A stretch of 64,000 bases of DNA from positions 65,079 to 129,078 of the forward strand of contig JAHIDZ010000015.1 of assembly GCA_018901755.1 (NCBI GenBank), written 5' to 3'. The stretch is from Nanobdellota archaeon. GTDB taxonomy: Archaea; Aenigmatarchaeota; Aenigmatarchaeia; Aenigmatarchaeales; Aenigmatarchaeaceae. How positions within the stretch are numbered: position 1 is the stretch's first letter; the number at the start of each line of letters is the position of its first letter. Below are positions 1-64,000 of this stretch, piece by piece. A model generated the notes under the pieces. That model was not told the origin of the DNA and did not search any database. It saw nothing but the letters and a program-made list of their open reading frames with translations. The position numbers and the translations under genes are program-made.

Positions 1-289
1 CACCTTCACCTGTTTCAAATACTTTCTTTGCATTTTCTTTAGTCATCCAGATTTCATAATATTTTCGTTTTTCAGGTGGTCCACGTGTTGCTTTAACTCT
101 GAATCCAGTCTCACATAGAGAATCATAGATGTCGTTTTTATATTCCAAATCATCAAGAACATGTATTTTAATTGTTGGTTTAAGATAGTCGTTAAATTTA
201 CCTTTTATCGTGCCACCACCAATTAGTACTGGTTTATCTTCTTCTGTAAATGTTATACATATTCCAGAACCAGCAACAGACGCTTTCAT
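1..289 (-). CDS. hypothetical protein, N-terminal part only (the ORF starts with ATG at 289 and runs past the window start)
   Basis: Open minus-strand frame with no stop from 289 to position 1. The translation begins MKASVAGSGICITFTEEDKPVLIGGGTIKGKF. I recognise no family. Confidence 0.4.
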   Translation of the reverse strand, partial: MKASVAGSGICITFTEEDKPVLIGGGTIKGKFNDYLKPTIKIHVLDDLEYKNDIYDSLCETGFRVKATRGPPEKRKYYEIWMTKENAKKVFETGEG

Positions 290-320
290 ATGTTTATTGA
301 TATAGAAAACTATTTAAGCA

Positions 321-602
321 TTGAATTTAAATAATATCATTATGACAAAAAATTGGTATCCAATAATTAATTATAAAAAATGTATTGGTTGCATGGCATG
401 TGTTAATTTTTGTGAACACGGTGTTTATACAAAAAAGAATGATAAGCCGTTTGTAAAAAATGGAAAAAATTGCATAGACCAATGTACTGGATGTGAACCA
501 ATTTGCCCAATGAAAGCAATAACTCATCATGGCGCAAATAATGTGAAAAATAAAACATCTAAATGTTCTTGTAGCAATTGTGGCCCTAGTTGCGATTGTT
601 AG
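321..602 (+). CDS. 4Fe-4S ferredoxin-like protein with a Cys-rich C-terminal tail
   Basis: CIGCMACVNFC and CTGCEPICP cluster motifs in the ORF-track protein. Confidence 0.65.
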   Translation: MNLNNIIMTKNWYPIINYKKCIGCMACVNFCEHGVYTKKNDKPFVKNGKNCIDQCTGCEPICPMKAITHHGANNVKNKTSKCSCSNCGPSCDC

Positions 603-649
603 GCTATGGAAAGCTATTTAAACGTTGGATTTAAATAATCTTACTACGA

Positions 650-1249
650 GTGATTATCATGGCATTTGAAAATTTACTATCAACAGGAATGCATATAGGC
701 ATGAAGCAACAGAATGCTAAAATGCAGAAGTTTGTTTACAAGACAAGAGAAGACGGGCTTGCAATTTTAGACCTGCAAACAATAGAGAATAGAATAAAGA
801 TAGCTGGAAAATTCATATCCCAATATGACAAAATAATGGTTACTTCAAGAAAAGGAATAGCATTTAGAGCAATAAAGAAATTTGCTGAAGTTACTGGATC
901 TAAGTCAGTTACTGGTAGATTTTTACCAGGTATCATTACGAATCCTTCTTTTAGAGGCTATTATGAACCACAGGTTTTGTTAGTAGCTGATCCTTCAACA
1001 GATTATCAAGCAATTGATGAAGCAACTAAAATGAGAATACCAATAATTTCATTGTGTGGTACATATAATGAAGTTGGCGGAATTGATTTTGTAATACCTG
1101 TAAATAATAAAGGAAGAAGAGCTATAGCAATGGTTTACTGGCTTTTGGCTAGAGAGATTTTGAAAGCTCGTGGTGCAATTAAAGATGATTCTGAATATAC
1201 AGCAAAGATAGAAGACTTCGAATCAGTTGAACGTTCTGAAGAAAGATAA
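650..1249 (+). CDS. rps2: 30S ribosomal protein S2 (uS2)
   Basis: LLSTGMHIGMKQ..KFVYKTREDGL..ILDL is the archaeal uS2 N-terminal signature. Length of 199 aa fits. Confidence 0.88.
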   Translation: MIIMAFENLLSTGMHIGMKQQNAKMQKFVYKTREDGLAILDLQTIENRIKIAGKFISQYDKIMVTSRKGIAFRAIKKFAEVTGSKSVTGRFLPGIITNPSFRGYYEPQVLLVADPSTDYQAIDEATKMRIPIISLCGTYNEVGGIDFVIPVNNKGRRAIAMVYWLLAREILKARGAIKDDSEYTAKIEDFESVERSEER

Positions 1250-1279
1250 TTTATTAATACCTTTAGGTGTATTATTTCT

Positions 1280-2917
1280 ATGGAAACTGCTATCATGAAG
1301 CATGCATTGCTTAATGCCGCACAATATGACGGCAAGGCTAATGAGAATGCTGTTCTTGGAAAAATTTTAAGTGAAATACCAGAAGCTAGAAAAAATATAG
1401 ATCTTGTTAGAAAATCTATTTCAACGATTGTTAAGAAAGTTAATAGCATGACACCAGAAGAGCAGAAAAAATTAATTAAAGGATTTAAGTATGAAAAAGT
1501 TGAAAAGAAAGAACGTGAAGGATTACCACCGTTACAAGATGCTATTGATAGAAAAGTCGTTATGCGTTTAGCACCATTTCCTTCAGGTCCATTGCACATA
1601 GGAAACGCAAAACAATATATCATCAATGATTGGTATGTGAAACACTATCATGGTAAATTGCTTCTAGTTATGGACGATACGATGGGTTCTATGGAAAAAC
1701 AAATTGCAGTCGATGCTTATGATTTAATACCAGCTGGATTCGATTGGCTTGGAATAAAATATGATAAGAAGATAATTTACAAATCAGATCGATTGGAGAT
1801 ATATTACAAATATGCAGAAGATATTATCAAATCTGGCAAAGCTTATGTTTGTGAATGTGAATTTAGCGATTTGCGAAATAATAGAATGGCACAAAAAGAA
1901 TGTGTACATAGAAATCAGAGCATTGAAACTAATCTGAGTAAATGGAATGACATGATTAAAGGAAAATATAAAGAAGGAAGCGCTGTTTTAAGAATTAAAA
2001 CTTCAATGAATGACCCAAATCCAGCTTTCCGCGATCGTGTATTATTTAGAATATGCGATAGAGCACATCCACGTGTTGGAAAGAAATATAAAATATGGCC
2101 ACTTTTAGAATTTTCATGGGCGATTGATGATCATCTACTTGGTATAACACATGTTCTTCGTGGTAAAGAATTAATGATGGAGTCAGAGATGGAACGTTAC
2201 ATATGGGACATATTTGGATGGAAGCATCCTGTGATAATTCATACTGGACTACTGTTTATAGAAGGACTTAAGTTAAGCAAGTCTAAAGCACAACACGAAG
2301 TAACGTCAGGTGAATATTCTGGCTGGGATGATCCTAGAACATGGTCTCTACAGTCGTTAGCAAGAAGAGGATTTGAACCAGAAGCAATAAAGAATTTTAT
2401 AATTGCATTCGGTATAACGCAACATGAATCAAAAGTATCTTTAGATAAAATATATTCAGAAAATAGAAAACTTATTGATCATAAGGCTGAACGATATATG
2501 TTTGTAACTGATCCGATTGAAGTAATTTTAGATAAACTTCCGATGAAGAGTGTGAAAGCACCACTGTTTCCAGGAAAAAGAAAATATAGAACAATACCTG
2601 TAACTAAGAAGATATTTGTTGATAAAATAGACTTTATAGCAAATCGTGAAAAAGAAGTAAGACTTATGCATTTGTGCAACATCAATCTTAATACTAAATC
2701 TAAATTCACAGGCAAGACGAATAAAGATATACCGAAAATACATTGGGTATCTGGTAAACATGTTAAAGTAAAAATTGTTTTAGAAAATGGTAAAACAATA
2801 GAAGGTTTAGCTGAACCCAGTGTTGCTAAAGTAAAACCAGGACAGATGGTGCAGTTTGAGCGTTTATTTTTTGCTAGATGTGATAAGAAGAATTTATTCT
2901 ACTATGCGCACAAATAG
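1280..2917 (+). CDS. gltX: glutamyl-tRNA synthetase, archaeal type
   Basis: Class I HIGH motif (PSGPLHIGNA), KMSKS-like LSKSK and HVLRGKE. Length of 545 aa is typical of archaeal GluRS. Confidence 0.88.
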   Translation: METAIMKHALLNAAQYDGKANENAVLGKILSEIPEARKNIDLVRKSISTIVKKVNSMTPEEQKKLIKGFKYEKVEKKEREGLPPLQDAIDRKVVMRLAPFPSGPLHIGNAKQYIINDWYVKHYHGKLLLVMDDTMGSMEKQIAVDAYDLIPAGFDWLGIKYDKKIIYKSDRLEIYYKYAEDIIKSGKAYVCECEFSDLRNNRMAQKECVHRNQSIETNLSKWNDMIKGKYKEGSAVLRIKTSMNDPNPAFRDRVLFRICDRAHPRVGKKYKIWPLLEFSWAIDDHLLGITHVLRGKELMMESEMERYIWDIFGWKHPVIIHTGLLFIEGLKLSKSKAQHEVTSGEYSGWDDPRTWSLQSLARRGFEPEAIKNFIIAFGITQHESKVSLDKIYSENRKLIDHKAERYMFVTDPIEVILDKLPMKSVKAPLFPGKRKYRTIPVTKKIFVDKIDFIANREKEVRLMHLCNINLNTKSKFTGKTNKDIPKIHWVSGKHVKVKIVLENGKTIEGLAEPSVAKVKPGQMVQFERLFFARCDKKNLFYYAHK

Positions 2918-2948
2918 GGTTTAAATCTTTTTCTGTTCAAGTATTATT

Positions 2949-3215
2949 ATGACACTACTTAGAAAAGAAGGTAGCCATTTGTATAATTCTATAGGTCATA
3001 TTTTAATTGGTATTGGACTCACAGAAGATGTTGCATATGGAACACTTAATCGATCAGTTGAAAAGCTTGGTTTATCGCCTGGTTGCGTTCAAGAAGATAA
3101 TATAAACGGAATTTGTGACAATTTAGAGGTAGCTTTGTGTATTAGTCTTGATACGAAGAGAATGTCTGATTTGAGAAACAATATATACAAGCTTAAAGGC
3201 TCTGCTTCGAAATAG
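2949..3215 (+). CDS. hypothetical protein
   Basis: ORF only. No recognisable motifs. Confidence 0.3.
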   Translation: MTLLRKEGSHLYNSIGHILIGIGLTEDVAYGTLNRSVEKLGLSPGCVQEDNINGICDNLEVALCISLDTKRMSDLRNNIYKLKGSASK

Positions 3216-3275
3216 GGTCCATAAACCTTTAAATAGTTTATTAAATAACATAAGAATACAAAAATGGAACTAATG

Positions 3276-3293
3276 AAATGAGGTGATGATATG
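3276..3293 (+). promoter_or_regulatory. possible K-turn-like autoregulatory element in the L7Ae 5' leader overlapping the SD and start codon
   Basis: GAGGUGAUGAUAUGGAUGAA contains a C-box-like GUGAUGA and a second GAUGA. Archaeal L7Ae is known to bind a K-turn in its own leader. No paired D-box was found. Confidence 0.2.
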
Positions 3294-3605
3294 GATGAAT
3301 CAAAAATTCTTCATATAGTAGAAATTGCTAAAAATACAGGAAAAATAAGAATCGGCACAAATGAAACAACTAAAGCAGTAGAAAGAGGAATAGCAAAGTT
3401 AGTTGTAGTAGCTGATGATGTTACTCCTAGAGAAGTTATAATGCATCTAGAGCCGTTGTGTAATGAGAAGAAAATACCGTTAGCGCATGTAAATGGTAAG
3501 ATGGATTTAGGAAGAGCATGCGGAGTTACAGTACCTGCAGCAAGCATAGCAATTATTGAAGAAGGCGACGCAAAGAAAGATATTGCTGATATGAAAAAAG
3601 AGTGA
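3291..3605 (+). CDS. rpl7ae: 50S ribosomal protein L7Ae (K-turn binding)
   Basis: [19 protein letters not shown]...HLP.LC.EK.IP match the L7Ae/L30e family. Position is upstream of S28e, as in the conserved L7Ae-S28e-L24e cluster. A GGTGA Shine-Dalgarno lies 6 nt upstream. Confidence 0.9.
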
Positions 3606-3610
3606 TATGA

Positions 3611-3820
3611 ATGGCACAAGAACCAGTTCCAGCTGAAGTAGTTCAGTGTTTAGGAAGAACAGGAATAAAGGGAGTTAATCAAGTTAGATGTAAAGTTCTT
3701 GAAGGAAAGGATACTGGAAAGATACTTGTTAGAAACGTTTTAGGTCCTATTAGAAAAGGAGACATACTGGTACTTAGAGAAACTGAAATGGAACACGCTG
3801 GTACAATGGAGTTGAGATAA
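3611..3820 (+). CDS. rps28e: 30S ribosomal protein S28e
   Basis: [46 protein letters not shown] matches eS28. Confidence 0.9.
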
Positions 3821-4450
3821 ATGAAATGTGAGATAGATGTTAGGAGAGAAGACGATATCGGTTATACACTAGGTGTTATTGCTGGTGATGGGTTTATTGG
3901 AAAGAATACAGAAACGACAAGAATGATTATGCTATCTGTAAAAGATAAAGAATTTTGTGATAATTTTTCAAATAGTTTGTTTAATATATGCGGCCGAAAA
4001 TATAAGGTTAGTAGGGTTAATAATTATAGATATAGACAAGGTTATTGCTGGGTAACAAGATGTTGTATTCGACAAGTAGTTAACTTTTTTGAAAATTATG
4101 ATATTTATCAATTATCAGAAAATACAGATAAGATCAAGCTAGGTTTCTTAAGAGGTATGTTTGATGCAGAAGGTTGTAGCTTTTGTAAGCTTTATCCTAA
4201 AAGAGGAGGTTATTCAAGAACGGTTGCTGTTTTTAATAAAAATAAAAAATTACTTAATCTGTGTCAAGAATTATTGAATTCTTTCGAAATAAAAACAAGA
4301 AAATTTTCTAAAGATAAGGATGGTGTATATGCACTTCACCTGAGTCTTTCAAAAGAAAATCTAACGAAATTTAGGGATTTGATAAATTTTTCAATCCCGC
4401 GCAAAATTTCAAACTTGGAAACATGCTTAGAGAGTTATACGGGTGGTTAA
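3821..4450 (+). CDS. free-standing LAGLIDADG homing endonuclease-like protein
   Basis: Two LAGLIDADG motifs (LGVIAGDGFIG and LRGMFDAEGCS). The ATG abuts the S28e stop and the 3' end overlaps the L24e start. Confidence 0.8.
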   Translation: MKCEIDVRREDDIGYTLGVIAGDGFIGKNTETTRMIMLSVKDKEFCDNFSNSLFNICGRKYKVSRVNNYRYRQGYCWVTRCCIRQVVNFFENYDIYQLSENTDKIKLGFLRGMFDAEGCSFCKLYPKRGGYSRTVAVFNKNKKLLNLCQELLNSFEIKTRKFSKDKDGVYALHLSLSKENLTKFRDLINFSIPRKISNLETCLESYTGG

Positions 4451-4619
4451 TATCAAATGTAGCTTTTGCACTAAAGAATTAGAAAAAGGAACAGGTAAAA
4501 TGTACATAAAAACAGATTCAAAAATATTTTATTTTTGTTCGAGAAGATGCGAGAAAAACATGTTTAAATTAGGACGTGATCCTCTTAGAGTAAAATGGAT
4601 CACTAAAAAGAAAAAATAG
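4443..4619 (+). CDS. rpl24e: 50S ribosomal protein L24e (start assigned to GTG)
   Basis: My own translation from the GTG at 4443 is VVNIKCSFCTKELEKGTGKMYIKTDSKIFYFCSRRCEKNMFKLGRDPLRVKWITKKKK. It shows the L24e zinc-ribbon signature C-x2-C...C-x3-C plus KMYV-like and VKW motifs. The ORF is missing from the track because it is under 60 aa and lacks an ATG start. Confidence 0.72.
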   Translation: MVNIKCSFCTKELEKGTGKMYIKTDSKIFYFCSRRCEKNMFKLGRDPLRVKWITKKKK

Positions 4620-4689
4620 TTTCACTCATCTGGTTGAATTTACTTGGGGTATATATTCTTTTTTTGTTTAGAATATTTAACAGGTTAAA

Positions 4690-5472
4690 ATGTTAAATCA
4701 AATCCTGTTATCTGATCTAAAGATGTTTGGTCTAAGCGAATACGAAGCGCGTGCGTATCTTGTTCTATCTATGTATGGTCCATCGTCAGCATCATTTATT
4801 TCTGAGCATAGTAAGATACCTTCTTCAAAAATATATGATATTTTGAATTCTTTGCGTTTCAAAGGACTATTAGATGCGTGTAATACAAAACCTAAAAGAT
4901 TCAAATTAATTGATCCGAAGTATGCGTTAACTAGTATTCTTGCTTCAAAAGAACTTATGATAGAAGAAATGAGAATTAAAACTAAAAATCTTTTAGAAAA
5001 ATTAAATCCGCCGCAGAATAGCATAAAATCAGAAATATGGCATTCTAGAGGAAAGAGACCGTTTTATGATAAAGCATGTGAGATATTGAATAAAACTAAA
5101 GAGCATGCTATAGCGACAACTAAAGACTTTTCACGTTATCCATTTCTAGATTATGAGTTTCTTGATGCAACTAAGAGAGGTGTTAAGATAAGGATACTTT
5201 GTACTTCGAATCTTACAGATGATGCTATCTCAAGAGCAACGTGGTATGTTAAAAATGGAGCTGATATTAGAGTTCTTCCAATGAAAACAAGCCCGATACT
5301 TGGTATAATAGATGACAGTGAAGTTGTCTTTAAGATTAATTCGCAAGTAGATTGTGATTTCATGTGGTCTAACAATGAGAATCTTATTAGTATAATGAAA
5401 AATTATTTTGAGAATTTGTGGTTAAAAGCGAGTCCTATCCAGCAATGCTTATCGGTTTTGCAAGAGAATTAG
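4690..5472 (+). CDS. TrmB-family transcriptional regulator
   Basis: N-terminal wHTH (LSEYEARAYLVLSMYGPSSASFISEHSKIPSSKIYDILNSL) and a TrmB-like C-terminal domain. Confidence 0.7.
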   Translation: MLNQILLSDLKMFGLSEYEARAYLVLSMYGPSSASFISEHSKIPSSKIYDILNSLRFKGLLDACNTKPKRFKLIDPKYALTSILASKELMIEEMRIKTKNLLEKLNPPQNSIKSEIWHSRGKRPFYDKACEILNKTKEHAIATTKDFSRYPFLDYEFLDATKRGVKIRILCTSNLTDDAISRATWYVKNGADIRVLPMKTSPILGIIDDSEVVFKINSQVDCDFMWSNNENLISIMKNYFENLWLKASPIQQCLSVLQEN

Positions 5473-5728
5473 AAGGTAAAGGATACTTGAATTTGACTTT
5501 CAATGTTCCATTTCTTCCATGGAAGCCTGAAACATGCCCAACATATTTGTTTCCTTTCTTATCTTTGTAAAGTGCTTTCTTACCAATGAATTTACCAGCA
5601 TCTTTTTTAGAGTTTATTCCAGTTATTTCTACTAAAACCTCTTTCGTATAGGCCAAATGATGGTTTATAATTATTCCTTTTGGGTCATTCATAAATATAC
5701 GTCTCCCGACGATTTTTGAGTATAACAT
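5435..5728 (-). CDS. rpl35ae: 50S ribosomal protein L35Ae (eL33)
   Basis: VGHVSGFHGRNGTLKVKFKYPLP resembles the L35Ae C-terminus (RPHGNSGVVRAKF...LP). Confidence 0.75.
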   Translation of the reverse strand: MLYSKIVGRRIFMNDPKGIIINHHLAYTKEVLVEITGINSKKDAGKFIGKKALYKDKKGNKYVGHVSGFHGRNGTLKVKFKYPLPSNSLAKPISIAG

Positions 5729-5759
5729 GTTAGTTCTTTCTGATTTATATTGCTATCGG

Positions 5760-6329
5760 TTACTGGTCTAAAAGCCAGTGTACTGTTGAGACAATTGACG
5801 AAGCAAGGTACGTTCGACTTCCTAGAGAAATTCGTTCACCTTTTCGTAAAGCAAACGATTCTTCATTTTTCGGTATGCCTTTATTGTCTCCTAGAACAAA
5901 AGTTGGATTTTCTACCTTCAAACTTGTTGTTTGTGACCCTTTAACACTTAAAATGAATATATTCTTAGCTTCTTTGATTAAATCTTGAAAACTTTTTCTA
6001 GAAACAGATATACCTGTCTGTACGTTAGTCCATTCTTTGTCTTTTACTGTGTTTAATGACTTCTTAATTACTAGAGCTATAGATCGTTCAGAAGGTTCTA
6101 TACCAATCATTTTATTTCCATCAAATTTGATTGAAACTGGTGGTCGTTTTCCTGAGTTAAGAATTACTATAATCTGTGTGTCTTTTCTCATCGCTTCAGA
6201 TACCCATAATGCGCCTAGTACACAACGGCAGATTACATCAATTCTGCCAGACTCGTATAGATGATCTATATTGAAATCATCAGTTGTTCCATGTGAGTAC
6301 ATGATAAATGTTCGTGTCATAATCATCAA
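5760..6329 (-). CDS. trmY: probable tRNA (pseudouridine54-N1)-methyltransferase, SPOUT, DUF358/COG1901 family
   Basis: GRIDVICRCVLGALWVSEAMRKDTQIIVILNSGKRPPVSIKFDG..IEPSERSIALVIKKSL resembles the Mj1640/TrmY family. Confidence 0.65.
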   Translation of the reverse strand: MMIMTRTFIMYSHGTTDDFNIDHLYESGRIDVICRCVLGALWVSEAMRKDTQIIVILNSGKRPPVSIKFDGNKMIGIEPSERSIALVIKKSLNTVKDKEWTNVQTGISVSRKSFQDLIKEAKNIFILSVKGSQTTSLKVENPTFVLGDNKGIPKNEESFALRKGERISLGSRTYLASSIVSTVHWLLDQ

Positions 6330-7132
6330 TGTTTTGTTATCGTAATTTCCTTTCCGACAATATCAATAATAAGATATTTTCCTTCTGAACCAACATTTAT
6401 TATTTTAGTTTTTCCAAGCATCTCCATTCCAGCATTTTCATGCATATGGCCGCATAGAACAATCTTCGGTTCTGTTTTTTTAATATAATCTAATAGTATT
6501 TTACTTCCAGCATGTTTTCCTTGCCAACTTTGCGTTGCTGACGGATTCCGGACTTTATCCATTATTCCATAAGGAAGATCATGCATCATGACAATATCAG
6601 CTTTTCCCAATTCTTTTAGATGCTGCCTAGCAAGTTCTTGTTTTTTCTGTGCTCTTAATAGTGATACTTCATTTTCAGGTGTAAATCTCATTATCCAATC
6701 CGCGTCTTTGAAATAAGGAATACCGATAAAAGTAATGTCTTCAAATTTACTTTTTTTATAATTTATCAATTTTACATTATCAAATTTCATATCTGACAAT
6801 TTTGTAACATTAAGTTTGTATTTTTCTATTCTATCATCTATCGTATCTTCTACGTTTCCATGTATCCAATAGGTTGGAATTTTAGCTTTATCGAAATGTT
6901 TAAGTATTTTTTCTATTGTTGAGACGATTTCAAGAAATGCTTCTTCTACTTTTTCTTTTGGTAAAGTTTCTCCCCACGGCTTACTTTGTTTTATATCATA
7001 TTCAAAATAATATTTTCTTGCCAAGTTTGAACTTCCTAAGTCGCCAGGTATTAGAACACAATCAATATTATCTAAAGGAATATCAAATATTTTTCTATTT
7101 CCATGCGGATCTCCAATAACTAGAATCCTCAT
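6326..7132 (-). CDS. calcineurin-like metallophosphoesterase
   Basis: MRILVIGDPHGN...GDLG...GNVEDT...GHMHE metallophosphatase motifs. A 4-nt overlap with the upstream gene suggests translational coupling. Confidence 0.75.
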   Translation of the reverse strand: MRILVIGDPHGNRKIFDIPLDNIDCVLIPGDLGSSNLARKYYFEYDIKQSKPWGETLPKEKVEEAFLEIVSTIEKILKHFDKAKIPTYWIHGNVEDTIDDRIEKYKLNVTKLSDMKFDNVKLINYKKSKFEDITFIGIPYFKDADWIMRFTPENEVSLLRAQKKQELARQHLKELGKADIVMMHDLPYGIMDKVRNPSATQSWQGKHAGSKILLDYIKKTEPKIVLCGHMHENAGMEMLGKTKIINVGSEGKYLIIDIVGKEITITKH

Positions 7133-8382
7133 TTCTTACCACGTTTTTTCTTTTCGACTTTTCCATTTTCCGGGAGCTTTTCAATTTCCTTTGCAGTTTT
7201 TACAAGTTCTTTTGCTTCTTCCATTTTTTGTTCTGCAGCAAATCGTCCAGGTTCATCGTGTGGTTTTTGTAAGGCTGATCTTAATTCGTGGATAAATCTT
7301 CTAACATATTCTTTATTCATGTAGACATCTTTTTCTGTAATATCATCAATGTTTTTATCTCCAGTTCTTTTCTTCATTGCCATCACTTTATCAAATATGT
7401 CAGCATAGTTAGGACTTATTTTACCAGTTTCAATTAAATGTTTTTTGAATGCTATTGGAAGTTCTTTTGGATCTTTTGGCAATTTATTCATAGTCTTTAA
7501 TGCTGTTATAGAAGCTTTTAGCATGATTTCATAATTTGTATTAATATCATCAATCTTTTTTATATTTTCTAATCTTGTAAGTAATTTGGTCATTGTGTCA
7601 ACATAATCTTGAACTTTCTTAATCCATTCATCGACATCTTTTCCAGAAACTTCTCCAACATGTTCTTTATATTCTATTCTTTTTCTAAATGCATAGATAT
7701 CTTCCATAATTTTTGCATATTTTTCATCTAATAATTTTTCATTAACTAGATGTTTTCTTAATTCATCTGCACATTGGCCAGGTGCTGGTTGTCCAACTCC
7801 AACATACATTAGTATTGCTTGAGCCGCGTCAAGCACTGCATAATAGAGATCTTCAGCAATCATTAATTTTTTAACATCTCTTACTCTGACGATTCGTTTA
7901 GGAACAGATTCCATTCTTAGATAAGCTGATTCTTTCGTTCCAGGAAACTTACCTTGTTCTAACATTTTTCTCATCGGAATAAAAAAACCTGCATCATAAA
8001 CAGCATATCCGTCACGTGTTAAAGTATAGAATACTGGATTGGATTTTCTCATACCATCCCAAAATTCAGTTAGTGCAATAACAGGTTGTGGATGAAGTCG
8101 TGGATCTACTGTTCTAGCTACCTTATACATATCATTTGTAATTTTGTCACGTATTTCTTCAAATTTTTTCAAAGGAAGTTTTGTATCATCAAAAATCATA
8201 TAAATATCAACGTCAGACTTTCCATGTTGTTCACCACGAGTTATAGAACCAAACATGATAATTGCTTTAACATATGCTTTAAACATTCCAAGAAGTTTTT
8301 CTTTATATTCATTTGTTGATTTGTATCTAGTTTCAAAAGAAAATTCTTTCAATTTTTTACCGAGTTTTTTTTGTTTAGTCAT
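7129..8382 (-). CDS. Pol-beta superfamily nucleotidyltransferase domain protein with a helical C-terminal (HEPN-like?) extension
   Basis: FGSITRGEQHGKSDVDIYMIFDD minimal nucleotidyltransferase motif (GS-x9-DxD). Confidence 0.7.
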   Translation of the reverse strand: MTKQKKLGKKLKEFSFETRYKSTNEYKEKLLGMFKAYVKAIIMFGSITRGEQHGKSDVDIYMIFDDTKLPLKKFEEIRDKITNDMYKVARTVDPRLHPQPVIALTEFWDGMRKSNPVFYTLTRDGYAVYDAGFFIPMRKMLEQGKFPGTKESAYLRMESVPKRIVRVRDVKKLMIAEDLYYAVLDAAQAILMYVGVGQPAPGQCADELRKHLVNEKLLDEKYAKIMEDIYAFRKRIEYKEHVGEVSGKDVDEWIKKVQDYVDTMTKLLTRLENIKKIDDINTNYEIMLKASITALKTMNKLPKDPKELPIAFKKHLIETGKISPNYADIFDKVMAMKKRTGDKNIDDITEKDVYMNKEYVRRFIHELRSALQKPHDEPGRFAAEQKMEEAKELVKTAKEIEKLPENGKVEKKKRGKK

Positions 8383-8421
8383 TGAATCATCTATTAAAAT
8401 AATGTACTTTACATATATTTA

Positions 8422-9975
8422 TTATCTATATTCTTCTTCTACCCATTCTTTAGCTTTACCTTTTTTATGGGCGCTAGTTCCAAAGAAACCAAAATCTTCT
8501 TCATGTACAGTGAGTAGACCTTTTAATGGGTCGAGCATATGTTGCCGTATTGTTAATTCTTGACGTTTTATTTCAGGACCAAATTCTTTAAGTCCAAAGA
8601 ATTCCAACGGTAGATCTTTTGGAGGAACATTTTTTTCTAGAAACATTGCAATTAATTTTATAGATAAAACACTATCTTGAATTCCTTCTTCACCAGATCT
8701 TTCAAATATAAGCCATGCGTCTTTAAAGCCCTTTTCTCTTAATTCCCAAAGTCTTTCATAGATATACACTTGTGCATCAGATGCTCTTGGGATTCCGAGA
8801 TGTGCTGGGGCATAAGGAACAGGTGCTCCTAAGTGAACTACTTTTACTCGATTTCCTCCTTTCATAGGAAATTTGTTTATCGTCTCTTTTGGATCAATTT
8901 TACTTCCAAGCATATGTTCGAAATCTATAGCAACACCGACCCAATCAGAACCAATGCATTCTGCCAAATAATAAATGTGTAATGGATTTGAAAATCTCAT
9001 ATTTAATTCATGTCCTGGTGATGCCATTGGAGTTTCCATTACAAAATACATTTTACTTTTTTCAAGTTCTTTTTTAAGATTTTGTTCTTTGTATTCGGGT
9101 AATGATGTATTAAAATGTCCCCAGATGTATTTTCCCGCAACTGCAGAAACCCATAATTCTGGTTTTGCAATAAGGTCTGCATCTGATAAATCTTTTCCAA
9201 CAATATTTTTCCATAGGACATCATAACTATTCATCATATACTTTGCAATGATATAATAGGCAAGTCTTTCTGGTCCATATTCACTTTCCTGCGAATTGAA
9301 AAAATCAAATAATTGTCCATCTGCCTCTTCCTTCGAATCCTTCCGCATTTTATCAGCTTCTTCTTTTGGTGGCTGTTTACCTTCATGGGAATAATAATAA
9401 CTTTCAATTTTTTTCTCGAAATAACGATTTTCACCAACTATATATCTTCTCAGCTGTGCAGGCATGTCTTCTCGGTTGATAAATTTCCAGAACCAATCAA
9501 GCAATTTTGGGTTTTCTTCAAATAATTTTCTTAACGGTCTTCCATTAAAATCAACCAAGTCAACTGGTTTAAGATCGTGCCACAATGTAACAAATGGTTC
9601 AGATTCAGAAGAATGTACAAGCATATATTTTGCGCCAAGTTCTCCACTATGTTTTAAATGCAAATAAAGTCTTTCATGAGATAATTTATATTGATCTCGA
9701 TAAGGAGAATCTAAAAACAGAGTAGTTCTTCCGATTGCTTCACATTCGCCATGAATTCCGAATTCAAATCCTTCTTTAATAACTTTTTTCATTGCATCTT
9801 TCAAGCCAGGCTGTCCAAATTCTGTAATTGTTTCTATATCAACTTGTGTAAATTTGGTACCAAATCTAGAAGAATTATAAATCTTTTGATGTATACCTGC
9901 AACAAATTCTGCGCCAGAGCCTTTCTGAGATGCAATTTTAAAATATCCACTGGATATGCCAACAGTATAAGCCAT
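8422..9975 (-). CDS. hypothetical protein (517 aa), possibly a xylose-isomerase-like TIM-barrel fold
   Basis: Long coding ORF with a GISSGYF N-terminus and HLG/FEH motifs. The fold assignment is a weak guess. Confidence 0.55.
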   Translation of the reverse strand: MAYTVGISSGYFKIASQKGSGAEFVAGIHQKIYNSSRFGTKFTQVDIETITEFGQPGLKDAMKKVIKEGFEFGIHGECEAIGRTTLFLDSPYRDQYKLSHERLYLHLKHSGELGAKYMLVHSSESEPFVTLWHDLKPVDLVDFNGRPLRKLFEENPKLLDWFWKFINREDMPAQLRRYIVGENRYFEKKIESYYYSHEGKQPPKEEADKMRKDSKEEADGQLFDFFNSQESEYGPERLAYYIIAKYMMNSYDVLWKNIVGKDLSDADLIAKPELWVSAVAGKYIWGHFNTSLPEYKEQNLKKELEKSKMYFVMETPMASPGHELNMRFSNPLHIYYLAECIGSDWVGVAIDFEHMLGSKIDPKETINKFPMKGGNRVKVVHLGAPVPYAPAHLGIPRASDAQVYIYERLWELREKGFKDAWLIFERSGEEGIQDSVLSIKLIAMFLEKNVPPKDLPLEFFGLKEFGPEIKRQELTIRQHMLDPLKGLLTVHEEDFGFFGTSAHKKGKAKEWVEEEYR

Positions 9976-11667
9976 TTATCCAACACCCATTTTACCTTTT
10001 AAGAATTTGTTAATCATATTAAATTCTCCACCAATAACATTAAGATAATATTTTGTTATTCTATCAGCATAATCTGTTTCATATTGGCCAGGCTTTGAAA
10101 ACATTATACCTTCCATTTTAGGCATTTTCATAGCAGATGATGATCTGCTTATACCACTAAACATAACACGCAACTCTTTCATAAATTTGTCAAGCGCGTT
10201 TTCTTCTTCACCCTTTTTACCAAATAGGAGAGGAAACTCCTTTTTAACAACATCCATTATATCTTCTTGTCCTAGTTTTAATCCTATTATTTCATCAATA
10301 TATCTTTCAAATTCCATTTCTCGACATTTTAATTCAAGCAATTTTACAAGCATTATGTTTTGCGATATTGCATATGCATATACACTAAATGTGATATCTT
10401 CGATTTCACCGATTGTTAATCTTGAGCCTGATCTGAATACATCTATGATGAAAAATGAATAGTATAATTCTGATGGATTTAGTGCAAATCTTTTAGCTTT
10501 CCAATCTGGTAGGATTTGCTCTTCAACAACTTCATCTGCAACTGTTCTTTTTTCTACTGGTCTTTTACATTTCGGACATAGATCTGTTTTTGAAGCATAA
10601 TATTTTTTACAATCACTGCAATAAAATCTTTCATTTGCCAACCACGGATATTCTTTAGCAAGTCCTTTTTTTGGATCTAGTATTAAATTGTCTCTAACAT
10701 AGGAATCGTAAGGATGTATAATAAAATCACCTTCTTTTATAACATCACTTTTTCTTGCTTCAGTAGGTTTCAGGTCTTTCCAGGCCCATATTGTTATATT
10801 GTTTGTATAAGTAGAAATGCCAGCTAAGTCTGAAAATGATTTGAATACATTGGCTCTACCTAGAGCAGATTCAGAACCAAGTTTTGTCATCTTATATCTA
10901 GAAATGTAAGGTTTTAACCAGATTTTATATTCTTCTATTGATTTTTTTCTAGCTGTTTCTAAACCTTTAAGGGTTTCATATCTTCGTTTTACAACGTTTA
11001 GGAATTCTCCTTTCCAGTTTACAAACATTTTATTTTTTGTAACAAGAATAGTTGACTCTGCTTTACTGACATTAAGTTTTTTAGCAACTGGATTAATTTC
11101 TAAATCAGTATCATTCATTGCTTGAAAGTCTGTAATTATTGTAGGCCATCTTTTTGGCATACTAAATAGAGAAAATCCTTCACCAGTGTGCATATCGACT
11201 TGATCAATAAACATTGATCTAAGACTATGTTCATCTTTTTCTGAGAAAAGTTTCATAATTCGTCCATATTTTCTCAAATCGTGTTCAACAAGTTCATAAT
11301 CTGCAACAGCGCTTGCAGCTGAACCAAGACCTTCTTTTATTTGAGCTTCTAATTGTCTTTTGCTAGAAACTGTTTTTTGATAATATTCTGTAAAAGTTGG
11401 AGATATTTCAATCCATTCGTCTATTTTCGAAACATTGAATTTTTCAGTTCCAAGCATGAATACTAGAGAATAATACATAGCAGATGCGATTCCAACTGGA
11501 CCAGTGAAATTAAGTTTTGTAATTTGATTACAGTTTTCTTCTTCATTAACAACTCTGTTATCTGGTCCGTTGCAAAGATAGATACCCATGGTTGGTTTAT
11601 CTGGTACATTAATAGGAATGCCCCATCCCTTTCCATTTGTGAAATCAAAAATAGGTTTATCTATCAT
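9976..11667 (-). CDS. hypothetical protein (563 aa) with an internal zinc ribbon
   Basis: CSDCKKYYASKTDLCPKCKRP zinc ribbon. The start overlaps the stop of the upstream small ORF (ATGA), and the gene abuts the downstream 517-aa gene. Confidence 0.55.
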   Translation of the reverse strand: MIDKPIFDFTNGKGWGIPINVPDKPTMGIYLCNGPDNRVVNEEENCNQITKLNFTGPVGIASAMYYSLVFMLGTEKFNVSKIDEWIEISPTFTEYYQKTVSSKRQLEAQIKEGLGSAASAVADYELVEHDLRKYGRIMKLFSEKDEHSLRSMFIDQVDMHTGEGFSLFSMPKRWPTIITDFQAMNDTDLEINPVAKKLNVSKAESTILVTKNKMFVNWKGEFLNVVKRRYETLKGLETARKKSIEEYKIWLKPYISRYKMTKLGSESALGRANVFKSFSDLAGISTYTNNITIWAWKDLKPTEARKSDVIKEGDFIIHPYDSYVRDNLILDPKKGLAKEYPWLANERFYCSDCKKYYASKTDLCPKCKRPVEKRTVADEVVEEQILPDWKAKRFALNPSELYYSFFIIDVFRSGSRLTIGEIEDITFSVYAYAISQNIMLVKLLELKCREMEFERYIDEIIGLKLGQEDIMDVVKKEFPLLFGKKGEEENALDKFMKELRVMFSGISRSSSAMKMPKMEGIMFSKPGQYETDYADRITKYYLNVIGGEFNMINKFLKGKMGVG

Positions 11668-11825
11668 CCAAACACCAGCAGAAGTATTCCAATAATCAAA
11701 CTTCCAAATCCAAGATATATTCCAGTACTTAACATGTTAGATCTTTGATAGGCTCCACCTGGAAAGATTATTAGCATGAATAACCCGAATAAGATTAAAA
11801 GTATACCTATTAGCTTAAATAACAT
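11664..11825 (-). CDS. small hydrophobic membrane protein (53 aa), first gene of the operon
   Basis: My own translation is MLFKLIGILLILFGLFMLIIFPGGAYQRSNMLSTGIYLGFGSLIIGILLLVFG, predicted as two TM helices. The TGA stop overlaps the ATG of the 563-aa gene. Confidence 0.4.
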   Translation of the reverse strand: MLFKLIGILLILFGLFMLIIFPGGAYQRSNMLSTGIYLGFGSLIIGILLLVFG

Positions 11826-11896
11826 AAATCTAATTTGTTTTAAGTCAAATAAAAAGGTTTTTATTTGAGGAAATCATATAGAATATAGGTTTTAAC

Positions 11897-12391
11897 ATGG
11901 TATGGGCAAGAACAAAACTAGTAATACAGGATGATTTAATTAATCCGAGAACAAGAATGGTAATAGATTTTAAGGGAAAAAATCCTCAAAAATTTTATCA
12001 CGAAATACCAAAACTTATAGCAACATCATTTCGAGTTCATTCTGATTCGATTCAAGAGAAGAAATTCCTTATGCATAAAGGAGATCCTGAAAAATTTGAA
12101 GCAGATTGGGAAATAATTAAAGATCTTGATAAATTTTCATATTATAGAATATTGGTTTCTATGAAAGGCGCATCAAGTGGGGGCCATGGTTCGGCTGGTA
12201 TTACAATTGAAGGACTTTTACGAACAGAATATCCGCAAGACACATATTGGCAGAAAAGTCTTTTTTATGAAATAATGAGAATGTTTTGGCATAGCTTTTT
12301 CTATACGTCTAAAAGACAAAAATATTTAGATGACGGAAAAAGTTTGATATCATTTTTCTTAGATGACCTGAAAAATTTAACGAGGATATAA
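11897..12391 (+). CDS. hypothetical protein, paralog 1 of a tandem pair
   Basis: Its C-terminal region (EGLLRTEYPQDTYWQKSLFYEIMRMFWHSFFYTSKRQKYLDDGKSLISFF) aligns with the next ORF. Confidence 0.5.
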   Translation: MVWARTKLVIQDDLINPRTRMVIDFKGKNPQKFYHEIPKLIATSFRVHSDSIQEKKFLMHKGDPEKFEADWEIIKDLDKFSYYRILVSMKGASSGGHGSAGITIEGLLRTEYPQDTYWQKSLFYEIMRMFWHSFFYTSKRQKYLDDGKSLISFFLDDLKNLTRI

Positions 12392-12392
12392 C

Positions 12393-12884
12393 ATGGCAGG
12401 ATCGATGTCAATTAAATCTGACATAATGTCACCATCGGCATCAAAAGTAATTGAATATGTCGGGCCTAATCCAACGATAGTTTATAAAATAATGGCAGAT
12501 CTTCTTCGAGATGTATTTAGACTGGGCGCATCTAAAATATATGAAGATGAAGTTAAATGGGATGTGACTTCTGAACCAACTCAATTTTATGGATACTGGA
12601 GAGCAAAAGATAAGAAAGATAGCCTGACAACGATATGGATTCATGTTGAAGTGAAGGGCAGACAGTATAAAGACAAGACTGGTGAAGTTAAGTTAAAAAT
12701 TAAAGGCACAATAACAACAGCATTTAAGTACAAAAATCCGATAATGAAAGCATTATATTATTTTTATAAAATAACTTTTTACAGAAATCAAAGAGCGGTA
12801 TATATAGATGATGCCAATAAACGTCTTGATAATTTCGAAAATATATTTAGATCACATCTTAATATGATGAGGAAATCGGCATGA
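12393..12884 (+). CDS. hypothetical protein, paralog 2 of a tandem pair
   Basis: KGTITTAFKYKNPIMKALYYFYKITFYRNQRAVYIDDANKRLDNFENIF is similar to the previous ORF. The start is 2 nt after the previous stop. Confidence 0.5.
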   Translation: MAGSMSIKSDIMSPSASKVIEYVGPNPTIVYKIMADLLRDVFRLGASKIYEDEVKWDVTSEPTQFYGYWRAKDKKDSLTTIWIHVEVKGRQYKDKTGEVKLKIKGTITTAFKYKNPIMKALYYFYKITFYRNQRAVYIDDANKRLDNFENIFRSHLNMMRKSA

Positions 12885-13204
12885 AATTACTTGATATTTT
12901 TAATGTGTTTAGAAAGAAACAAGAAATAGTTTCAGAATTACCACAACCAAGTCAATTACCAGATGATTTCGAAAGATTCAGAGTTAAAAGATATCCAGAG
13001 GCGCCTCCTGAACCAGAATATCCATCATCTGACGCGGCAAGATTTAATATGCCAGCACCGGAGATAGAAACACCGCAAATAGAACCTGCAGTTAAGGAAG
13101 AGCCACAAGAATTAATTCAAACAGATAAAATAGATCTTATTCTGCAAAAATTAGAAACAATAGATACTAGATTAAGATTGATAGAAGAACGAACTAGAAA
13201 ATAA
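12881..13204 (+). CDS. hypothetical Pro/Glu-rich protein with a C-terminal coiled coil
   Basis: 4-nt overlap with the upstream gene. Low-complexity PEPE-rich middle region. Confidence 0.4.
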   Translation: MKLLDIFNVFRKKQEIVSELPQPSQLPDDFERFRVKRYPEAPPEPEYPSSDAARFNMPAPEIETPQIEPAVKEEPQELIQTDKIDLILQKLETIDTRLRLIEERTRK

Positions 13205-13209
13205 AATTA

Positions 13210-13446
13210 TTATAGAAAGGTTTTTGCAATTTGTGACAATTGATTCTGAATGCTTTCGACTTCTATATTTTTTTTGACAATTGTGCGTTCTACACTTTCG
13301 AGGGTTTCATTAAGTTTTTCCGTACACTCATAGCAAAGTGCTTGCCCCTGAACACTGTCACCACAATTTCTACAATGAGTATTATATTCATTCATTGGTT
13401 CAATTTCTTCCATAAGAACACCAATAACATGTGACACATAACTCAT
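13210..13446 (-). CDS. small zinc-ribbon protein (track ORF 13210..13521, trimmed to the internal Met)
   Basis: CRNCG...CYEC pairs. The longer track ORF would overlap the TFB 3' end by 59 nt, so the internal Met start is more plausible. Confidence 0.35.
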   Translation of the reverse strand: MSYVSHVIGVLMEEIEPMNEYNTHCRNCGDSVQGQALCYECTEKLNETLESVERTIVKKNIEVESIQNQLSQIAKTFL

Positions 13447-13462
13447 TTTAATACACCTAAAA

Positions 13463-14401
13463 TTATGATTCTTCTCTAATTTTTTTCTCAATTTCTTCTT
13501 CGATACCCATTTTTTCAACAAGTTCTTTAAATCTATTTCTAATTGTAACTTCAGTTACTCCGATAGCATCAGCAATTTCTCTTTGGGTCCTTTTTTCACC
13601 AAGTAAAACAGCTGCTATGTACAAAGCTGCTGCTGCAACACCAGTAGGTCCTTTACCTGAAGTGGCTTCATTTTTCTTAGCTTGTACTAGAATTCTAATT
13701 GCTTTAGCTTGGACATTGTCAGTTAAACCAAGCATTGATGCGAATCTAGGAATATAATCTTGTGGCGGTGCAGGAAGTATTCTTATTGCTAATTCTCTTG
13801 AAATGTAACGGTAAGTTCTTCCGATTTCTCTACGTTCAACTCCAGATGCTTCAGATATTTCTTCTAAAGTTCTAGGAGATTCCATTTCTCTACAAACAGC
13901 GTATAATAATGATGCGATTACTGATTCCATTGATCTTCCTCTTACTAAACCGCGATCAACAGCTTCTTCATATTTTTTAGCAACTTCTTCATGAACGCAT
14001 TTTGGAAGGCCTAGGAATGATACTAATCTTTGTAATTCAGATAAAGCAAATGATAGATTACGATCTTTAGATTCAACAAGTCTTTTCTGCCATTTTGCTA
14101 ATCTAATATATTGAGATCTTTTTGCAGCAGTTACTTTGAATAATTCACCACGGCCACGACCTATTTCAGTTGTCATTCCTTTATCATGTTTAGTGTGAGT
14201 TAAAGGAGCTCCTGCTCTTGTTCTTTTTGATCTTTGATCATCATCAAATGCTCTCCATTCTGGAGAAGTATCAACCATAGAATCTGCTAAAACAAGACCA
14301 CATTTTCCGCAAACTGTTTCACCACGTGCGCCATCTTCAAAGAATTGTGTACATCCACAGTCCGGACATTTTTTCTTAACGTTTTTTGCCAATAAATTCA
14401 T
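13463..14401 (-). CDS. tfb: transcription initiation factor IIB (TFB)
   Basis: N-terminal zinc ribbon CPDCG...CGKCG followed by two cyclin-fold repeats. Full-length match to archaeal TFB. Confidence 0.95.
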   Translation of the reverse strand: MNLLAKNVKKKCPDCGCTQFFEDGARGETVCGKCGLVLADSMVDTSPEWRAFDDDQRSKRTRAGAPLTHTKHDKGMTTEIGRGRGELFKVTAAKRSQYIRLAKWQKRLVESKDRNLSFALSELQRLVSFLGLPKCVHEEVAKKYEEAVDRGLVRGRSMESVIASLLYAVCREMESPRTLEEISEASGVERREIGRTYRYISRELAIRILPAPPQDYIPRFASMLGLTDNVQAKAIRILVQAKKNEATSGKGPTGVAAAALYIAAVLLGEKRTQREIADAIGVTEVTIRNRFKELVEKMGIEEEIEKKIREES

Positions 14402-14562
14402 CTCTTTTTAGTAGTAATTTAACTTTTATAACGTAACTAAGAGTTGGTTAAACTAGTATATAAAGGTTTCGGTAGGTATAGCTTTGCTCAAATAGTCGTT
14501 TTTGCACAATAAGTAGACTGCCTGCCCAAAAAGTATATATAACGAGATTCCTTAATAATAGC

Positions 14563-15528
14563 ATGAATATTAAGAAGTTTTGCGATTTTTTCAAGATAAA
14601 GCATTCTATAGAAAATGATCCAAGCTCATTGGATGATATATATCAATTTTTTGAAAGGTTACGAAAAAGCATAGAAAGTGGAGAACCGAATGCACTTATA
14701 ATAGGAGAATATCTTTTCCAGAATATATCATCTGAAAAGGTAAGGCAAAGGAAATCATCTGCCACCGAATTTGAGGATTTTCTTGAATTTTCTCTTGGTG
14801 GTAAGGTAACAGACAAAGATGCAAGAAAAAATATAGAGCTTTCAGATATTTCTAAAATAGACGATGAAATCGCAACTTACATATCAAGCAATAGAAGGGA
14901 AAAGATGGATATTACATTCCAAAGCGGATATGGTGTTTCGCTTAAAACATCTGTTCCAGAAAATAAGGAAATAAATATGGGGTCATTTGCCAGAGAAGCA
15001 TTATTTAAGGGATTTTTAACTCCGAGAGAATATGGCGGGGAAAGAAAGGGTGGTCTTGGATCTAAACCTCAGATAAAATCAACGTTTGAAAAAATACAAA
15101 GTAAAAAAACAATGTGGAAGAAATTCTCAAAAGGATTTGAAACAATGGTTAATAATATTTATGTTGATGACATGGTGTTTGTAATAAAAGGCGGAACATA
15201 TCTTGAACTTTATTTTATTGACAGCAAAATACTACAAAAAATATTGACCGATGCTGTCGAAGGAGGACCATCAAAGTCTATTGGTGTTATCAATCGATAT
15301 GAGGGCAATTCAATGCGAATAGAAAGAGACAAGATAATAAAGCATGGAAAAAAAGTAAAGTTAGACTTTACATCTGAAAATTTCACAAAATTAAGAGGCA
15401 TAATTTCTCATATTAGAATAATAGAGCAGATAACGCTTGAAAATATTGGTAATAAAAAAATCTCAGAAGCCGAAAAAGCACTTTATTCTCAGATTAAATT
15501 AATGTTGAAAGATATGGAATCGTTTTAG
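14563..15528 (+). CDS. hypothetical protein; candidate Type II restriction endonuclease partner of the adjacent C5 methyltransferase
   Basis: Convergent with the Dcm-type MTase and 4 nt from its stop. A possible D...(S/E)xK core lies at MDITF...VSLKT. The functional call is inference only. Confidence 0.35.
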   Translation: MNIKKFCDFFKIKHSIENDPSSLDDIYQFFERLRKSIESGEPNALIIGEYLFQNISSEKVRQRKSSATEFEDFLEFSLGGKVTDKDARKNIELSDISKIDDEIATYISSNRREKMDITFQSGYGVSLKTSVPENKEINMGSFAREALFKGFLTPREYGGERKGGLGSKPQIKSTFEKIQSKKTMWKKFSKGFETMVNNIYVDDMVFVIKGGTYLELYFIDSKILQKILTDAVEGGPSKSIGVINRYEGNSMRIERDKIIKHGKKVKLDFTSENFTKLRGIISHIRIIEQITLENIGNKKISEAEKALYSQIKLMLKDMESF

Positions 15529-15532
15529 ATGG

Positions 15533-16489
15533 TTATTTTATTGGTATCATTTTTGCAATATTATATGCAAGTGGCCACGGAACGGCATTTCCGATTTGTC
15601 TATATTGTGATGAAATGGATCCTTCAAAGATAAAATCATCGGGAAAATTTTGAAGTCTTGCAACTTCTCTTACAGTCATCCTTCTTTTCAGATTTGGATG
15701 CGGTATTATAACAGGCCCTCCTGTTCCGCCACCTCTACCAACTATTGTTGGAGAAGGCTCATTCCATTTTGTTGCACGGTTTCCTATATGTCCGTTTATC
15801 TTAACTTGATGTTCAGTTCCGTGATGGTTTGGTATATCTCCATCAGTTTTTTCAGGAATTCCTTTTAACCCATCTTTTACTGTTTTCCACAGTGGAAGAT
15901 TATCTTTTCCATCTTTGGAATGCGTCGGATTAGGGTGTATTATTTTTGGTTCAATATCATTTCTTGTTCCAAGTATTATGATTCTTCTTCTTGCCTGTGG
16001 AACACCATAATCCGCAGAATTAAGTATTTTAAAATTAACAGTATAGCCAATTGAAATTGCATTTTCAAGTTCCTTTAAAATAATCTTTAATACCTTTCCA
16101 GTTTTTTTAGCCCGATCTTTAGAAGTTTCATAACCTCCGGCTGAACATAATCCGACAACATTTTCAGCAACGAAATATTTCGGTTCCTTATCCCTAATAA
16201 TACGAAGAAGTTCAAGGTATAATTTATTTCTTTTGTCTTCTGTGTGTCTATATGGATTAGCGATTGAAAATCCCTGACATGGAAATCCACCAATAACTAT
16301 ATCGGCATTAGGAATTTCCAATGATGGAATCTTTTCTATATTGGTGCAAATTGGCCTATGTTTGAAGTATTTTTCATATGTTTTACATGAATCTGAATCA
16401 TTATCATTGGACCAGACTATTATGTGTCCAGCTTTAACAAATCCGAGATCCATCCCACCTGCACCACAAAATAATGATATTATTTTCAT
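15533..16489 (-). CDS. dcm: DNA (cytosine-5)-methyltransferase
   Basis: Motif I FCGAGG, motif IV GFPCQGFS, motif VI ENV (FVAENVVGL) and motif X QIGNAVP. Confidence 0.9.
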   Translation of the reverse strand: MKIISLFCGAGGMDLGFVKAGHIIVWSNDNDSDSCKTYEKYFKHRPICTNIEKIPSLEIPNADIVIGGFPCQGFSIANPYRHTEDKRNKLYLELLRIIRDKEPKYFVAENVVGLCSAGGYETSKDRAKKTGKVLKIILKELENAISIGYTVNFKILNSADYGVPQARRRIIILGTRNDIEPKIIHPNPTHSKDGKDNLPLWKTVKDGLKGIPEKTDGDIPNHHGTEHQVKINGHIGNRATKWNEPSPTIVGRGGGTGGPVIIPHPNLKRRMTVREVARLQNFPDDFIFEGSISSQYRQIGNAVPWPLAYNIAKMIPIK

Positions 16490-16557
16490 TTATATACACC
16501 ATGCTTACTTTCGTAAGTTTCTTCAGTATAAAGCTTCCTTTCACTGAACGGAGTTCT

Positions 16558-16722
16558 CTATTTAGTATTCTGAACCTTTAAGATTAAATTCTTACCGTTT
16601 ACTGCCAGAGCAAACTCAGTTTTGTCATCCCAGCCCATTGTCTCAACAACTGCTTTGGGTATTGTGACGGTATAAACTCCCTCTCCCTTCCTGTGAATAA
16701 GCCTCATAATCTTCTTAGCCAT
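16558..16722 (-). CDS. AbrB/MazE/SpoVT-type swapped-hairpin DNA-binding protein (54 aa)
   Basis: My own translation is MAKKIMRLIHRKGEGVYTVTIPKAVVETMGWDDKTEFALAVNGKNLILKVQNTK, which shows the AbrB-fold pattern. It is missing from the track because it is under 60 aa. The segment is GC-richer than its surroundings. Confidence 0.55.
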   Translation of the reverse strand: MAKKIMRLIHRKGEGVYTVTIPKAVVETMGWDDKTEFALAVNGKNLILKVQNTK

Positions 16723-16778
16723 GCTATATAGTTATCTCTATAGGTATTTATATATTACTGAAGCAACAGATATATTTC

Positions 16779-17213
16779 ATGGAGCATCTTGCAATAATGA
16801 AGAAGTCTTGGAAACTTCTGCCGAAGATTCTTTCCGGTGAAAAAAAGATAGAATCACGCTGGTATATGTCAAGATATCCGCCGTGGAACAGCATTAAGAC
16901 AGGCGAGACAGTCTATTTCAAGGATTCTGGCGAACCAGTCACAATAAAGGCAGAAGTCAAAAAAGTAATTCAGATTTCTAATCTTACTCCCGACAAGGTC
17001 AGAGAGATATTCGATAAGTACGGAAAGACTGATGGTATAGGAGTTACTGACATATCGAAATACATTAAAATGTTCAAAGACAAGAATTACTGCATGTTGA
17101 TATTCCTGAAGAACCCGCAGAATATCAAACCATTCAATATTGATAAGACTGGATTTGGATTAATGTCAGCATGGATAACAGTCAGCAGCATTAATCAAAT
17201 AAGAAAAAAATAA
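16779..17213 (+). CDS. ASCH domain protein (PUA-like beta-barrel)
   Basis: SGEKKIESRW matches the ASCH GxKxxExR signature. Size of 144 aa fits. Confidence 0.6.
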   Translation: MEHLAIMKKSWKLLPKILSGEKKIESRWYMSRYPPWNSIKTGETVYFKDSGEPVTIKAEVKKVIQISNLTPDKVREIFDKYGKTDGIGVTDISKYIKMFKDKNYCMLIFLKNPQNIKPFNIDKTGFGLMSAWITVSSINQIRKK

Positions 17214-17218
17214 CATAC

Positions 17219-17587
17219 TTATTTCAGATCATGCTCCCAGATTCTGATGACTTTCCATCCCTTCTTTCTGAGAATACAGTTTACTTTTCTGTCTCTTTTT
17301 ACGTTCCGTGCTATCTTAGGCAGCCAGTATAGTCTATTTGATTTAGGTGCTCTATAGTGCTTTGGGCACTTGTGCCAGAAGCAACCGTCAATAAAGAGGG
17401 CTATATTATATGATTTGCTGGCATAATCCGGTCTGCCGTAAATGCCTTTAGGCTGGTATGAGAAACCAAGCCTTTTCATGAGTTTCTTTATACTGAGTTC
17501 TGGCTTGGTCTTAGATGATTTGATACGGGACATGTTATAGCTACGCTGGGCTCTTGTATGCACATCTGTCATAAAAATATAAGACAC
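17219..17587 (-). CDS. vsr: very-short-patch repair endonuclease (Vsr)
   Basis: YNMSRIKSSKTKPE...FIDGCFWHKCP...RIWEHDL matches Vsr. Vsr is the functional partner of Dcm. Confidence 0.85.
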   Translation of the reverse strand: MSYIFMTDVHTRAQRSYNMSRIKSSKTKPELSIKKLMKRLGFSYQPKGIYGRPDYASKSYNIALFIDGCFWHKCPKHYRAPKSNRLYWLPKIARNVKRDRKVNCILRKKGWKVIRIWEHDLK

Positions 17588-17684
17588 ATTTAAGTAATTA
17601 ATAGGTAACCGAAAAGCTTAAATATATGTAAATCAAACACTGTATTACATAACTTATTCAGTTTGTGAACGAAGGTGAATCAAA

Positions 17685-18509
17685 ATGACAAAGGAAGAAC
17701 ATGAAAAATACCCACTGCCGTATTATGGTCGGATAAATATAGTAAATAGCATAATAGGAGAACTAAAAGGAGCTACAGAAAGGAAAGAAAAAATCATAAT
17801 TAAAAGAAATATAAGACAGAGCACTGTTGGTATAACATTTAGTTTATCATTGGGGAAGTTCTTGCATCTTCTTGATTCTGATAGTAAACGTATCTGGCTA
17901 ACCGATTTTGGATACAGATATTCAATGCTTTCACAACAGCAACAGAAAGAACTGGTAGCAAAAAATCTTCCAGATGCTTATGTAACACTTCTAAAATGGA
18001 TAAAAAATAGCGAACAAAGAATGATGACGATTGATACTTTAAAGGATGAAATACTTAAAAACTTTATAGAATGGAAACCAACGGAAAGAGTTTTTTATGA
18101 ATCATTATTGACGTTTGCTGATGTTGTAAAATACTGTCACCTTGCAGATTTTGTAAAGGGTAGCAGAGGATCAAGTTCAAGGTTTAAAATCACAGAAGAA
18201 GGAATTAACTTTTTTGATAGTGGCAATTTTGCTACGTCATCAGAAAATACCGATAAATCTGAAACTAAAGGAGATAGAGATCAAAGAAACAGGGAATGGT
18301 ATAATCAGAATCCATTTAACTTAAATATGACAGAAGGAACCACTGTCAGATTAATATCTAATCTTGGTGCGATTGAAAAAAAGATAGAAACTGATGGAGA
18401 CTGGGATAAACTTAAAATTATTATTGATCATTGGAAAGAGATATGGAAAGTTTTAGACAAAGAAAGAAAGAATAAGCCTGCGGAAGACGGGAAATCGCAA
18501 AAGGCATAG
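17685..18509 (+). CDS. hypothetical protein
   Basis: ORF-track protein. No recognised motifs. Confidence 0.45.
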   Translation: MTKEEHEKYPLPYYGRINIVNSIIGELKGATERKEKIIIKRNIRQSTVGITFSLSLGKFLHLLDSDSKRIWLTDFGYRYSMLSQQQQKELVAKNLPDAYVTLLKWIKNSEQRMMTIDTLKDEILKNFIEWKPTERVFYESLLTFADVVKYCHLADFVKGSRGSSSRFKITEEGINFFDSGNFATSSENTDKSETKGDRDQRNREWYNQNPFNLNMTEGTTVRLISNLGAIEKKIETDGDWDKLKIIIDHWKEIWKVLDKERKNKPAEDGKSQKA

Positions 18510-18599
18510 GATTCAGAAGAGAGAGCGACGGAACCTTCATAATAATGAAGAAAAACTATGGACTCTCCGCCCATAGAACAGATCATGAGCTGTGAGGGT

Positions 18600-19790
18600 C
18601 CAAGCCCTTTTCGGTCCGGTAATTTCAGCAGGCTTAGAATGATAATAATTAACCGTTATGGTTTTTATATCTATCTTGCTATATAGTTTGCTATATAGTG
18701 TATTTAAATCCTTTTGGGTGCAATTATACAATATGAAAATGGTGAAACAATCATATGCACAAAACTGGTCAGCATACAACAAAGCTCAGATGAATGAGAA
18801 ACAGCTATTCATGGAACTATTATGCGATTTGTGCAACGATGCTGAAGAACCGGAGTATGTATTCGGAAGACTTAAGATACCAGTTGCTGATATTTTATTC
18901 TGCAGTGCTTTTAAGATATATTCCGGCTATTCTGGTAGAAGATTTACAACAGATATGAGAACTGCAAAGGAAGACAACTACATCAGTAAAGTTCCGCATT
19001 ATAATTCGTTGTTTAATTTTTTGAAGAATCTTAATACATCAGCTATTCTTATGAAAATGATACAGAAATCAGGGCTTTCGTTAAAAGACGTTGAAACAAA
19101 ATTTGCTATTGATGCATCTGGATTTTCAACAACGAGATACAGAAGATGGTTTGATTTCAAATACGGTCATGAAAGGGACTTCAGAATATGGGTGAAAGCA
19201 CATGTAGTTTGCGGAGTAGGAACGAACATAGTTACAGCTGTTAGGCTGTCTGAAGCGAGGGCACACGATAATAAATTTTTCAAGGAGCTTATTAATGATA
19301 CTTCATCAAATTTCAATGTCTGCGAGATGTCAGCTGACAAAGCGTATATGTCAAGAAATAATCTTGAATTGGTTGATAGCCTTGGCGGAAAAGCATACAT
19401 ACCATTCAGATCTAATGTAACAGGAAAACAAAGAGGTTCTAAGCTGTGGGGTAAAATGTATCATTATTTCAAATATAACAATGAGGATTTTATGAAACAC
19501 TACCACCTTAGATCAAACGTCGAATCAACCTTTTCAATGATTAAACGAAAATTTGGTGATACTGTTAGAAGCAAAGATAAAACAGCACAATTTAATGAGA
19601 TTCTATGCAAGATTTTATGTCATAATATTTGTGTTGTTATACATGAAATGCACGAAATGGGTTTCTATAAGAAGACGGAATGGGCAAGTTAGTATTATCA
19701 GGTAAAAATTTATTCAAAAAGAAAAAGAGTTTAAGGACGAAATCCGATTTCTCGTTAAGGACAATTGTCCGATTTCGCCCTATCTATTAT
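18600..19790 (+). mobile_element. IS4/IS5-superfamily insertion sequence (boundaries approximate)
   Basis: Single DDE transposase ORF flanked by GC-rich segments carrying GGTCC/GGAC-GAAA motifs in inverted orientation (near 18603-18626 and 19737-19780). The terminal inverted repeats are imperfect and not firmly delimited. Confidence 0.45.
18733..19692 (+). CDS. DDE transposase, IS4/IS5 family
   Basis: NWSAYNKAQ N-terminal motif, DDE residues in DASGF, SADKAY and ESTFSMIKRKFG (E-x6-K/R). The start is taken at MKMVKQ (18733) rather than at the track's 18658. Confidence 0.8.
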   Translation: MKMVKQSYAQNWSAYNKAQMNEKQLFMELLCDLCNDAEEPEYVFGRLKIPVADILFCSAFKIYSGYSGRRFTTDMRTAKEDNYISKVPHYNSLFNFLKNLNTSAILMKMIQKSGLSLKDVETKFAIDASGFSTTRYRRWFDFKYGHERDFRIWVKAHVVCGVGTNIVTAVRLSEARAHDNKFFKELINDTSSNFNVCEMSADKAYMSRNNLELVDSLGGKAYIPFRSNVTGKQRGSKLWGKMYHYFKYNNEDFMKHYHLRSNVESTFSMIKRKFGDTVRSKDKTAQFNEILCKILCHNICVVIHEMHEMGFYKKTEWAS

Positions 19791-19831
19791 TATAAATTTA
19801 ATTAGTGATTGGGTTATTTAAGCTTTACGTT

Positions 19832-20527
19832 TTATTGTCGAATGGAAGTTATATAATCATCTAAAAATATTAATTTATCAGCGACTTCTTTCAAATCGTC
19901 TCCAAGTGCACTTCTGAAAGAAGCAACTTCAACTCTTTTCCCCATAGATTTGACACACTCAATTGCATTCTTATAATCATTATCTCCACTGACAACAAGA
20001 GCAGTATCATAAACATCCTCTCTTGCCATTCTTAAAAGTTCAGTTACTAATGCAACATCTATACCTTTCTGAAATTCTTGATTGAATTTAGTTGGATATC
20101 CGATTGGTTCGCCATTTTCAATATTAAATGGTTTGATACCAGCATTTCCTTTTTTAACGGCTTCTTCGTGTATATTTTTCCAAAGTTTACATCTTTCGCA
20201 ATCTAAAGTTTTATATCTAACTGGTCTCGTTATAACTGTTATACCTTGTTTTCTTAATGCATTGAAAAAATATTCTTTATTATTTGGAGACCTTTCAGGT
20301 TTTCCATCAAAAAAGTATGTTCTTCTTTTATCTCTTGAATCTGATAATAATTCCACAAGTTTAACATAATCAATTTTAATTTTATTTATTTTTTGTTCTG
20401 GTGGTAAATCTACATTTTTTCTTTCTATTTCTTCATTGATAGTTTTTATAGCACCAAAGACATTGGCACCATCAATAAATATCATTATTTTCTCGCTCAT
20501 ATTATAATAATAGTAATTCTTATACAT
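19832..20527 (-). CDS. NYN/LabA-like (PIN-fold) domain protein with an inserted zinc ribbon
   Basis: IFIDGANV...KGIDVALVTELL...DTALVVSGDNDY match COG1432. CERCKLW is the zinc-ribbon insertion. Confidence 0.7.
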   Translation of the reverse strand: MYKNYYYYNMSEKIMIFIDGANVFGAIKTINEEIERKNVDLPPEQKINKIKIDYVKLVELLSDSRDKRRTYFFDGKPERSPNNKEYFFNALRKQGITVITRPVRYKTLDCERCKLWKNIHEEAVKKGNAGIKPFNIENGEPIGYPTKFNQEFQKGIDVALVTELLRMAREDVYDTALVVSGDNDYKNAIECVKSMGKRVEVASFRSALGDDLKEVADKLIFLDDYITSIRQ

Positions 20528-20639
20528 TTATACCTTTACTTTCTGTGCAGGACCCATTCACACAAAAAGCCGTGTTTTACTACGACATTTTAGGCAAAGC
20601 AGGTAGGTATTTATATGGTTTTCATTTATAATAAGAAAT

Positions 20640-20837
20640 ATGATACCAAAGGCAGCGATTGAAAGAATTATTAGAAAGGCTGGGGTTGATAGAATATCTG
20701 CTGAAGCAATTGAAGAACTTCAAAAGACTACGGAAGAATTAGCTCTTGAATTAGCTAGAGATGCGGCCGAAGTAGCTAAACACGCTAAGAGAAAAACAAT
20801 AACAGAAGAAGATATTAAACTTATATCAGGGAAATAA
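20640..20837 (+). CDS. archaeal histone (HMf-like histone fold)
   Basis: IPKAAIERIIRKAGVDRISAEAIEEL...AKHAKRKTITEEDIKL matches archaeal histones. A TATA-like TTTATAT lies about 30 nt upstream. Confidence 0.85.
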   Translation: MIPKAAIERIIRKAGVDRISAEAIEELQKTTEELALELARDAAEVAKHAKRKTITEEDIKLISGK

Positions 20838-21158
20838 CTAACTCCAAATTCGACGATGTTCATTTACATTTACATCTTCAGTTAATACACTACATTCTTT
20901 AGGTTTGTGTATTTCGCCTGCTAATCTTTTTAGATAATTTATCTCTTTTACATCTTCGATTGGTTGGCCATCTAATCTTCTATAAGTTACAGTATCATCT
21001 CCTACAATAACTTCATATTTTTTTGTCCGACCTATCACTGGTCCATTCCCTATTTGTGCAATATTATAATTAAATTTTTGAAGTATCCATTTTGCGCCAT
21101 CTATTGTACCACTATATTTTAATATGATTTCTTTTAGTTCGGTTGTATGTTTTTCCAT
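20838..21158 (-). CDS. hypothetical protein
   Basis: ORF only. Confidence 0.4.
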   Translation of the reverse strand: MEKHTTELKEIILKYSGTIDGAKWILQKFNYNIAQIGNGPVIGRTKKYEVIVGDDTVTYRRLDGQPIEDVKEINYLKRLAGEIHKPKECSVLTEDVNVNEHRRIWS

Positions 21159-21210
21159 TTCATAATTACATATAGAAAACTATTTATATGAATTTAACCG
21201 GTATAATACC

Positions 21211-21600
21211 ATGACTGAAACAAAAACAGCAATTAAAAGTTTGAAACCAGGAAGATATTGTTTAATAGACGGTGAACCTTGTAAGGTTATTTCTGTTAGC
21301 ATTTCCGCGTCAGGTAAACATGGTGCAGCTAAAGCACGATTGGAAGCAGTCGGAGTTTTTGATAATAATAAAAGAAGTATTGTAAAACCAGCAAATTCTG
21401 AATTTGATGTTCCTGTTGTAGAGAAAAAAAATGGACAGGTTGTTGCTATACTTGAAAACACAGCTCAGGTTATGGATCTTGAAAACTATGAAACATTTGA
21501 TGCAATTGTCCCAGAAGAATTAAAAGATAAAGTAACACAGGGTTGTGAAGTTCAATATTGGATTTTATGCGGTAGAAAAATGCTTGTTGGAGTAAAGTAA
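21211..21600 (+). CDS. eif5a: translation initiation factor 5A (aIF-5A)
   Basis: Hypusination loop SASGKHGAAKARLE (canonical GKHGHAK) and a C-terminal OB domain. Confidence 0.9.
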   Translation: MTETKTAIKSLKPGRYCLIDGEPCKVISVSISASGKHGAAKARLEAVGVFDNNKRSIVKPANSEFDVPVVEKKNGQVVAILENTAQVMDLENYETFDAIVPEELKDKVTQGCEVQYWILCGRKMLVGVK

Positions 21601-22035
21601 TTATCCGCCTATTTTTCTAACTTCCGGTGAAACTAGTAGTTCAGCAAGTTTTTCAATCATTTTTTGTTCATATGCAACTAAATCACTTGCAGTCACTATA
21701 CCTACAATTTTACCCACTTCATCTATAACTGGAAGTTTTTTAATTTTATTTTCAGTCATTTCTTTAGCAGTTTCTTCTAATGTATTTTCTGGTGAAATTG
21801 TTATGATATTAGTTGTCATAATTTCTTCAACTTTAGTGTTAGTGCAATCCCCACCAAGTGCAACAACATCAGAAAGAATATCTCTTTCAGTTATGATGCC
21901 TTTAACTTGCCCTTCTGTAGAAATAACTACTAAAGAACCGATATGATTTTTTGTCATTTTTTCAGCAGCATTTTTTACAGAATCAGTTGGTTTAATTGTT
22001 TTAACATTAATGTTCATTACGTCTTTAATTAGCAT
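21601..22035 (-). CDS. CBS-pair domain protein
   Basis: Two CBS repeats (VKDVM..V..I.PTDSV.....M.....G.L.V; VTASDL). Confidence 0.8.
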   Translation of the reverse strand: MLIKDVMNINVKTIKPTDSVKNAAEKMTKNHIGSLVVISTEGQVKGIITERDILSDVVALGGDCTNTKVEEIMTTNIITISPENTLEETAKEMTENKIKKLPVIDEVGKIVGIVTASDLVAYEQKMIEKLAELLVSPEVRKIGG

Positions 22036-22083
22036 ACTAAATAGTAGGAGTTTTAAATATATAAAAATAAAAAAAGAAAGGGT

Positions 22084-22713
22084 TTATCGTCTTCGCTTTG
22101 CTTTGCCTACATAGTCTTTAGCAACAGAGGCTACTACATCTTTCATTCCTAGACCAATTGCAATCGCCATACCAACTCCGACAGATCCTATTATTATCAA
22201 TAGAATCCAGTTGATTAGCATTGTGTCAATTCCTATGAATGGTAGTGCTAATGCAATTGAGACATAAACTAATAGGAAGAAGATTAATTTTCCTACGATT
22301 GCTCCGTAGAATGTCTTCTTTGATACTAGTTTGTCTTTAATATATTCTGCTAGTAGTGAACCCACTATTACTATTACAGCTGCTTCTATTAGTCCAGGTA
22401 GGAATCCGATTATACTGTTCACAAAGTTTGAAATTGCGACTATGCCTAGGAATACAGTTGCTTGCTGTATGAACACTAAGTATATCCACCATCTAGCTAT
22501 TAACGATGATACCATCGAAAATTTGAATAGATGTTTTTCATCTTCTAGAACGTATTCATCAATTTTTAGTCGTGTGAATAATTCTTTTACTACTTTTCCA
22601 ACGACCTTACCTACAACTAGACCTATTATCAATGTTATAAGTGCTGCAATAAGTCCTGGTAAGCTGGCAATGAAGTTTATCCATATTGTCATTAAGACTG
22701 TTTCTAGTGCCAT
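22084..22713 (-). CDS. integral membrane protein with conserved TM-helix repeats (MscS-associated type)
   Basis: Repeated LPGLI(A/E)A..I..IG hydrophobic segments. Confidence 0.55.
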   Translation of the reverse strand: MALETVLMTIWINFIASLPGLIAALITLIIGLVVGKVVGKVVKELFTRLKIDEYVLEDEKHLFKFSMVSSLIARWWIYLVFIQQATVFLGIVAISNFVNSIIGFLPGLIEAAVIVIVGSLLAEYIKDKLVSKKTFYGAIVGKLIFFLLVYVSIALALPFIGIDTMLINWILLIIIGSVGVGMAIAIGLGMKDVVASVAKDYVGKAKRRR

Positions 22714-22766
22714 ATTTTTACCTTAACCTTTATTTAGTTAGCCACCTTATAAATTAATAGGTTGAT

Positions 22767-24161
22767 ATGGGTAAAAACGATGTATTGCGAAGTGTTTTAT
22801 CTAGCATAAGACCAAGTAAGATTGAGAGAGACCACGCTGAAATGTTTGCATTAAAACTTATAATGGTATCTAAACAGATATCAAAAAGTTATTCTATTGA
22901 ACCTATGTTCGTTGGTTCTTATGAAAAAAATACATGGTTAGCTGGAAATGATGAATTAGATTTATTTTTATTGTTTAGTCCTTCAACGCATAGAAAAAAA
23001 TTAGAAGAACAAGGATTGGAAATTGCTAAAAAGATAATAAATCAAATGGGCGGAACATATCAGAAAAAATATTCTGAACATCCTTATCTTTGCGCTACTG
23101 TAAAATTTGAAGGAATTGAATTTGATGTGGATATTGTTCCTTGCTATGACATTAAAGAGCTTAAAAAAATTAAATCTGCTGTTGATCGGACACCACATCA
23201 TGTTAGATTTGTAAAGAAAAATTTATTATTACCAGATGAAGTACGACTTTTGAAACAATTTTGTAAAGCTGCAGGAATTTATGGAGCCGATGTTAAAACA
23301 AATGGATTTTCTGGTTATCTTTGCGAGCTTATGATAATTAATTATGGTAAATTTGAAAACTGCATTAAAGATGCTATAAAATGGCGAGCACCAACTGTAA
23401 TGACTATAACTGAAATGGATAAGAAAAAATTAATTGATGTGTATAAAGGGCCGTTTATTGTAATAGATCCTGTTGATTTGAATAGAAATGTAGCTGCAGC
23501 TGTTTCAATTGAAAACTTTTATAAATTTATTGAAGCTGCTAGAAAATATATGAACAAGCCTTCTGAAAAATTATTCTTCCCAGATAAAGTTAAATCATAT
23601 TCTGTTAATGAGATAGGTAAAGAAATTGCTAATCGTGGAACAAGATGGTATGCAATTAAATTTGATAAACCAGATGTAACAGATGATATTCTTTATCCTC
23701 AGATGAGAAGGTGTGAAAACATTATAGAGAAGATAATGAATGAAGATGGTTTTGAAGTTATGAGAAAAGACTTTTATGTTGGTGAATTGTGTGTTATGCT
23801 TTTTGAAATGGAAAATTGGGAAGTACCGAGAGTATTCAAAAATATCGGTCCGAATATTTATACTAAACATGCTGAAGAATTTTTAAAACACTATAAAGAC
23901 CGTAAGATATTCTTAGAAGGAGAATACTGGGCAGTTGAGCTAGAACGAAAATACACAACGGCATTACACTTGTTGAAAGATCTTGTTTCAAACACTGATG
24001 CTAAATTAAAGGAAAAAGGAATTCCTAGCAAGATCGTATCTAATTTCAAGAATGCGTCTGTTGTATCTGGTTCTGATATGATTAAATTAATTGAAAAATT
24101 ACCTGAAGATTTTAGAGTCTTTATGAGAAACTGGTTTGAAAAGGATATTGATATTGTTTAA
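22767..24161 (+). CDS. cca: CCA-adding enzyme (archaeal class I tRNA nucleotidyltransferase)
   Basis: N-terminal Pol-beta NTase core (FVGSYEKNTWLAGNDELDLFLLF) followed by the archaeal CCA body and tail. Length of 464 aa fits. Confidence 0.85.
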   Translation: MGKNDVLRSVLSSIRPSKIERDHAEMFALKLIMVSKQISKSYSIEPMFVGSYEKNTWLAGNDELDLFLLFSPSTHRKKLEEQGLEIAKKIINQMGGTYQKKYSEHPYLCATVKFEGIEFDVDIVPCYDIKELKKIKSAVDRTPHHVRFVKKNLLLPDEVRLLKQFCKAAGIYGADVKTNGFSGYLCELMIINYGKFENCIKDAIKWRAPTVMTITEMDKKKLIDVYKGPFIVIDPVDLNRNVAAAVSIENFYKFIEAARKYMNKPSEKLFFPDKVKSYSVNEIGKEIANRGTRWYAIKFDKPDVTDDILYPQMRRCENIIEKIMNEDGFEVMRKDFYVGELCVMLFEMENWEVPRVFKNIGPNIYTKHAEEFLKHYKDRKIFLEGEYWAVELERKYTTALHLLKDLVSNTDAKLKEKGIPSKIVSNFKNASVVSGSDMIKLIEKLPEDFRVFMRNWFEKDIDIV

Positions 24162-24283
24162 TGAGTTTAAGGTATATCTACACGGTTTTGAATATATACT
24201 GTTCCCCATGTTTCATCTGATAAATCAGCATCTATTTTTGTTGGTGGATAATATATATCTAAATCATCTGGCATCATAATCAC

Positions 24284-24514
24284 CTAATAAATATATTGTC
24301 CGGTTTTTTCAAATTCTCCAAGTGCCTTTTTACCATCTTCTGTTATAGAGTAAGAATCGCCTTCATTTTTTACAAATTTGTGTTCGTATAGTCTTGATAC
24401 TGTAGTTAGAGGATGTCCTTTACTACCAGATAATTTATGTAGTATTAGTAAATCTGTATTTCCAATTGATAGTGTTTGTAACACCTTAACTTCAGTCGAT
24501 TTCATTTCAACCAT
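24284..24514 (-). CDS. small winged-helix-like protein
   Basis: ORF only. Helix-turn-helix-like pattern. Confidence 0.35.
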   Translation of the reverse strand: MVEMKSTEVKVLQTLSIGNTDLLILHKLSGSKGHPLTTVSRLYEHKFVKNEGDSYSITEDGKKALGEFEKTGQYIY

Positions 24515-24590
24515 AATATATATTACTCTAAAGTAGTATATAAATCTATCGGTTAGACGAAATTATTAATAAAGAGCGCCTATAACCTTT

Positions 24591-25478
24591 ATGCCAGAAC
24601 CAATAGAAATAACATTTCTAGGAACAGGAGCAGCCGTTCCAACAATACGAAGAAATCATTCAGCAATAGTATTACATTATACCGGAGAGTATATTTTATT
24701 TGACTGCGGAGAAGGGACACAATTACAGCTACAGAAAGCTAAGATATCACCATTAAAGATATCAAAAATATTCATAACACATTGGCATGCTGACCATTTC
24801 GCTGGACTATTGCCACTAATAGAAACATTACATCTTGAAAAACGGACGGAACCGCTGGAAATATATGGTCCTGAAGCATCACGGTTTGTAGACGCTATAA
24901 TTGAATTAAGTTATTGGGGAACAGGATTTGACATAATAGCTAAAGATGTAGAATCTAATCAGAAAATATTTGAAAATGATTTATTTGAAATTTCAACAAT
25001 TAAGACAAGGCATTCTGTTCCATCAGTTGGATATTGTTTCAAAGAAAAGGATCATGTTCATATTGATATCGGTAAAGCAAATAAATTTGGATTAAGAGGA
25101 ATAGATATTAGAAAAATCAAGGAAGATGGAAAAATAAAGATAGGAGATAAAATCATTAAATTGGAAGATGTTTCTAAAATTACACCTGGTAGAAAAATAA
25201 TTTACACCGGAGATACAAGAATATGTCCTGAAATTTTTAAGGCAGCTAAAAATATTGATTTGCTTATACATGAAGGCACGTTTATTGAAAGATTTGAGGA
25301 AAGAGAACATTCTTCTGCTAAAGAAGTTGCGAGACTTGCAAAAAAGAATAATGTAAAAAAGTTAATTTTAACACATTTCAGTAAAAGATATAAAACTTCT
25401 AAGGAGATAGAGAAAGTCGTTAAACTGATTTTTAGTAAAGCCATTGTTGCACAAGATTTGATGAAGGTAAAAATATGA
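24591..25478 (+). CDS. rnz: ribonuclease Z (tRNA 3' endonuclease)
   Basis: ITFLGTGAAVPT, metallo-beta-lactamase HxHxDH (THWHADHFAGL). Confidence 0.9.
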   Translation: MPEPIEITFLGTGAAVPTIRRNHSAIVLHYTGEYILFDCGEGTQLQLQKAKISPLKISKIFITHWHADHFAGLLPLIETLHLEKRTEPLEIYGPEASRFVDAIIELSYWGTGFDIIAKDVESNQKIFENDLFEISTIKTRHSVPSVGYCFKEKDHVHIDIGKANKFGLRGIDIRKIKEDGKIKIGDKIIKLEDVSKITPGRKIIYTGDTRICPEIFKAAKNIDLLIHEGTFIERFEEREHSSAKEVARLAKKNNVKKLILTHFSKRYKTSKEIEKVVKLIFSKAIVAQDLMKVKI

Positions 25479-26275
25479 TTAGATTAGGAACAGCAGGAAT
25501 ACCAATTTCTTTTGATGGAAGTTCTATTGAAGCTATTCCGTTTATAAAAAAATTAGGTCTTCAGGCACTTGAAGTTGAATTTGTTCGTGGAGTTCATATG
25601 AGCATACCTATAGCAAAGGAACTTGGTAAAATTGCAAAAGAAAATGATATTGCGCTTTCTATCCATGCACCATACTATATTAATTTAGCAAGTCATGAAA
25701 AAGTTAAAATAATTGATTCTAAAAAAAGAATACTTGATTCATTGGAGCGCGGAGATGCGATGGGAGCAAGAATTGTTGTCATGCATCCTGGTTACTATGG
25801 CAAACATTCCAAAGAAGAATGTTATAAAATAATTAAAGAACAGTGCCAGGAAATAATAGATAAATTTAATGGAAAATGTTTATTGGGTTTAGAGACAACT
25901 GCAAAACAAGCTGCTTTCGGAACAGTTGAAGAAATTCTACAAATTTGTAAAGATGTTAAAGGATGTGTACCAGTTATAGATTTTGCACACTTGTTTGCAA
26001 GAGATTCAAAGATTGATTATTCAGAGGTTTTGGATAAATTCAAAGGTTACAAACATTTACATTGTCATTTTTCAAATATGAAAAAAAACAAGGATGGTAG
26101 TTATACTGATAATCATGTTCCAATCGATAACGCGCCAGCATTTGAACCATTAGCAAAAGAAATCTTAAAAAGAAAATTAGATATAACAATTATTTCAGAA
26201 AGTCCATTAATAGAGAAAGACGCATTGAAGATGAAGAAAATCTTTGAGAAATTGGGTTATAAATTTATTTTTTAA
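25475..26275 (+). CDS. nfo: AP endonuclease family 2 / endonuclease IV-like TIM-barrel protein
   Basis: SIHAPYYINLAS matches the Nfo H-A-x-Y-L-I-N-L-A signature. 4-nt overlap with rnz. Confidence 0.65.
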   Translation: MIRLGTAGIPISFDGSSIEAIPFIKKLGLQALEVEFVRGVHMSIPIAKELGKIAKENDIALSIHAPYYINLASHEKVKIIDSKKRILDSLERGDAMGARIVVMHPGYYGKHSKEECYKIIKEQCQEIIDKFNGKCLLGLETTAKQAAFGTVEEILQICKDVKGCVPVIDFAHLFARDSKIDYSEVLDKFKGYKHLHCHFSNMKKNKDGSYTDNHVPIDNAPAFEPLAKEILKRKLDITIISESPLIEKDALKMKKIFEKLGYKFIF

Positions 26276-26648
26276 TTAAAATACCGTTTAACATTCCATG
26301 CTGTCCTGGTTTAGAAGTTATTTTAACAAGTCCAAGTTCAGTATCAACCACAGTTCCTTTTGTCATAATATTCATTCGTACATAGTTAGGATTTGCTGGG
26401 TTTTCTTTAACAGTGATTGCTTTGACTATTTTTGTTTTTCCCGTGTTTGTGTCGGTAACATTTATTTGATCAGAATCCATTAATCTCATTTTCTTACTCC
26501 CACCCATTGTTCTGATGGCTTTCTTTCTAACTTTAGCAATTTTAACAGGGATAAAATCATTACCAAAATCTCTTTTTTTCTTCTTTCTATAATTATTTAA
26601 AACTGCACTTGTTGGTCTCCTTGCGCTTCTTCTCTGTGCTATAGCCAT
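26265..26648 (-). CDS. rps8e: 30S ribosomal protein S8e
   Basis: Basic N-terminus (QRRSARRPTS) and overall eS8 pattern (...GGSKK.RL...D..NV.....GKTK...I). Confidence 0.85.
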   Translation of the reverse strand: MAIAQRRSARRPTSAVLNNYRKKKKRDFGNDFIPVKIAKVRKKAIRTMGGSKKMRLMDSDQINVTDTNTGKTKIVKAITVKENPANPNYVRMNIMTKGTVVDTELGLVKITSKPGQHGMLNGILIKK

Positions 26649-26742
26649 ACCCTATATACATAATAGCAATATTTATAAAGTTTATTAATTACCAAAGCAC
26701 GAGTAAAAACAAAGATTTAAATAGGTTATAGCTATAACTAAA

Positions 26743-26973
26743 TTGATGAATATGAGTTCAAGACCGTTAGATGTATTGGATAAAGCGAAAGGAAAAAGAG
26801 TAATAGTCAAACTGAAAAATGGAGTAGAAGTTACTGGTGTTTTACAAGCATTTGATTTACACTTAAATATCTGGCTTGAAGAATCAGTAGAAAGAAAAGA
26901 TAATTCAGAAATAAAGCTTGGTTCGTCTTTAGTAAGAGGCGACACAATAATCTTAATTTCTCCAGCAGAGTGA
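26743..26973 (+). CDS. Sm-like archaeal protein (SmAP/LSm)
   Basis: Sm1/Sm2 motifs (RPLDVLDKAKGKRVIVKLKNGVEVTGVLQAFDLHLNIWLEE...RGDTIILI). It is adjacent to L37e, as in the conserved archaeal pair. Confidence 0.85.
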   Translation: MMNMSSRPLDVLDKAKGKRVIVKLKNGVEVTGVLQAFDLHLNIWLEESVERKDNSEIKLGSSLVRGDTIILISPAE

Positions 26974-26977
26974 TTTT

Positions 26978-27163
26978 ATGAGTAAAGGAACACCGTCCTT
27001 TGGTAAGCATAATAAGACTAGTCACATTCCTTGTAGAAGATGCGGAATACACGCATACCACGTTAAACATAAGAGATGTGCACACTGTGGGTACCCTGAT
27101 TCTAAAATATATAAATTTAGATGGAATTGGAAAAATATTCTAACCAGAAACAGAAAGAAGTAA
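26978..27163 (+). CDS. rpl37e: 50S ribosomal protein L37e
   Basis: GTPSFGKHNKTSHIPCRRCG...CAHCGYP zinc ribbon typical of L37e. Confidence 0.9.
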   Translation: MSKGTPSFGKHNKTSHIPCRRCGIHAYHVKHKRCAHCGYPDSKIYKFRWNWKNILTRNRKK

Positions 27164-27251
27164 GTTATATAAATATTGTAATAACACTAACTTATTTGCG
27201 AGTAAACTCTACAAATCGAGTCATAATATAATATATGTATTTGAGACATAT

Positions 27252-27992
27252 ATGATACTTTCAATGGAAAGATTTAATGAAAAAATTATTATTGAAAATA
27301 GTATGCAGAGAAAGCTATTTCTAGAAATTAAGAAAATGGAAGGTTTGAGTCAAAGGAAGCTTGCAAAACGGTTAAAAATAAGTCGAAACAGCATTAAAAA
27401 CTGGGCAAGTGAGGATAGAAAATTACCGAAATTTATTTTCGAGGAAATATTAGAAAAGTTTCCATGGGCATCGGAATATAGAAATTATGTACATGGCACC
27501 CTTCCTAGAAACTGGGCTCAGATTAAGGGTGGTAAGATTCGAAGTAAGATGAAGAATAATTTAACAAATGATGATAGAGTAAAGGGATTTAGGCTGGGCA
27601 GATTGGGGATTAAAAGAAAAACAGTTGGGCCAAATGGCGAACTGATGTTTAATGATGGCGAAAAAAGAATTGCTGAGGAGTTGATACGAAATAAAATTAA
27701 CTATGTGTATGAGCCGGTAATTTTACTTGGAGAAAATTATGCTATCCCAGATTTCATTGTGAATAATACTGTTATCGAAAGATGTGGTTATCGCGATTGG
27801 AAGCCGTATTGGTCGAATATTAAGAGAAAGATTAAAAGATTAAAGAAATATGAAAATTATAAAATCATTATTTTAGTCCCATCAAAAAATTTTGATATGG
27901 TAGTTAAAATTTTAAAAAATGTCAGAGGCATCACTATATTGAAGGAAGAAAATTTGGAAGCACTTTTAGATATTTTGAAAATATACCATTGA
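27252..27992 (+). CDS. HTH fused to a PD-(D/E)xK (DUF559/Vsr-like) endonuclease domain; homing-endonuclease-like
   Basis: Its N-terminal HTH (LFLEIKKMEGLSQRKLAKRLKISRNSIKNWASEDRKLPKFIFEEILEKF) aligns with the N-termini of the LAGLIDADG genes in this window. The C-terminus IAEELIRNKINYVYEPVIL...IPDFIV...IERCG resembles the DUF559 nuclease core. Confidence 0.55.
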   Translation: MILSMERFNEKIIIENSMQRKLFLEIKKMEGLSQRKLAKRLKISRNSIKNWASEDRKLPKFIFEEILEKFPWASEYRNYVHGTLPRNWAQIKGGKIRSKMKNNLTNDDRVKGFRLGRLGIKRKTVGPNGELMFNDGEKRIAEELIRNKINYVYEPVILLGENYAIPDFIVNNTVIERCGYRDWKPYWSNIKRKIKRLKKYENYKIIILVPSKNFDMVVKILKNVRGITILKEENLEALLDILKIYH

Positions 27993-28063
27993 TTATTTGT
28001 ATATAGAAAGCAATTTAAATGATAGGATGAAATCTTATTAAAGGGTCTAACCCCCAGGCAACT

Positions 28064-28166
28064 GGGTCCATAAGTTAAATTTTAATTTAACTGGAATGCT
28101 CAGTTTGGCTAGAGCACCTGCCTCTTAAGCAGGGGGTCGCGGGTTCAAATCCCGTTGGACCCACCA
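28064..28166 (+). tRNA. tRNA-Lys (anticodon CUU) with a 25-nt intron between positions 9 and 10; CCA encoded
   Basis: Acceptor GGGUCCA/UGGACCC, D-stem GCUC/GAGC, anticodon arm CCUGC-CUCUUAA-GCAGG and T-arm GCGGG-UUCAAAU-CCCGU. The intron at 28073..28097 (AGUUAAAUUUUAAUUUAACUGGAAU) forms an 8-bp hairpin. Confidence 0.78.
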
Positions 28167-28219
28167 ATTATTTTTGAATTATTAATATGTTTAAATATTT
28201 GACTAGTAGATAATTATTT

Positions 28220-31087
28220 ATGAAAGGCATAACACAAATTTTGATATTTGCAATATTTTTGTCTATTTTGAGTACTTCGTTTTATGCATATAATATTACA
28301 GATTCTGGTTACTATTGCCACAATTGTACAGATTGTATGGACGCTATTAACAATGTTACAATGAATGTGACATATCTTAATATGAGCATATATGTAGAAT
28401 CATCATGTGTAGATAATCCTGAAAATTTTACAAATGAAATATTCGATTGCCAAAATTATAACATAACTGGAAGCGGAACTGCTGCAATTTATTTGAATAA
28501 TAGAAATAATGTTACAGTTAGAAATTGTGATATTGCTGGTTATAATGGATATGGTATATTGTTAACATCTTCTACAGATAATACAATTCTTAATAATACA
28601 ATATGGACGCCGTCTACTATATCTATACTGCTACAAACATCAAGTGATAATAATGTAATTGCCAGCAATACATTGAGAATGCCAGACTGGTATTATAATT
28701 TATATGGTGGTTATTCGAGTCGAAATATTAAAATTACTGATTCTTCAAATAATAATATAACTGGAAATAATATTAGTCATGCATATAGAGGTCAGGGTCC
28801 ATATATTGAAATTTCTAATGCAACATATACCAACATTATCAATAATAATGTTTATGGTAGTTATTGCTCTTATCTTCCGCCAGCTCAGTTATGTGATGGT
28901 TCTGGAATATATGCAGCAGATTTTACTGATAGTGTAATAGCAAATAATACAATATCTGGTAATTTAACCGGTATTTACATTTCATCTGCTTCAGATAATA
29001 CAATTATTAATAATAGTATTAGTGGACATACCAGTGCTGCTACTTATAGTGGAATAAATTTGTATGCATCCGAAGCAAATAATGTAACTAATAATAGTAT
29101 AATAGATGCAACTTCTACATCATATGGAATTTCATTATATGCAGCTTCCAACATTAATAATATAACAGCAAATATCATATCTTCGGCTGCAAACATATAT
29201 CTTCAATTGTCTGATGAAAATATTATCAATGATAATACAATTTACAATGGTGTAAGAGGATTTTTAACCTATATGGCAAATTATAATAATTTTACAAACA
29301 ATATAGTAACAGGCTCAACACTTACTAACATATATCTTTTGGCATCATCATATAATAATTTTACATATAATACTATGACAAATACGAAATATGGTATTCA
29401 GATAGAAGATGATCCTGGTGATTGGTCAATATCACCTATACCAGAGTATTTTGATAATTATATAGATACTACAAATACGATAGGTGGAAAAACAGTTTAT
29501 TATTATCGTAATCAATATAATACAACATTGAGTCCGTCTAGTCCAGGATTTTTAGGATGTTTTAATTGCACAAATGTTACAATACGAGATACATCTATTT
29601 CAGAAAATGGACAGGGAATATTGCTTGCAAGTACAAATGATTCTCTTATTACAAATTGTACAATTGGCTCAAATTATATGGGATTTTATTTTGATACGGC
29701 AACTTATAACAATAATGTTACCAATTCTCTAATTTACGGAAACGATTATTTAACAGTTGTTGATTTGGGGGTAAATAATATTTTCGGAAATGATAATATT
29801 TATTTATATGATATGATTGTTCCAGTATCAAATACATGGTATACAAGTTTTGATGAAATGTCATTTAAAATATCAAATTTGACCTATGCTAATATGATAT
29901 GTAGTCAATATATTAATAATACTCTTACAAAAACAAATACATCTGTTAAAGATAATCAGAAAACAAACTTTACATATACTGCATCGGAAGGACCACATTC
30001 TTATTATTTTTATTGTAATGATACTAACGGAACCGATATGTTTGACTTTTCAACAGCAGCAATAACATATGGATTGAAGTATTCTAATAATATAGCAGGA
30101 TGCACGCTAGGAACACATTGTAAATCTGGTTTTTGTGTACATAACATATGTCGAGCAGCAGCAACATATTGTGGAGATGGATATTGTGATGCTGGGGAAG
30201 GGGCATGTACAGTTGATTGTGGTTCTGGCGGTAGCACCGGGGGAAGCTTACCAATATCATCTGTAATAACACCAATAGTATCAACACTCCCACCGTCAAT
30301 AACATTCCCAAATACTGTATTCAATAATGCGAACGGATTGTTAATAATACCTGAAGATGGAGCAGTTATGTCATTGTCAATCGATGGAAAGTATATAATA
30401 GATCCAAGTGGGTATCCGATATCTTTTGTATTATTTGGTAGTGCAGGAACAGCAAATGTAATTAAAACTGTTGAAATAACACCAGACCAATTCAAAGAAA
30501 CAAAATGTTACCAAGAAACTTTAGCATCATATGTTTTAGAAATAGAAGGTGAAAATAAATATTTATGTTTAAACATAGAAGATTATAGTAAAGAAAATGT
30601 AATAGATATCAAAACATACAAATTTGTAGATGATGATTGGCAAGAGATATCATATCAAGATTATAATGGAAAATTATGCTCACCAATAACTTCAACACCA
30701 TACATGATTGCGGGGTTCAAATCTAGCTCAACGCAGCAAGAAGCTCTTACTAAAATATTAATGGCTGAAAGTACATTAGAAGTTGCATCTGAGAGTGGGC
30801 AAGATACCGAATATGCAGAACAATTAATTACTGAAGCTAATGTCGCATATTGGTCTTGTCAATATGCTAGTGCATCAGATTTAGCTATACGTGCCGTACA
30901 AAGTGTAAAGACGATAGAATTACCACTTTATATGATTTTATCAGGAGTTGCTATTATTTTAGCTGGAATTTTATACTTATTTAGAAACAAATTAAATTTC
31001 ATTAAATTTCCAAAGAAGGAAATAACTTCAATAAATGAAACAACTGTATCAGAGATATCAAAAAAGAAATTAAAGAAACAAAAATAA
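28220..31087 (+). CDS. cell-surface protein: signal peptide, parallel beta-helix repeats, Cys-rich stalk and C-terminal TM anchor; likely heavily N-glycosylated (S-layer or adhesin candidate)
   Basis: N-terminal hydrophobic signal (ILIFAIFLSILSTSF). Dozens of NxS/T sequons within N-N-T-I/N-N-S-I beta-helix repeats. Cys-rich segment CTLGTHCKSGFCVHNICRAAATYCGDGYCDAGEGACTVDC. C-terminal TM helix LPLYMILSGVAIILAGILYLF followed by a basic tail. Confidence 0.75.
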   Translation: MKGITQILIFAIFLSILSTSFYAYNITDSGYYCHNCTDCMDAINNVTMNVTYLNMSIYVESSCVDNPENFTNEIFDCQNYNITGSGTAAIYLNNRNNVTVRNCDIAGYNGYGILLTSSTDNTILNNTIWTPSTISILLQTSSDNNVIASNTLRMPDWYYNLYGGYSSRNIKITDSSNNNITGNNISHAYRGQGPYIEISNATYTNIINNNVYGSYCSYLPPAQLCDGSGIYAADFTDSVIANNTISGNLTGIYISSASDNTIINNSISGHTSAATYSGINLYASEANNVTNNSIIDATSTSYGISLYAASNINNITANIISSAANIYLQLSDENIINDNTIYNGVRGFLTYMANYNNFTNNIVTGSTLTNIYLLASSYNNFTYNTMTNTKYGIQIEDDPGDWSISPIPEYFDNYIDTTNTIGGKTVYYYRNQYNTTLSPSSPGFLGCFNCTNVTIRDTSISENGQGILLASTNDSLITNCTIGSNYMGFYFDTATYNNNVTNSLIYGNDYLTVVDLGVNNIFGNDNIYLYDMIVPVSNTWYTSFDEMSFKISNLTYANMICSQYINNTLTKTNTSVKDNQKTNFTYTASEGPHSYYFYCNDTNGTDMFDFSTAAITYGLKYSNNIAGCTLGTHCKSGFCVHNICRAAATYCGDGYCDAGEGACTVDCGSGGSTGGSLPISSVITPIVSTLPPSITFPNTVFNNANGLLIIPEDGAVMSLSIDGKYIIDPSGYPISFVLFGSAGTANVIKTVEITPDQFKETKCYQETLASYVLEIEGENKYLCLNIEDYSKENVIDIKTYKFVDDDWQEISYQDYNGKLCSPITSTPYMIAGFKSSSTQQEALTKILMAESTLEVASESGQDTEYAEQLITEANVAYWSCQYASASDLAIRAVQSVKTIELPLYMILSGVAIILAGILYLFRNKLNFIKFPKKEITSINETTVSEISKKKLKKQK

Positions 31088-31121
31088 TTATCTTTTTATA
31101 GCACTTCTACGAATTACACTT

Positions 31122-31373
31122 ATGAAGAAAATAGTCGCGATGAGTCTTTTAATATTATCTATAATGATTGGTTCTATTTTTGTCATTGCAGGCACCGTGT
31201 CTGATACTGAATTTTTTATTTGGGTTGGAATGGTTATAATTGCAATTGGTGTGATAAATCTATTGTTAAAAATGATAATAATTGAACCAAAATATCAACC
31301 AAACATTGTAACTGTACGAAAAAATGTAAGAAAAACAGTTAAAAAGAAGCTAAAAAAGAAGGCTAAACGGTAA
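31122..31373 (+). CDS. small membrane protein with a Lys-rich tail
   Basis: Two hydrophobic segments followed by KKKLKKKAKR. Confidence 0.4.
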   Translation: MKKIVAMSLLILSIMIGSIFVIAGTVSDTEFFIWVGMVIIAIGVINLLLKMIIIEPKYQPNIVTVRKNVRKTVKKKLKKKAKR

Positions 31374-31471
31374 ATCTCAAAATACGACAATAACCGTAAA
31401 CTTTATAAAGATATAAAAACAATAAAAGAAAAGCAATTTTACATTTATCTCTCAAAGACGGGAGTATCTAA

Positions 31472-31741
31472 TTGGGTGGTTTATTGGCTAAAGAAGAAAA
31501 TGAAATTGAAATTGATGTTTTATCGCATAGATTTGTACCGGAACACATAATTCTAGGAGAAAAAGAGATAAAAGAATTAATGGACAAATATAATATAATA
31601 CCAGAACAATTGCCAAAACTTTTGAAAAATGATCCAGCAGTTAAAGCTATCAATGCAAAAGAAGGAGATGTAGTAAAATTGATAAGAAAATCAATAACAG
31701 CAGGCGTAACAACATATTATAGATTTGTTGTTAAGAAGTGA
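31472..31741 (+). CDS. rpoH: DNA-directed RNA polymerase subunit H (Rpb5 homolog); apparent TTG start
   Basis: VPEHIILGEKEIKELMDKYNI...LP.L...DP....I.AKEGDVVKLIR.S...G....YR.VV matches RpoH. It lies immediately upstream of rpoB. Confidence 0.85.
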   Translation: MGGLLAKEENEIEIDVLSHRFVPEHIILGEKEIKELMDKYNIIPEQLPKLLKNDPAVKAINAKEGDVVKLIRKSITAGVTTYYRFVVKK

Positions 31742-34700
31742 TTTCATGGAACCTAAACCACTATTAAACGGATTTGAAAGAGATGTTGGATTTATAAAAT
31801 TCCAGATTGAAAGTTATAATAATTTTATTAATAACAGATTACAGAAAATAATAAATGAGATTAAAGAAATAAAACCTGAAGTTCCTGAGATAGGCGAATT
31901 GACAATAAAACTCGGTAAAGTAACTGTTGGTCAGCCATCTGTAAAAGAAGCTGAAGGTTCTATTAGAAAAATTATTCCAATTGAAGCAAGATTGAGAGAT
32001 CTTTCTTATACAGCTCCGGTTTTTGTTGAATTAACACCTATTGTGAATAAAACAGAACAGGAACCAATAAACGTACAATTTGGAGAAATACCAGTAATGG
32101 TAAAATCTAGTTTATGTCCATTGAGTAAAATGTCAAATGAAGATTTGATAAAAAATGGAGAAGATATTTATGATACAGGTGGGTATTTCATAGTTAATGG
32201 AACTGAACGTGCTTTAGTTCTTATAGAAGAAATAGCACAGAACAAAATGATTGTTCAGAAACAGAATATTGGTAATTATACTGAAATGCTTAGAGTTAAT
32301 TCAGAACATAACGGATATGTTCAGCGTCATCTTATTGAAAGAAAAAATGATGGAACAATTTATATTTCATTTGCAAACATCAGAAGACTTCCTATTGTTG
32401 TATTAATAAAAATGCTTGGGATTTTGAAAGATAAAAATATCGTTGATGAAATAGGCGATGAAGCAATAGTAAATGAATTTTATAATAATCTTTATGAAAC
32501 AGAAGTTGAAACAACAGGCCAGGCAATTGAATACATTAGTTCTCATTTGAAAATCGCACAAAAAGAATATCAAAAACAAAGAGTTGAACAATTAATAGAT
32601 AAATATCTTTTACCACATTTAGGACAAGATTCTAGTGATAGAACAAGCAAAGCGCAATATCTATTAAAGTCAGTTCGGAAAATAGTTCAGCTTGCTTTAG
32701 AAATAATACCTGAAGATGATTTAGATCATTATGGAAATAAAAGAATCAAAATGTCCGGCGATATGTTAGAATTATTATTTAGATCTATTCTTGTTGGTAA
32801 ATGGGGGCTAATTGCAAGAGTAAAATATAATTATCAGAAAATGGCTAAACGTGGTAAATTACCACCAATTCAAACAATAGTTGAATCTAATGTTGTAACG
32901 AATCAATTAATTTCTGCAATGGCTACTGGTTCATGGGTAGGTGGAAGAACTGGAGTTTCACAGAGATTAGAAAGAAAAAATTATGTTCATGCATTATCTC
33001 ATTTAAGACTTATTTTATCACCGTTAACAACAACACAAGAACATTTCGAGGCAAGAGAACTTCATGCTACACATTGGGGAAGATTTTGTCCAGCCGAAAC
33101 ACCAGAAGGACCTACAATTGGATTGAGAAAACACTTAGCATTATTTGCTGAAATTACAAGAGGTGTACCTGAAGTAGATAGAAAAAAAATAGTTTCATTT
33201 TTAAAGTTTGATAAGGGCGCAAAAATAGACGTATTTCTTGACGGCGTTGTTATTGGAGCAACATTAGATGGCGGAAAGTTTATAGAATCGTTAAGAGAAA
33301 AAAGAAGAACAAATAAAATATCAGGAGAAACAAATTTCTCATTTTATCCAGAACTTAATGAGCTTAGAATAAGCACGGACTCAGGAAGAGTTAGAAGACC
33401 ATTGGCAGTTGTCGATAATGGCAAATCAAGATTAACAGATGATCATTTAAGAAAATTAAATGAAGGTGAACTTAAATGGAATGATCTTTTCGAATCAGGT
33501 ATGCTTGAATATATTGATGCTGAAGAAGAAGATGCTTTATTTATTGCATTGAATGAAAAGGAAATTAATACTCATACACATATGGAATTATCACCAATTG
33601 CATTGCTTGGACTATCTGCAAGTTTAGTAACATTCCCAGAACACAACAGAGGAGATAGAGTAAACTTGGGGGCTAAAATGTTAGGACAGGCAGTTGGAGT
33701 ATATGCAAATAATTTTGCACTGAGAACAGATACAAAATCAAATATACTTCTTTATCCTCAAACACCACTGATAGATACAGATACAACGGCTATGTGTGGT
33801 TTAACTCATCATCCGGCAGGACAGAATGTTGTCATCGCTGTGTTAAGTTATCATGGATATAATATGCAAGATTCTGTAGTATTCAATAAAGATTCAATTG
33901 ATCGTGGTATGTTTAGATCATTATTTTATAGAATTTATAGCGCCGATCAGAAAAGATATTGGGGTGGCCAAGAGGATTTAATTGGAATACCTGATAAAGA
34001 TGTACGTGGATTTAAAGCAGAAGAAGATTATGCCCAACTTGCAGAAGACGGAATAATATCTTTAGAAACACGAGTTAAAGGAGAAGATGTTCTTGTAGGA
34101 AGAATGTCACCATTAAGATTCTTAAGTGCAAATGAGCTTATGTCAGGAATTTCTAATATGAGAGAAAATTCTACATGTGTTAGACATAGCGAAGGCGGTG
34201 TTGTTGATAGAATTTTCCTAACGCAGACAACAAATGGTGTAAAACTTGTTAAAACAGCAGTTAGAGATATGAGAATACCTGAACTTGGTGATAAATTCGC
34301 ATCAAGACACGGGCAGAAATCTGTAGTAGGATTAATACTTCCTGGCGAAGATATGCCATTTACAGCAGCTGGTATAACACCAGATATAATTTTAAATCCA
34401 CACTCAATTCCTTCGAGACAAACAATTGGACAGTTATTAGAAATAATATCTGGAAAAGTTTCTGCTATGAACGCTAAGAAAGTTAATGGCTCTGCATTTA
34501 CGGGCGATGAGGAAATGAATATACGTGATTTGCTAAGAACACTTGGATTGAGAAGTGATGGGAAGGAAGTTATGTATAACGGAATAAATGGAGAAAAGTA
34601 CGAGGTTGAAATTTATACTGGTATGGTTTATTATCAGAAACTTGATCATATGGTTGCAAATAAAATACAATCAAGATCAAGAGGTCCTGTAACATTATTA

Positions 34701-35001
34701 ACAAGACAACCAACAGAAGGTAAAACTAAAGAAGGTGGTTTAAGATTAGGAGAAATGGAAAAGGATTGCCTAATAGCTCATGGGGCTGTTTTAGCACTTA
34801 AGGAAAGATTCGATTCAGATAAAGTTACCGTACCGATATGTAGACAATGTGGTTTGATTGCAGTTTGGGATAAGGTGAAAGATAAATATGTTTGTCCTAG
34901 CTGTAAAGAAGATAACATTGTTGATACAGACATGTCCTATGCATTCAAATTGCTATTAGATGAACTAAAGGCAATGATGACATATCCAAAATTAAATGTG
35001 A

Positions 35002-35009
<8 letters not shown>
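31725..35009 (+). CDS. rpoB: DNA-directed RNA polymerase subunit B, unsplit (the start may be the ATG at 31746)
   Basis: 1094-aa Rpb2 homolog with a C-terminal zinc ribbon CRQCG...CPSCK. A single ORF covers both the B'' and B' regions. Confidence 0.95.
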
Positions 35010-38642
<3,633 letters not shown>

Positions 38643-38643
38643 T

Positions 38644-38913
38644 ATGACAGAAAAAACATTAACTGAAAAAATAAAAGATGCAATGTCAGCGAAAAAGATA
38701 ATGTTAGGTGGAAAAGTGACAATTAAACACCTTAAGATGAAAGAATTGAAATCTGTTATAATTTCAAATAATTGTCCAGAGAATATGAAGAAAGACATAA
38801 ATCGTTACGCAGAATTGGTTGGAATAGAAGTGGAAGTATTTGATGGAACATCAAAACAATTGGGTATAGTTTGCGGAAAACCATTTCCAATAGCGGTATT
38901 GTCAATAAAGTGA
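38644..38913 (+). CDS. rpl30e: 50S ribosomal protein L30e
   Basis: GK..IG.K.T.K......K.VI...N.P......I...A.L..I.V..F.G.S.ELG..CGKPF fits the L30e pattern. Position after rpoA2 is canonical. Confidence 0.88.
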   Translation: MTEKTLTEKIKDAMSAKKIMLGGKVTIKHLKMKELKSVIISNNCPENMKKDINRYAELVGIEVEVFDGTSKQLGIVCGKPFPIAVLSIK

Positions 38914-38917
38914 TCTT

Positions 38918-39319
38918 GTGAGAGAATTTGATACAGATACAATAAAACTGATTGCAGCTTTTGAAGACCTTAGCAAAACAGAAGTTAGAGATTGTTGCAT
39001 TAATCCAGATAGTATATATTTCTTAGTTAATAGTGGCAAGATAGCTGTTGCTATAGGTAAAGGTGGACAGACAATAAAACAAGCAGAAAAGATGTTTAAA
39101 AAACCAATAAAAATATTTGAGTGGGCCGAATCTGATGAAGCATTCTTAAAAAATATGATACCAAAAGCTAAAAAAATAGTAATAAAAGATACTTTTGCTC
39201 AAGTAACACTTGATTCAAAGAATAGAGGAGCTGTACTTGGAAGAGCTGGTTCTAACATAAAGGCAATAAGAGAACTTTTAGAGAGAAATAGTAACATAAA
39301 AGAACTTAAGATTCTTTAG
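38918..39319 (+). CDS. nusA: transcription termination/antitermination factor NusA homolog (KH domains)
   Basis: GKIAVAIGKGGQTIKQAEKMFKKPIKI and GAVLGRAGSNIKAIRELL KH GxxG loops. Position after L30e is canonical. Confidence 0.85.
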   Translation: MREFDTDTIKLIAAFEDLSKTEVRDCCINPDSIYFLVNSGKIAVAIGKGGQTIKQAEKMFKKPIKIFEWAESDEAFLKNMIPKAKKIVIKDTFAQVTLDSKNRGAVLGRAGSNIKAIRELLERNSNIKELKIL

Positions 39320-39417
39320 ATAACTGATTAGAGAATTTTTATTGTTGACGCATTCATGATAAACTGAATTTCTCATAACTCATAATATACAACTATATCG
39401 AAAAGCATTTAATCTCA

Positions 39418-40554
39418 TTATAATGAAGGTCCGAAGAAGTTATATAAGATTATTAGGAGCATTATACCGCTTATAATTTTTATAGTTGTTTTTGATCTTT
39501 TCTTTAGATATTTGTCAGTAAGCGCTTCAATCATTAAACCACCATCCAATGGATATAATGGTAATATGTTAAACAATCCAACTGCAAATGAGAATAACCA
39601 TATCATAGTAAGTAGTGGTAGTAGAATAGTTGTTAGAAATATAGCATCTGCCTTGAAAACAGGTTTATAGATAATACCAATGTAAGGTTTTCCATTATTT
39701 TCTGTTATATTTACATTATAATCTATATGGTTTTCAGACGTAAACGTAATTGTTTGATTTACAGATACCGTACCGAGTTCGTTTGATAGATAACCAGTGC
39801 CAGCAAGATATTCTTGATAGGTTGTTGTAATTAATTTATTATCAACTTGCATTAGTGTCATGTTTGGTCTTAGTCCTGCTAGATATGAAGGGCTCGTTTC
39901 ATTAACATTTATTATTTCTATTCCGCCAGATGTGTACATCGGCCATATAATATAGGAGGCTAAAAGCAGTACAAACGCTGCAACTAAGAAATTTGCACCA
40001 GAACCAGCGGCAAATACTCTTAATTTTTTCAGAGTACTTGATTTCTTAAGTTGCTTTTCATCAGGTTCTACAAATGCACCTGGGAATATTGCAAAAAGTA
40101 ATAGGCCTACTGATTTTAGTTTTATTTTTTCAGCTCTTGCTATTATACCATGAGATAGTTCATGAGGAATCAGTATGCATGCAATTGTTATGAACCAGAA
40201 CCAAAATGGAATTAGCATATAACCTGGACCACTTGAAGCAGTTGCACCCAATGATGGTAATACTAACTGTAAACCAGGTTGAGTGATTGTTCCGAGCATT
40301 ATTGCTTTTGATTGAACTAATAACAGATATACTCCCTGTGCCATATAATAGAAGCAAACTAAAATAGCTATAGTTGATATAAATTTCCAGAATTTAGGTG
40401 ATTTATTAGCTATTCTATCAATAAGCTTGCTAAATCTTTTCGTTCGGACCATAAATAAAACGTAATACTTATAATCTACTTTTTTTCTATATTTGTATAA
40501 TAGCGATCCAACTATTGTAAAGAATAATATTATAGATATTAGATATATATCCAT
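39418..40554 (-). CDS. site-2 protease family (M50) membrane metalloprotease with a PDZ-like region
   Basis: HELSHGIIA HExxH in a TM helix, multiple TM segments, and LDGG near the C-terminus. Confidence 0.8.
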   Translation of the reverse strand: MDIYLISIILFFTIVGSLLYKYRKKVDYKYYVLFMVRTKRFSKLIDRIANKSPKFWKFISTIAILVCFYYMAQGVYLLLVQSKAIMLGTITQPGLQLVLPSLGATASSGPGYMLIPFWFWFITIACILIPHELSHGIIARAEKIKLKSVGLLLFAIFPGAFVEPDEKQLKKSSTLKKLRVFAAGSGANFLVAAFVLLLASYIIWPMYTSGGIEIINVNETSPSYLAGLRPNMTLMQVDNKLITTTYQEYLAGTGYLSNELGTVSVNQTITFTSENHIDYNVNITENNGKPYIGIIYKPVFKADAIFLTTILLPLLTMIWLFSFAVGLFNILPLYPLDGGLMIEALTDKYLKKRSKTTIKIISGIMLLIILYNFFGPSL

Positions 40555-40607
40555 AAACTAATTTCCTACTCTCTATATTTAAATATAATAATCTTGGATT
40601 ATTAGTT

Positions 40608-42068
40608 ATGGTAAAGGAGCTAAAGTACCCTAAAGAGATAGAGGAAATACGAAAACTCGGTTTTAATCCTTATGCTCATAAATTTGATAAAGATACAAAC
40701 ATTTCTCAACTTATAGAAAAATATAGTGGATTTAAGGCAAATGATAAAGATGAGAAAATTAAATATAAGGTTGCTGGAAGAATACGTTCAGTAAGAGGAC
40801 ATGGTAAATTATTTTTCATGGATTTAGAAGATTTTTCCGGAAGAATACAATTATACATAGATGCTTCTAATATTTCTGATAAAGAGTTGAAATTAGTAAA
40901 TTTATTACATGCAGGAGATATCGTTGGTGTAGAAGGCGGAGTGTTAAAAACAGCACGAGGCGAGTTAAGTCTTTTAGTTAAGAAAATAACAATTTTAACA
41001 AGATCTTTACAAGTATTACCGAAAGAATGGTTCGGACTTAAAGATGAAGAACTGAAGTATAGGAAAAGATATTTAGACATGCTGATGAATAAAGAGACAA
41101 GAGATATCTTTGTAAAGAAAGGAATATTTTGGGATTCGTTTAGAGAATTTTTGAAATCTAAAGGATTCATAGAAGTAGAGACACCGGTGTTTGAAAATAA
41201 AACAGGCGGTGCTGATGCCCGTCCTTTTGTAACGCATCATAATGCTTTAGATATTGATGTTTATCTTAGAATATGCGCCGGAGAATTATGGCAAAAAAGA
41301 TTAATGGTTGCCGGTTTCGAGAAAACATTTGAAATAGGACGTGTCTTTAGAAATGAAGGAATTGATTTAGAACATGCTCAAGATTATACTCTTTTAGAAT
41401 TTTATTGGAGCTATGCTGATTACGAGATGGCTATGAAACTTGTAGAAGAAATGTATAAATATGTGATTAAGAAAACATTCGGTACATTGAAATTTGAAAT
41501 TGGTGAACATAATGTTGATTTTTCAAAGAAATGGGAAAGATATGATTATACTGAACAAGTAAAGAAACACACTGGTATAGATATTAATAAAGCTACTTTG
41601 AAAGATATTGAAAAGAAACTAAAAGAATTGAAAATAAATTATGATAAGAAAGGATTCAACATGACACGTGCTATTGATAATCTCTGGAAATATTGTAGAA
41701 AAAAATTATCAGGACCAGGTTTCTTAATTAATGAACCATTAGCAGTATCACCTTTAGCTAAGAAAAGAGACAATAATCCAAATGTTGTAGAAAGGTTCCA
41801 TCCTATAATTGCTGGAACTGAAATGGGTAATGGTTATTCTGAATTAAATGATCCTATAGATCAGGCAGCTAGGTTTGAAGAACAGAACGAAATGAGAGAA
41901 GCTGGCGATGAAGAAGCACAAATGTATGATAAGGAGTTTGTAGAAGCTTTAGAATATGGTATGCCACCAACAGCTGGTTTTGGTGTATCTGAAAGATTGT
42001 TTAGTTTATTGTTGAATAAATCAATTAGAGAATGTCAGGCGTTCCCATTACTAAGACCAGAACAATAA
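40608..42068 (+). CDS. lysS: lysyl-tRNA synthetase, class II
   Basis: N-terminal OB anticodon-binding fold (KVAGRIRSVRGHGKLFFMDLED). Class II motif 1 (FIEVETP), motif 2 (FRNEGID..H..DYTLLEFY) and motif 3 (GMPPTAGFGVSERL). Confidence 0.9.
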   Translation: MVKELKYPKEIEEIRKLGFNPYAHKFDKDTNISQLIEKYSGFKANDKDEKIKYKVAGRIRSVRGHGKLFFMDLEDFSGRIQLYIDASNISDKELKLVNLLHAGDIVGVEGGVLKTARGELSLLVKKITILTRSLQVLPKEWFGLKDEELKYRKRYLDMLMNKETRDIFVKKGIFWDSFREFLKSKGFIEVETPVFENKTGGADARPFVTHHNALDIDVYLRICAGELWQKRLMVAGFEKTFEIGRVFRNEGIDLEHAQDYTLLEFYWSYADYEMAMKLVEEMYKYVIKKTFGTLKFEIGEHNVDFSKKWERYDYTEQVKKHTGIDINKATLKDIEKKLKELKINYDKKGFNMTRAIDNLWKYCRKKLSGPGFLINEPLAVSPLAKKRDNNPNVVERFHPIIAGTEMGNGYSELNDPIDQAARFEEQNEMREAGDEEAQMYDKEFVEALEYGMPPTAGFGVSERLFSLLLNKSIRECQAFPLLRPEQ

Positions 42069-42798
42069 TTATTTACCAAACTTCTTTTTCTGGGCAAAAT
42101 ACCATTTCATTATTTTATCAAATTCTTTTTTAGAGAAATCTGGCCATAATGTGTTGGAAAAGTATATTTCAGCATAAGCTGATTGAAACAATAAAAAGTT
42201 TGATAATCGATGATAGCCGCCTGTTCTTATTACGAGGTCTACCGGTTTTTTAACAAGCAAGAATTTATTAAAGGCATCTCCAGCGATTGGTATTTTTTTT
42301 ATTCCTCTTTTCAATAGGTTATTCATAGAAGCGATTATTTCAAATTGACCACCATATGCAAGAAGAATATTTAATACACTTTTTGTATAATTTTTAGTAT
42401 TAATCATAACTTCTTTTGCAGTTTTTTTAACATCTGAACGCCATAAATTATGATTACCAAGAACATTAACTTTTATTTGATCCTTTTTAAATTCTTTGTT
42501 TTTTGTTAATTTTCTAAGATTGTCCATGTAGACTTTCCATAGATAATTTAATTCCTGCTTATCTCTTCCTAGATTTTCGGTTGATAGAGCATATACGCTA
42601 ATCATTTTTATTTCAGGATATTTTTTAGACCATTTCAAGAAATTTTCTAAAGTTTTTGCTCCAGCCTGATGGCCTTGTAAAGTCGCTTTATTTTCTTTCT
42701 GCGCCCATCTGCGATTTCCATCGGGTTTATTGTTTGCTCAACAGAAGCTAAGCAAATATCAATGCCACATGGATACCGCTTGATCCATCTTTGTTCAT
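42069..42798 (-). pseudogene. uppS: undecaprenyl/di-trans,poly-cis-prenyl diphosphate synthase (cis-prenyltransferase) disrupted near the 5' end by a roughly 28-31 nt frameshifting insertion
   Basis: The main ORF (TTG start at 42638) carries DLVIRTGGYHRLSNFLLFQSAYAEIYF and YALSTEN. In-frame upstream lies PDGNRRWAQKENKATLQGHQAGAK, the catalytic DGNRRWA motif, preceded immediately by TGA. An N-terminal fragment MNKDGSSGIHVALIFA (42798..42751) sits in another frame and ends at TAG. Confidence 0.55.
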
Positions 42799-42806
42799 AA
42801 CATATA

Positions 42807-43616
42807 TCACCATCTAAATTTTGAAGGTTGCAGTCTGCATATCATTCTTTGTGTATTTACCTTTTTATAATAACATTCATATTCTATATCTTTAAGCGTA
42901 TTATTGTAGAAATCTGTCAGTGATTTATTATGCAAAAGTATCGAAAACTCATTTCTTTTATGATATATGCATAATTTATGTGAATAATTATTTTTTAATA
43001 GTTGAACAATTTGTTTGGCGAGTATTTCGTTTTTTAAAGAAGATGCCACTAAAATATTATCTTTCAATTTAATTTTACCATTGCTTCCTTCATCAATAAA
43101 ACATGCTCTTAAGATGGAGTTTTTCCAGCTTGGATTTTTTAGAGCAAGTGCAATTATTTTTTTAGGAAGTTTCCTTCTTTCAAACCCATAATGATTTATT
43201 AGTAAATTTGATGCTACAGAAGATAGCCCGTATGATTTTACACCGTTTTGATTGCTATGGTATAGAGCGGTGCCCATTCCAATTTTTTTAACTAAATCAG
43301 AAAACATTTCTTGTTCCATGTTGTTGCGCGTTTCATAATAAAAGGAGTTTCCCCTTCCTACGGTGCCATCAAATAAAGTATGTGCTATTATTTCGGCGTG
43401 TTCTGGCATTTCTTTATACGGAAATTTATTAAGTATAAAATTTATTTTCGGGTAGTTAAATATGATTATGTGCGATTCTATAGATTTTTTTGATATTTTA
43501 AGAACGTCAATCCATTTAAGGAATATGTTAATCGTTGGGTGTCTATGACCATTTTCATAGTGAGATATGCGTCCTTTTTTAATTTGTATTAATTTTGCTA
43601 TGGCTTTCTGTGTCAA
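42807..43616 (-). CDS. HTH (XRE-like) fused to a LAGLIDADG homing endonuclease-like domain
   Basis: N-terminal QKAIAKLIQIKKGRISHYENG HTH. LAGLIDADG motifs IIAHTLFDGTVG and LRACFIDEGSNG. Confidence 0.75.
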   Translation of the reverse strand: MTQKAIAKLIQIKKGRISHYENGHRHPTINIFLKWIDVLKISKKSIESHIIIFNYPKINFILNKFPYKEMPEHAEIIAHTLFDGTVGRGNSFYYETRNNMEQEMFSDLVKKIGMGTALYHSNQNGVKSYGLSSVASNLLINHYGFERRKLPKKIIALALKNPSWKNSILRACFIDEGSNGKIKLKDNILVASSLKNEILAKQIVQLLKNNYSHKLCIYHKRNEFSILLHNKSLTDFYNNTLKDIEYECYYKKVNTQRMICRLQPSKFRW

Positions 43617-43740
43617 TTTCAGTTCATTTTTTTTAGAAACCAGAAGTTTTTTAAAATATGGCGTTATTATAACCCTGCTTCGTTGAGAGGCTTCCCACCA
43701 ATGAATTAAATTATTGTTGGTTGGTATTAAATCACCATTA

Positions 43741-43860
43741 TGGTGCGGGAGGCAGGATTTGAACCTGCGAATGAACTAATCAACTGGGTCCTAAGCTTCG
43801 CTCAAGAATAAACGTATTTAATCTTGTCCAGCGCCTTAGACCTAGCTTGGCAACTCCCGC
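43741..43860 (-). tRNA. tRNA-Leu (anticodon UAG) with a 31-nt intron at the anticodon-stem position 30/31 (or 31/32); CCA encoded
   Basis: Minus-strand read GCGGGAG-UU-GCC...GGC-G-CUGG[ACAAGAUUAAAUACGUUUAUUCUUGAGCGAA]G-CUUAGGA-CCCAG-UUGAUUAGUUCAUUC(variable arm)-GCAGG-UUCAAAU-CCUGC-CUCCCGC-A-CCA. Removing the intron gives a perfect CUGGG/CCCAG anticodon stem with G37. The D-arm and long variable arm match archaeal tRNA-Leu. Confidence 0.7.
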
Positions 43861-43904
43861 ATGTAAGATATTATTAAACATATTAGTTTATATAAATTTA
43901 AGAA

Positions 43905-44360
43905 TTAGATGTTTTCTGTCCTATCGCCAATTTCTTTCAATTCACTTTCCATTTGGTTGATATTTCCATCAATTGGTCTACTATTGTCTTTTATGAAAGG
44001 TTCGAACGATTGTGGTCTTACTAGTTCCTGATCTAATTGGTTAAGAAGACCTGAGAATTCGTCAAGATTTTTCTTTTCATTAGCTTCTATTTGTGATGCT
44101 ATTTTTTCGACTTCTCCTTCTAGTCTAGCTAAAGCACTAAGATTACTTAGGATTGTTTTTAATTTTTGAACTCTTTGAAGAACTTCTTTATATTTATCTA
44201 TTTTGATGTATAGTGGAGCGAAGTTTTTAGGTTCTTGCATTGAAGGCATTTCTATTTTTCTAATTTCTGGTATTTCTGTAGGTCTAGTAAATACAGGTTG
44301 GCTTGGTTCCACTGCATCTTTTATTTCTTGCACATCGTCTTTCTTTTTATTCCAAAACAT
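43905..44360 (-). CDS. hypothetical coiled-coil protein
   Basis: ORF only. Confidence 0.45.
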   Translation of the reverse strand: MFWNKKKDDVQEIKDAVEPSQPVFTRPTEIPEIRKIEMPSMQEPKNFAPLYIKIDKYKEVLQRVQKLKTILSNLSALARLEGEVEKIASQIEANEKKNLDEFSGLLNQLDQELVRPQSFEPFIKDNSRPIDGNINQMESELKEIGDRTENI

Positions 44361-44480
44361 TCAATCATCCTTTTAATTTATTCAAACTCAGAGTATTTAA
44401 TGATTATGGTGCACTGTGCGAGATTCACCACCAAGGGTGAAAACGTGCTTTAAACTGAAGCAACAACATTTCATTAATTT

Positions 44481-45224
44481 ATGAATAACATTGATAAAAA
44501 TAAGGTATTACGTCTGTATAAAGATGGGTATACATTAGCACAGATTTCTATAAACACTGGACTAAGTAAAACTACAATTTATTATCATACGCGGAAGCAA
44601 TTTGGGAGAAAATATAAGCTCATAACGATTTCAGATAACAGAGAGAAAATTGGTGAATTCATTGGTGTTTTTACAGGAGACGGGTATTTCATTAAGGATA
44701 AGATAGGACATTACAAAACAATGATAACTGTTTCGATTAAAGCATCTGAATACATAAAGCACTTAGATACGATTTTTACAGAACTGTTTTCTAAATCCCC
44801 ACTTATTATCAAAAGACTTAAATATAATACAGTCGAACTTCGATACGATTCTAAAGAAATATACGAATTGATAAAAAACTATTTGTTTTGGGATGGAAAG
44901 AAACATAACTCAGTTAGACTGCTGGTAATTGAGCACGATAAGGAATTTCTTACAGGATTCTTAAGAGGTTGCCTAGATACAGATGGTCATGTTCATAAGA
45001 ATTATAAAAGAATATGCTTTTCTACCACATCTCTATTTTTGGCGAACCAGCTTTCTTCTATTTTAACTAATCTTGGTTTTGAGAACAAAATTCTAATAGC
45101 AAGAGATAAGAGATTGAATAGAAAATTGTTATATAATGTAAGATTGTTGGGAGAAGAAGCTATTAGATTGATTAAAACAATTAAACCAGGAAATCCTTCA
45201 AAGAGAAGAGATTGGTGCGAGTGA
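44481..45224 (+). CDS. HTH fused to a LAGLIDADG homing endonuclease-like domain
   Basis: N-terminal HTH (YKDGYTLAQISINTGLSKTTIYYHTRKQ). LAGLIDADG motifs IGVFTGDGYF and LRGCLDTDGHV. The last 9 nt overlap the acceptor stem of tRNA-Gly on the opposite strand. Confidence 0.8.
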   Translation: MNNIDKNKVLRLYKDGYTLAQISINTGLSKTTIYYHTRKQFGRKYKLITISDNREKIGEFIGVFTGDGYFIKDKIGHYKTMITVSIKASEYIKHLDTIFTELFSKSPLIIKRLKYNTVELRYDSKEIYELIKNYLFWDGKKHNSVRLLVIEHDKEFLTGFLRGCLDTDGHVHKNYKRICFSTTSLFLANQLSSILTNLGFENKILIARDKRLNRKLLYNVRLLGEEAIRLIKTIKPGNPSKRRDWCE

Positions 45225-45303
45225 GGGGATTTGAACCCCTGTTGTAAACTTTTTGCGAAATTCTTGGCAAGCTTACGTACTGGCCAGACTATACGACACT
45301 CGC
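45213..45303 (-). tRNA. tRNA with a 14-nt intron at the canonical 37/38 position, most likely tRNA-Gly (anticodon GCC); CCA encoded
   Basis: Minus-strand read GCGAGUG-UC-GUAU-AGUCUGGCCA-GUAC-G-UAAGC-UUGCCA[AGAAUUUCGCAAAA]A-GUUUA-CAAC-AGGGG-UUCAAAU-CCCCU-CACUCGC-A-CCA. UUGC of the loop can pair with GCAA in the intron, giving a BHB-like helix flanked by 3-nt bulges. Confidence 0.62.
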
Positions 45304-45337
45304 GTTAATAAGAATTCTGCGTATGATTATTTAAATA

Positions 45338-45616
45338 TTAAATTGGTATGCCGAAAGCATCTGTAATTTCTTGTATTTTTCTAAATTCGACTATAAACTG
45401 AACGCCTTTTTTGGTTATCTTAAAATGTGTGTGTCCGCGCTCAGAAACCATTTCTAAAAAGCCATTTTCTATAAGCGCATCTAAGTATAATTTTAATCTT
45501 TTATGAGAAAGATTTGCGCCATAAAGAATATGTGTTGATTTTGCCGTTCCTCCTTTTCGATGAACAAGCCTTAGAATATCTACAAGTATCTGAGTCTTTG
45601 AACGCCTTTCTTTCAT
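45338..45616 (-). CDS. small winged-helix DNA-binding protein (putative transcriptional regulator)
   Basis: KTQILVDILRLVHRKGGTAKSTHILYGANLSHKRLKLYLDALIENGFLE has a wHTH pattern. The start overlaps the stop of the upstream membrane-protein gene (ATGA). Confidence 0.5.
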   Translation of the reverse strand: MKERRSKTQILVDILRLVHRKGGTAKSTHILYGANLSHKRLKLYLDALIENGFLEMVSERGHTHFKITKKGVQFIVEFRKIQEITDAFGIPI

Positions 45617-46251
45617 TAGAATCTACCTTTTTTTCGACTGACTCTAAAGATCATCCAAAACATACCAATAAATCCAGCCAGTAGACACAGGTGAGCTATT
45701 ACAAACATCCATTCACTAAATGATGTGAAGAACATGAATGTGTGATAAAAACCGATTGATAAGAATGATAACATAATTAACATTGAATTCTTGGTTCTCG
45801 TGACAAACCAATTTGCAGTTGCTCTGAATATGACGTATGATATTAAGAATAGTGACAATACGTGGAAGTACGGGAATCCCTTATACCAATAAGGAAGAAA
45901 TAGCGCAAATTTCAAATCTTTTGGAAGATAGATTAAACACAATAATGAATATGACATAATTGAACAAATGTAATACATCCATATACCAAGATCTCTGAAT
46001 GATGCGAAGTTTTCAAACATGTTTGCTGTTCCTTGCATAATACTTAGGTATGTGTATAATTCTGTTACACCGAGAACTAAGAATCCCATGCTCAGTGATG
46101 CGAAACTTAGATACATATAATAATGATTTTTTTGCTTCGAAAACGTGAAACTTCGATAGAAGTAAAAACTAACTAGAAAACCAATCATGCTTGCTAAAAT
46201 ATAGATAAATGGTTGTATGCTGAAAAACCACTCTGGTATCAGTATTAACAT
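45616..46251 (-). CDS. integral membrane protein, unknown function
   Basis: Six predicted hydrophobic helices. Coupled to the downstream wHTH gene. Confidence 0.5.
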   Translation of the reverse strand: MLILIPEWFFSIQPFIYILASMIGFLVSFYFYRSFTFSKQKNHYYMYLSFASLSMGFLVLGVTELYTYLSIMQGTANMFENFASFRDLGIWMYYICSIMSYSLLCLIYLPKDLKFALFLPYWYKGFPYFHVLSLFLISYVIFRATANWFVTRTKNSMLIMLSFLSIGFYHTFMFFTSFSEWMFVIAHLCLLAGFIGMFWMIFRVSRKKGRF

Positions 46252-46476
46252 ATTTCTATTACATTTTTGGTATTAATAAATTTACCTATGAACCATTCGT
46301 CTAGATTATACTTTCACAAATGGTTTATATACTAATTTCTAATTCTAATTAGATTCCTCCGTGGAAAAGGTGTAAATAATTGGTGTAAAAAATGAAAACA
46401 AAACTATGTCCGTGTTGCGGGCGAATTGGCGCATATAACATAAGAGTACTTACAGATACTGTTAAGGGCGCTAAGA

Positions 46477-46767
46477 GTGGTGATTAAAATGGTTTCAGCT
46501 ACTATAAGTGAAATGTGTATGCATACTGAATCTTGGGGTGATCCGATAGAAGAAGCTAGGTCTTCTTGTTCAAATTTACAATCAGAAACAATGTGTAAAT
46601 ATCCTGGTGTTTGTAAAGACCAATACAGATTTGGAAGACCTATTAATTTAAATGGTGTAGCCTATTTGGCTTATTGTAAAAAAGCAGTTGGAGAAAGTAA
46701 AAAGAAACCCATTCAGAAAAATACACATAATGACTTTTTTGTTAGAAAAAAACCATATATCTGCTAA
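46477..46767 (+). CDS. hypothetical Cys-containing protein
   Basis: ORF only. Confidence 0.3.
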   Translation: MVIKMVSATISEMCMHTESWGDPIEEARSSCSNLQSETMCKYPGVCKDQYRFGRPINLNGVAYLAYCKKAVGESKKKPIQKNTHNDFFVRKKPYIC

Positions 46768-46772
46768 AATGA

Positions 46773-48065
46773 TTATTCTTTCATTGGCCAACCAATTAGT
46801 GTAGTAGGTGTTGCATCATCTATTCTTACTTTAACTATTTTTCCAAGAAGTTTTCCTGATTTATTTATAACAACAGGTTTATATGCAAAGTTTCTACCAA
46901 TCCACTGTCCTGGTTTTTTACCAGGTTCAGTTATTAGTATATCACCATTCCATTTTAACCATTCCATATTTTTTTTAAAAGAAATGTTATTTACCAGGCT
47001 TGTAAGCGTGGCTGTCCTTCTTTTCATTTCCTTGGTATCTAGCTGTTGCAATTTACTAGCAACTGTGTTATCTCTTTTAGCAAATCTTGAGATATTAACA
47101 TAATCTGGTTTTAGTCGTTTTATTAATTCTAATGTATTCCTAAATTGTTCTTCTGTTTCACCCGGATATCCAACTATAATATCAGTCCATATTGTGCAAC
47201 GAAATGCATCTCTGAAAGCAGCGATAATCTCTTCAAAATCTTCTATAGTATATCCACGATTCATGTTTTCAAGTATATCATTGTCTCCAGATTGTATTGG
47301 TATATGAACGAATTTGTATATTTTTTTATTATTGAAAGCTGATACTAGATCATTTAGTATTGGTTTTATGTTGTTTGGATTTATCATACCTACGCGCACG
47401 GAAAATTTTCCAGGTAGGTTGGATATTTTATCTAATAAATCTGGAAGATGTGATTCATCATATTTGTCTAATTCATATGCGCCAACGTCTTGAGCAGTTA
47501 ACCATATTTCTTTACATCCACTTCCTATAGAGTTTGATATCTCTTCAAGTATTTTATTTTTAGGATATGACAATAATTTTCCTTTCGCTAGTCTAGTTTC
47601 ACAATATGTACATTCACCAACACAACCAGAAGATATTGGTACTATTCCAATAATAGGATTTTTTCTTAAAATAGGTAAACATAATTTAATATCATTTGAC
47701 CCACCGAGCAATTCTATCTCTTTACCATCAATTATTTTTTTAATAGATTGTGGTATTTTTTTAATTTGATTAGTACTGATAAGACTTATGTGAGGATTGA
47801 CACCGTATAGTTTTTCTCTAATTGTTTCTGGTGCACAGCCTGCTATGATAATTTTCTTCCCAGGATAGTTTTTTGTAATTTCTTCTAATCTGAACAGTAG
47901 TTTTTGTTCTGTTACAGATTTTACTATACAAGAATTGATGATTATTATGTCAGAATTATCTATATTGATTACAATATCATATCCAGCTTTTTGAAGAAGG
48001 CCGGCAATTATCTCTGATTCATGTATATTTGTACTACAACCGTAAGTTTCTATGAAAATATTCAT
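46773..48065 (-). CDS. radical-SAM methylthiotransferase of the MiaB/MtaB/RimO family (probable tRNA t6A37 methylthiotransferase)
   Basis: N-terminal MTTase domain (IETYGCSTN). Radical-SAM CxxxCxxC (CVGECTYC). C-terminal TRAM domain. Confidence 0.85.
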   Translation of the reverse strand: MNIFIETYGCSTNIHESEIIAGLLQKAGYDIVINIDNSDIIIINSCIVKSVTEQKLLFRLEEITKNYPGKKIIIAGCAPETIREKLYGVNPHISLISTNQIKKIPQSIKKIIDGKEIELLGGSNDIKLCLPILRKNPIIGIVPISSGCVGECTYCETRLAKGKLLSYPKNKILEEISNSIGSGCKEIWLTAQDVGAYELDKYDESHLPDLLDKISNLPGKFSVRVGMINPNNIKPILNDLVSAFNNKKIYKFVHIPIQSGDNDILENMNRGYTIEDFEEIIAAFRDAFRCTIWTDIIVGYPGETEEQFRNTLELIKRLKPDYVNISRFAKRDNTVASKLQQLDTKEMKRRTATLTSLVNNISFKKNMEWLKWNGDILITEPGKKPGQWIGRNFAYKPVVINKSGKLLGKIVKVRIDDATPTTLIGWPMKE

Positions 48066-48142
48066 AATATTTATTTATATTCTGTCGTATATGAGTTTAA
48101 CTTAAATCCTTTTCGGACCAATTATTATTATGAGGTAGTACT

Positions 48143-48988
48143 ATGACTAACAAAAACTGCTCGGCATTCATACCACCAGGTGTGATAGAATTCGCTAGAA
48201 CCGTGTACAGTGCAGACTATGAAGGTTCTAATACTGCTAAAACTGTTATAGACAAATTCATGGATATAATAGATGATTCAGATGGTAATGATAGAGTATA
48301 TTTATTGGAGTATGTTTCAGCAGCTTGCGATGTTGCTTTGGGTCTAAAGGATACTCGTGATTATAAGAAAAATATGTATGAAAAGATAGATTTTGATAGA
48401 CGTGATGCTATTAATACAGCTATAGAAAGTAAGAATTCGGAAATTAAAGCAACAAATGAGAATAAATTTTCAGAAATCAAATCAGTGGATGAGAAAGAAA
48501 AAAGCCTATTGAAGAGATTCATACCAGCCGGATCTATTTATGTACCACTAAAATCAGCAACTTTAAATATAGGGTCAGGTCTTCCAGAATATTTACAATG
48601 GGTTCCAGAATTAGTTGGTTCTATTGTATTGGTTGGAGCAGATCTTAATGCAAGATATGTGGCTAGAAAAGATAGAAGGAAAATAAGAGATTTAACTATA
48701 GTTAAAAATAAAGAAATAAGAAAGAAATATAGTAAACAAATTAAAGACATAAGCCAGAATTATATAGATGCAGTAAGTGAGCTTGAAACACTTACAGATG
48801 AAAAGAATAGAGAAAGATTTGATAGAGCTGAAGAGAAAATGACAAATTGTTATGAAAGTTGTTATGGAATAGATCTTAGAGGTGTTTGGGACATGTTAAA
48901 TCAATATAGAACCAGCGCTGAAGAATTTAAAAGTGATAATGGTAAATTGACAAAAGAACATCTTAAGAGAGTAGATCCTATTGTTTAA
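48143..48988 (+). CDS. hypothetical protein
   Basis: ORF only. Confidence 0.45.
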   Translation: MTNKNCSAFIPPGVIEFARTVYSADYEGSNTAKTVIDKFMDIIDDSDGNDRVYLLEYVSAACDVALGLKDTRDYKKNMYEKIDFDRRDAINTAIESKNSEIKATNENKFSEIKSVDEKEKSLLKRFIPAGSIYVPLKSATLNIGSGLPEYLQWVPELVGSIVLVGADLNARYVARKDRRKIRDLTIVKNKEIRKKYSKQIKDISQNYIDAVSELETLTDEKNRERFDRAEEKMTNCYESCYGIDLRGVWDMLNQYRTSAEEFKSDNGKLTKEHLKRVDPIV

Positions 48989-49135
48989 TATATAATAAGT
49001 TCTCCGCTTTCTGTTTTATTATCCCATATGATTTTAGTTTTACCTATTTTTAGAGGTTCTTTGAATAATGGACAGTTTATTACGAGACTTTCGACTTCCC
49101 ACGTCAATAGACTTATATAGAATGGGGGCAATAAG

Positions 49136-50263
49136 TTGTGCATGATAAAATCTTTTAAACAGTATGTTCAATTGGCTCCTATTATAGGGAAGATACATTA
49201 TTGGGATTTACCAAAGGAAATAACGATAAACTTAAAAACTAAGGAAAAAATGAAGTTAAAAAATTTATTAAATCTTTATGGAAAAGATAAATATATAGAA
49301 AAGAAAATTGAAGCTATTTCCCACGCAGGAAATAAAATGCATATATCTTTTCCACTGAAATTAAGAAATATTGATTATGTTAAGTTGTACGCATTAATGA
49401 TTTCCGAAGGATACTTTAAAAGAGAATTTAGTATACATGTTCCAGAAGAAGAATTTCATAGTATATTTAAAAATACATTGAAAAATATTTTTAATCAAAA
49501 TGTTATAAATGCACAAAATTTAGTAGTTAGCTGTTTCAAAACAAGAGCTACAAAATTTATTAGATATCTAATTCCTATACCAGAGTATATTCCACGGTTT
49601 ATAGTTAAAAGTAAAGATTATTCTAGAGAATATCTAAAGATAGCATTTGAAGCAGAAGCCTATCCGCATTACTCCACGCCAAGGACTGGTATTAAGAGAT
49701 ATATTAAACTTGCTCGTTCTGTTGATATATCTGACATAGCAAAAGAAGTTAAATATGAAGAAAGTAAAAGAATTTCGTTTGGTAAATTAAAAAGAGAATA
49801 TCCTGCAATTATAAAAAAAATAGATAAAAGACCACCAGTCACTCTTCTAGGAGAATATTATATGTTACAGGAGCATTTTAATATATTCAGTGTTATGAAG
49901 CCTGATTCGTTGAGAGTAAATAAAACTGAATATAAACGTGGTAAAATTAGTATGAGATGGTGTCTCTATATTTATAGCGATTCCCTAGACAAATTTATAC
50001 GCGAAATCAATTTCATAACAAAGCGGAAGAAATTAATAACAGCAAAAATGAAAAAGGTTAAAGGACAAAAAAGAAAATTTTCCACGGTAAAAATAATGAA
50101 ATTGGTTTCAAAGAATAATATTTTTATAACTAAAGATGTTGTAAAGAAAATGAAAGAATTAGGATATAAGAGTCCATATTCCTTTATATGGAAATATAAT
50201 AAAAGAGGAATTATTAAAAAAATCTCAAGGGGGAAATATAAAATTATTTATCAATTAAAATAG
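49136..50263 (+). CDS. LAGLIDADG-like endonuclease domain protein with a C-terminal wHTH-like tail (permuted domain order)
   Basis: Degenerate LAGLIDADG motifs LYALMISEGYF and LKIAFEAEAYP. C-terminal KDVVKKMKELGYKSPYSFIWKYNKRGII. Confidence 0.5.
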   Translation: MCMIKSFKQYVQLAPIIGKIHYWDLPKEITINLKTKEKMKLKNLLNLYGKDKYIEKKIEAISHAGNKMHISFPLKLRNIDYVKLYALMISEGYFKREFSIHVPEEEFHSIFKNTLKNIFNQNVINAQNLVVSCFKTRATKFIRYLIPIPEYIPRFIVKSKDYSREYLKIAFEAEAYPHYSTPRTGIKRYIKLARSVDISDIAKEVKYEESKRISFGKLKREYPAIIKKIDKRPPVTLLGEYYMLQEHFNIFSVMKPDSLRVNKTEYKRGKISMRWCLYIYSDSLDKFIREINFITKRKKLITAKMKKVKGQKRKFSTVKIMKLVSKNNIFITKDVVKKMKELGYKSPYSFIWKYNKRGIIKKISRGKYKIIYQLK

Positions 50264-50930
50264 ATTCTTCAATAATTAGTTCTCCACTTTGTGTGTTTTT
50301 TTGCCATATTTTTTTAGACTTCAGAATTTTTATTCTTTTCTTGAATAATGAGCAATCTAATACCAGTGTTTCATATTCACCGCCTTCTCCTATTACACAT
50401 GTATAACACATGTCATGTAAATTTGTTAGCTCAACAACAGCTGTTTTATCTATCTTTCTACCAAGCCATTCTTTTCCAAGTCCGCCAGCAGCAACAGCAG
50501 TAATTATTATTTCAAACCCAACATCTATCATATTTTTCCATAATTTATTCGGTTCCATACCCCATAATGGAGTTAGTGATTTTAAATCAAGTTCATTGCA
50601 TATTTTTTCAATTCTATCTTTTTGATATTTTGAAGCAATTGCACCAGAAACAACACCTTCTATTTCATATTTTTCTTTAGCTTCTATGATGACATTTTTG
50701 AGATCTTCTAATTCTTCCTCTTTAATACCTTTTGTTTCTTCGAATATAATTGGTATACCCATTAACACTGCCTGTTCTTTTACAAGGTTAATTCCAGGTA
50801 CATGGAACATATATGATTCTGGATTTTCTGATTTCATTGTTACGATTACTGAAATTTCATGTTCTTTTTTGGCTAAGAATAATGAATATATTGAGTCTTT
50901 ACCACCAGACACAAGAGCTGCAAGTTTCAT
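50244..50930 (-). CDS. diphthine-ammonia ligase / PP-loop ATP pyrophosphatase (Dph6/MJ0570-like)
   Basis: SGGKDS PP-loop at the N-terminus. Overall alpha/beta ATPase pattern with EGGEYETLVLD. Confidence 0.72.
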   Translation of the reverse strand: MKLAALVSGGKDSIYSLFLAKKEHEISVIVTMKSENPESYMFHVPGINLVKEQAVLMGIPIIFEETKGIKEEELEDLKNVIIEAKEKYEIEGVVSGAIASKYQKDRIEKICNELDLKSLTPLWGMEPNKLWKNMIDVGFEIIITAVAAGGLGKEWLGRKIDKTAVVELTNLHDMCYTCVIGEGGEYETLVLDCSLFKKRIKILKSKKIWQKNTQSGELIIEESILIDK

Positions 50931-51208
50931 AGGTTTATTGTTGAGCGTTAGGTTTATATATCTTAATTTCCTATGATTGATATGTCAGGGTTCGATTTAC
51001 TCGGAAAAAAGGGTGAAGCAAGAGGTTACCCATGTAAAGATGATTATGATAAAAGAATATCTCATCTTAATAGTATGGTGCCACGGAACACATACACTGG
51101 CAATGATGACAAGCTTGGCGACGGATTTTAGTTCTAAAAAGCCTTTATAAATAGCCTTTAAATACCTTGATTAGCTATATTTATATACTATTTAAAGGAG
51201 GTTTTAAG

Positions 51209-51757
51209 ATGGGTTTTAGGATAAAAATCGAAAATGTTGTTGCGTCGGCTTCTTTCAATATTCCAATAAAACTTGAAAAGATTGTTTCTTCATTGGAAGG
51301 CATTGAATATGAACCTGAACAGTTTCCAGGTTTAGTTATGAGATTAGCTGAACCAAAGGTAGCTGCATTAATATTTTCTTCGGGAAAAACAGTTTGTACA
51401 GGAGCTAAATCACCGAAAGATTCAAAGATAGCGATTGGTAAGATAGTTGTAAAGCTTAGAAAAATTGGATTTAAAATTCCACCTAATTATAAAGTGAAGT
51501 TAGAAAATATTGTTGCTTCAGCTAAACTAGATCAGTTATTGAATTTAGACATGATTGCATTCTCATTAGTTAATACAGAATATGAACCAGAACAATTCCC
51601 AGGATTAGTGTATAGAATGGATGATCCGAAAGTTACATTTCTTCTATTTGGTAGTGGAAAAATAATTTGCACTGGTGGACGTAGTATAGCAGATGTTAAA
51701 AGAGCAGTAGAAAAGATAGATAAAAGACTAAAAGAACTCGTAAAAAATAAGAAATAA
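51209..51757 (+). CDS. tbp: TATA-box binding protein
   Basis: Two TBP repeats (IENVVASA...FPGLVMRL...K.AALIFSSGK.VCTGAKS and IVASAKL...FPGLVYRMD.PKVTFLLFGSGKIICTGG). AGGAGG lies 7 nt upstream of the ATG at 51209. The track ORF starts earlier at 51167. Confidence 0.9.
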   Translation: MGFRIKIENVVASASFNIPIKLEKIVSSLEGIEYEPEQFPGLVMRLAEPKVAALIFSSGKTVCTGAKSPKDSKIAIGKIVVKLRKIGFKIPPNYKVKLENIVASAKLDQLLNLDMIAFSLVNTEYEPEQFPGLVYRMDDPKVTFLLFGSGKIICTGGRSIADVKRAVEKIDKRLKELVKNKK

Positions 51758-51792
51758 GGGATATAAATAATTTTAGGTTCAATTAGAAGTAG

Positions 51793-53796
51793 GTGCATTT
51801 TATGGAAATGGAGAAATTTGAAGAGTTTTTCAGGCAATTTTATGAGAAAGATTTAATGGCAGCAGCAGCGCTCGGAGAAAAGTCAATACTAGTTGATTTT
51901 TCTCTTTTAGATAAATTTGATCCTATACTTGCTGATAAACTTTTGAATGATCCAGACGAGATTATAGAACAGGCTAGATTGGCAATACGAAATATAGATT
52001 TGCCAGAAGGTTCTATAAAGATTGAACCACGATTTTTGAATTTTCCACAACAGCAGAATATTAGAATTAGGAATTTGCGTTCAGAACATATTGGTAAATT
52101 TATGTCTATCGATGGTATAGTAAGACTGGCTTCTGAGGTTTTGCCACAAATTGAATGTGGTGTTTATGAGTGTATGGATTGTGGATATAAGACGGAAGTT
52201 AAACCAACAGATAAAATGTTAGCTCCACCTATGTCGTGTGATAAGTGTAATAGACGTGGGAGATTCGATCTTGTTTCTAAAAAACTTTATGATTTTAGAA
52301 TGATAAAAATCGAAGAACCGTTTGAAATCGCAAGTGGTGAAAAATCATGTCAGCTTCGAGTATTTTTAAAAGAAGATTTAACGTCTCCAGAACTTCAGAG
52401 AAAACATGATCCCGGAAATAGACTGAGAATAAATGGTATTCTTCGTGAACAGAAAAGAATAACAAAAGGAAAAATGAGTACAACTCTTGAATTGTTCCTT
52501 GATGCAAATAACATAGAAGCTACAGAAATAGAATGGGACGAAGTTGATGTTAATGATGCTGATGTAAAAAAGATTAAAGAATTATCTGTAGATCCACTAG
52601 TGTTTAGAAAAATAGTTAATTCAATCGCGCCGTCAATTTATGGACTTGATAGAATTAAAGAAGCAATTGCTTTACAAATGTTTAGTGGTGTGCCACACGT
52701 GCTTAATGATGGTGTTAGAATAAGAGGAGATATTCATGTTCTATTACTTGGTGATCCGTCAACTGCAAAATCTCAAATATTAAAATTAATTTCAAAAGTT
52801 ATGCCACGTGGAAAATATGTCAGTGGTAAAGGGTCAAGTGCTGCAGGTTTGACAGCTACTGTTGTTAAGGACGAAGAACTAACTGGTGGTTGGATATTAG
52901 AAGCAGGTGCAATGGTTCTTGCTAATAAATCTTTAATTTCTATTGATGAGTTTGATAAAATTGCTAAAGAAGATATGGTAGCACTTCACGAAGCAATGTC
53001 AATACAGACCATTTCTATCGCGAAAGCATCTATAATAGCAACACTACCGGCACAGGTTTCTGTTTTAGCTGGTGCAAATCCTAAATTATCGAGATTTGAT
53101 AAATTCAAACCAGTATCTCAACAAACAGATATACCTGAAACAATTTTGTCTAGATTTGATTTGAAATTTGTTTTAAAAGATATACCAGATAAGGACATGG
53201 ATCGAAGACTTGCAGATCACATTGTTTCTACTAGATTAAATCCTGAAACAACAGTACCAGAACTGGGTTCTGGTTTCATAAGAAAATATGTTGCCTATGC
53301 TAGAAAATATTGCAAACCTGAAATGACAAAAGAATCTGCAAATAAAATGGCACAATTTTATGTTGACATGCGTGCTAAATCTACACCCGATTCATTAGCA
53401 ATTACACTTAGACAGAATGAAGCTTTAATGAGATTGGCTGAAGCATCTGCTAAAATCAGATTATCTCCTACAGTTGAAGTACAGGATGCAGATAGAGCCA
53501 TTAGTATAATGGAATATTCTATAAATGAACTTGGTTATGATGCTGAGACGGGAAAAATTGATATTGATAGAATGAATGAAAAAACATCATCGACTCAACG
53601 AGCAAAGATACACACAATACTTGATATTATTGAAATGCTTGGTAAGAAAATAGGAATACCTACACCAAGAGAAGAAATAATTGCTGCGGCTGAAGATAGA
53701 GGAATATCTACAAAAGATGTAGAAGAATTATTATTTAGATTAAAGAAAGAAGGATTTACATTTGAACCAAAACCTAATTTTATACAAAAGATATGA
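51793..53796 (+). CDS. mcm: MCM replicative helicase, no intein
   Basis: Zinc finger C-x2-C...C-x2-C, Walker A (LLLGDPSTAKSQ), Walker B (IDEFDK), arginine finger (SRFDL) and a C-terminal wH. Confidence 0.92.
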   Translation: MHFMEMEKFEEFFRQFYEKDLMAAAALGEKSILVDFSLLDKFDPILADKLLNDPDEIIEQARLAIRNIDLPEGSIKIEPRFLNFPQQQNIRIRNLRSEHIGKFMSIDGIVRLASEVLPQIECGVYECMDCGYKTEVKPTDKMLAPPMSCDKCNRRGRFDLVSKKLYDFRMIKIEEPFEIASGEKSCQLRVFLKEDLTSPELQRKHDPGNRLRINGILREQKRITKGKMSTTLELFLDANNIEATEIEWDEVDVNDADVKKIKELSVDPLVFRKIVNSIAPSIYGLDRIKEAIALQMFSGVPHVLNDGVRIRGDIHVLLLGDPSTAKSQILKLISKVMPRGKYVSGKGSSAAGLTATVVKDEELTGGWILEAGAMVLANKSLISIDEFDKIAKEDMVALHEAMSIQTISIAKASIIATLPAQVSVLAGANPKLSRFDKFKPVSQQTDIPETILSRFDLKFVLKDIPDKDMDRRLADHIVSTRLNPETTVPELGSGFIRKYVAYARKYCKPEMTKESANKMAQFYVDMRAKSTPDSLAITLRQNEALMRLAEASAKIRLSPTVEVQDADRAISIMEYSINELGYDAETGKIDIDRMNEKTSSTQRAKIHTILDIIEMLGKKIGIPTPREEIIAAAEDRGISTKDVEELLFRLKKEGFTFEPKPNFIQKI

Positions 53797-54518
53797 TTTT
53801 TATGGAGACAAGAAGAATAACTTCAAAAAAAGCATCAATCGAAGAAATTGTTAATGGAAAATTTGTAAAGAAAACTGGTTTTGAAAGTAGTTATGTTTTA
53901 ACAGATCTTGGAAGAAAACTTTCTAGAGTTAGAATACTTGCATTAATTGTTGATAAATACATTAAGGATGGTTCTAATTATGGTGCAATTACTTTAGATG
54001 ATGGTACAGAGACGGTAAGATGTAAAGTATTTGTAAGTGTCAAAATATTTGATAATTTAACAAAAGGAGATCTGGTAGACATATTTGGCAAATTGAAAGA
54101 ATATAATGATGAAGTTTACATAATGCCTGAAATAATTAGAAAAGCTGATTCTAATCTTGAAGCTCTCAGACTTTTAGAAATAGAACAAGTTCACAAATAT
54201 CAGAATGAATTGATAAATAAGATAAAATCATTAGAGACGCGAGATGTGAATGAATTGAAAATACTTCTGAAAGATTTAAAAGGAGAAGATATTGAATCGA
54301 TAATAGAATCTGAATGTTTGGAAATAGTTAAACCAGAAGTTAAGTTAAATGAAAAAGATACAATTATGAATATAATTAAAGAGAATGATGGAATTGATTA
54401 TCTTTCAATTATACAAAAATCTGGTTTCGATGAGAATGTGGTTGATCAGATTGTTCAAGATTTCTTAGAGAAGAGAATATGTTTTGAACCATCTCCTGGT
54501 GTGATTAAAGTTTTATAA
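53793..54518 (+). CDS. OB-fold plus C-terminal winged-helix protein, RPA32-like
   Basis: Central OB fold (RVRILALIVDK...ITLDDGTETVRCKVF) and an RPA32-like C-terminal wH. 4-nt overlap with the mcm stop. Confidence 0.45.
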   Translation: MIFMETRRITSKKASIEEIVNGKFVKKTGFESSYVLTDLGRKLSRVRILALIVDKYIKDGSNYGAITLDDGTETVRCKVFVSVKIFDNLTKGDLVDIFGKLKEYNDEVYIMPEIIRKADSNLEALRLLEIEQVHKYQNELINKIKSLETRDVNELKILLKDLKGEDIESIIESECLEIVKPEVKLNEKDTIMNIIKENDGIDYLSIIQKSGFDENVVDQIVQDFLEKRICFEPSPGVIKVL

Positions 54519-54540
54519 GTCTTAATTATATATTATTCTT

Positions 54541-54942
54541 ATGAATTACGAAGAACTATTGAATAAAGCATTTGATAAGCTTCCTAAGATTAAGGATTCT
54601 GGAGAAAGATTTGAGATACCTAAAATAGATTTGATGATTGAAGGAAGCACTACAATAATAAAGAATTTTGTTCAAGTGTCAAATACTCTTAGAAGAGAAC
54701 CAGAGCATATGCTAAAGTTTCTTACAAAAGAACTAGCAGCACCTGGTGCAATAAAACAACAAAGAGCTGTTTTTACAGCTAGATTAACACCAAACGCTGT
54801 ACAGCAAAAATTAGAATTATATGTTAGAGATTATGTTATTTGTAAAGAATGTAAAAGACCAGATACGAAATTAGTCAAAGAAAATAGAATAACTATTTTG
54901 ACTTGTGAAGCATGCGGAGCAAAATATGGTGTTAAAGGATGA
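54541..54942 (+). CDS. eif2b: translation initiation factor 2 subunit beta (aIF-2 beta)
   Basis: C-terminal C4 zinc ribbon CKECKRPDT...CEACG. Conserved central helix (TIIKNF...EHMLKFL). Confidence 0.85.
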   Translation: MNYEELLNKAFDKLPKIKDSGERFEIPKIDLMIEGSTTIIKNFVQVSNTLRREPEHMLKFLTKELAAPGAIKQQRAVFTARLTPNAVQQKLELYVRDYVICKECKRPDTKLVKENRITILTCEACGAKYGVKG

Positions 54943-55304
54943 AGGGTCAATTTTTTATAATATCAACAGTAATAATGATTTCTGCACTTATTTTGATAAT
55001 GAATTATCTTTATGATTATGGTAAAGTTGATTTAAGCAACGTCGAAAAGATGCAGGAATTAAATTATATCGGTGATGTGAAAAATAGTTTAATGCAAACA
55101 TTGCAAATATCATGTGCTAATTCTCAGAATCCAGAAATGAATCTTGTTCTTTCGGAGAAGAATCTTAAAGAAAGATTATTAGAACGTGGTATAGTTCTTG
55201 AAGTGGCTCATACTAATGTAGGATGCAACCCAGAACCAGTAGGAGATATTACTTTTAAGATTAAATCAAATACTTTTTCTATAGAAAATAGTTTTTCAGT
55301 CTAA
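54939..55304 (+). CDS. small secreted/membrane protein with a possible class III (type IV pilin-like) signal peptide
   Basis: MKG|QFFIISTVIMISALILIM: a short basic leader, Gly, then Gln followed by a hydrophobic helix. Confidence 0.35.
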   Translation: MKGQFFIISTVIMISALILIMNYLYDYGKVDLSNVEKMQELNYIGDVKNSLMQTLQISCANSQNPEMNLVLSEKNLKERLLERGIVLEVAHTNVGCNPEPVGDITFKIKSNTFSIENSFSV

Positions 55305-56384
55305 GCCCGTTATTATTTTAAGATATGGCAGTTGAGTTTTTATGCACCTTTTTGAGCAATGCAACTCTTGCGCTAATTTACCATGTGTTTCATTATTTTC
55401 AGCTCTATCTTCTTTGCTTTTACCGAGTATCATGATTTTTTCTGGAGGCTTATATGGTGTGTATGAATTGTCTTTTCTTATTAGTGTCATAGATACCATC
55501 ATGTTTTTCATATATAATAACATTCTGTAGTTTTTTCCAACATAAACTTTTTCTCTAAACATATCTGCTTTACTAAGTATATCAAATGCGAATGCAATTT
55601 CTTCAGGTTTTTTATATTCGTTTGTAATATTTTGTTCCATCCACCAAAAGATTTCTTCAATATCTTTATCACAAGAATCAATTGCTTTTGAGGCATCATT
55701 GAGACTATTAGATTTGAATATTATTCTAATAGCTTCGAAAATGTTTATACCTCTTTCTCTGAATCCAATTATTTCAGTATGTGTTACTTTTTTTCTATTA
55801 GTTATTATTATTTGTAGATCATTTATTGCAGATCTTAAATCTCCGCCAGAACTTTCTGCTATTCTTACAATTATATCATTGTCTACTTCTACACCTTCTT
55901 TAGCACATATTTCTCTTAGTTTTTTACCAATTGATAATGTTCCAATTCTTCTAAATTGAATTAATGTGCAGTAGCCTCTTAATGTTCTGAGACCTTTATC
56001 ATATGCATCGTTAGCAGTAAGTATTACAGGAAATTTGCTGGTTTTAATAAGATTTATTATTTCAGTAACAGTTCCTTTGTCAGTATAATTATCAATTTCA
56101 TCTACAACTATTATTCTTTTTGCACCAAGCAGAGACATCATTGTTGAAGATGATTTTATTTTTTTTACTTCTTCTATTTCAGATGCGTGAACTTCGGTTA
56201 TATTTATTTTATTATCAATTGATATTACCTGTGATATAATTGTTTTTCCAATACCAGGTGCACCATAAAGAAGAATCGCTTTTCCAGTTTTGAATGTTTT
56301 AATATATTCTACAATATTTGCCAAAGCTGTAGAATTTCCAACAATGTCTGATACTTTTTTTGGTTTATATCTGTTTACTAACAT
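55296..56384 (-). CDS. rfcL: replication factor C large subunit
   Basis: NRYKPKKVSDIVGN, Walker A GAPGIGKT, Walker B VVDEID and SRC-like region. The start overlaps the stop of the upstream LAGLIDADG gene by 7 nt. Confidence 0.8.
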   Translation of the reverse strand: MLVNRYKPKKVSDIVGNSTALANIVEYIKTFKTGKAILLYGAPGIGKTIISQVISIDNKINITEVHASEIEEVKKIKSSSTMMSLLGAKRIIVVDEIDNYTDKGTVTEIINLIKTSKFPVILTANDAYDKGLRTLRGYCTLIQFRRIGTLSIGKKLREICAKEGVEVDNDIIVRIAESSGGDLRSAINDLQIIITNRKKVTHTEIIGFRERGINIFEAIRIIFKSNSLNDASKAIDSCDKDIEEIFWWMEQNITNEYKKPEEIAFAFDILSKADMFREKVYVGKNYRMLLYMKNMMVSMTLIRKDNSYTPYKPPEKIMILGKSKEDRAENNETHGKLAQELHCSKRCIKTQLPYLKIITGLD

Positions 56385-57373
56385 CGTGATACCCCTACTA
56401 TTGCTCTCATATTATTTGCTCTTTTAATACGGTTTGGATGTTGCAATGGCGTATTGTTTAAAAATGTAGGAATAGAATCAACCTTTAAAGAAAAATCGTA
56501 TGTGATACCAAATTCCTTTACCCTTGTAGATATCTTTCCAGATTGCATATTCAAGCGTTCGGTAAATAATTTTAATTCTTCTAGAAACATTCTGTCTGCT
56601 TGGGCGAATATAATTTTTTTATCGGGTTCATATATACAACCATCGGCATCGAAAAACCCTGCGATAAAGGCATTTTTGATTTCTTTTGAACCATTATATA
56701 TAATATCCGGTATTTTTAGTTGTCCTTTCTTTTTACCCATTGGTATACCGCATATTTTATTAAGAAAAATAAACAACACCTTAGACTGTATGTAAATTTC
56801 AAAGCATTTGGAATTTGTTTTATATATATTAGCTTTCAAATCAAATTGATTATTGATAAATTTGTTGAATTTATTAGCAAATTTTACCGTGTCTGAAGCT
56901 ATTTCAATCATGTATTTGAAATTTCCAGTTCTCATTTTTGGTTTCCATATATCTACAAGACAACCATCACCTATGATATAACCGATAATGTATGACAGTT
57001 CTTCTGTAATTTCTTTTGGAAGTTTTACTATTTTACCCTTAGCCACAGAAAAATACTCATTTTCTTTGAATGCAGATTCAATTATTTTGTTTTTTTCATC
57101 TTCTGATTTTCTGCAAACTCCTTTCCAAATATTTATTAGTTGAAAGAATTTCGATATGGGTATTGGTGAAGTTCCGTTAATCCAATTTGAAACTGTTCTC
57201 CTCGGAACGCCAAAAGACATCGTTGTAAGTTTAATAATTCCCTTCCCATGCTCCTTCTTTATTTCAGAATATAAATTTTTAGTTATGTTACTTATATCAC
57301 ACATTCTAATTTCATCATTTCTATCGTAATTAGACAAAACCATAAAATAGTTTGGGATTTTAATAATTATCAC
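56378..57373 (-). CDS. HTH fused to a LAGLIDADG homing endonuclease-like domain; GTG start
   Basis: N-terminal HTH-like region (GVPRRTVSNWINGTSPIPISKFFQLI). LAGLIDADG motifs IIGYIIGDGCLV and FIAGFFDADGCIY. It sits between rfcS and rfcL. Confidence 0.8.
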   Translation of the reverse strand: MIIIKIPNYFMVLSNYDRNDEIRMCDISNITKNLYSEIKKEHGKGIIKLTTMSFGVPRRTVSNWINGTSPIPISKFFQLINIWKGVCRKSEDEKNKIIESAFKENEYFSVAKGKIVKLPKEITEELSYIIGYIIGDGCLVDIWKPKMRTGNFKYMIEIASDTVKFANKFNKFINNQFDLKANIYKTNSKCFEIYIQSKVLFIFLNKICGIPMGKKKGQLKIPDIIYNGSKEIKNAFIAGFFDADGCIYEPDKKIIFAQADRMFLEELKLFTERLNMQSGKISTRVKEFGITYDFSLKVDSIPTFLNNTPLQHPNRIKRANNMRAIVGVSRC

Positions 57374-57377
57374 CTAG

Positions 57378-58346
57378 TTATTCCTTTCTGAACAGTGCAA
57401 ATTGTGCAAGCAAACTTTCCAACTGTATTTGTTCATTACCACCTTGGTTGATTCTGAATTCAAATTCTCCAACCTTTTCAATAAGATTTACTTTTTCTTT
57501 TTCTGTTAAATCGATACTGTATATTTGCTGCATTATCTGTTTTATTATATCTTGCCCACAAATTCCATCTTTTAAAATCATATTATTTAAAATTTTTCTT
57601 GCTTCTAAGAAATTTCCTTTTAATGAAATTTCAAGCATATTTTTTACTTCTTTTGGCTCTGCGATTGAAGCTACATCATATATGGCTTTCTCGGTGATAT
57701 TTTTAGTATTAATTGCGGCAGTTTGAAGAATGTTTATTGCTTTTCTAATATCACCTTCAGATAATTTGCATATTGCATCTATTGCATCTGAATCTGCACT
57801 TACCTTTTCCATTCCGATTATCAGATCGAGCCGTTTCTTTATACTTTCATCTGAAATTGTTTTAAATCTAAAAACACAGCATCTAGACTGCAATGGTTCT
57901 ATTATTTTTGAAGAATAATTGCATGATAGGAAGAATCTGCACGAATTACTATAGCTTTCCATTGTTCTTCTTAGTGCATTTTGCGCGTCAGCTGTTAGTG
58001 CATCTGCTTCATCTAGAAATATTATTTTATACGGTATGTTTCCGACAGATTTTGTTCTTGCGAAATCTTTTACTTTTGATCTAATTACGTTAATTCCTCT
58101 TTCATCTGAAGAATTAAGTTCAAGGAAGTTCTGTCTCCAGTTGCTTCCAAATAGCTTTTTTGCTATTATTATTGATATTGTTGATTTACCACACCCGGCA
58201 GGTCCTGCGAACATTAGATGTGGGATTTGTCGAGAATCAACAAAAGCTGAGATTCTTTCAATTATGTTTTCTTGCCCAACAACATCTGAAAATTCAGTTG
58301 GTCTGTACTTTTCGGTCCATATTTGATATTCAGTCATAGTAATCAT
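57378..58346 (-). CDS. rfcS: replication factor C small subunit, no intein
   Basis: WTEKYRP, Walker A GPAGCGKST, DEAD-like FLDEADALT, and SRC motif (SRC in LQSRCCVFRF). Confidence 0.92.
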   Translation of the reverse strand: MITMTEYQIWTEKYRPTEFSDVVGQENIIERISAFVDSRQIPHLMFAGPAGCGKSTISIIIAKKLFGSNWRQNFLELNSSDERGINVIRSKVKDFARTKSVGNIPYKIIFLDEADALTADAQNALRRTMESYSNSCRFFLSCNYSSKIIEPLQSRCCVFRFKTISDESIKKRLDLIIGMEKVSADSDAIDAICKLSEGDIRKAINILQTAAINTKNITEKAIYDVASIAEPKEVKNMLEISLKGNFLEARKILNNMILKDGICGQDIIKQIMQQIYSIDLTEKEKVNLIEKVGEFEFRINQGGNEQIQLESLLAQFALFRKE

Positions 58347-58374
58347 CTATATATTTATAAGCAAACAATTTAAA

Positions 58375-59922
58375 ATGATATGTATGATTAAACAATTTAT
58401 ATTAGTGATTATGCTTGTTTCTATGTTTTCATTCTCAGTATACGCTCAGATTGATAATCCGTATACTATAGATTATCTTAAAGTTGATATTATACAGACC
58501 GGCGAGATAGACACAACTGGTAGAGTCGAGGATATGGAACTTACGCTATCAATACCACAAAATGATCAATATCAGAAGGTTGAAAACATCGAATCAAATG
58601 TTAATTATACCGAATACTATGACGATATTGGCAATAAATATTTGAAATTAAAATGGATTAAGCCAGAAGTTGTTAATAAGTTTAGAGTTAAAACAACAGT
58701 CACTATAAATCGAAGAAATACTATGGATGTAGAAAAATTTCCAGAATTCATAGATTCAACACAATTAGTTGATTATGATACAAATGATATTGATGTTCTG
58801 TCGAAGACATTTAGAGGCAATGATATAGATAAAATATTTTCTGTAGCTACATGGGTAAATAAAAACATAAAATATGATATGGAATATGCACAAGTGAATA
58901 TGTCAGCTTCTTGGGTTTTAGAAAATAGAAAAGGTGTTTGTGATGAAATTACAACATTGTTTGTCGCGCTTACTAGGAGCATGGGGTATTATTCACCATA
59001 TATAGCTGGTTATGCTTATTCGAAGGATGCTAATTCAATGGATGGTTTTGTAGCACATGGTTGGGCAGAGGTGAACGGAATACCCGTTGATGTCACATGG
59101 TCACAGGGTGGATTTTTAGATGCTACACATATTAAATTTGCAAAATTGGCAGATTCATCATATACACAGGCTTCTTTGAATGCAAGAGGTCTTGGTAGTT
59201 TTAAAGTAGATCTTAAAGATATTACAACAGAGATAACCACTGTTGAAAACACTGAAAGTTTGATTATTGGTTCTACATCTTCGCTTCTTGATGATATTGT
59301 ATACAAAGGATATGTCGTTGTTAAGAGTGATGTTACATCTGATAGATGTGTATTAACAAAATTGAAAGTTCAGGGATGTATTGATAGTAGTGGAGAAAAT
59401 GTCATGAGAAATACAGAAAATAATGATGCTTTCTATTTTTGCAATCAGAGGAAAGTCTTTTCTATACTTGAATTGTTAGATGAAGGAAACGCACTTGGAT
59501 TGTACAAATGTCCGATTGTTGTTTTGCCTTATGGTGGTGAAACTGAAACCGTTTCTGTGAAAGTTTCTTTTGAGAATGAGAAGAAAGTCGATCTATCTAC
59601 TGATAAAACTAATCTTGCTGCGGGAGAAGAATATAGTGTTTATGCAAAGGATAGTTACATATTTACAAGTAATGGTGATTTTGCATATCAGAAATCACAA
59701 TTTATAGCACCACATAATGATTTTATTTTATATGGATATAATTCAGGAACACTTGTTTCGGAAAATATGCATGTGACAGATACTAATTCTATTTTAATTG
59801 AAACAGAAGTATCCCAGCCCGATATTGAAATTATTGTCGAAAAGCCTGAAGATGTAAGTATCGGATTTTTCTCTATGATTTTTAATATGTTCAGCAACTT
59901 GTTCAAAGGGTTGAGTATATGA
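58375..59922 (+). CDS. secreted transglutaminase-like (papain-fold Cys-His-Asp) domain protein with a C-terminal hydrophobic anchor
   Basis: Signal peptide. RKGVCDEITTLFVALTRSMG ... HGWAEV is the transglutaminase core. Confidence 0.68.
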   Translation: MICMIKQFILVIMLVSMFSFSVYAQIDNPYTIDYLKVDIIQTGEIDTTGRVEDMELTLSIPQNDQYQKVENIESNVNYTEYYDDIGNKYLKLKWIKPEVVNKFRVKTTVTINRRNTMDVEKFPEFIDSTQLVDYDTNDIDVLSKTFRGNDIDKIFSVATWVNKNIKYDMEYAQVNMSASWVLENRKGVCDEITTLFVALTRSMGYYSPYIAGYAYSKDANSMDGFVAHGWAEVNGIPVDVTWSQGGFLDATHIKFAKLADSSYTQASLNARGLGSFKVDLKDITTEITTVENTESLIIGSTSSLLDDIVYKGYVVVKSDVTSDRCVLTKLKVQGCIDSSGENVMRNTENNDAFYFCNQRKVFSILELLDEGNALGLYKCPIVVLPYGGETETVSVKVSFENEKKVDLSTDKTNLAAGEEYSVYAKDSYIFTSNGDFAYQKSQFIAPHNDFILYGYNSGTLVSENMHVTDTNSILIETEVSQPDIEIIVEKPEDVSIGFFSMIFNMFSNLFKGLSI

Positions 59923-60416
59923 AGATTGGAATAACTGGAACCCCAGGCGTCGGCAAGACTATAGTTTCTAAAAAACTTGCTAAACAGATGAAATATCGAT
60001 TAGTGGAATTAAACAAAGATGTTAAAACGAAAAAATTATACGATTCTTATGATAAAAAGAGAAAGTGTTTTGTGGTCGATGTAAAAAAAATAAATAGATA
60101 TTTTAAGAAAATAGAAGAAAAAAATGTTATAATTGACAGTCATTTATCACATACACTAATTGGGCTAGATAAGATTTTTGTTCTTAGATGTAGACCAAAT
60201 ATCCTGGAAAAACGATTACATAAAAAGAGATGGAATAAGGAAAAAATACGGGAAAATCTTGAAGCAGAGTACATTAGTTTGATAAGTTGGGAGGCAAGGC
60301 AAATGAATAAAAATGTTTATGACGTAGATAACACAGGAAGTAAGGCTTTAAATACAATAAAACAAATTATAAATGGAAGGGGAAACAAGTACAAAAAACA
60401 AATAAATTGGATGTGA
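59919..60416 (+). CDS. Fap7/adenylate-kinase-isoenzyme-6-like P-loop NTPase (COG1936)
   Basis: MKIGITGTPGVGKT Walker A at the extreme N-terminus. About 165 aa. 4-nt overlap with the upstream gene. Confidence 0.68.
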   Translation: MKIGITGTPGVGKTIVSKKLAKQMKYRLVELNKDVKTKKLYDSYDKKRKCFVVDVKKINRYFKKIEEKNVIIDSHLSHTLIGLDKIFVLRCRPNILEKRLHKKRWNKEKIRENLEAEYISLISWEARQMNKNVYDVDNTGSKALNTIKQIINGRGNKYKKQINWM

Positions 60417-60420
60417 TTTA

Positions 60421-60597
60421 ATGGGAAAAATAAGAGCACCGGCGAATGTTAAAAGAGTATATGATAGAATGTTTATTTGCATGAAATGTAACTCAAAAAT
60501 GAGAACAGACATGCTTAGAGTAAAAGCTAAGAAAGTTAAATGTAGAAAATGTGGTTACAAAGGATTAAGACCAAAGAAAAAAGATAGAAAGGCATAA
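60421..60597 (+). CDS. rpl40e: 50S ribosomal protein L40e
   Basis: My own translation is MGKIRAPANVKRVYDRMFICMKCNSKMRTDMLRVKAKKVKCRKCGYKGLRPKKKDRKA, which shows the L40e zinc-ribbon pattern (ICM.C....A..C.KCGY..LRPK). It is missing from the track because it is under 60 aa. Confidence 0.78.
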   Translation: MGKIRAPANVKRVYDRMFICMKCNSKMRTDMLRVKAKKVKCRKCGYKGLRPKKKDRKA

Positions 60598-60600
60598 ATA

Positions 60601-61410
60601 ATGAATTCTCTACTACAGCTAATGAGGCCGTCTGTAGTTATTCTGGGGAGTCTTGGAGCTTTAGTTGGAGCACTTGTAATTGGGTATTATGATATTTTTG
60701 ATATAGTAATAGCAATGTTCGTAGTAGTATTATTATCAGGTGCAGGAAATGCGCTTAATGACTATTATGACTATAAGATCGATAAGACCAATAAACCAGG
60801 AAGACCGATACCTTCTGGAAAAATTAAAAGGATAGATGCTTTCAGATTTGCTACAATTCTTTATGTGGCAGGTTTACTACTTTGCATGACACTTAGCATT
60901 TATTGTTTTATTTTAGCAATTGTTAACACTATATTGACAGTTATTTATTCTAAAAAAATAAAAACAATGACAGTATTTGGTGGTGCGTTTCCAAGTTGGT
61001 TGGCAGCATCAACATTCCTATTTGGAGGACTGTTGACTGAAACAGTAAACATAACAATACTTGCGCTTGTTGCAATAGCATTCTTTGGTAATTTTGGACG
61101 TGAAATTGTTAAAGATATTGAAGACATTGAAGGAGATAAAAAGGGTGGAAAGAAAACAATACCGATTATATATGGTGAAGACGTCGCAAGAGCTTATTCA
61201 ATAATATGTGTTTTCATAGCAATTATTCTGATGGCGCTTCCTTGGGTATTTGATTTGTTAAATGTTTATTATATTTTCTTTATACTAATTACAGATATTG
61301 TACTGTTTAGAGCAATTCGACATTTGAAGAAAAATCCAGCAAAATCACAAAAATTAATGAAGTTAGCTATGTTTATAGTTATACTTGCCTTCATAGCTGG
61401 TACAATATAG
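60601..61410 (+). CDS. digeranylgeranylglyceryl phosphate synthase (UbiA prenyltransferase family)
   Basis: NDYYDYKIDKTNKPGRPIPSG is the first Asp-rich motif; a second occurs at KDIEDIEGD. 8-9 TM helices. Confidence 0.82.
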   Translation: MNSLLQLMRPSVVILGSLGALVGALVIGYYDIFDIVIAMFVVVLLSGAGNALNDYYDYKIDKTNKPGRPIPSGKIKRIDAFRFATILYVAGLLLCMTLSIYCFILAIVNTILTVIYSKKIKTMTVFGGAFPSWLAASTFLFGGLLTETVNITILALVAIAFFGNFGREIVKDIEDIEGDKKGGKKTIPIIYGEDVARAYSIICVFIAIILMALPWVFDLLNVYYIFFILITDIVLFRAIRHLKKNPAKSQKLMKLAMFIVILAFIAGTI

Positions 61411-61444
61411 AAAAGTATTTAAGACAATCATTCGATTTCTAATT

Positions 61445-61744
61445 ATGGACGAGATAAGTAAAATAATAGAAAAAAGAGGAATTAAGCCAGCCGATTGTGC
61501 TTATCATACTCTTAGAGATTTTGAAAATGGTGGACGACTTAGAGCTCTTCTAATTAAAGGTGAAACAATAACTCACGTAGAATATAAGTGTCCTGAATGT
61601 GGGCATGTAGCGTATACAACTCAGCCATGGGTACCGGTTTCTAAGGCAGCTTCAGTGCGATTTATTGTAGAATGCGTTAAGTGCAAGTTTAAGATTAAAG
61701 TTGAGAAGTTGAAAGGAAAGAAAAAGAAAGCCAAGAAAGAATAA
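61445..61744 (+). CDS. small zinc-ribbon protein with a Lys-rich tail
   Basis: CPECGH...CVKCKF. Confidence 0.4.
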   Translation: MDEISKIIEKRGIKPADCAYHTLRDFENGGRLRALLIKGETITHVEYKCPECGHVAYTTQPWVPVSKAASVRFIVECVKCKFKIKVEKLKGKKKKAKKE

Positions 61745-61786
61745 AGTTATTATTTAAATTCTAACAATCTAAGATATTAGTTAGAT

Positions 61787-61863
61787 GCCTCGGTAGTTCA
61801 GTCGGTACGAATGCTCGCTTGGTAAGTGAGAGGTCGTGGGTTCAATTCCCACCCGAGGCTCCA
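61787..61863 (+). tRNA. tRNA-Thr (anticodon GGU), no intron, CCA encoded
   Basis: GCCUCGG-UA-GUUC-AGUCGGUAC-GAAU-G-CUCGC-UUGGUAA-GUGAG-AGGUC-GUGGG-UUCAAUU-CCCAC-CCGAGGC-U-CCA. Confidence 0.9.
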
Positions 61864-61898
61864 GATTATTTATATATTTAATCAATGTAATTATATTT

Positions 61899-62408
61899 AT
61901 GGCTAAAGAAATCGAAAAGAAATATTTGTTTCAAGGAAAAGCTAGGGATAAAGTTCTCTATGTACTAGGTTTACCAGAAATAAATTTGAATAAAGGTACG
62001 AAGATAAGACAGGGTTACCTTCCTGTAGATATGGCACATAAGATTGCATGTATTTTGAATTTGCCGGAAGGTTTCAAACCAGGTGAACTGCGTGTTAGAG
62101 ATAAGGGTGGAAAATATTTTTTGACTGCTAAAAGTGCAGGTGGAATAAAGCGTGATGAATATGAAAAGCAGATAGATAAAAAATTATTTGAAGCACTTTG
62201 GCCAGAGACTGAAGGTAGGAGAATAGAAAAGGTAAGATCAACTTTTGATTACGGGGGGCATGAAGTGGAACTTGATTTTTTTACAGATAGAAAACTTATT
62301 TTGGGTGAAGTTGAGGTTAAATCTTTGAAAGAGGCCAGAAAAGTCAGTTTGCCTGGAAAGGATGTTACCGAGGATCAAACATACAAGAATAAAAATTTAG
62401 CTAAATGA
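61899..62408 (+). CDS. CYTH-domain protein (triphosphate tunnel metalloenzyme; CyaB/ThTPase family)
   Basis: EIEKKYL has the ExExK signature at the N-terminus, with later acidic strands (ELDFF, GEVEV). The track ORF starts at 61836 inside tRNA-Thr, so the start was trimmed to the Met at 61899. Confidence 0.72.
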   Translation: MAKEIEKKYLFQGKARDKVLYVLGLPEINLNKGTKIRQGYLPVDMAHKIACILNLPEGFKPGELRVRDKGGKYFLTAKSAGGIKRDEYEKQIDKKLFEALWPETEGRRIEKVRSTFDYGGHEVELDFFTDRKLILGEVEVKSLKEARKVSLPGKDVTEDQTYKNKNLAK

Positions 62409-62443
62409 ATCATTATTGGTTTAGATTCTATTCAAGATTCCAT

Positions 62444-62656
62444 TTAAGCTTTAAACGTATCAATCTTACCCGGATTTCTTTGCTTACAAATGCCAGTTTC
62501 CATATCTATAATCATATCATCTCTCCTGACTCTAGTTTTATTTCCAGCACTGTCTGTAAACATCATAAATCTATTTCCAAATTGATCTACTCCGTATCTG
62601 TCTGGACTCGTAAGAGTTTTTTCATCTAAAACAAGCGTAAATTTTTTCTCTTCCAT
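62444..62656 (-). CDS. hypothetical small protein
   Basis: ORF only. More protein-like than the overlapping plus-strand ORF. Confidence 0.35.
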   Translation of the reverse strand: MEEKKFTLVLDEKTLTSPDRYGVDQFGNRFMMFTDSAGNKTRVRRDDMIIDMETGICKQRNPGKIDTFKA

Positions 62657-62697
62657 AAAATTACCTATAAAATTATCATAATTACATATATTTAAGT

Positions 62698-63282
62698 CTA
62701 TTTCAGAATCTTACCAGTTTCCATGTACCATAAATATAAATCTAATTCTGCTAAATTCAGGCTAACTTTCTTTCCCATTTCTCTTAATTTGTTTTCTATT
62801 TCTAAATATGTTTTCGGTGTGAGTGTTTTAGGTTGTTTAATTATTTTATGTTTAACAAGCAAGTCGATTATATGAAAATCAATTATAGCATAGTCTGTGA
62901 ACCCAACGTTACGTAGAAAGTGAGAAGCTTCCTTCATACCTAGTCCTTTAACGTTTTTAACAATCCATTCTCTTGTGCAATTATTTTTAAGACAGGTTTT
63001 ATGTTTTCTAGCTTCCATAATATATTCTGCTCTTTTGTTTGGGTAACGATGCCCATGTTTTTTTAATGTGTTTTTTAATTCCGCTAGAGTTAGTTTTGAG
63101 AAATCTTTAATGTTATTCTGAATTTTTATCGAACGTTCTGCATTAAAATTTGCAGTAAGTATACAGAAACATAATTCATTGAATAAATCTTTATTGTTCT
63201 TGAATTCATTCATTCTAGTTTTAATAAGTTTGCTAACTTCACTTTCTTTTAATTTGTTTATAGAACTGATTAATTCTTTCAT
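62698..63282 (-). CDS. HhH-GPD N-glycosylase/DNA lyase (archaeal Ogg-type 8-oxoguanine glycosylase)
   Basis: VKGLGMKEASHFLRNVGFTDYAIIDFHI matches the helix-hairpin-helix plus Gly/Pro-Asp loop. Confidence 0.72.
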   Translation of the reverse strand: MKELISSINKLKESEVSKLIKTRMNEFKNNKDLFNELCFCILTANFNAERSIKIQNNIKDFSKLTLAELKNTLKKHGHRYPNKRAEYIMEARKHKTCLKNNCTREWIVKNVKGLGMKEASHFLRNVGFTDYAIIDFHIIDLLVKHKIIKQPKTLTPKTYLEIENKLREMGKKVSLNLAELDLYLWYMETGKILK

Positions 63283-63403
63283 ATTATCTATACTTATACA
63301 AAGGTTTTTAAAATGTAGTTATAGTAATAGTTTGTAAGGGCTCGTCGTATACTATTTCAAAGTATACAACGCATTTATATATTTCGATTGACGTAGTTAT
63401 TTC

Positions 63404-64000
63404 ATGAAAATGTGTAAAACCGATAGATTAATTTTCAAATCTGGAAAACAGAAAATTTTTATAGAAGATGTTAAGAACCAGACAGGTTTATCATGGAAGG
63501 AACTATCTAGTAAAATAAATAAAAGTGAAATAGCATTAAGACATGAATTAAGGAATGAAAAATATAACATATCATATTCCGATTTTATGAAATTGTGCGA
63601 TATTTGTAAGTGCCCTAAAAAATTGTATACAAGATATATTCTAAGAATAGAAGATAAAAATTGGGGTCAGAAAAAAGGCGGTCGAATTGGCGGGTTATCA
63701 AAAAAACACAATATGCCAAGAATCATTATAAATAAACCTAAACATTCTGAAAAACTTGCTGAGTTTGTTGGCATAATGCTTGGTGATGGAAGTATTAGCA
63801 AAACGAATTATACTATTGATATAACTCTTAACAGATTTATTGAGAAGCATTATTCAAAATATGTTTCTAATTTGATACGTGAACTTTTTAAGATAAATCC
63901 TCACATTTTTTATCCTAGGAATAAGAATACGATTCAGATTAGAGTAAATTCGTTAGAATTATTTAATTTTTTGAATGAAATTGGATTGGTAACTGGAACG
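63404..64000 (+). CDS. HTH fused to a LAGLIDADG homing endonuclease-like domain, truncated by the window end
   Basis: Its N-terminal region aligns with the other members (KQKIFIEDVKNQTGLSWKELSSKINKSEIALRHEL). First LAGLIDADG motif FVGIMLGDGSI. Confidence 0.72.
   Translation, partial: MKMCKTDRLIFKSGKQKIFIEDVKNQTGLSWKELSSKINKSEIALRHELRNEKYNISYSDFMKLCDICKCPKKLYTRYILRIEDKNWGQKKGGRIGGLSKKHNMPRIIINKPKHSEKLAEFVGIMLGDGSISKTNYTIDITLNRFIEKHYSKYVSNLIRELFKINPHIFYPRNKNTIQIRVNSLELFNFLNEIGLVTGT

Follow-up and report, generated by a model that had tools for sequence, protein, structure and literature searches.

The locus at 42.7-45.3 kb of the window, the window being the whole 64,000-nt stretch of DNA that was analysed, raises the question of what connects two putative endonuclease genes, here called P1 and P2, with the intron-bearing tRNA genes beside them. 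The sequence-only reading had offered two answers: either the endonucleases target tRNA genes, or the tRNA introns and the endonucleases are historically linked. It had also called for relatives with the same tRNA genes but without an adjacent endonuclease gene, and such relatives were found. In related loci (labelled L001 and so on) the ancestral gene order is HTH45–tRNA-Gly–p15x–tRNA-Leu–UPPS–LysRS, UPPS being undecaprenyl-diphosphate synthase. Locus L176 (HTH45–tRNA-Gly–p155–tRNA-Leu–UPPS) is an empty site without P1, P2 or introns, and L177/178 likewise lack both P1 and P2. The 42.7-45.3 kb segment likely represents this ancestral array after its invasion by two unrelated free-standing cassettes, P1 and P2, both predicted to encode LAGLIDADG homing endonucleases. 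A conserved host gene of the array lies outside both cassettes:

43905..44360, minus strand: p151, between tRNA-Gly and tRNA-Leu.

Orthologues of p151 were found in L001, L007, L060, L176, and L177/178. In some relatives the spacers of the array that hold the cassettes in the window are occupied by unrelated ORFs: L007 has one of 238 aa, L060 one of 104 aa, L174 two of 186 and 98 aa, and L001 one of 94 aa. Both endonuclease families are tiny, with 5 and 7 clusters among 5.8 billion proteins.

P1 occupies the ancestral tRNA-Leu–UPPS spacer of ~11 nt, and its insert is flanked by a short repeat read from the sequence.

42807..43730, minus strand: P1, free-standing, with HTH_3 and a predicted I-DmoI-like LAGLIDADG region; annotated TTG start at 43616, family N-terminus reaching ~43706.
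43731..43738, minus strand: left copy of the 8-bp direct repeat ATGGTGAT flanking the P1 insert.
42806..42813, minus strand: right copy of ATGGTGAT, containing the P1 stop that overlaps the UPPS ATG.

The repeat is present as a single copy in the empty site L007, and L169 is arranged like the window. A direct repeat flanking the insert is atypical of homing. Both genes had initially been described as HTH-LAGLIDADG genes, which held for P2 at the level of Pfam, while for P1 Pfam recognised HTH_3 and none of its LAGLIDADG models matched. Profile search of the PDB with P1 returned HTH proteins only, and hhalign aligned the P1 and P2 families weakly, with a probability of 5.6% and a P of 0.007 across the second motif. 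The evidence for a LAGLIDADG fold in P1 is its AF2 model of moderate confidence (pLDDT 72.7), which suggests two alpha-beta-beta-alpha-beta-beta-alpha halves. When the model was compared with the PDB by Foldseek, it matched the TliVMA intein endonuclease (E 3e-5) and I-DmoI (E 1e-4, TM-score 0.67 normalised to I-DmoI), and further matches were PI-SceI, I-SceI, and I-Tsp061I. Among 5 homologues there is no variation in D-G and (D/E)-G at the motif ends LFD125-G126-T and ID217-E218-G219-S.

The position of P1 points to UPPS. Every P1 homologue is located at the start of UPPS and ends with KF(K/R)W* directly there; in the window the P1 stop (TGA, 42807..42809) overlaps the UPPS start (ATG, 42811..42813), and P1 is translationally coupled to UPPS. 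Nine related loci lack P1. On comparison of the loci, the conserved partner of P1 is the UPPS 5' end and not tRNA-Leu, which P1 adjoins in the window only because tRNA-Leu ancestrally lies ~11 nt upstream of UPPS. The gap between P1 and tRNA-Leu had been given as 124 nt. The P1 frame is open upstream to 43775, within the tRNA-Leu gene, and the family alignment places the true N-terminus, which includes IHWWEAS, at ~43706, so the real gap shrinks to at most ~35 nt. No in-frame canonical start was found upstream in P1 of either the window or L169, and in these two loci P1 may be decaying.

Beside P1, UPPS itself appears to be split.

42069..42813, minus strand: UPPS, split into exon 1 (42758..42813) and exon 2 (42069..42726).
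42727..42757, minus strand: predicted BHB intron of 31 nt in UPPS, immediately preceding the codons of the conserved PDGNRRWA motif.

UPPS was recognised by Pfam Prenyltransf (E 2e-49), and the spliced gene has 714 nt and encodes 237 aa. The intron corresponds to a 31-column gap in the alignment with the uninterrupted L001 gene, and after predicted splicing UPPS reads ...GIHVALIPDGNRRWA..., the same as in 9 uninterrupted relatives. Cleavage of a BHB takes place after the second bulge nucleotide of each strand. At the UPPS intron, exonic ATTG pairs with intronic CAAT, with AT|A and AA|A as bulges and 10 bp in the inner helix; the minimum-free-energy fold consists of a helix, a 3-nt bulge, 4 bp, and a 3-nt bulge. 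A 4-bp central helix with two 3-nt bulges is common to the UPPS, tRNA-Leu, and tRNA-Gly introns. At UPPS site 1, compared between the window, L167, and L170, pairing is seen in 42 of 42 cells, with 4 compensatory pairs, including one between exon and intron; the same was reached by 6 of 500 shuffles and slid controls were 33-50% paired, the power of this comparison being low with three sequences only. L167 carries an intron of 30 nt, and L170/171 one of 28 nt together with a second of 31 nt located 12 nt downstream, which makes two interruptions of UPPS within 13 bp.

UPPS BHB introns were found in three of the four P1-bearing loci and in none of the nine P1-less loci (Fisher p ~0.014), the loci being phylogenetically non-independent, so that one gain of the intron on a single haplotype could account for this distribution. 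The P1-bearing locus without the intron is L168; the intron was likewise absent from 9 distinct P1-less loci. L168 retains the exonic CTTG, which elsewhere pairs with the intron and which occurs in none of the P1-less alleles. The UPPS intron lies ~50-60 nt downstream of the P1 gene. As judged from these alignments, the association between intron and endonuclease at this locus is that of the predicted UPPS BHB introns with P1, just outside the segment that the sequence-only reading had covered.

The second cassette is associated with tRNA-Gly.

44481..45224, plus strand: P2, free-standing, with HTH_7 and a double-motif LAGLIDADG region by Pfam; its stop and last codons lie inside the 3' end of tRNA-Gly.
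45213..45303, minus strand: tRNA-Gly(GCC), allele A, with encoded CCA (Rfam 48.8 bits; ARAGORN -i).
45251..45264, minus strand: canonical BHB intron of 14 nt in tRNA-Gly at position 37/38 (ARAGORN intron mode).
44407..44426, minus strand: 20-nt remnant of tRNA-Gly allele B, from T-loop to CCA, followed by the original downstream spacer, at the far edge of the P2 cassette.

P2 matches Pfam LAGLIDADG_3 with an E-value of 3.9e-14 and 53 bits (cut-off 22.5), in addition to HTH_7 and, weakly, WhiA-type models. The family profile matches the V-ATPase intein endonuclease and I-AniI, and 7 homologues all keep the motifs G66-D67-G68 and D166/D168-G169 unchanged. At the tRNA-Gly site, P2 is present in the window, L001, and L173 and absent in L176, L177/178, and L174. 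The family match, the motifs, and this presence/absence polymorphism together predict that P2 is a LAGLIDADG homing endonuclease. As described earlier, the gene ends within tRNA-Gly: its TGA (45222..45224) and last codons are located opposite the acceptor 3' strand, with an overlap of 9 nt, or 12 nt when the CCA is included. P2 homologues with 34-76% identity likewise lie against or within tRNA 3' ends, with overlaps of 0-41 nt and always in convergent orientation. For the window, L001, and L173 the tRNA is Gly(GCC), for L004/5 it is Arg(GCG), and for L002/3 and L172 it is Gly(UCC). This abutment is seen in four different genomic neighbourhoods, which comprise all homologues with genomic context, and it is therefore more than the chance adjacency that had been named as an alternative.

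Upstream of P2, a tRNA 3' remnant of 16–28 nt is found in three of the four contexts (the window, L173, L001, L004/5 with 16 nt, and L002 with 20 nt, exact). The distance from tRNA to remnant is ~0.8-1.2 kb, and in three independent contexts the LAGLIDADG gene is the sole conserved gene there; no tyrosine or serine integrase gene was found between tRNA and remnant, where only the LAGLIDADG gene lies. In L001, ~350 nt of non-coding DNA is present in addition between the two. The window remnant has 19 of 20 identities with the intact tRNA-Gly of L178 (blastn-short). The same allele-B remnant is found in L173, L001, and L174, and the spacer aligns as homologous to that of L177/178. L001 retains the 5' 26 nt of allele B as well. 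The remnant (allele B) and the intact tRNA (allele A) of the window lineage are unlike in their acceptor and T stems. From this comparison we infer that in the window lineage the P2 cassette arrived with its own tRNA-Gly allele A, replacing the resident allele B. The replacement need not have been made by P2, since L174 has allele A and the allele-B remnant with a 98-aa ORF at the P2 position; no vestige of P2 was found at the orthologous site of L174. The proposal that the endonucleases target tRNA genes thus appears to apply to one of the two: the positions of the P2 family at tRNA 3' ends, together with the remnants, suggest that it targets tRNA genes, while the neighbour of P1 is UPPS.

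Both tRNAs do carry introns, as had been described; of the four tRNAs in the window as a whole, three are intron-bearing.

43741..43860, minus strand: type-II tRNA-Leu(TAG) with encoded CCA (Rfam 37.7 bits).
43797..43827, minus strand: non-canonical BHB intron of 31 nt in tRNA-Leu at position 30/31, located by alignment to the intron-less L001 gene.

In its default run, ARAGORN miscalled tRNA-Gly as Trp, and intron mode returned Gly(GCC); in intron mode tRNA-Leu was miscalled as Pro. When spliced in silico, tRNA-Gly gave a 77-nt tRNA called Gly(gcc), and tRNA-Leu gave an 89-nt form called Leu(tag) whose junction is exactly that of the intron-less orthologues in L001, L007, L060, L176, and L178. 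The BHB read from the sequence consists of the helix TTGC/GCAA with the bulges CA|A and AA|A in tRNA-Gly, and of the helix CGCT/AGCG with the bulges GG|A and AA|G in tRNA-Leu. All four combinations of presence and absence of the tRNA-Gly intron and P2 occur among the loci, L001 for instance having P2 and an intron-less tRNA-Gly. Going by this distribution, the tRNA-Gly intron is unrelated to P2, and the supposed historical link between the two does not hold. The tRNA-Leu intron may be a hitchhiker, as seen at a single locus.

The putative target sites of P1 and P2 were placed by position. The P2 enzyme would cut the resident tRNA gene in its T-arm/3' region, and repair would then copy the P2 gene together with a resistant tRNA allele, like in intronless homing. 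The cleavage site of P1 would be the conserved UPPS DNA encoding PDGNRRWA. The UPPS intron would split this site and, as we propose, make its carrier immune; it would be co-converted with the nearby P1 gene, as in collaborative homing, and be excised from the mRNA by the host splicing endonuclease and ligase. By analogy, P1 and the UPPS intron likely form a partnership resembling collaborative homing. We consider the explanation as a whole, with two cassettes, a tRNA-targeting P2, and collaborative homing of P1 and the UPPS introns, to be probably correct. The generalisation that BHB introns are gained, kept, and spread by splitting the recognition sites of neighbouring free-standing LAGLIDADG enzymes, in UPPS here and possibly in tRNA-Leu too, is tentative, and we would not yet expect it to hold.

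The locus could be read differently. Flanks of tRNA genes and short spacers might be permissive to any selfish gene in a lineage that is independently rich in BHB introns, leaving the endonucleases without any specific connection to the tRNAs or the introns, and the unrelated ORFs in the same spacers of L007, L060, L174, and L001, the occurrence of the tRNA-Gly intron with and without P2, and the introns in three of four window tRNAs all agree with such a coincidence. We nevertheless regard it as unlikely, as every P2 homologue of known context, across four unrelated neighbourhoods, terminates at a tRNA 3' end with a remnant upstream in three of four contexts, P1 homologues all run directly into the start of UPPS, and only P1 haplotypes carry UPPS introns (3/4 versus 0/9), twice over at one locus. 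The P2 cassette could also be the scar of an integrase-type integrative element, viral or plasmid, whose attachment site was the tRNA 3' end and which on decaying left the LAGLIDADG gene as a passenger. A full tRNA together with a displaced, directly oriented part of a tRNA 3' end forms the classic attL/attR footprint, and this arrangement is present in the window, L001, L173, L002, and L004. The absence of an integrase and the short distance to the remnant, with the LAGLIDADG gene as the only conserved gene there, make this origin improbable; moreover, remnant B is unlike intact A in the acceptor and T stems and L001 keeps a 5' remnant of B, which looks like replacement and not like duplication of an attachment site.

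P1 and P2 share an N-terminal helix-turn-helix, P2 has its weak WhiA-type matches, and P1 is coupled to UPPS, all of which would suit domesticated WhiA-like HTH-LAGLIDADG regulators that control the tRNA genes and UPPS beside them instead of acting as nucleases. That role is very improbable for genes that are patchily present in close relatives with clean empty sites, show insertion footprints, belong to families of such small size, and keep the metal-binding acidic residues of both motifs invariant in both families. Hardly credible, finally, is the suggestion that the endonuclease genes once resided inside tRNA introns and later moved out. It draws on archaeal rRNA BHB introns, which encode LAGLIDADG enzymes such as I-DmoI, among the best structural matches of P1. 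The introns here, however, measure 14-31 nt, P2 is 3' of its tRNA and convergent, and the conserved partner of P1 is UPPS; no P1- or P2-like ORF was found inside a tRNA-Leu, tRNA-Gly, or UPPS BHB intron among the loci examined.

Collaborative or trans homing, to which we compare P1 and the UPPS intron, has been described in phages for F-CphI and the cyanophage psbA group I intron (PMC6083498) and for T4 mobE and the nrdB intron with I-TevIII (PMC2790892). In these systems, as here, a free-standing endonuclease gene is located beside a gene interrupted in its conserved coding region by an intron without an ORF, this intron and the endonuclease gene share haplotypes, and the intron site is in DNA for a conserved motif. 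In contrast to the self-splicing group I introns by which phage collaborative homing is characterised, the UPPS introns are BHB introns of 28-31 nt with predicted removal by host enzymes; the setting is a cellular DPANN archaeon and the endonuclease combines HTH_3 with a putative LAGLIDADG domain, and cleavage at the intron insertion site is putative here. Intronless homing by free-standing endonucleases is represented by SegF, SegG, and the seg/mob genes of T4, some of which are within phage tRNA clusters. P2 is similarly free-standing between conserved genes, and its co-converted resistant allele would be A replacing B. Unlike the seg/mob products, it is a predicted LAGLIDADG and not a GIY-YIG/HNH enzyme, its ORF overlaps the tRNA 3' end, it leaves a tRNA 3' remnant at the other side of the cassette, and it resides in an archaeal chromosome. 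I-DmoI, which like I-Tsp061I and I-PorI is a monomeric enzyme encoded in an archaeal intron, has a double motif with conserved acidic residues, as is predicted for the likewise archaeal P1, and the P1 model matches the I-DmoI fold; P1 and P2 differ from these enzymes in being free-standing outside rRNA introns with an extra N-terminal HTH, and P1 in escaping the Pfam LAGLIDADG models. Elements with SSV-type or pNOB8-type integrases likewise insert into the 3' portion of tRNA genes, with a partial 3' copy displaced. P2 differs from them by its single LAGLIDADG gene, the lack of an integrase, and, in the window lineage, replacement of the whole tRNA by another allele. The crenarchaeal cbf5 pre-mRNA contains a BHB intron of 16-44 nt that is too short for a nuclease and has been gained and lost among relatives (PMC2738675). 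The intron in UPPS is likewise a short BHB intron within a protein-coding gene, while the gene and the phylum (DPANN; Aenigmatarchaeota/Nanoarchaeota MAGs) are different, one locus has two introns, and the introns go together with a neighbouring endonuclease gene, a link not reported for cbf5.

In the literature searched, protein-coding BHB introns are limited to cbf5 in Crenarchaeota (PMC2738675). The locus adds new, predicted ones from a DPANN lineage, naturally occurring alleles that have or lack the intron and the endonuclease gene, and a specific candidate driver in the form of an adjacent putative LAGLIDADG gene. The P2 family would represent a compact route by which a homing endonuclease colonises tRNA genes, by 3'-end overlap and a replacement allele; it is relevant to tRNA annotation and to the view that disrupted tRNA genes are a result of conflict with mobile elements, and possibly as a source of new rare-cutting enzymes. 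Short archaeal BHB introns are too small to encode anything and lack a mobility machinery themselves; if true, a BHB version of collaborative homing would provide a concrete mechanism for their gain and mobility, mRNAs included.

The window (GC content 31.7%) belongs to the MAG of a DPANN archaeon, the protein of P2, a free-standing endonuclease gene, being entered at NCBI as KJ697_03285 of a 'Nanoarchaeota archaeon', with nearest relatives labelled Aenigmatarchaeota. Related loci were collected via LysRS, via homologues of P2 and of P1, the second endonuclease gene, and via the HTH_45 neighbour. The locus L176 has the order HTH45 – tRNA-Gly(GCC) – p155, a conserved host gene – tRNA-Leu(TAG) – UPPS (undecaprenyl-diphosphate synthase), with neither endonuclease genes nor introns. 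L177/178 keep this order, continue into LysRS and carry a different, 20-nt intron in tRNA-Gly. Thus, relatives having the same tRNA genes with no adjacent endonuclease, which the sequence-only reading had proposed to look for, do exist: L176 and L177/178 contain neither P1 nor P2. P2 is present and P1 absent in L001, and L007 and L060 lack P1, their tRNA-Gly site lying outside the contigs compared. Compared with the ancestral array, the window has P2, P1 and three introns in addition:

42727..42757 (-), 31-nt bulge-helix-bulge (BHB) intron in UPPS
42807..43616 (-), annotated P1 ORF
43741..43860 (-), type-II tRNA-Leu(TAG), 31-nt intron at 43797..43827, non-canonical position 30/31
44407..44426, tRNA-Gly 3'-end remnant
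44481..45224 (+), P2 ORF
45213..45303 (-), tRNA-Gly(GCC) with encoded CCA, canonical 14-nt intron at 45251..45264

In other relatives, the spacers around tRNA-Gly and tRNA-Leu are filled by unrelated ORFs of 94-238 aa (L174 2084..2644 (-) and 2842..3138 (+); L007 5363..6079 (+); L060 1577..1891 (-); L001 5341..5625 (+)), and Pfam found no family for the variable spacer ORFs of these four loci. The array region is an insertion hotspot, and these spacers are hotspots of a general kind.

P2 combines a LAGLIDADG_3 domain (Pfam, E 3.9e-14) with an HTH_7 domain. As had been read from the sequence, its TGA stop lies opposite the acceptor 3' strand of tRNA-Gly. The family comprises seven protein clusters in the whole 5.8-billion-sequence collection, and all members with a known genomic context, in four unrelated neighbourhoods, are convergent to a tRNA gene and stop at or inside its 3' end. 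The overlap is 12 nt with Gly(GCC) in the window, L001 and L173, approximately 20 nt with Arg(GCG), which has a 14-nt intron, in L004/L005, and approximately 41 nt with a Gly(UCC)-like gene in L172; in L002/L003, the P2 homologue abuts a Gly(UCC) gene with two introns (0 nt). Rfam and ARAGORN both miss the tRNA-Gly(UCC) genes of L002 (6745..6862, -) and L172 (4466..~4572, -). The former has a 14-nt intron at 37/38 and a 29-nt one in its T arm; the T-arm insertion of the latter (~31 nt) was read by eye, and a strict BHB search gave no fit. In L006, what looked like a second P2-like copy is a lactamase ORF, truncated and equal in length. Three further free-standing LAGLIDADG ORFs were detected by Pfam, at 3821..4447 (+) (LAGLIDADG_3), 56381..57373 (-) (LAGLIDADG_1) and 63392..>64000 (+) (LAGLIDADG_2), one of them wedged between two replication factor C genes, which brings the LAGLIDADG genes of the 64-kb window to five.

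Beyond the opposite end of the P2 gene lies a leftover tRNA 3' end. The window remnant is identical at 19 of 20 nt to the 3' end of the L178 tRNA-Gly, here called allele B, and the spacer after it is the spacer after tRNA-Gly in L177/178. L173 and L001 share the allele-B remnant; in L001, the initial 26 nt of allele B also survive, immediately upstream of the intact tRNA-Gly. Similarly, L002 carries an exact 20-nt copy of its own tRNA 3' end upstream of the P2 homologue, and L004/5 a tRNA remnant of at least 16 nt. As an intact tRNA, an endonuclease gene and a remnant occur together, the cassette lies inside a former tRNA gene. In the window lineage, allele A, which differs in the acceptor and T stems, stands in place of the resident allele B. 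Allele A and the B remnant also occur in L174, where a 98-aa ORF occupies the position of P2 and a search for a P2 vestige found none. We suggest that P2 would cut tRNA genes in the T-arm/3' region, and that the subsequent repair would copy P2 along with a resistant allele of the tRNA gene, like intronless homing.

For P1, the only Pfam match is HTH_3, and the sequence tests for LAGLIDADG were all negative or weak. Its AF2 model (pLDDT 72.7) matches I-DmoI, PI-SceI, I-SceI and an intein endonuclease, and LFDGT and IDEGS do not vary as motifs among homologues. P1 is therefore, on a model of moderate confidence, a probable LAGLIDADG protein; of its original description as HTH-LAGLIDADG, the first half is borne out by Pfam and the second supported by predicted structure. 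The frame of P1 is open to 43775 and homologues place its true N-terminus ('IHWWEAS') upstream of the annotated TTG, so the distance of 124 nt to tRNA-Leu previously given is too large. Neither in the window (43700..43742, -) nor in L169 (460..520), the closest homologue of the window P1 (83% identical), does an ATG, GTG or TTG precede IHWWEAS in frame; both retain ATGGTGATTT, shifted by one frame and with a stop after it. This could reflect gene decay, a frameshift or initiation at a non-canonical codon (ATA or ATT). The P1 genes of L167 and L170 begin with a clear ATG.

The P1 family has five clusters. In L167, L168 and L170/171, P1 ends with ...KF(K/R)W* directly at the UPPS start, and L169 has this ending too, very close to where its contig stops. 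Upstream, the relatives have a radical SAM gene, a 177-aa gene or an M23 peptidase, and tRNA-Leu adjoins P1 in the window only. P1's partner is UPPS and not tRNA-Leu; accordingly, the idea that both endonucleases target tRNA genes fits P2, with its recurrent 3'-end placement and remnants, and does not fit P1. In P1-less relatives, tRNA-Leu ends approximately 11 nt before UPPS, and this spacer is where P1 was inserted. The direct repeat ATGGTGAT flanks P1 in the window (43731..43738 and 42806..42813), the latter copy containing the P1 stop, which overlaps the UPPS ATG. The UPPS gene of L007 (5140..5170), the closest relative (LysRS 92% identical), has no in-frame canonical start and an ATGGTG one frame off, possibly an assembly error in a contig of 2.8x coverage.

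The window UPPS reads MVIYVMNKDGSSGIHVALI, then 31 nt that shift the frame and include stop codons, and continues with PDGNRRWAQ..., while it is uninterrupted in the P1-less relatives (nine distinct). Intron-less 5' regions (L007, L176, L178 type) read ...GCAATAATACCTGACGG(G/T)AA..., and the predicted spliced junction is GCATTGAT|ACCCGAT. The interruption is a textbook BHB (exon ATTG/intron CAAT, bulges AT|A and AA|A, inner helix of 10 bp) and is present in the minimum-free-energy fold. At the same site, L167 has 30 nt with a CTTG/CAAG central helix and a 9-bp inner helix, and L170/L171 have 28 nt plus a second intron of 31 nt located 12 nt downstream, which splits PDGN|RRWA (ATGG/CCAT, bulges AA|A and AA|A, 10-bp inner helix). 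L168 contains P1 and no UPPS intron, and retains the exon CTTG. Among the three site-1 introns, standard pairs occupy 42 of 42 cells, compared with 33-50% in slid controls, and four pairs, the exon-intron pair included, have changed on both sides.

UPPS introns occur in three of four P1-bearing loci versus none of nine P1-less ones (Fisher p ~0.014). The loci counted are non-independent, and the intron may have been gained just once, in an ancestor carrying the P1 haplotype. The hosts with P1 and intron are mutually distant (LysRS 47-70% identical), whereas closer relatives of the window (92% and 82%) have neither; therefore, P1 and intron are gained or lost together. Sliding identity of the window to L007, L060, L001, L178 and L168 across LysRS-UPPS, followed in search of a co-conversion breakpoint, shows a gradual decrease in the direction of the UPPS 5' end and no distinct step. 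Beyond its own clade, the class II LysRS itself (40608..42068, +) is closest to Patescibacteria (CPR bacteria; 55-60% identity), which suggests an inter-domain transfer. A BHB motif scan of the whole window, with and without an ORF-restoration filter, recovered the UPPS intron among 400 matches versus ~340 in shuffles, and is too noisy for further mRNA introns in sequence of 32% GC. The UPPS exons beside the intron (42758..42790 and 42700..42726, -) are complementary, ATCCAT (Ile-His codons) to ATGGA (within Asp-Gly codons), and this pairing forms the BHB outer helix in the window and L170. Conserved coding sequence may predispose the site to hold a BHB intron.

Rfam finds four tRNAs in the window. 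Both tRNA-Gly and tRNA-Leu do carry introns, of 14 and 31 nt. The predicted tRNA-Leu splice junction, CTGG|GCTTAGG, matches the intron-less orthologues of five relatives exactly, and the tRNA spliced in silico is called Leu(tag). Four ARAGORN calls were overruled based on U33/R37, position 26, the variable arm and orthologues: Trp for tRNA-Gly (default run), Pro for tRNA-Leu (intron mode), Ala for tRNA-Gly of L177/178 and Glu for the L002 tRNA. The proposed link between the tRNA-Gly intron and the endonuclease has to be given up, as all four combinations exist: both (window, L173), P2 alone (L001), intron alone (L174/175, L177/178) and neither (L176). The tRNA-Leu intron is found only in the window, where P1 adjoins, and is absent in five P1-less loci; on this one data point, it could be a hitchhiker co-converted with P1.

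tRNA-Lys(CTT) (28064..28166, +), whose Rfam match covers model positions 10-63 only, has a 25-nt BHB intron at 28073..28097, position 9/10 (TCCA TA|A ... TGGA AT|G). Directly upstream lies P3, an HTH_3/HTH_19 protein (27249..27989, +), with a weak PHROG 'endonuclease' match in its C-terminal half, which looks PD-(D/E)xK-like by eye. A sequence search of P3 against PDB gave no match, and its single-sequence AF2 model (pLDDT 49) was too poor for structure search. All three intron-bearing tRNAs of the window have an HTH-nuclease-like neighbour, and the intron-less tRNA-Thr (61787..61863) has none.

The UPPS intron sites are 50-70 nt away from the endonuclease gene and fall within codons for PDGNRRWA, a conserved motif. 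We propose that P1 and P2 are both active nucleases, with P1 predicted to cut UPPS alleles that lack the intron, at the point of its insertion. Carriers would be protected by the intron, which would be co-converted with the P1 gene and spliced out by host enzymes. L170, with two introns inside 13 bp, is consistent with repeated selection for breaking one ~20-bp site. The geometry is that of collaborative or trans homing: there, alleles lacking the intron are cut at its insertion site by a free-standing endonuclease, and carriers are protected by the intron, which is co-converted with the endonuclease gene (PMC2790892, PMC6083498). The difference lies in the intron type, here BHB and presumably removed by host enzymes. 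If the splicing endonuclease EndA of this genome processes the mRNA intron and those at positions 9/10 and 30/31, it would be expected to be of the epsilon2 or (alpha-beta)2 type. For protein-coding genes, our literature search turned up BHB introns only in crenarchaeal cbf5, where no link to a nuclease was described (PMC2738675), and nothing closer to the present case.

What the sequences show directly is the layout of the locus, the empty sites in relatives, the leftover tRNA ends, and the BHB structures with their covariation. Four other explanations were weighed. Coincidence within an insertion hotspot would leave the two endonuclease genes where they are by chance; alternatively, they could mark the scar of an integrase element, be domesticated regulators or descend from a former intron-encoded ORF. 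None of the four covers both the recurrence of P2 at tRNA genes and the co-occurrence of P1 with UPPS introns, and the finding is real and non-random. It represents free-standing homing-endonuclease biology of a new form and yields a directly testable hypothesis on BHB intron mobility.

Follow-up and report, generated by a model that had tools for sequence, protein, structure and literature searches.

Within the analysed window, i.e., the whole 64-kb stretch of DNA, 120 nucleotides of the minus strand resemble a tRNA-Leu gene with a broken anticodon arm. The question is whether the 31 extra nucleotides in that arm are an intron of a working tRNA or a lesion that inactivated the gene, and between which bases they lie. 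With a probability of about 90%, the locus is a functional DPANN tRNA-Leu(UAG) gene with a 31-nt BHB-type, protein-spliced intron at 30/31. The identity of the gene, its exact junctions, the geometry and conservation of the BHB motif, and the archaeal host are established. The host is clearly archaeal: genes for TFB, TBP, RNA polymerase A'/A''/B, S8e, aIF5A, MCM, RFC, and an archaeal CCA-adding enzyme were found in the window. The source MAG, GCA_018899515.1, is labelled 'Nanoarchaeota archaeon' at NCBI, and the closest named relatives are labelled Aenigmarchaeota.

The gene was read as the reverse complement of window positions 43741-43860, i.e., GCGGGAGUUGCCAAGCUAGGUCUAAGGCGCUGG-[ACAAGAUUAAAUACGUUUAUUCUUGAGCGAA]-GCUUAGGACCCAG...CCUCCCGCACCA, which starts with GCGGGAG and ends with CUCCCGC-A-CCA; the minus strand corrects an earlier reading. 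The Rfam tRNA model (RF00005) was matched end to end on 43744-43860 of this strand, at a low score of 37.7 bits, and 40 nt between the two stem strands of the anticodon arm were left unaligned. ARAGORN, run on the window in default mode, did not report the interrupted gene. When the 31 nt ACAAGAUUAAAUACGUUUAUUCUUGAGCGAA were deleted, the remaining 89-nt sequence was called tRNA-Leu(tag) by ARAGORN. In the predicted spliced tRNA, the acceptor stem is 7 bp, the D-stem 3 bp, and the T-stem 5 bp long, the variable arm is long, the CCA is encoded, and the 5-bp anticodon stem CUGGG/CCCAG (C27-G31/C39-G43) encloses the loop CUUAGGA. Across seven orthologues the spliced cloverleaf was 100% paired, six pairs were changed on both sides, and no shuffle was as good (0/500). 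The tRNA-Leu(UAG) cloverleaf is therefore under selection. All three pairs of the variable-arm stem covary across the tRNA-Leu orthologues.

Upstream of the gene, the BRE/TATA-like box was found at equal distance from tRNA-Leu in the related loci L021, L004, and L022, and this box is probably the promoter. Downstream, at 43729-43745 on the minus strand, the discriminator-CCA end and the trailer form an inverted repeat, CACCA-UAA-UGGUG, followed by AUUU. The repeat is kept in L021 and L004, and it was not found in L022, L024, or L026. It may serve in termination or in processing of the 3' end. The features of the gene and of its surroundings are listed in Table 1.

Table 1. Positions of the tRNA-Leu(UAG) gene, its splicing motif, the other tRNA genes, and adjacent ORFs in the window.
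Feature	Position	Strand	Description
Complete tRNA-Leu(UAG) gene	43741-43860	minus	Pre-tRNA of 120 nt; Rfam, ARAGORN post-splicing, covariation
5' exon	43828-43860	minus	tRNA 1-30: acceptor 5' strand, D-arm, G26, anticodon-stem C27-G30
31-nt intron ACAAGAUUAAAUACGUUUAUUCUUGAGCGAA	43797-43827	minus	Between G30 and G31
3' exon	43741-43796	minus	Position 31 to CCA: G31, loop CUUAGGA, C39-G43, long variable arm, T-arm, acceptor 3' strand
Anticodon UAG	43791-43793	minus	Within loop CUUAGGA
Discriminator A	43744	minus	
Encoded 3' CCA	43741-43743	minus	
Putative archaeal promoter, BRE/TATA-like AAATTTATATAAAC	43886-43899	minus	Ends 25 nt before tRNA position 1
Central helix H, exon strand CGCU	43830-43833	minus	tRNA 25-28; 4/4 pairs in register
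Central helix H, intron strand AGCG	43799-43802	minus	Intron nt 26-29
5' bulge G29 G30↓A (intron nt 1)	43827-43829	minus	Predicted splice site (↓) after second bulge nt
3' bulge AA↓G31	43796-43798	minus	Predicted splice site (↓) after second bulge nt
Outer helix h, 3' strand C32 U33 U34	43793-43795	minus	Pairs with D-stem A22 G23 G24 (43834-43836)
Inner helix h' and loop	43803-43826	minus	CAAGA.UAAA-UACG-UUUA.UCUUG, intron-only hairpin
tRNA-Lys(CUU)	28064-28166	plus	25-nt strict-BHB intron (28073-28097) at non-canonical 9/10
tRNA-Gly(GCC)	45213-45303	minus	Canonical 14-nt intron at 37/38
tRNA-Thr(GGU)	61787-61863		No intron
LAGLIDADG_3/HTH_7 gene, free-standing	44481-45224		Antisense to cassette tRNA-Gly
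269-aa HTH_3 protein	42807-43616	minus	Between tRNA-Leu and UPP synthase

A pattern of the 3' exon alone, scanned against one genome per species, gave a single match in a Candidatus Aenigmatarchaeota MAG (L004). The tRNA-Leu of L004 is insert-free, scores 57.1 bits against the Rfam tRNA model compared with 37.7 bits for the interrupted window gene, and differs from the window exons by one compensatory change in the variable arm, i.e., A-U to G-C. The 5' exon of the window has the same sequence in L004 and in L021. The L004 locus is syntenic: the downstream genes code for UPP synthase, LysRS, and an M50 peptidase and match those of the window at 77% nucleotide identity, and the upstream gene codes for the same small protein. 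By using this 151-aa upstream protein as a probe, the locus was found in five more populations, and L032 was found later. Six syntenic orthologues are insert-free, i.e., L004, L022, L023, L024/L025, L026, and L032; each of them follows the gene of the 151-aa protein, and UPP synthase and LysRS are encoded nearby. The intron is retained in L021, in which the neighbouring protein shares 87% identity with that of the window, and the L021 exons show compensatory changes in the variable arm. The same protein is 51% identical in L004 and 65% in L022. These two diverged versions of the locus are held by one MAG, GCA_028715225.1, a bin that probably mixes two populations.

Seven syntenic orthologues, i.e., the window and L021 with the insert and L022, L004, L023, L024, and L026 without it, were aligned by MAFFT, and a single clean 31-column gap appeared exactly at the insert. 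The intronless tRNA-Leu of L032 was read separately, outside this alignment. The exons of the orthologues are identical to those of the window or carry compensatory changes only. The junctions are thus fixed by the six intronless orthologues without recourse to folding. The first base of the intron is A and that of the 3' exon is G, and the last base of the intron is A and that of the 5' exon is G. Because the flanking bases differ (G↓A...A↓G), the indel is unable to slide and its placement is unique. In standard numbering the insert lies at 30/31 and not at 37/38. Splicing at 31/32, a slide by one nucleotide, was rejected, as it gives an A31-C39 mispair and a product unlike all orthologues.

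The original prediction had proposed a class II tRNA-Leu with anticodon UAG and G37, and this was borne out by in-silico splicing with ARAGORN, by the intronless orthologues, and by the BHB motif in register. The predicted 31-nt length and exact sequence of the intron agree with in-silico splicing, with the orthologue gap, and with the BHB register. Its removal restores the anticodon stem and the CUUAGGA loop as had been expected, and the product equals the intronless orthologues. The intron was correctly placed in the anticodon stem and away from 37/38. The choice between 30/31 and 31/32, or an equivalent shifted by one nucleotide, had been left open, and the orthologues and flanking bases retain only the former.

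The insert of L021 carries two substitutions, both at unpaired positions, i.e., the hairpin loop and the 3' bulge. This pattern is consistent with selection on pairing and is statistically weak. No further copy of the intron was found in the window (up to 3 mismatches) or in viral contigs, and by inspection the 31 nt hold no RUGAUGA or CUGA box of a C/D-box guide. Group I introns have a ribozyme core (P3-P9), are a few hundred nucleotides long, and usually lie in the anticodon loop. A self-splicing group I intron was rejected here, as the insert has 31 nt and no Rfam intron family was matched anywhere in the window. A split or permuted tRNA gene was also rejected, as the two exons lie together, in collinear order, within 120 nt.

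For the BHB scan, the 5' bulge was defined as the last two nucleotides of the 5' exon and intron nucleotide 1 (3 nt), helix H as the preceding four exon nucleotides paired with intron nucleotides n-5 to n-2, and the 3' bulge as the last two intron nucleotides and the first nucleotide of the 3' exon. At the junction defined by the orthologues, a strict hBHBh' motif was found in register (H=4, h=3, h'=5), which is the outcome of the BHB search at the proposed junctions that had been suggested as a check. Outer helix h has three contiguous base pairs, then an A-A mismatch and three more pairs. Inner helix h' has 5 bp (CAAGA/UCUUG) and, past one U-U mismatch, 4 bp (UAAA/UUUA). The hairpin predicted within the intron is real, and the MFE fold contains it at a pair probability of 0.995. 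In L021, the sole substitution in this hairpin falls in the loop, and the 3' bulge is AU↓G with the substituted base unpaired. When the introns were shuffled, the 4-bp H helix appeared in 0.57% and the full observed motif in 4.5e-5. To calibrate the cleavage register, we used the canonical introns in tRNA-Gly of the window and of L023, and both show the same geometry. The junction of the L023 intron (H=4, h=5, h'=5) does not slide, and its position is defined by L021 and L024, in which this intron is absent. The properties of a BHB tRNA intron were thus found at this locus, i.e., a restored cloverleaf, 3-nt bulges around a 4-bp helix, and flanking helices of at least 2 bp.

The BHB can form only when D-stem and anticodon stem are both open, because helix h uses the D-stem 3' strand and the anticodon loop, and the motif competes with the 3-bp D-stem. 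The MFE structure of the isolated BHB region is the BHB. The MFE fold of the full 120-nt precursor (-43.9 kcal/mol, z = -4.2) is in a slipped register and contains two 2x2 internal loops. This fold was rejected as evidence for the BHB, which is absent from it. The best full-length fold containing the BHB has -41.2 kcal/mol, i.e., 2.7 above the MFE, and the H pairs reach 0.07-0.12 ensemble probability. We read the BHB as the expected alternative fold of the precursor, which would be captured by the enzyme, and not the MFE fold as contrary evidence. Thermodynamic folding by itself is no proof of the BHB and no refutation of it, and it would not have identified the motif.

In the proposed pathway, the anticodon stem and the 3-bp D-stem would be unable to form in the precursor, and exon nucleotides 25-28 (CGCU) would pair with intron nucleotides 26-29 (AGCG) instead. 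On either side of this 4-bp helix there would be a 3-nt bulge, GG↓A and AA↓G, the two being staggered. An outer exon-exon helix, i.e., the D-arm 3' strand with the anticodon loop, and the inner intron hairpin would complete the strict hBHBh'. The archaeal splicing endonuclease (EndA) would cut after the second nucleotide of each bulge, an RtcB-type ligase would join G30 to G31, and the cloverleaf with the anticodon loop CUUAGGA would then fold. As the motif is a strict hBHBh', the intron should be a substrate for any EndA type. EndA cleavage and ligation are inferred from established knowledge of the pathway (PMC5829648, PMC4090602, PMC4307357), and expression of the tRNA-Leu is presumed. By Pfam scan, no EndA or RtcB was found among the approximately 55 ORFs of the 64-kb window.

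Other explanations of the insert were weighed against this reading. If a functional tRNA-Leu(UAG) had been inactivated by a random 31-nt insertion while another copy works, the failure of ARAGORN and the low Rfam score would be accounted for. However, such a pseudogene is very unlikely, given that the insert has a strict BHB exactly in register, which shuffling reproduces at the rate of 4.5e-5 given above, and that both exons are intact and the same as in functional-looking orthologues. L021 also keeps the insert and the exons, with changes at unpaired intron positions and compensatory ones in the variable arm. Conservation extends to the putative promoter box and the encoded CCA. The gene fills the single syntenic tRNA-Leu(UAG) slot, and a second copy is absent from the window. 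Splicing of a genuine intron at other junctions, i.e., 31/32 or a relaxed slipped motif, is hardly to be expected either. The full-length MFE does pair U28 with G and G29 with C in the slipped register in place of the 4-bp H, and a 1-nt shift had been entertained earlier. The product of such splicing is nevertheless unlike all six intronless orthologues, with the G31-C39 pair broken, and the indel in the DNA cannot be slid. At 30/31 the geometry is 3-4-3, as it is in the canonical introns of this gene neighbourhood that served for calibration.

The intron might instead have been brought or mobilised by an adjacent mobile gene, i.e., the 269-aa HTH ORF or the LAGLIDADG gene, a scenario that would resemble collaborative homing between an intron and a free-standing homing endonuclease. 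Compared with L021, the window has extra ORFs on either side of the pair of tRNA-Leu and 151-aa genes, and the LAGLIDADG gene sits in a cassette that replaced the neighbouring tRNA-Gly. Both forms of this scenario are highly improbable, since L021 has the intron without either ORF and L032 has the LAGLIDADG cassette yet an intronless tRNA-Leu. The 269-aa ORF shows no LAGLIDADG signal. Its homologues lie directly upstream of UPP synthase in four other genomes (L027-L030) with no adjacent tRNA, so it is a resident and not a mobile gene. An integrative element would leave a displaced remnant of the tRNA-Leu 3' end as its signature, and a search for one found none. The least credible explanation is an assembly or chimera artefact, for which it can be said that the source is a MAG and that the related MAG GCA_028715225.1 has two versions of the locus. 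The identical locus was assembled independently three times, i.e., from one NCBI MAG and two unrelated SRA runs, which argues against an assembly artefact. A diverged copy with the same insert comes from a fourth assembly, the JGI metagenome of L021. The insert is neither a chance feature nor an assembly artefact.

The intron in the anticodon stem also has a history that can be read from related genomes. In an NJ tree of the neighbouring protein, the window and L021 were grouped with 100% bootstrap and nested within intronless taxa, with L022 as sister at 73%, then L004 and a clade of L023/L024/L026. The tree is built from one 151-aa protein with midpoint rooting, and its key node has 73%. Most likely the intron arose by one recent gain, in the ancestor that the window organism shares with L021; the alternative of two or three losses is less parsimonious. 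The matched orthologues with and without the intron thereby date a gain event.

An unrelated 19-nt intron was found at the same site, 30/31, in a metagenomic tRNA-Leu(UAG) of a different lineage (L014). Its bulges are as in the window, and its helix H is changed on both strands (exon GGCU, intron GGCC), i.e., the first pair is altered on both sides. The outer helix is 1 bp, which gives the relaxed HBh' form. The L014 gene (about 179-303, plus strand) has a second non-canonical intron, a 22-nt HBh' in the D-loop, and without both introns it was called tRNA-Leu(tag) by ARAGORN. L019, an intronless relative of L014, has neither. Based on the recent 31-nt gain in the window and L021 and the unrelated intron of L014, it may be suggested, as a rather doubtful idea, that 30/31 of tRNA-Leu(UAG) is a preferred landing site for de novo BHB introns in DPANN archaea. 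If so, the paired alleles with and without the intron would be an unusually clean natural case for the insertion of a BHB intron into DNA, the mechanism of which is still unknown according to a review (PMC4090602).

Non-canonical BHB introns of archaea were described by Marck & Grosjean 2003 and Sugahara et al. 2008, as reviewed in PMC4090602. The site 30/31 is listed there among the archaeal non-canonical tRNA intron sites (Yoshihisa 2014, PMC4090602), and relaxed HBh'/hBH forms also occur (PMC4090602). The intron studied here is like these introns in being short and outside 37/38, in its two 3-nt bulges and 4-bp exon-intron helix, in the cloverleaf restored by its removal, and in the shared 30/31 site. 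Most catalogued cases come from Crenarchaeota/Thermoproteales, whereas the present host is an Aenigmarchaeota-like DPANN archaeon and the motif is a strict hBHBh'. DPANN lineages are known to have many disrupted tRNA genes (Kaneta et al. 2018, PMC5829648). A related case with experimental data is Sulfurisphaera (Sulfolobus) tokodaii, in which EndA was shown to cut the anticodon-stem intron of a tRNA-Leu at the predicted BHB (PMC4307357). In both cases a BHB-like intron interrupts the anticodon stem of a class II tRNA-Leu. The S. tokodaii tRNA, however, is a CAG or GAG isoacceptor from another phylum with an unrelated intron, and cleavage was measured there and is predicted from the sequence here.

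The split tRNA-Lys(CUU) of Nanoarchaeum equitans/Staphylothermus, as summarised in PMC4090602 (Fujishima 2009; Chan 2011), has the same 30/31 break with a BHB at the junction. In that summary its two genes are joined in trans, whereas the tRNA-Leu exons of the window are contiguous in one predicted transcript. Presence and absence of the intron among close relatives is shared with the intron transposition and gain of Thermoproteales, as outlined in the same review (Fujishima et al. 2010, in PMC4090602), and points to a recent gain at the DNA level. Unlike transposition as outlined there, no donor intron of similar sequence was found in the window or in the viral contigs searched. Other nearby introns share only a generic layout, i.e., N, a hairpin, 4 nt complementary to the exon, and 2 nt. 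The novelty that the original prediction implied for the position was overstated, since 30/31 is documented (PMC4090602) and a tRNA-Leu anticodon-stem intron has been cleaved (PMC4307357). Non-canonical BHB introns, the rare 30/31 site, anticodon-stem introns of tRNA-Leu, and disrupted tRNAs of DPANN are all documented already, and the understanding of how such introns are spliced is unchanged. What is noteworthy is the recent acquisition, the clean series of orthologues with and without the intron, and the recurrence of the site in L014. An Aenigmarchaeota-like DPANN lineage also joins the hosts of non-canonical BHB introns.

Four tRNA genes were found in the window, and all encode their own CCA. 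The tRNA-Leu intron was correctly counted as the second non-canonical one in four tRNAs, i.e., Leu at 30/31 and Lys(CUU) at 9/10, with a canonical 37/38 intron in Gly and none in Thr. The tRNA-Lys(CUU) intron lies in the context GGGUCCAUA↓AGUUAAAUUUUAAUUUAACUGGAAU↓GCUC. This gene was matched by Rfam over model positions 10-63 only and missed by ARAGORN, and it was called tRNA-Lys(ctt) when spliced. The anticodon loop of tRNA-Gly(GCC) is UUGCCA↓AGAAUUUCGCAAAA↓A, with the H helix UUGC/GCAA. ARAGORN called this gene tRNA-Trp(cca); the call was rejected, as the spliced sequence was called tRNA-Gly(gcc). The tRNA-Gly intron is present in the window and L023 and absent in L021 and L024. Standard bacterial-mode tools thus miss an essential tRNA-Leu (ARAGORN) or misname its neighbour, i.e., Gly called Trp. 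DPANN MAGs therefore seem tRNA-deficient unless intron-aware archaeal models are used.

At 44407-45303 of the window, the resident tRNA-Gly was overwritten by a cassette of another tRNA-Gly allele and the antisense LAGLIDADG_3/HTH_7 gene. The 3' end of the ancestral tRNA-Gly is left as a 20-nt remnant, GAATCTCGCACAGTGCACCA, at 44407-44426. L032 has the same cassette at 2126-3339, between a 5' fragment of the ancestral tRNA-Gly (1 to about 31) and the 3' remnant. In L021, L023, and L024, the ancestral tRNA-Gly is present and the cassette is absent. The cassette resembles a homing-endonuclease element equipped with a replacement tRNA of its own. In a literature search, no archaeal description of such an element was found. 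Presumably its closest analogue is SegB of the phage T4 tRNA cluster. Further LAGLIDADG_3 ORFs were found at 3821-4450 (plus strand) and at 56378-57373 (minus strand), the latter between the RFC subunit genes at 55296-56384 and 57378-58346.

The 269-aa HTH_3 protein was not found in L021, L004, or L024, and in L027-L030 it is encoded directly upstream of UPP synthase. By-eye motifs had suggested a LAGLIDADG endonuclease, but neither Pfam (E<=10), nor a sequence search of the PDB, nor a BLASTP comparison with the real LAGLIDADG ORF supported this, and the idea was rejected. Its N-terminus is 35-60 aa shorter than those of its homologues (303-330 aa), and the window protein may be truncated or start-shifted.

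Genes of tRNA maturation were also found at 22767-25478 and 5760-6329, i.e., a CCA-adding enzyme, a metallo-beta-lactamase resembling tRNase Z, and an RNA methyltransferase of the Methyltrn_RNA_2 family, which is possibly aTrm56-like. At 15533-16489 a C-5 cytosine DNA methylase is encoded; a Vsr mismatch endonuclease (17219-17587) is close by, followed by a DDE transposase (18658-19692).

What the first reader, a model, noticed from the sequence alone, without database searches (positions are those of the whole stretch)
55296..58346. LAGLIDADG gene wedged between RFC small and large subunit genes with overlapping translation signals
Archaeal rfcS is a classic intein host. Here rfcS and mcm are intein-free, but a free-standing HTH-LAGLIDADG ORF (GTG start, 331 aa) sits exactly between rfcS and rfcL. 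It starts 5 nt after the rfcS stop, and its TAG stop overlaps codons 2-3 of rfcL (..CGATGTTAG..). Its 3' end overlaps the start of the downstream host gene in the same way as the L24e case. This pattern would let the element ride on operon transcription with minimal polar effect. It may be a degenerate or freed intein endonuclease, or an independent operon-invading element.
Basis: partly seen in the sequence, partly recalled or inferred. Interest (0 to 1): 0.7.

Follow-up and report, generated by a model that had tools for sequence, protein, structure and literature searches.

The report
Mobile homing-endonuclease gene splitting the RFC operon
A selfish, probably still active LAGLIDADG homing-endonuclease gene has inserted exactly between the two clamp-loader genes (rfcS, rfcL) of a DPANN archaeon; the same gene family sits at this junction in at least ten archaeal lineages but is missing from this organism's closest relatives.

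Summary
On the minus strand lie rfcS (58346..57378), a 331-codon ORF (57373..56378) and rfcL (56384..55296). A 4-nt gap separates rfcS from the ORF, and the ORF overlaps rfcL by 7 nt (ATGTTAG).

The ORF encodes an N-terminal XRE-like helix-turn-helix domain plus a monomeric double-LAGLIDADG nuclease. The acidic residue that closes each LAGLIDADG motif is conserved.

It is a free-standing, site-specific homing endonuclease gene:
- The three closest relatives (rfcL 90, 78 and 58% identical, same synteny) have an empty site: rfcS stop, 4 nt, rfcL ATG.
- Homologues only 35-52% identical sit next to rfcS and/or rfcL in nine other sequence-distinct loci, always co-oriented.
- In hosts with higher GC, the gene is compositionally foreign (GC3 0.16-0.29 against 0.36-0.53).
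- It is under purifying selection (dN/dS about 0.15).
- It has no Hint domain, terminal repeats or intron.

It is no closer to RFC inteins than to other LAGLIDADG domains. Its closest intein relatives are the HTH+LAGLIDADG modules of MCM inteins. A sister subfamily sits directly upstream of uppS.

This is a new variant of a known kind (intergenic homing) and of moderate interest. Cleavage, target site and expression were not tested.

The parts
57378..58346 (-). rfcS (replication factor C small subunit), 322 aa, no intein. This is the upstream host gene.
   Evidence: NF001679 at 469 bits, model positions 3-319 of 322; Pfam Rep_fac_C and AAA.
57374..57377 (-). 4-nt spacer CTAG between the rfcS TAA stop and the GTG of the endonuclease ORF.
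   Evidence: Direct reading. Empty sites in relatives also have a 4-nt spacer between the rfcS stop and the rfcL ATG.
57369..57375 (-). AGGTGAT, a Shine-Dalgarno-like motif that contains the putative GTG start.
   Evidence: GGTGAT placed 3-5 nt before ATG recurs upstream of other genes in the window.
56378..57373 (-). Free-standing HTH-LAGLIDADG homing endonuclease ORF. It has 331 codons from GTG; stop is TAG at 56378-56380.
   Evidence: LAGLIDADG_3 at E=4e-14. Profile matches PI-PfuI at 3e-19 and I-DmoI at 5e-15. Model pLDDT 94.3. Foldseek TM about 0.8 to I-DmoI.
57362..57364 (-). In-frame ATT at the position where family members start. It is an alternative, weak initiation codon 4 nt after GGTGAT.
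   Evidence: Family N-termini are MKLKNYL and MKFPNYL, against window (I)KIPNYF. This is an inference.
57059..57301 (-). N-terminal helical domain (residues about 25-105) with an XRE / lambda-repressor-like helix-turn-helix fold. The HTH core is residues 53-80 (57134-57217).
   Evidence: N-terminal model pLDDT 87. All top Foldseek hits are C-proteins, lambda cI, HipB or SinR, with E 0.1-1 and TMt 0.6-0.68. Pfam HTH_3 E=0.019, below threshold. In one MCM-intein relative (P0276) a Pfam HTH_3 match (whole-protein E=2e-7, no single stretch passing 1e-5) falls inside the region that aligns with this family.
56963..56998 (-). LAGLIDADG motif 1 (LSYIIGYIIGDG, residues 126-137), with catalytic Asp136.
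   Evidence: D136 is invariant in 18 family members. It aligns with the GDG of I-DmoI and PI-PfuI. Coordinates.
56708..56737 (-). Conserved Lys-rich loop GKKKGQLKIP (residues 213-222).
   Evidence: G213 and P222 are invariant; K215 is conserved in at least 90% of members.
56639..56671 (-). LAGLIDADG motif 2 (AFIAGFFDADG, residues 235-245), with catalytic Asp244.
   Evidence: D244 is conserved in at least 90% of members. The exception, P0016, has G-A-E-G, which I read as a shifted acidic residue. It aligns with the E/D of motif 2 in I-DmoI and PI-PfuI.
56391..56396 (-). AGGGGT, a Shine-Dalgarno-like motif for rfcL. It lies inside the last codons of the endonuclease ORF, 6 nt before the rfcL ATG.
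   Evidence: Direct reading. In empty sites the equivalent motif, AAGTGAT, contains the rfcS stop codon. This is an inference.
56378..56384 (-). ATGTTAG: 7-nt overlap of the endonuclease TAG stop with rfcL codons 1-3.
   Evidence: Direct reading.
55296..56384 (-). rfcL (replication factor C large subunit), 362 aa. This is the downstream host gene.
   Evidence: NF003229 at 316 bits. Orthologues 90, 78 and 58% identical lie in relatives with empty sites.

Best explanation
The ORF is a free-standing LAGLIDADG homing endonuclease gene (HEG). It belongs to a family specialised on the junction between rfcS and rfcL.

Shown here:
- It encodes a monomeric double-LAGLIDADG nuclease with both catalytic acidic residues, plus an N-terminal helix-turn-helix-like domain.
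- It occupies a site that is empty in the closest relatives.
- Distant homologues occupy the same junction in other archaeal lineages.
- The family evolves under purifying selection and looks compositionally foreign in its higher-GC hosts.

Inferred mechanism:
1. When an HEG-bearing chromosome and an HEG-less chromosome meet in one cell, the enzyme cleaves the intact rfcS-stop/rfcL-start junction of the empty allele.
2. Homologous repair then copies the HEG into the break. This is intronless, intergenic homing, as described for phage T4 free-standing endonucleases.
3. The nuclease core probably reads the junction. The HTH domain may add contacts to nearby conserved 5' coding sequence of rfcL, or may autoregulate expression.

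The gene lies just outside both reading frames, in the same orientation, so it needs no splicing. It is probably co-transcribed with the operon. Its 5' end takes over the translation-initiation position right after the rfcS stop. Its 3' end supplies a new Shine-Dalgarno-like motif and overlaps the rfcL start, which would limit polar damage to an essential operon.
For: Identity of the protein:
- LAGLIDADG_3 at E=4e-14.
- The PDB profile matches PI-PfuI, the TliVMA intein endonuclease and I-DmoI.
- The model has pLDDT 94.3, and Foldseek gives TM about 0.8 to I-DmoI.
- D136 and D244 are conserved across the family.

Empty sites in the closest relatives:
- L170, L171/L172 and L173 have rfcL 90, 78 and 58% identical to the window's.
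- They share the mcm / OB-fold / aIF2-beta / small ORF / rfcL / rfcS synteny.
- Each reads rfcS TGA, 4 nt, rfcL ATG, with no endonuclease gene.
- A second pair behaves the same way: L092 is occupied and L010 is empty, with rfcL 71% identical.
- In an rfcL tree, occupied and empty alleles are interleaved.

Same site in distant hosts:
- Nine of nine homologues with known context from the 35-52% identity group lie next to rfcS and/or rfcL, all co-oriented (window, L001, L002, L004, L006, L092, L174, L176, L008). L098 adds a partial copy.
- rfcS-rfcL adjacency with gaps of -17 to 126 nt is widespread in other archaea, including Thermococcus, Nanohaloarchaea, Woesearchaeota, Pacearchaeota and Aenigmatarchaeota.

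Mobility and function:
- Endonuclease GC3 is 0.16-0.29, against flanking rfcS/rfcL GC3 of 0.36-0.53, in six hosts.
- Synonymous difference (pS) in the endonuclease gene is 0.52-0.64. In the flanking rfcS and rfcL of the same genome pairs it is 0.80-0.87.
- dN/dS is 0.14-0.17.
- The endonuclease and rfcL trees are partly incongruent.

Other element types excluded:
- No Hint or intein-splicing hit at E<=10.
- No terminal inverted or direct repeats at the borders.
- No Rfam intron or other RNA family above threshold.

Family lifestyle:
- A sister subfamily (32-33% identical, same N-terminal motif) sits directly upstream of, and overlaps, the start of uppS in three contigs.
- At least 88 free-standing clusters at 50% identity share the full architecture.
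Against: - No cleavage activity, target site or transcript was tested.
- The window copy lacks an ATG at the family's start position (GTG or ATT), so its expression may be weak or absent.
- The nearest sampled homologue is only 52% identical, so no donor is identified.
- Between the window and L170 (about 85% nt identity) there is no clear co-conversion tract. The two occupied/empty pairs give opposite local identity patterns at the rfcL 5' end.
- The lower synonymous divergence of the endonuclease genes could partly reflect their shared AT-rich third positions.
- Trees are neighbour-joining on few sequences.
- The HTH assignment rests on sub-threshold sequence hits and weak fold-search hits.
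- One clade (L001, L002, L004, L006) is occupied in every sampled member, so some vertical persistence is likely.
Confidence: 0.8

Rival explanations
1. Domesticated LAGLIDADG protein. In this reading it is a WhiA-like DNA-binding regulator or replication accessory factor, kept by the host in the rfc operon for its own benefit.
For: - It has an HTH domain plus a LAGLIDADG scaffold, as in WhiA. Pfam LAGLIDADG_WhiA scores 21.1 bits and WhiA structures appear among the fold hits.
- It is under strong purifying selection.
- Its operon position and orientation are conserved in about ten lineages.
- One clade is occupied in every sampled member.
Against: - It is absent from the three closest relatives, which have otherwise identical synteny, and from L010.
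- Both catalytic acidic residues are retained across the family, unlike WhiA.
- The WhiA Pfam score is below its cut-off (23.2), and the HTH is N-terminal rather than C-terminal.
- GC3 is foreign in higher-GC hosts.
- Relatives sit at unrelated loci: uppS and the fibrillarin operon.
Confidence: 0.08
2. Escaped or decaying remnant of an RFC intein. In this reading the endonuclease domain of an rfcS intein was released into the intergenic space.
For: - rfcS is a known intein host. rfcS carries an intein in L006 and L092, next to this gene.
- NCBIfam matches fall only in the intein parts of host proteins.
- At family level the whole HTH+LAGLIDADG module is homologous to the endonuclease module of MCM inteins.
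Against: - Similarity to RFC-intein endonuclease domains is the weakest among the intein models (E=2.4e-4).
- Pairwise identity is 21% to the L092 RFC intein and covers the nuclease core only.
- No Hint blocks remain.
- The gene is not degenerate.
- The intein-embedded relatives are in MCM, not RFC. They form one clade outside the free-standing radiation, so any intein/free-standing transition was ancient and not local to this locus.
Confidence: 0.05
3. Inactive relic. In this reading it was once a homing endonuclease gene but is now silent or catalytically dead in this genome, and persists only because deleting it would harm rfcL expression.
For: - There is no ATG at the canonical start position, only GTG inside an SD-like motif, or ATT.
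- rfcL's SD-like motif and start now lie inside or overlap the ORF, so precise loss would be needed to restore the operon.
- The homing cycle (invasion, fixation, decay, loss) predicts decay after fixation. This is established knowledge, summarised in PMC13619312.
Against: - The 331-codon frame is intact in an AT-rich genome where stop codons arise easily.
- All family-invariant residues are present in the window copy, which is the reference sequence for the invariant columns.
- The predicted structure is very confident.
- The insertion looks relatively recent, because it is absent from a relative whose rfcL is 90% identical.
Confidence: 0.07

Closest known systems
Free-standing homing endonuclease genes of phage T4 (seg and mob genes; intronless or intergenic homing)
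   Same: The gene sits between conserved genes rather than inside an intron or intein. Presence/absence polymorphism occurs at a fixed intergenic site between related genomes. The nuclease is fused to a separate DNA-binding domain. The general principle that free-standing HEGs are limited to intergenic targets is stated in PMC13619312; T4 mobE is described in PMC2790892 (abstract only).
   Different: The T4 enzymes are GIY-YIG or HNH nucleases in a virus. This one is a LAGLIDADG enzyme in a cellular archaeal chromosome, inside an essential replication operon, with junctions tight enough to overlap the downstream start codon.
I-DmoI and other archaeal monomeric LAGLIDADG endonucleases (I-Tsp061I; rRNA-intron encoded)
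   Same: They share the two-motif monomeric fold (Foldseek TM about 0.8; profile E=5e-15) and an acidic residue at the end of each motif.
   Different: Those enzymes are about 180-200 aa, lack an N-terminal HTH domain and are encoded inside rRNA introns. This protein is 331 aa and free-standing between protein-coding genes.
Endonuclease modules of archaeal inteins: PI-PfuI, the TliVMA intein and, closest, MCM inteins at the AAGL/TA site
   Same: These are the best sequence and structure matches (PI-PfuI 3e-19; TliVMA 7e-12 by Foldseek). MCM-intein modules align over nearly the whole protein, N-terminal domain included: profile positions 14-326, 127-179 bits, and pairwise BLAST over residues 5-329 at 26-27% identity.
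   Different: There is no Hint splicing domain and no Cys/Ser...His-Asn junction residues. The gene has its own start and stop codons outside any host reading frame.
Free-standing LAGLIDADG ORFs of fungal mitochondria and green-algal chloroplasts
   Same: They are stand-alone LAGLIDADG genes in intergenic positions (papers found: PMC4524492, PMC5630911, PMC11328819).
   Different: Those are organellar and belong to other LAGLIDADG subfamilies. No HTH fusion is known to me for them; this rests on my own knowledge and was not tested here.
WhiA (bacterial transcription factor derived from a LAGLIDADG scaffold plus an HTH)
   Same: It combines a LAGLIDADG fold with an HTH domain and appears among the fold hits (8dy7_I, E=1e-7).
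   Different: WhiA has lost the catalytic residues and carries its HTH at the C-terminus. Here the acidic residues are conserved and the HTH is N-terminal. The Pfam WhiA score is below its cut-off.

Membership tests
LAGLIDADG homing endonuclease (monomeric, two-motif; Pfam LAGLIDADG_3) | Two LAGLIDADG motifs in one chain | tested here: met
   LSYIIGYIIGDG (residues 126-137) and AFIAGFFDADG (residues 235-245). LAGLIDADG_3 E=4e-14, with 2 stretches at permissive threshold.
LAGLIDADG homing endonuclease (monomeric, two-motif; Pfam LAGLIDADG_3) | Conserved acidic residue at the end of each motif (metal-binding active site) | tested here: met
   D136 is invariant. D244 is conserved in at least 90% of members across 18 family sequences. 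Both align with the corresponding residues of I-DmoI and PI-PfuI.
LAGLIDADG homing endonuclease (monomeric, two-motif; Pfam LAGLIDADG_3) | Pseudo-symmetric alpha-beta-beta-alpha-beta-beta-alpha fold, twice | tested here: met
   AlphaFold model pLDDT 94.3. Foldseek against I-DmoI gives TMt 0.75-0.81 and rmsd about 3 A; the TliVMA intein endonuclease gives E=7e-12. This is a predicted structure, not a solved one.
LAGLIDADG homing endonuclease (monomeric, two-motif; Pfam LAGLIDADG_3) | Site-specific double-strand cleavage of a long (about 20 bp) target | not testable with these tools
   Needs a biochemical assay on the empty-junction DNA of L170, L171 or L173.
Mobile homing endonuclease gene (homing behaviour) | Presence/absence polymorphism at one fixed site between related genomes, with a precise empty site | tested here: met
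   The window is occupied; L170, L171 and L173 are empty (stop, 4 nt, ATG). L092 is occupied and L010 is empty.
Mobile homing endonuclease gene (homing behaviour) | Horizontal spread: gene history differs from host history | tested here: met
   The GC3 contrast holds in six hosts. Endonuclease pS is lower than pS of both flanking genes. The trees are partly incongruent. The evidence is moderate: few taxa and neighbour-joining trees.
Mobile homing endonuclease gene (homing behaviour) | Co-conversion of flanking markers around the insertion | tested here: inconclusive
   Window against L170: no clear tract. The last rfcS codons and the first 60 nt of rfcL are slightly more diverged (75% against 85%). 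L092 against L010 shows the opposite, 92% against 73%.
Intein (Hint domain with nested endonuclease) | Hint splicing domain (blocks A, B, F, G) in frame within a host protein | tested here: not met
   No Intein_splicing or Hint hit even at E<=10. The ORF has its own start and stop between two complete host genes.
WhiA-like domesticated LAGLIDADG regulators | Loss of catalytic residues, a C-terminal HTH, and vertical conservation | tested here: not met
   Catalytic Asp residues are retained. The HTH is N-terminal. PF14527 scores 21.1, below its cut-off of 23.2. The gene is absent from the closest relatives.
Insertion sequence / transposon | Transposase gene, terminal inverted repeats, target-site duplication | tested here: not met
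   No repeats at the borders 56378/57377. The only domains are HTH-like and LAGLIDADG.
Intron-encoded endonuclease (group I/II or archaeal bulge-helix-bulge intron) | Surrounding self-splicing or spliceable RNA structure | tested here: not met
   Rfam at E<=1 over 55000-58600 gives only one antisense hit below the gathering threshold: cyano-S1, 29.1 bits against 39.9. The element lies between ORFs, not within one. Bulge-helix-bulge motifs were not searched for specifically.
XRE / lambda-repressor-like HTH domain (Pfam HTH_3), for the N-terminal 110 residues | Five-helix HTH fold and a profile match above threshold | tested here: inconclusive
   Pfam HTH_3 gives E=0.019 at 15.4 bits, below its cut-off of 23. 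All fold hits are XRE-type, but with E 0.1-1, probability up to 0.98 and TMt 0.6-0.68. In the homologous MCM-intein module of P0276, HTH_3 gives whole-protein E=2e-7 at 31.3 bits at the corresponding position, with no single stretch passing 1e-5.

The most novel reading that the evidence does not exclude
This locus may be the visible tip of an undescribed, large class of archaeal chromosomal 'operon-junction' homing elements: an HTH+double-LAGLIDADG cassette with at least 88 free-standing clusters at 50% identity.

In this reading the cassette parks immediately upstream of essential genes whose 5' ends encode ultra-conserved motifs (rfcL, uppS). It takes over the upstream translation-initiation position and supplies replacement translation signals to the downstream gene.

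The same cassette also occurs nested in MCM inteins at the AAGL/TA site. That would make it a living free-standing counterpart of an intein endonuclease module. It would make directly testable the long-standing idea that inteins acquired their endonucleases by HEG invasion, or the reverse, that the modules escaped.
Probability: 0.35. Interest if true: 0.7.

Novelty: new variant of a known kind. Interest (0 to 1): 0.55.

Why it matters
Homing endonucleases are usually discussed as passengers of introns and inteins, or as free-standing genes of phages and organelles. Here a free-standing LAGLIDADG gene family homes into a cellular archaeal chromosome, at the junction of the two clamp-loader genes.

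- RFC is the same replication machinery that inteins favour. This shows a second way for selfish nucleases to exploit highly conserved replication genes without needing to splice.
- The family offers natural occupied/empty allele pairs for defining new long-target nucleases.
- It is a marker of gene flow among co-resident DPANN archaea. Several divergent copies come from JGI metagenome contigs whose identifiers fall in one numeric series (Ga0315280-Ga0315294). I did not check the sample metadata.
- Through its full-length homology to MCM-intein endonuclease modules, it gives concrete material for testing how inteins and endonucleases became associated.
- It also matters for annotation. The gene is labelled 'hypothetical protein', and its start is mis-called in the public record.

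Tried and rejected
1. **rfcS as a query for close relatives.** rfcS searched against GTDB genomes is too conserved: the best 80 hits, all at 50-57% identity, came from all over the Archaea. It was useful only for showing how widespread rfcS-rfcL adjacency is. The close relatives came from the rfcL protein search instead.
2. **Endonuclease alignment against metagenome and viral contigs**. The scan pattern was only LAGLIDADG motif 2, so most loci are generic LAGLIDADG genes. No viral relative carries the N-terminal domain, so a viral vector is not indicated.
3. **N-terminal domain alone as a protein query.** It found nothing, a limit of the word-based search.
4. **Exact insertion breakpoints by global alignment of occupied and empty alleles.** This failed because the short AT-rich junction segments align spuriously. 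Breakpoints can only be placed between the last few codons of rfcS and the rfcL ATG.
5. **Co-conversion tract test.** Inconclusive.
6. **22-nt direct repeat** between rfcL codons 3-9 and endonuclease residues 140-146 (family D1, 77% identical). I judged it a chance match or convergent coding of V-x-x-x-K-P-K, because that endonuclease stretch is conserved across the family.
7. **Rfam hit to the cyano-S1 leader.** It is antisense to the endonuclease gene, below the gathering score and from the wrong phylum, so I rejected it.
8. **Kinship with the window's second LAGLIDADG ORF** (3821-4450) and with the mcm-adjacent one in L001. Only generic domain similarity (E=0.015 and 8e-7); neither has the N-terminal domain.
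9. **Literature searches**. No paper in the held library describes a free-standing LAGLIDADG gene at the rfcS/rfcL junction or in DPANN archaea. The held library is incomplete.

Full report
**1. What is in the sequence**

All three genes lie on the minus strand of window 55296-58346.

| Gene | Coordinates | Length | Main evidence |
|---|---|---|---|
| rfcS | 58346..57378 | 322 aa | NF001679, 469 bits, model covered end to end, so no intein |
| endonuclease ORF | 57373..56378 | 331 codons | Pfam LAGLIDADG_3, E=4e-14 |
| rfcL | 56384..55296 | 362 aa | NF003229, 316 bits |

The rfcS TAA stop is followed by CTAG and then GTG. The ORF ends CGA-TGT-TAG, and the TAG overlaps rfcL codons 2-3 (ATG-TTA-GTA). 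The window has 31.7% GC, so a 331-codon open frame is not a chance feature.

**2. The start codon**

In this window GGTGAT followed 3-5 nt later by ATG is the usual ribosome-binding arrangement. Several 'GTG starts' listed mechanically are really that motif. The GTG of the endonuclease ORF lies inside AGGTGAT.

Four nt after that motif comes an in-frame ATT (57364-57362). It sits exactly where homologues start: MKLKNYL and MKFPNYL, against window (I)KIPNYF. The start is therefore either GTG, reached by termination-reinitiation coupling to rfcS, or a weak ATT.

NCBI's call at Met11 (321 aa) cuts off the conserved NY[LF] motif and is probably too short.

rfcL's own Shine-Dalgarno-like motif, AGGGGT, lies inside the last codons of the endonuclease ORF. 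In empty sites of relatives the equivalent motif, AAGTGAT, contains the rfcS stop codon.

**3. What the protein is**

- NCBIfam matches fall only in the intein segments of RtcB, VatA, RpoA'', PolII, IF2 and RFC models. The RFC model is the weakest.
- A profile built from 18 family members matches PI-PfuI (3e-19), the Thermococcus VMA intein endonuclease (about 1e-17) and I-DmoI (5e-15).
- The AlphaFold model is very confident (pLDDT 94.3, pTM 0.91).
- Residues about 108-326 superpose on I-DmoI (TMt about 0.8) and on intein endonuclease domains.
- Both LAGLIDADG motifs end in an acidic residue. D136 is invariant, and D244 is conserved in at least 90% of members.
- Residues 1-112, modelled separately (pLDDT 87), give only weak fold hits (E 0.1-1). 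All of them are XRE-type five-helix HTH domains: R-M controller proteins, lambda cI, HipB and SinR. Pfam HTH_3 is below threshold at E=0.019.
- No Hint or intein-splicing signal appears even at E<=10.
- The borders carry no terminal repeats, and no RNA family scores above threshold.

**4. Relatives and their genomic context**

In 5.8 billion protein clusters only 18 homologues were found by the word-based search. The closest non-self hit is 52% identical.

Every member of the 35-52% identity group whose context could be read lies next to the RFC genes, always in the same orientation:

- L001, L002/L003 and L004/L005
- L006, where rfcS also carries an intein
- L092/L093, where rfcS also carries an intein
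- L174/L175
- L176/L177, arranged as rfcS, endonuclease gene, two other genes, then rfcL
- L008, where the endonuclease gene overlaps rfcL by 14 nt and no rfcS lies upstream
- L098, arranged as endonuclease gene, an unknown 415-aa ORF, then rfcL

Across Archaea, rfcS and rfcL are commonly adjacent, with a gap of -17 to 126 nt and mostly 0-10 nt.

**5. The decisive comparison**

Searching with rfcL found the organism's nearest relatives: P0020 (90%), P0021 (78%, labelled Aenigmarchaeota) and P0023 (58%).

Their contigs show the same gene order: mcm, OB-fold protein, aIF2-beta, small ORF, rfcL, rfcS. In each, however, the rfcS stop is followed by 4 nt and then the rfcL ATG, with no endonuclease gene.

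A second pair behaves the same way. L092 is occupied and L010 is empty, with rfcL 71% identical. On an rfcL tree, occupied and empty alleles are interleaved. Gain in the window lineage is the parsimonious reading. The alternative is three precise losses, each restoring a 4-nt spacer.

**6. Evidence for mobility and function**

- In six hosts whose rfc genes have GC3 of 0.36-0.53, the endonuclease gene has GC3 of 0.16-0.29. In the AT-rich window there is no contrast: 0.25 against 0.23 and 0.17.
- Among L001, L002 and L004, synonymous difference in the endonuclease gene is 0.52-0.64. Both flanking genes are saturated at 0.80-0.87.
- Identity at four-fold degenerate sites is 0.44-0.61, against 0.23-0.41 in the flanks.
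- dN/dS is 0.14-0.17.
- The endonuclease and rfcL trees disagree in places. For example, the L092 endonuclease groups with the L001-L006 clade, while its rfcL groups with L010 and the window clade.

Together these results indicate a functional gene that moves between lineages. The co-conversion test was inconclusive.

**7. The wider family**

An exhaustive profile search found 166 cluster representatives at E<=1e-30. Of the 163 sequences analysed (the newly returned representatives plus the original 18 homologues), 96 cover the full architecture: 88 free-standing proteins of about 290-375 aa and 8 embedded in long proteins.

At least seven of those eight are MCM proteins with inteins; the host protein of the eighth, P0261, could not be identified. 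The matching module sits in the intein inserted between L353 and T354 of the window MCM numbering, at the AAGL/TA site. The match spans profile positions about 14-326, so it includes the N-terminal domain. Pairwise BLAST aligns window residues 5-329 at 26-27% identity, E=8e-16.

These intein modules form one clade outside the free-standing radiation in a midpoint-rooted neighbour-joining tree. By contrast, RFC-intein endonuclease domains match only the nuclease core at 21-31% identity.

A sister free-standing subfamily (32-33% identical, same N-terminal NYL motif) lies directly upstream of, and overlaps, the start of uppS in three independent contigs. A more distant member follows the Nop56-fibrillarin operon.

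**8. Interpretation**

The gene is a free-standing LAGLIDADG homing endonuclease gene specialised on the rfcS/rfcL junction.

- Shown: the fold and active-site residues, the occupied/empty polymorphism at one site, recurrence at that site in distant hosts, foreign composition, and purifying selection.
- Inferred: cleavage of the empty junction and copying by homologous repair; co-transcription with the operon; takeover of the translation-initiation position after rfcS; supply of new translation signals to rfcL; and a role for the HTH domain in extended target recognition or autoregulation.

The main rivals each have low probability: a domesticated regulator, an escaped RFC-intein endonuclease, and an inactive relic. 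The reasons are listed with each rival.

**9. Novelty**

Intergenic homing by free-standing endonucleases is known from phage T4 (PMC2790892, PMC13619312). Free-standing LAGLIDADG ORFs are known from organelles.

In the searchable library I found no description of this family, of its rfc-junction specificity, or of LAGLIDADG elements in DPANN archaea. I rate it a new variant of a known kind, of moderate interest. It gains some extra value from the full-length link to MCM-intein endonuclease modules. That link bears on the question, raised in PMC6801210, of how free-standing endonucleases came to reside in inteins.

Noticed in passing
window 3821-4450 (+), with S28e at about 3612-3821 and L24e from about 4444: A second, unrelated free-standing LAGLIDADG_3 ORF (209 aa, no N-terminal HTH domain) sits between the S28e and L24e genes of the L7Ae-S28e-L24e operon. 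Its TAA stop overlaps the start region of L24e. BLAST against the rfc-junction endonuclease gives only E=0.015.
   Followed up: partly
window 4442-4455 and 57362-57375: At both endonuclease-associated junctions, an SD-like motif (GGTGGT or GGTGAT) is followed 4-5 nt later by ATC or ATT at the canonical N-terminus of the protein ((M)KCSFC for L24e, (M)KIPNYF for the endonuclease). This suggests either non-ATG initiation or GTG starts embedded in the SD motif. Several other mechanically listed 'GTG starts' in the window (650, 37491) are likewise SD motifs that precede an ATG.
   Followed up: partly
L095 1715-2719, L096 332-1372, L097 194-1300: A sister subfamily with the same HTH-LAGLIDADG architecture (32-33% identical) lies immediately upstream of uppS (cis-prenyltransferase, Pfam Prenyltransf) and overlaps its start in three independent metagenome contigs. 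This is a second target site for the family.
   Followed up: partly
proteins P0167, P0228, P0232, P0235, P0247, P0267, P0276 (MCM, 1375-2398 aa): These MCM proteins carry 2-4 inteins. The intein at the AAGL/TA site (window MCM L353/T354) holds an endonuclease module that aligns with the free-standing family over its whole length, N-terminal domain included.
   Followed up: partly
L001 5858-6004; L002 5791-5997; L003 3895-4101: In one occupied clade a small ORF (48-68 aa, Pfam DUF6364) lies between rfcS and the endonuclease gene. The window has no such ORF.
   Followed up: no
L001 10078-10938 and 11059-12969: In a relative, another free-standing LAGLIDADG_3 ORF (286 aa) sits between mcm and the OB-fold gene, and that mcm carries an intein. 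The window has no insertion at the corresponding junction (53793-53796), where the two genes overlap by 4 nt.
   Followed up: no
L098 441-1688; L176 2037-4030: Extra genes lie between the endonuclease gene and rfcL in two lineages: an unknown 415-aa ORF with no Pfam hit, and an inositol-monophosphatase-family gene plus a 406-aa ORF. The junction has therefore been remodelled after, or independently of, endonuclease insertion.
   Followed up: no
window 54939-55304 (+): A conserved small ORF (121 aa, no Pfam hit) starts MKGQFFIIS followed by a hydrophobic stretch, which recalls an archaeal class III (pilin-like) signal peptide. It converges on rfcL and overlaps its 3' end by 9 nt. The same arrangement occurs in L170, L171 and L173.
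   Followed up: no
loci L001, L003, L005, L092, L093 (JGI contigs Ga0315280 to Ga0315294): Four divergent rfc-junction endonuclease genes (52-76% identical to one another), in hosts with different rfc genes, come from JGI metagenome contigs whose identifiers fall in one numeric series. This would fit exchange among co-resident lineages, but I did not check the sample metadata.
   Followed up: no
window 56696-56754 (+): A sub-threshold Rfam hit to the cyanobacterial S1 leader (29.1 bits against a gathering score of 39.9) lies antisense to the endonuclease gene. I regard it as a chance match.
   Followed up: yes
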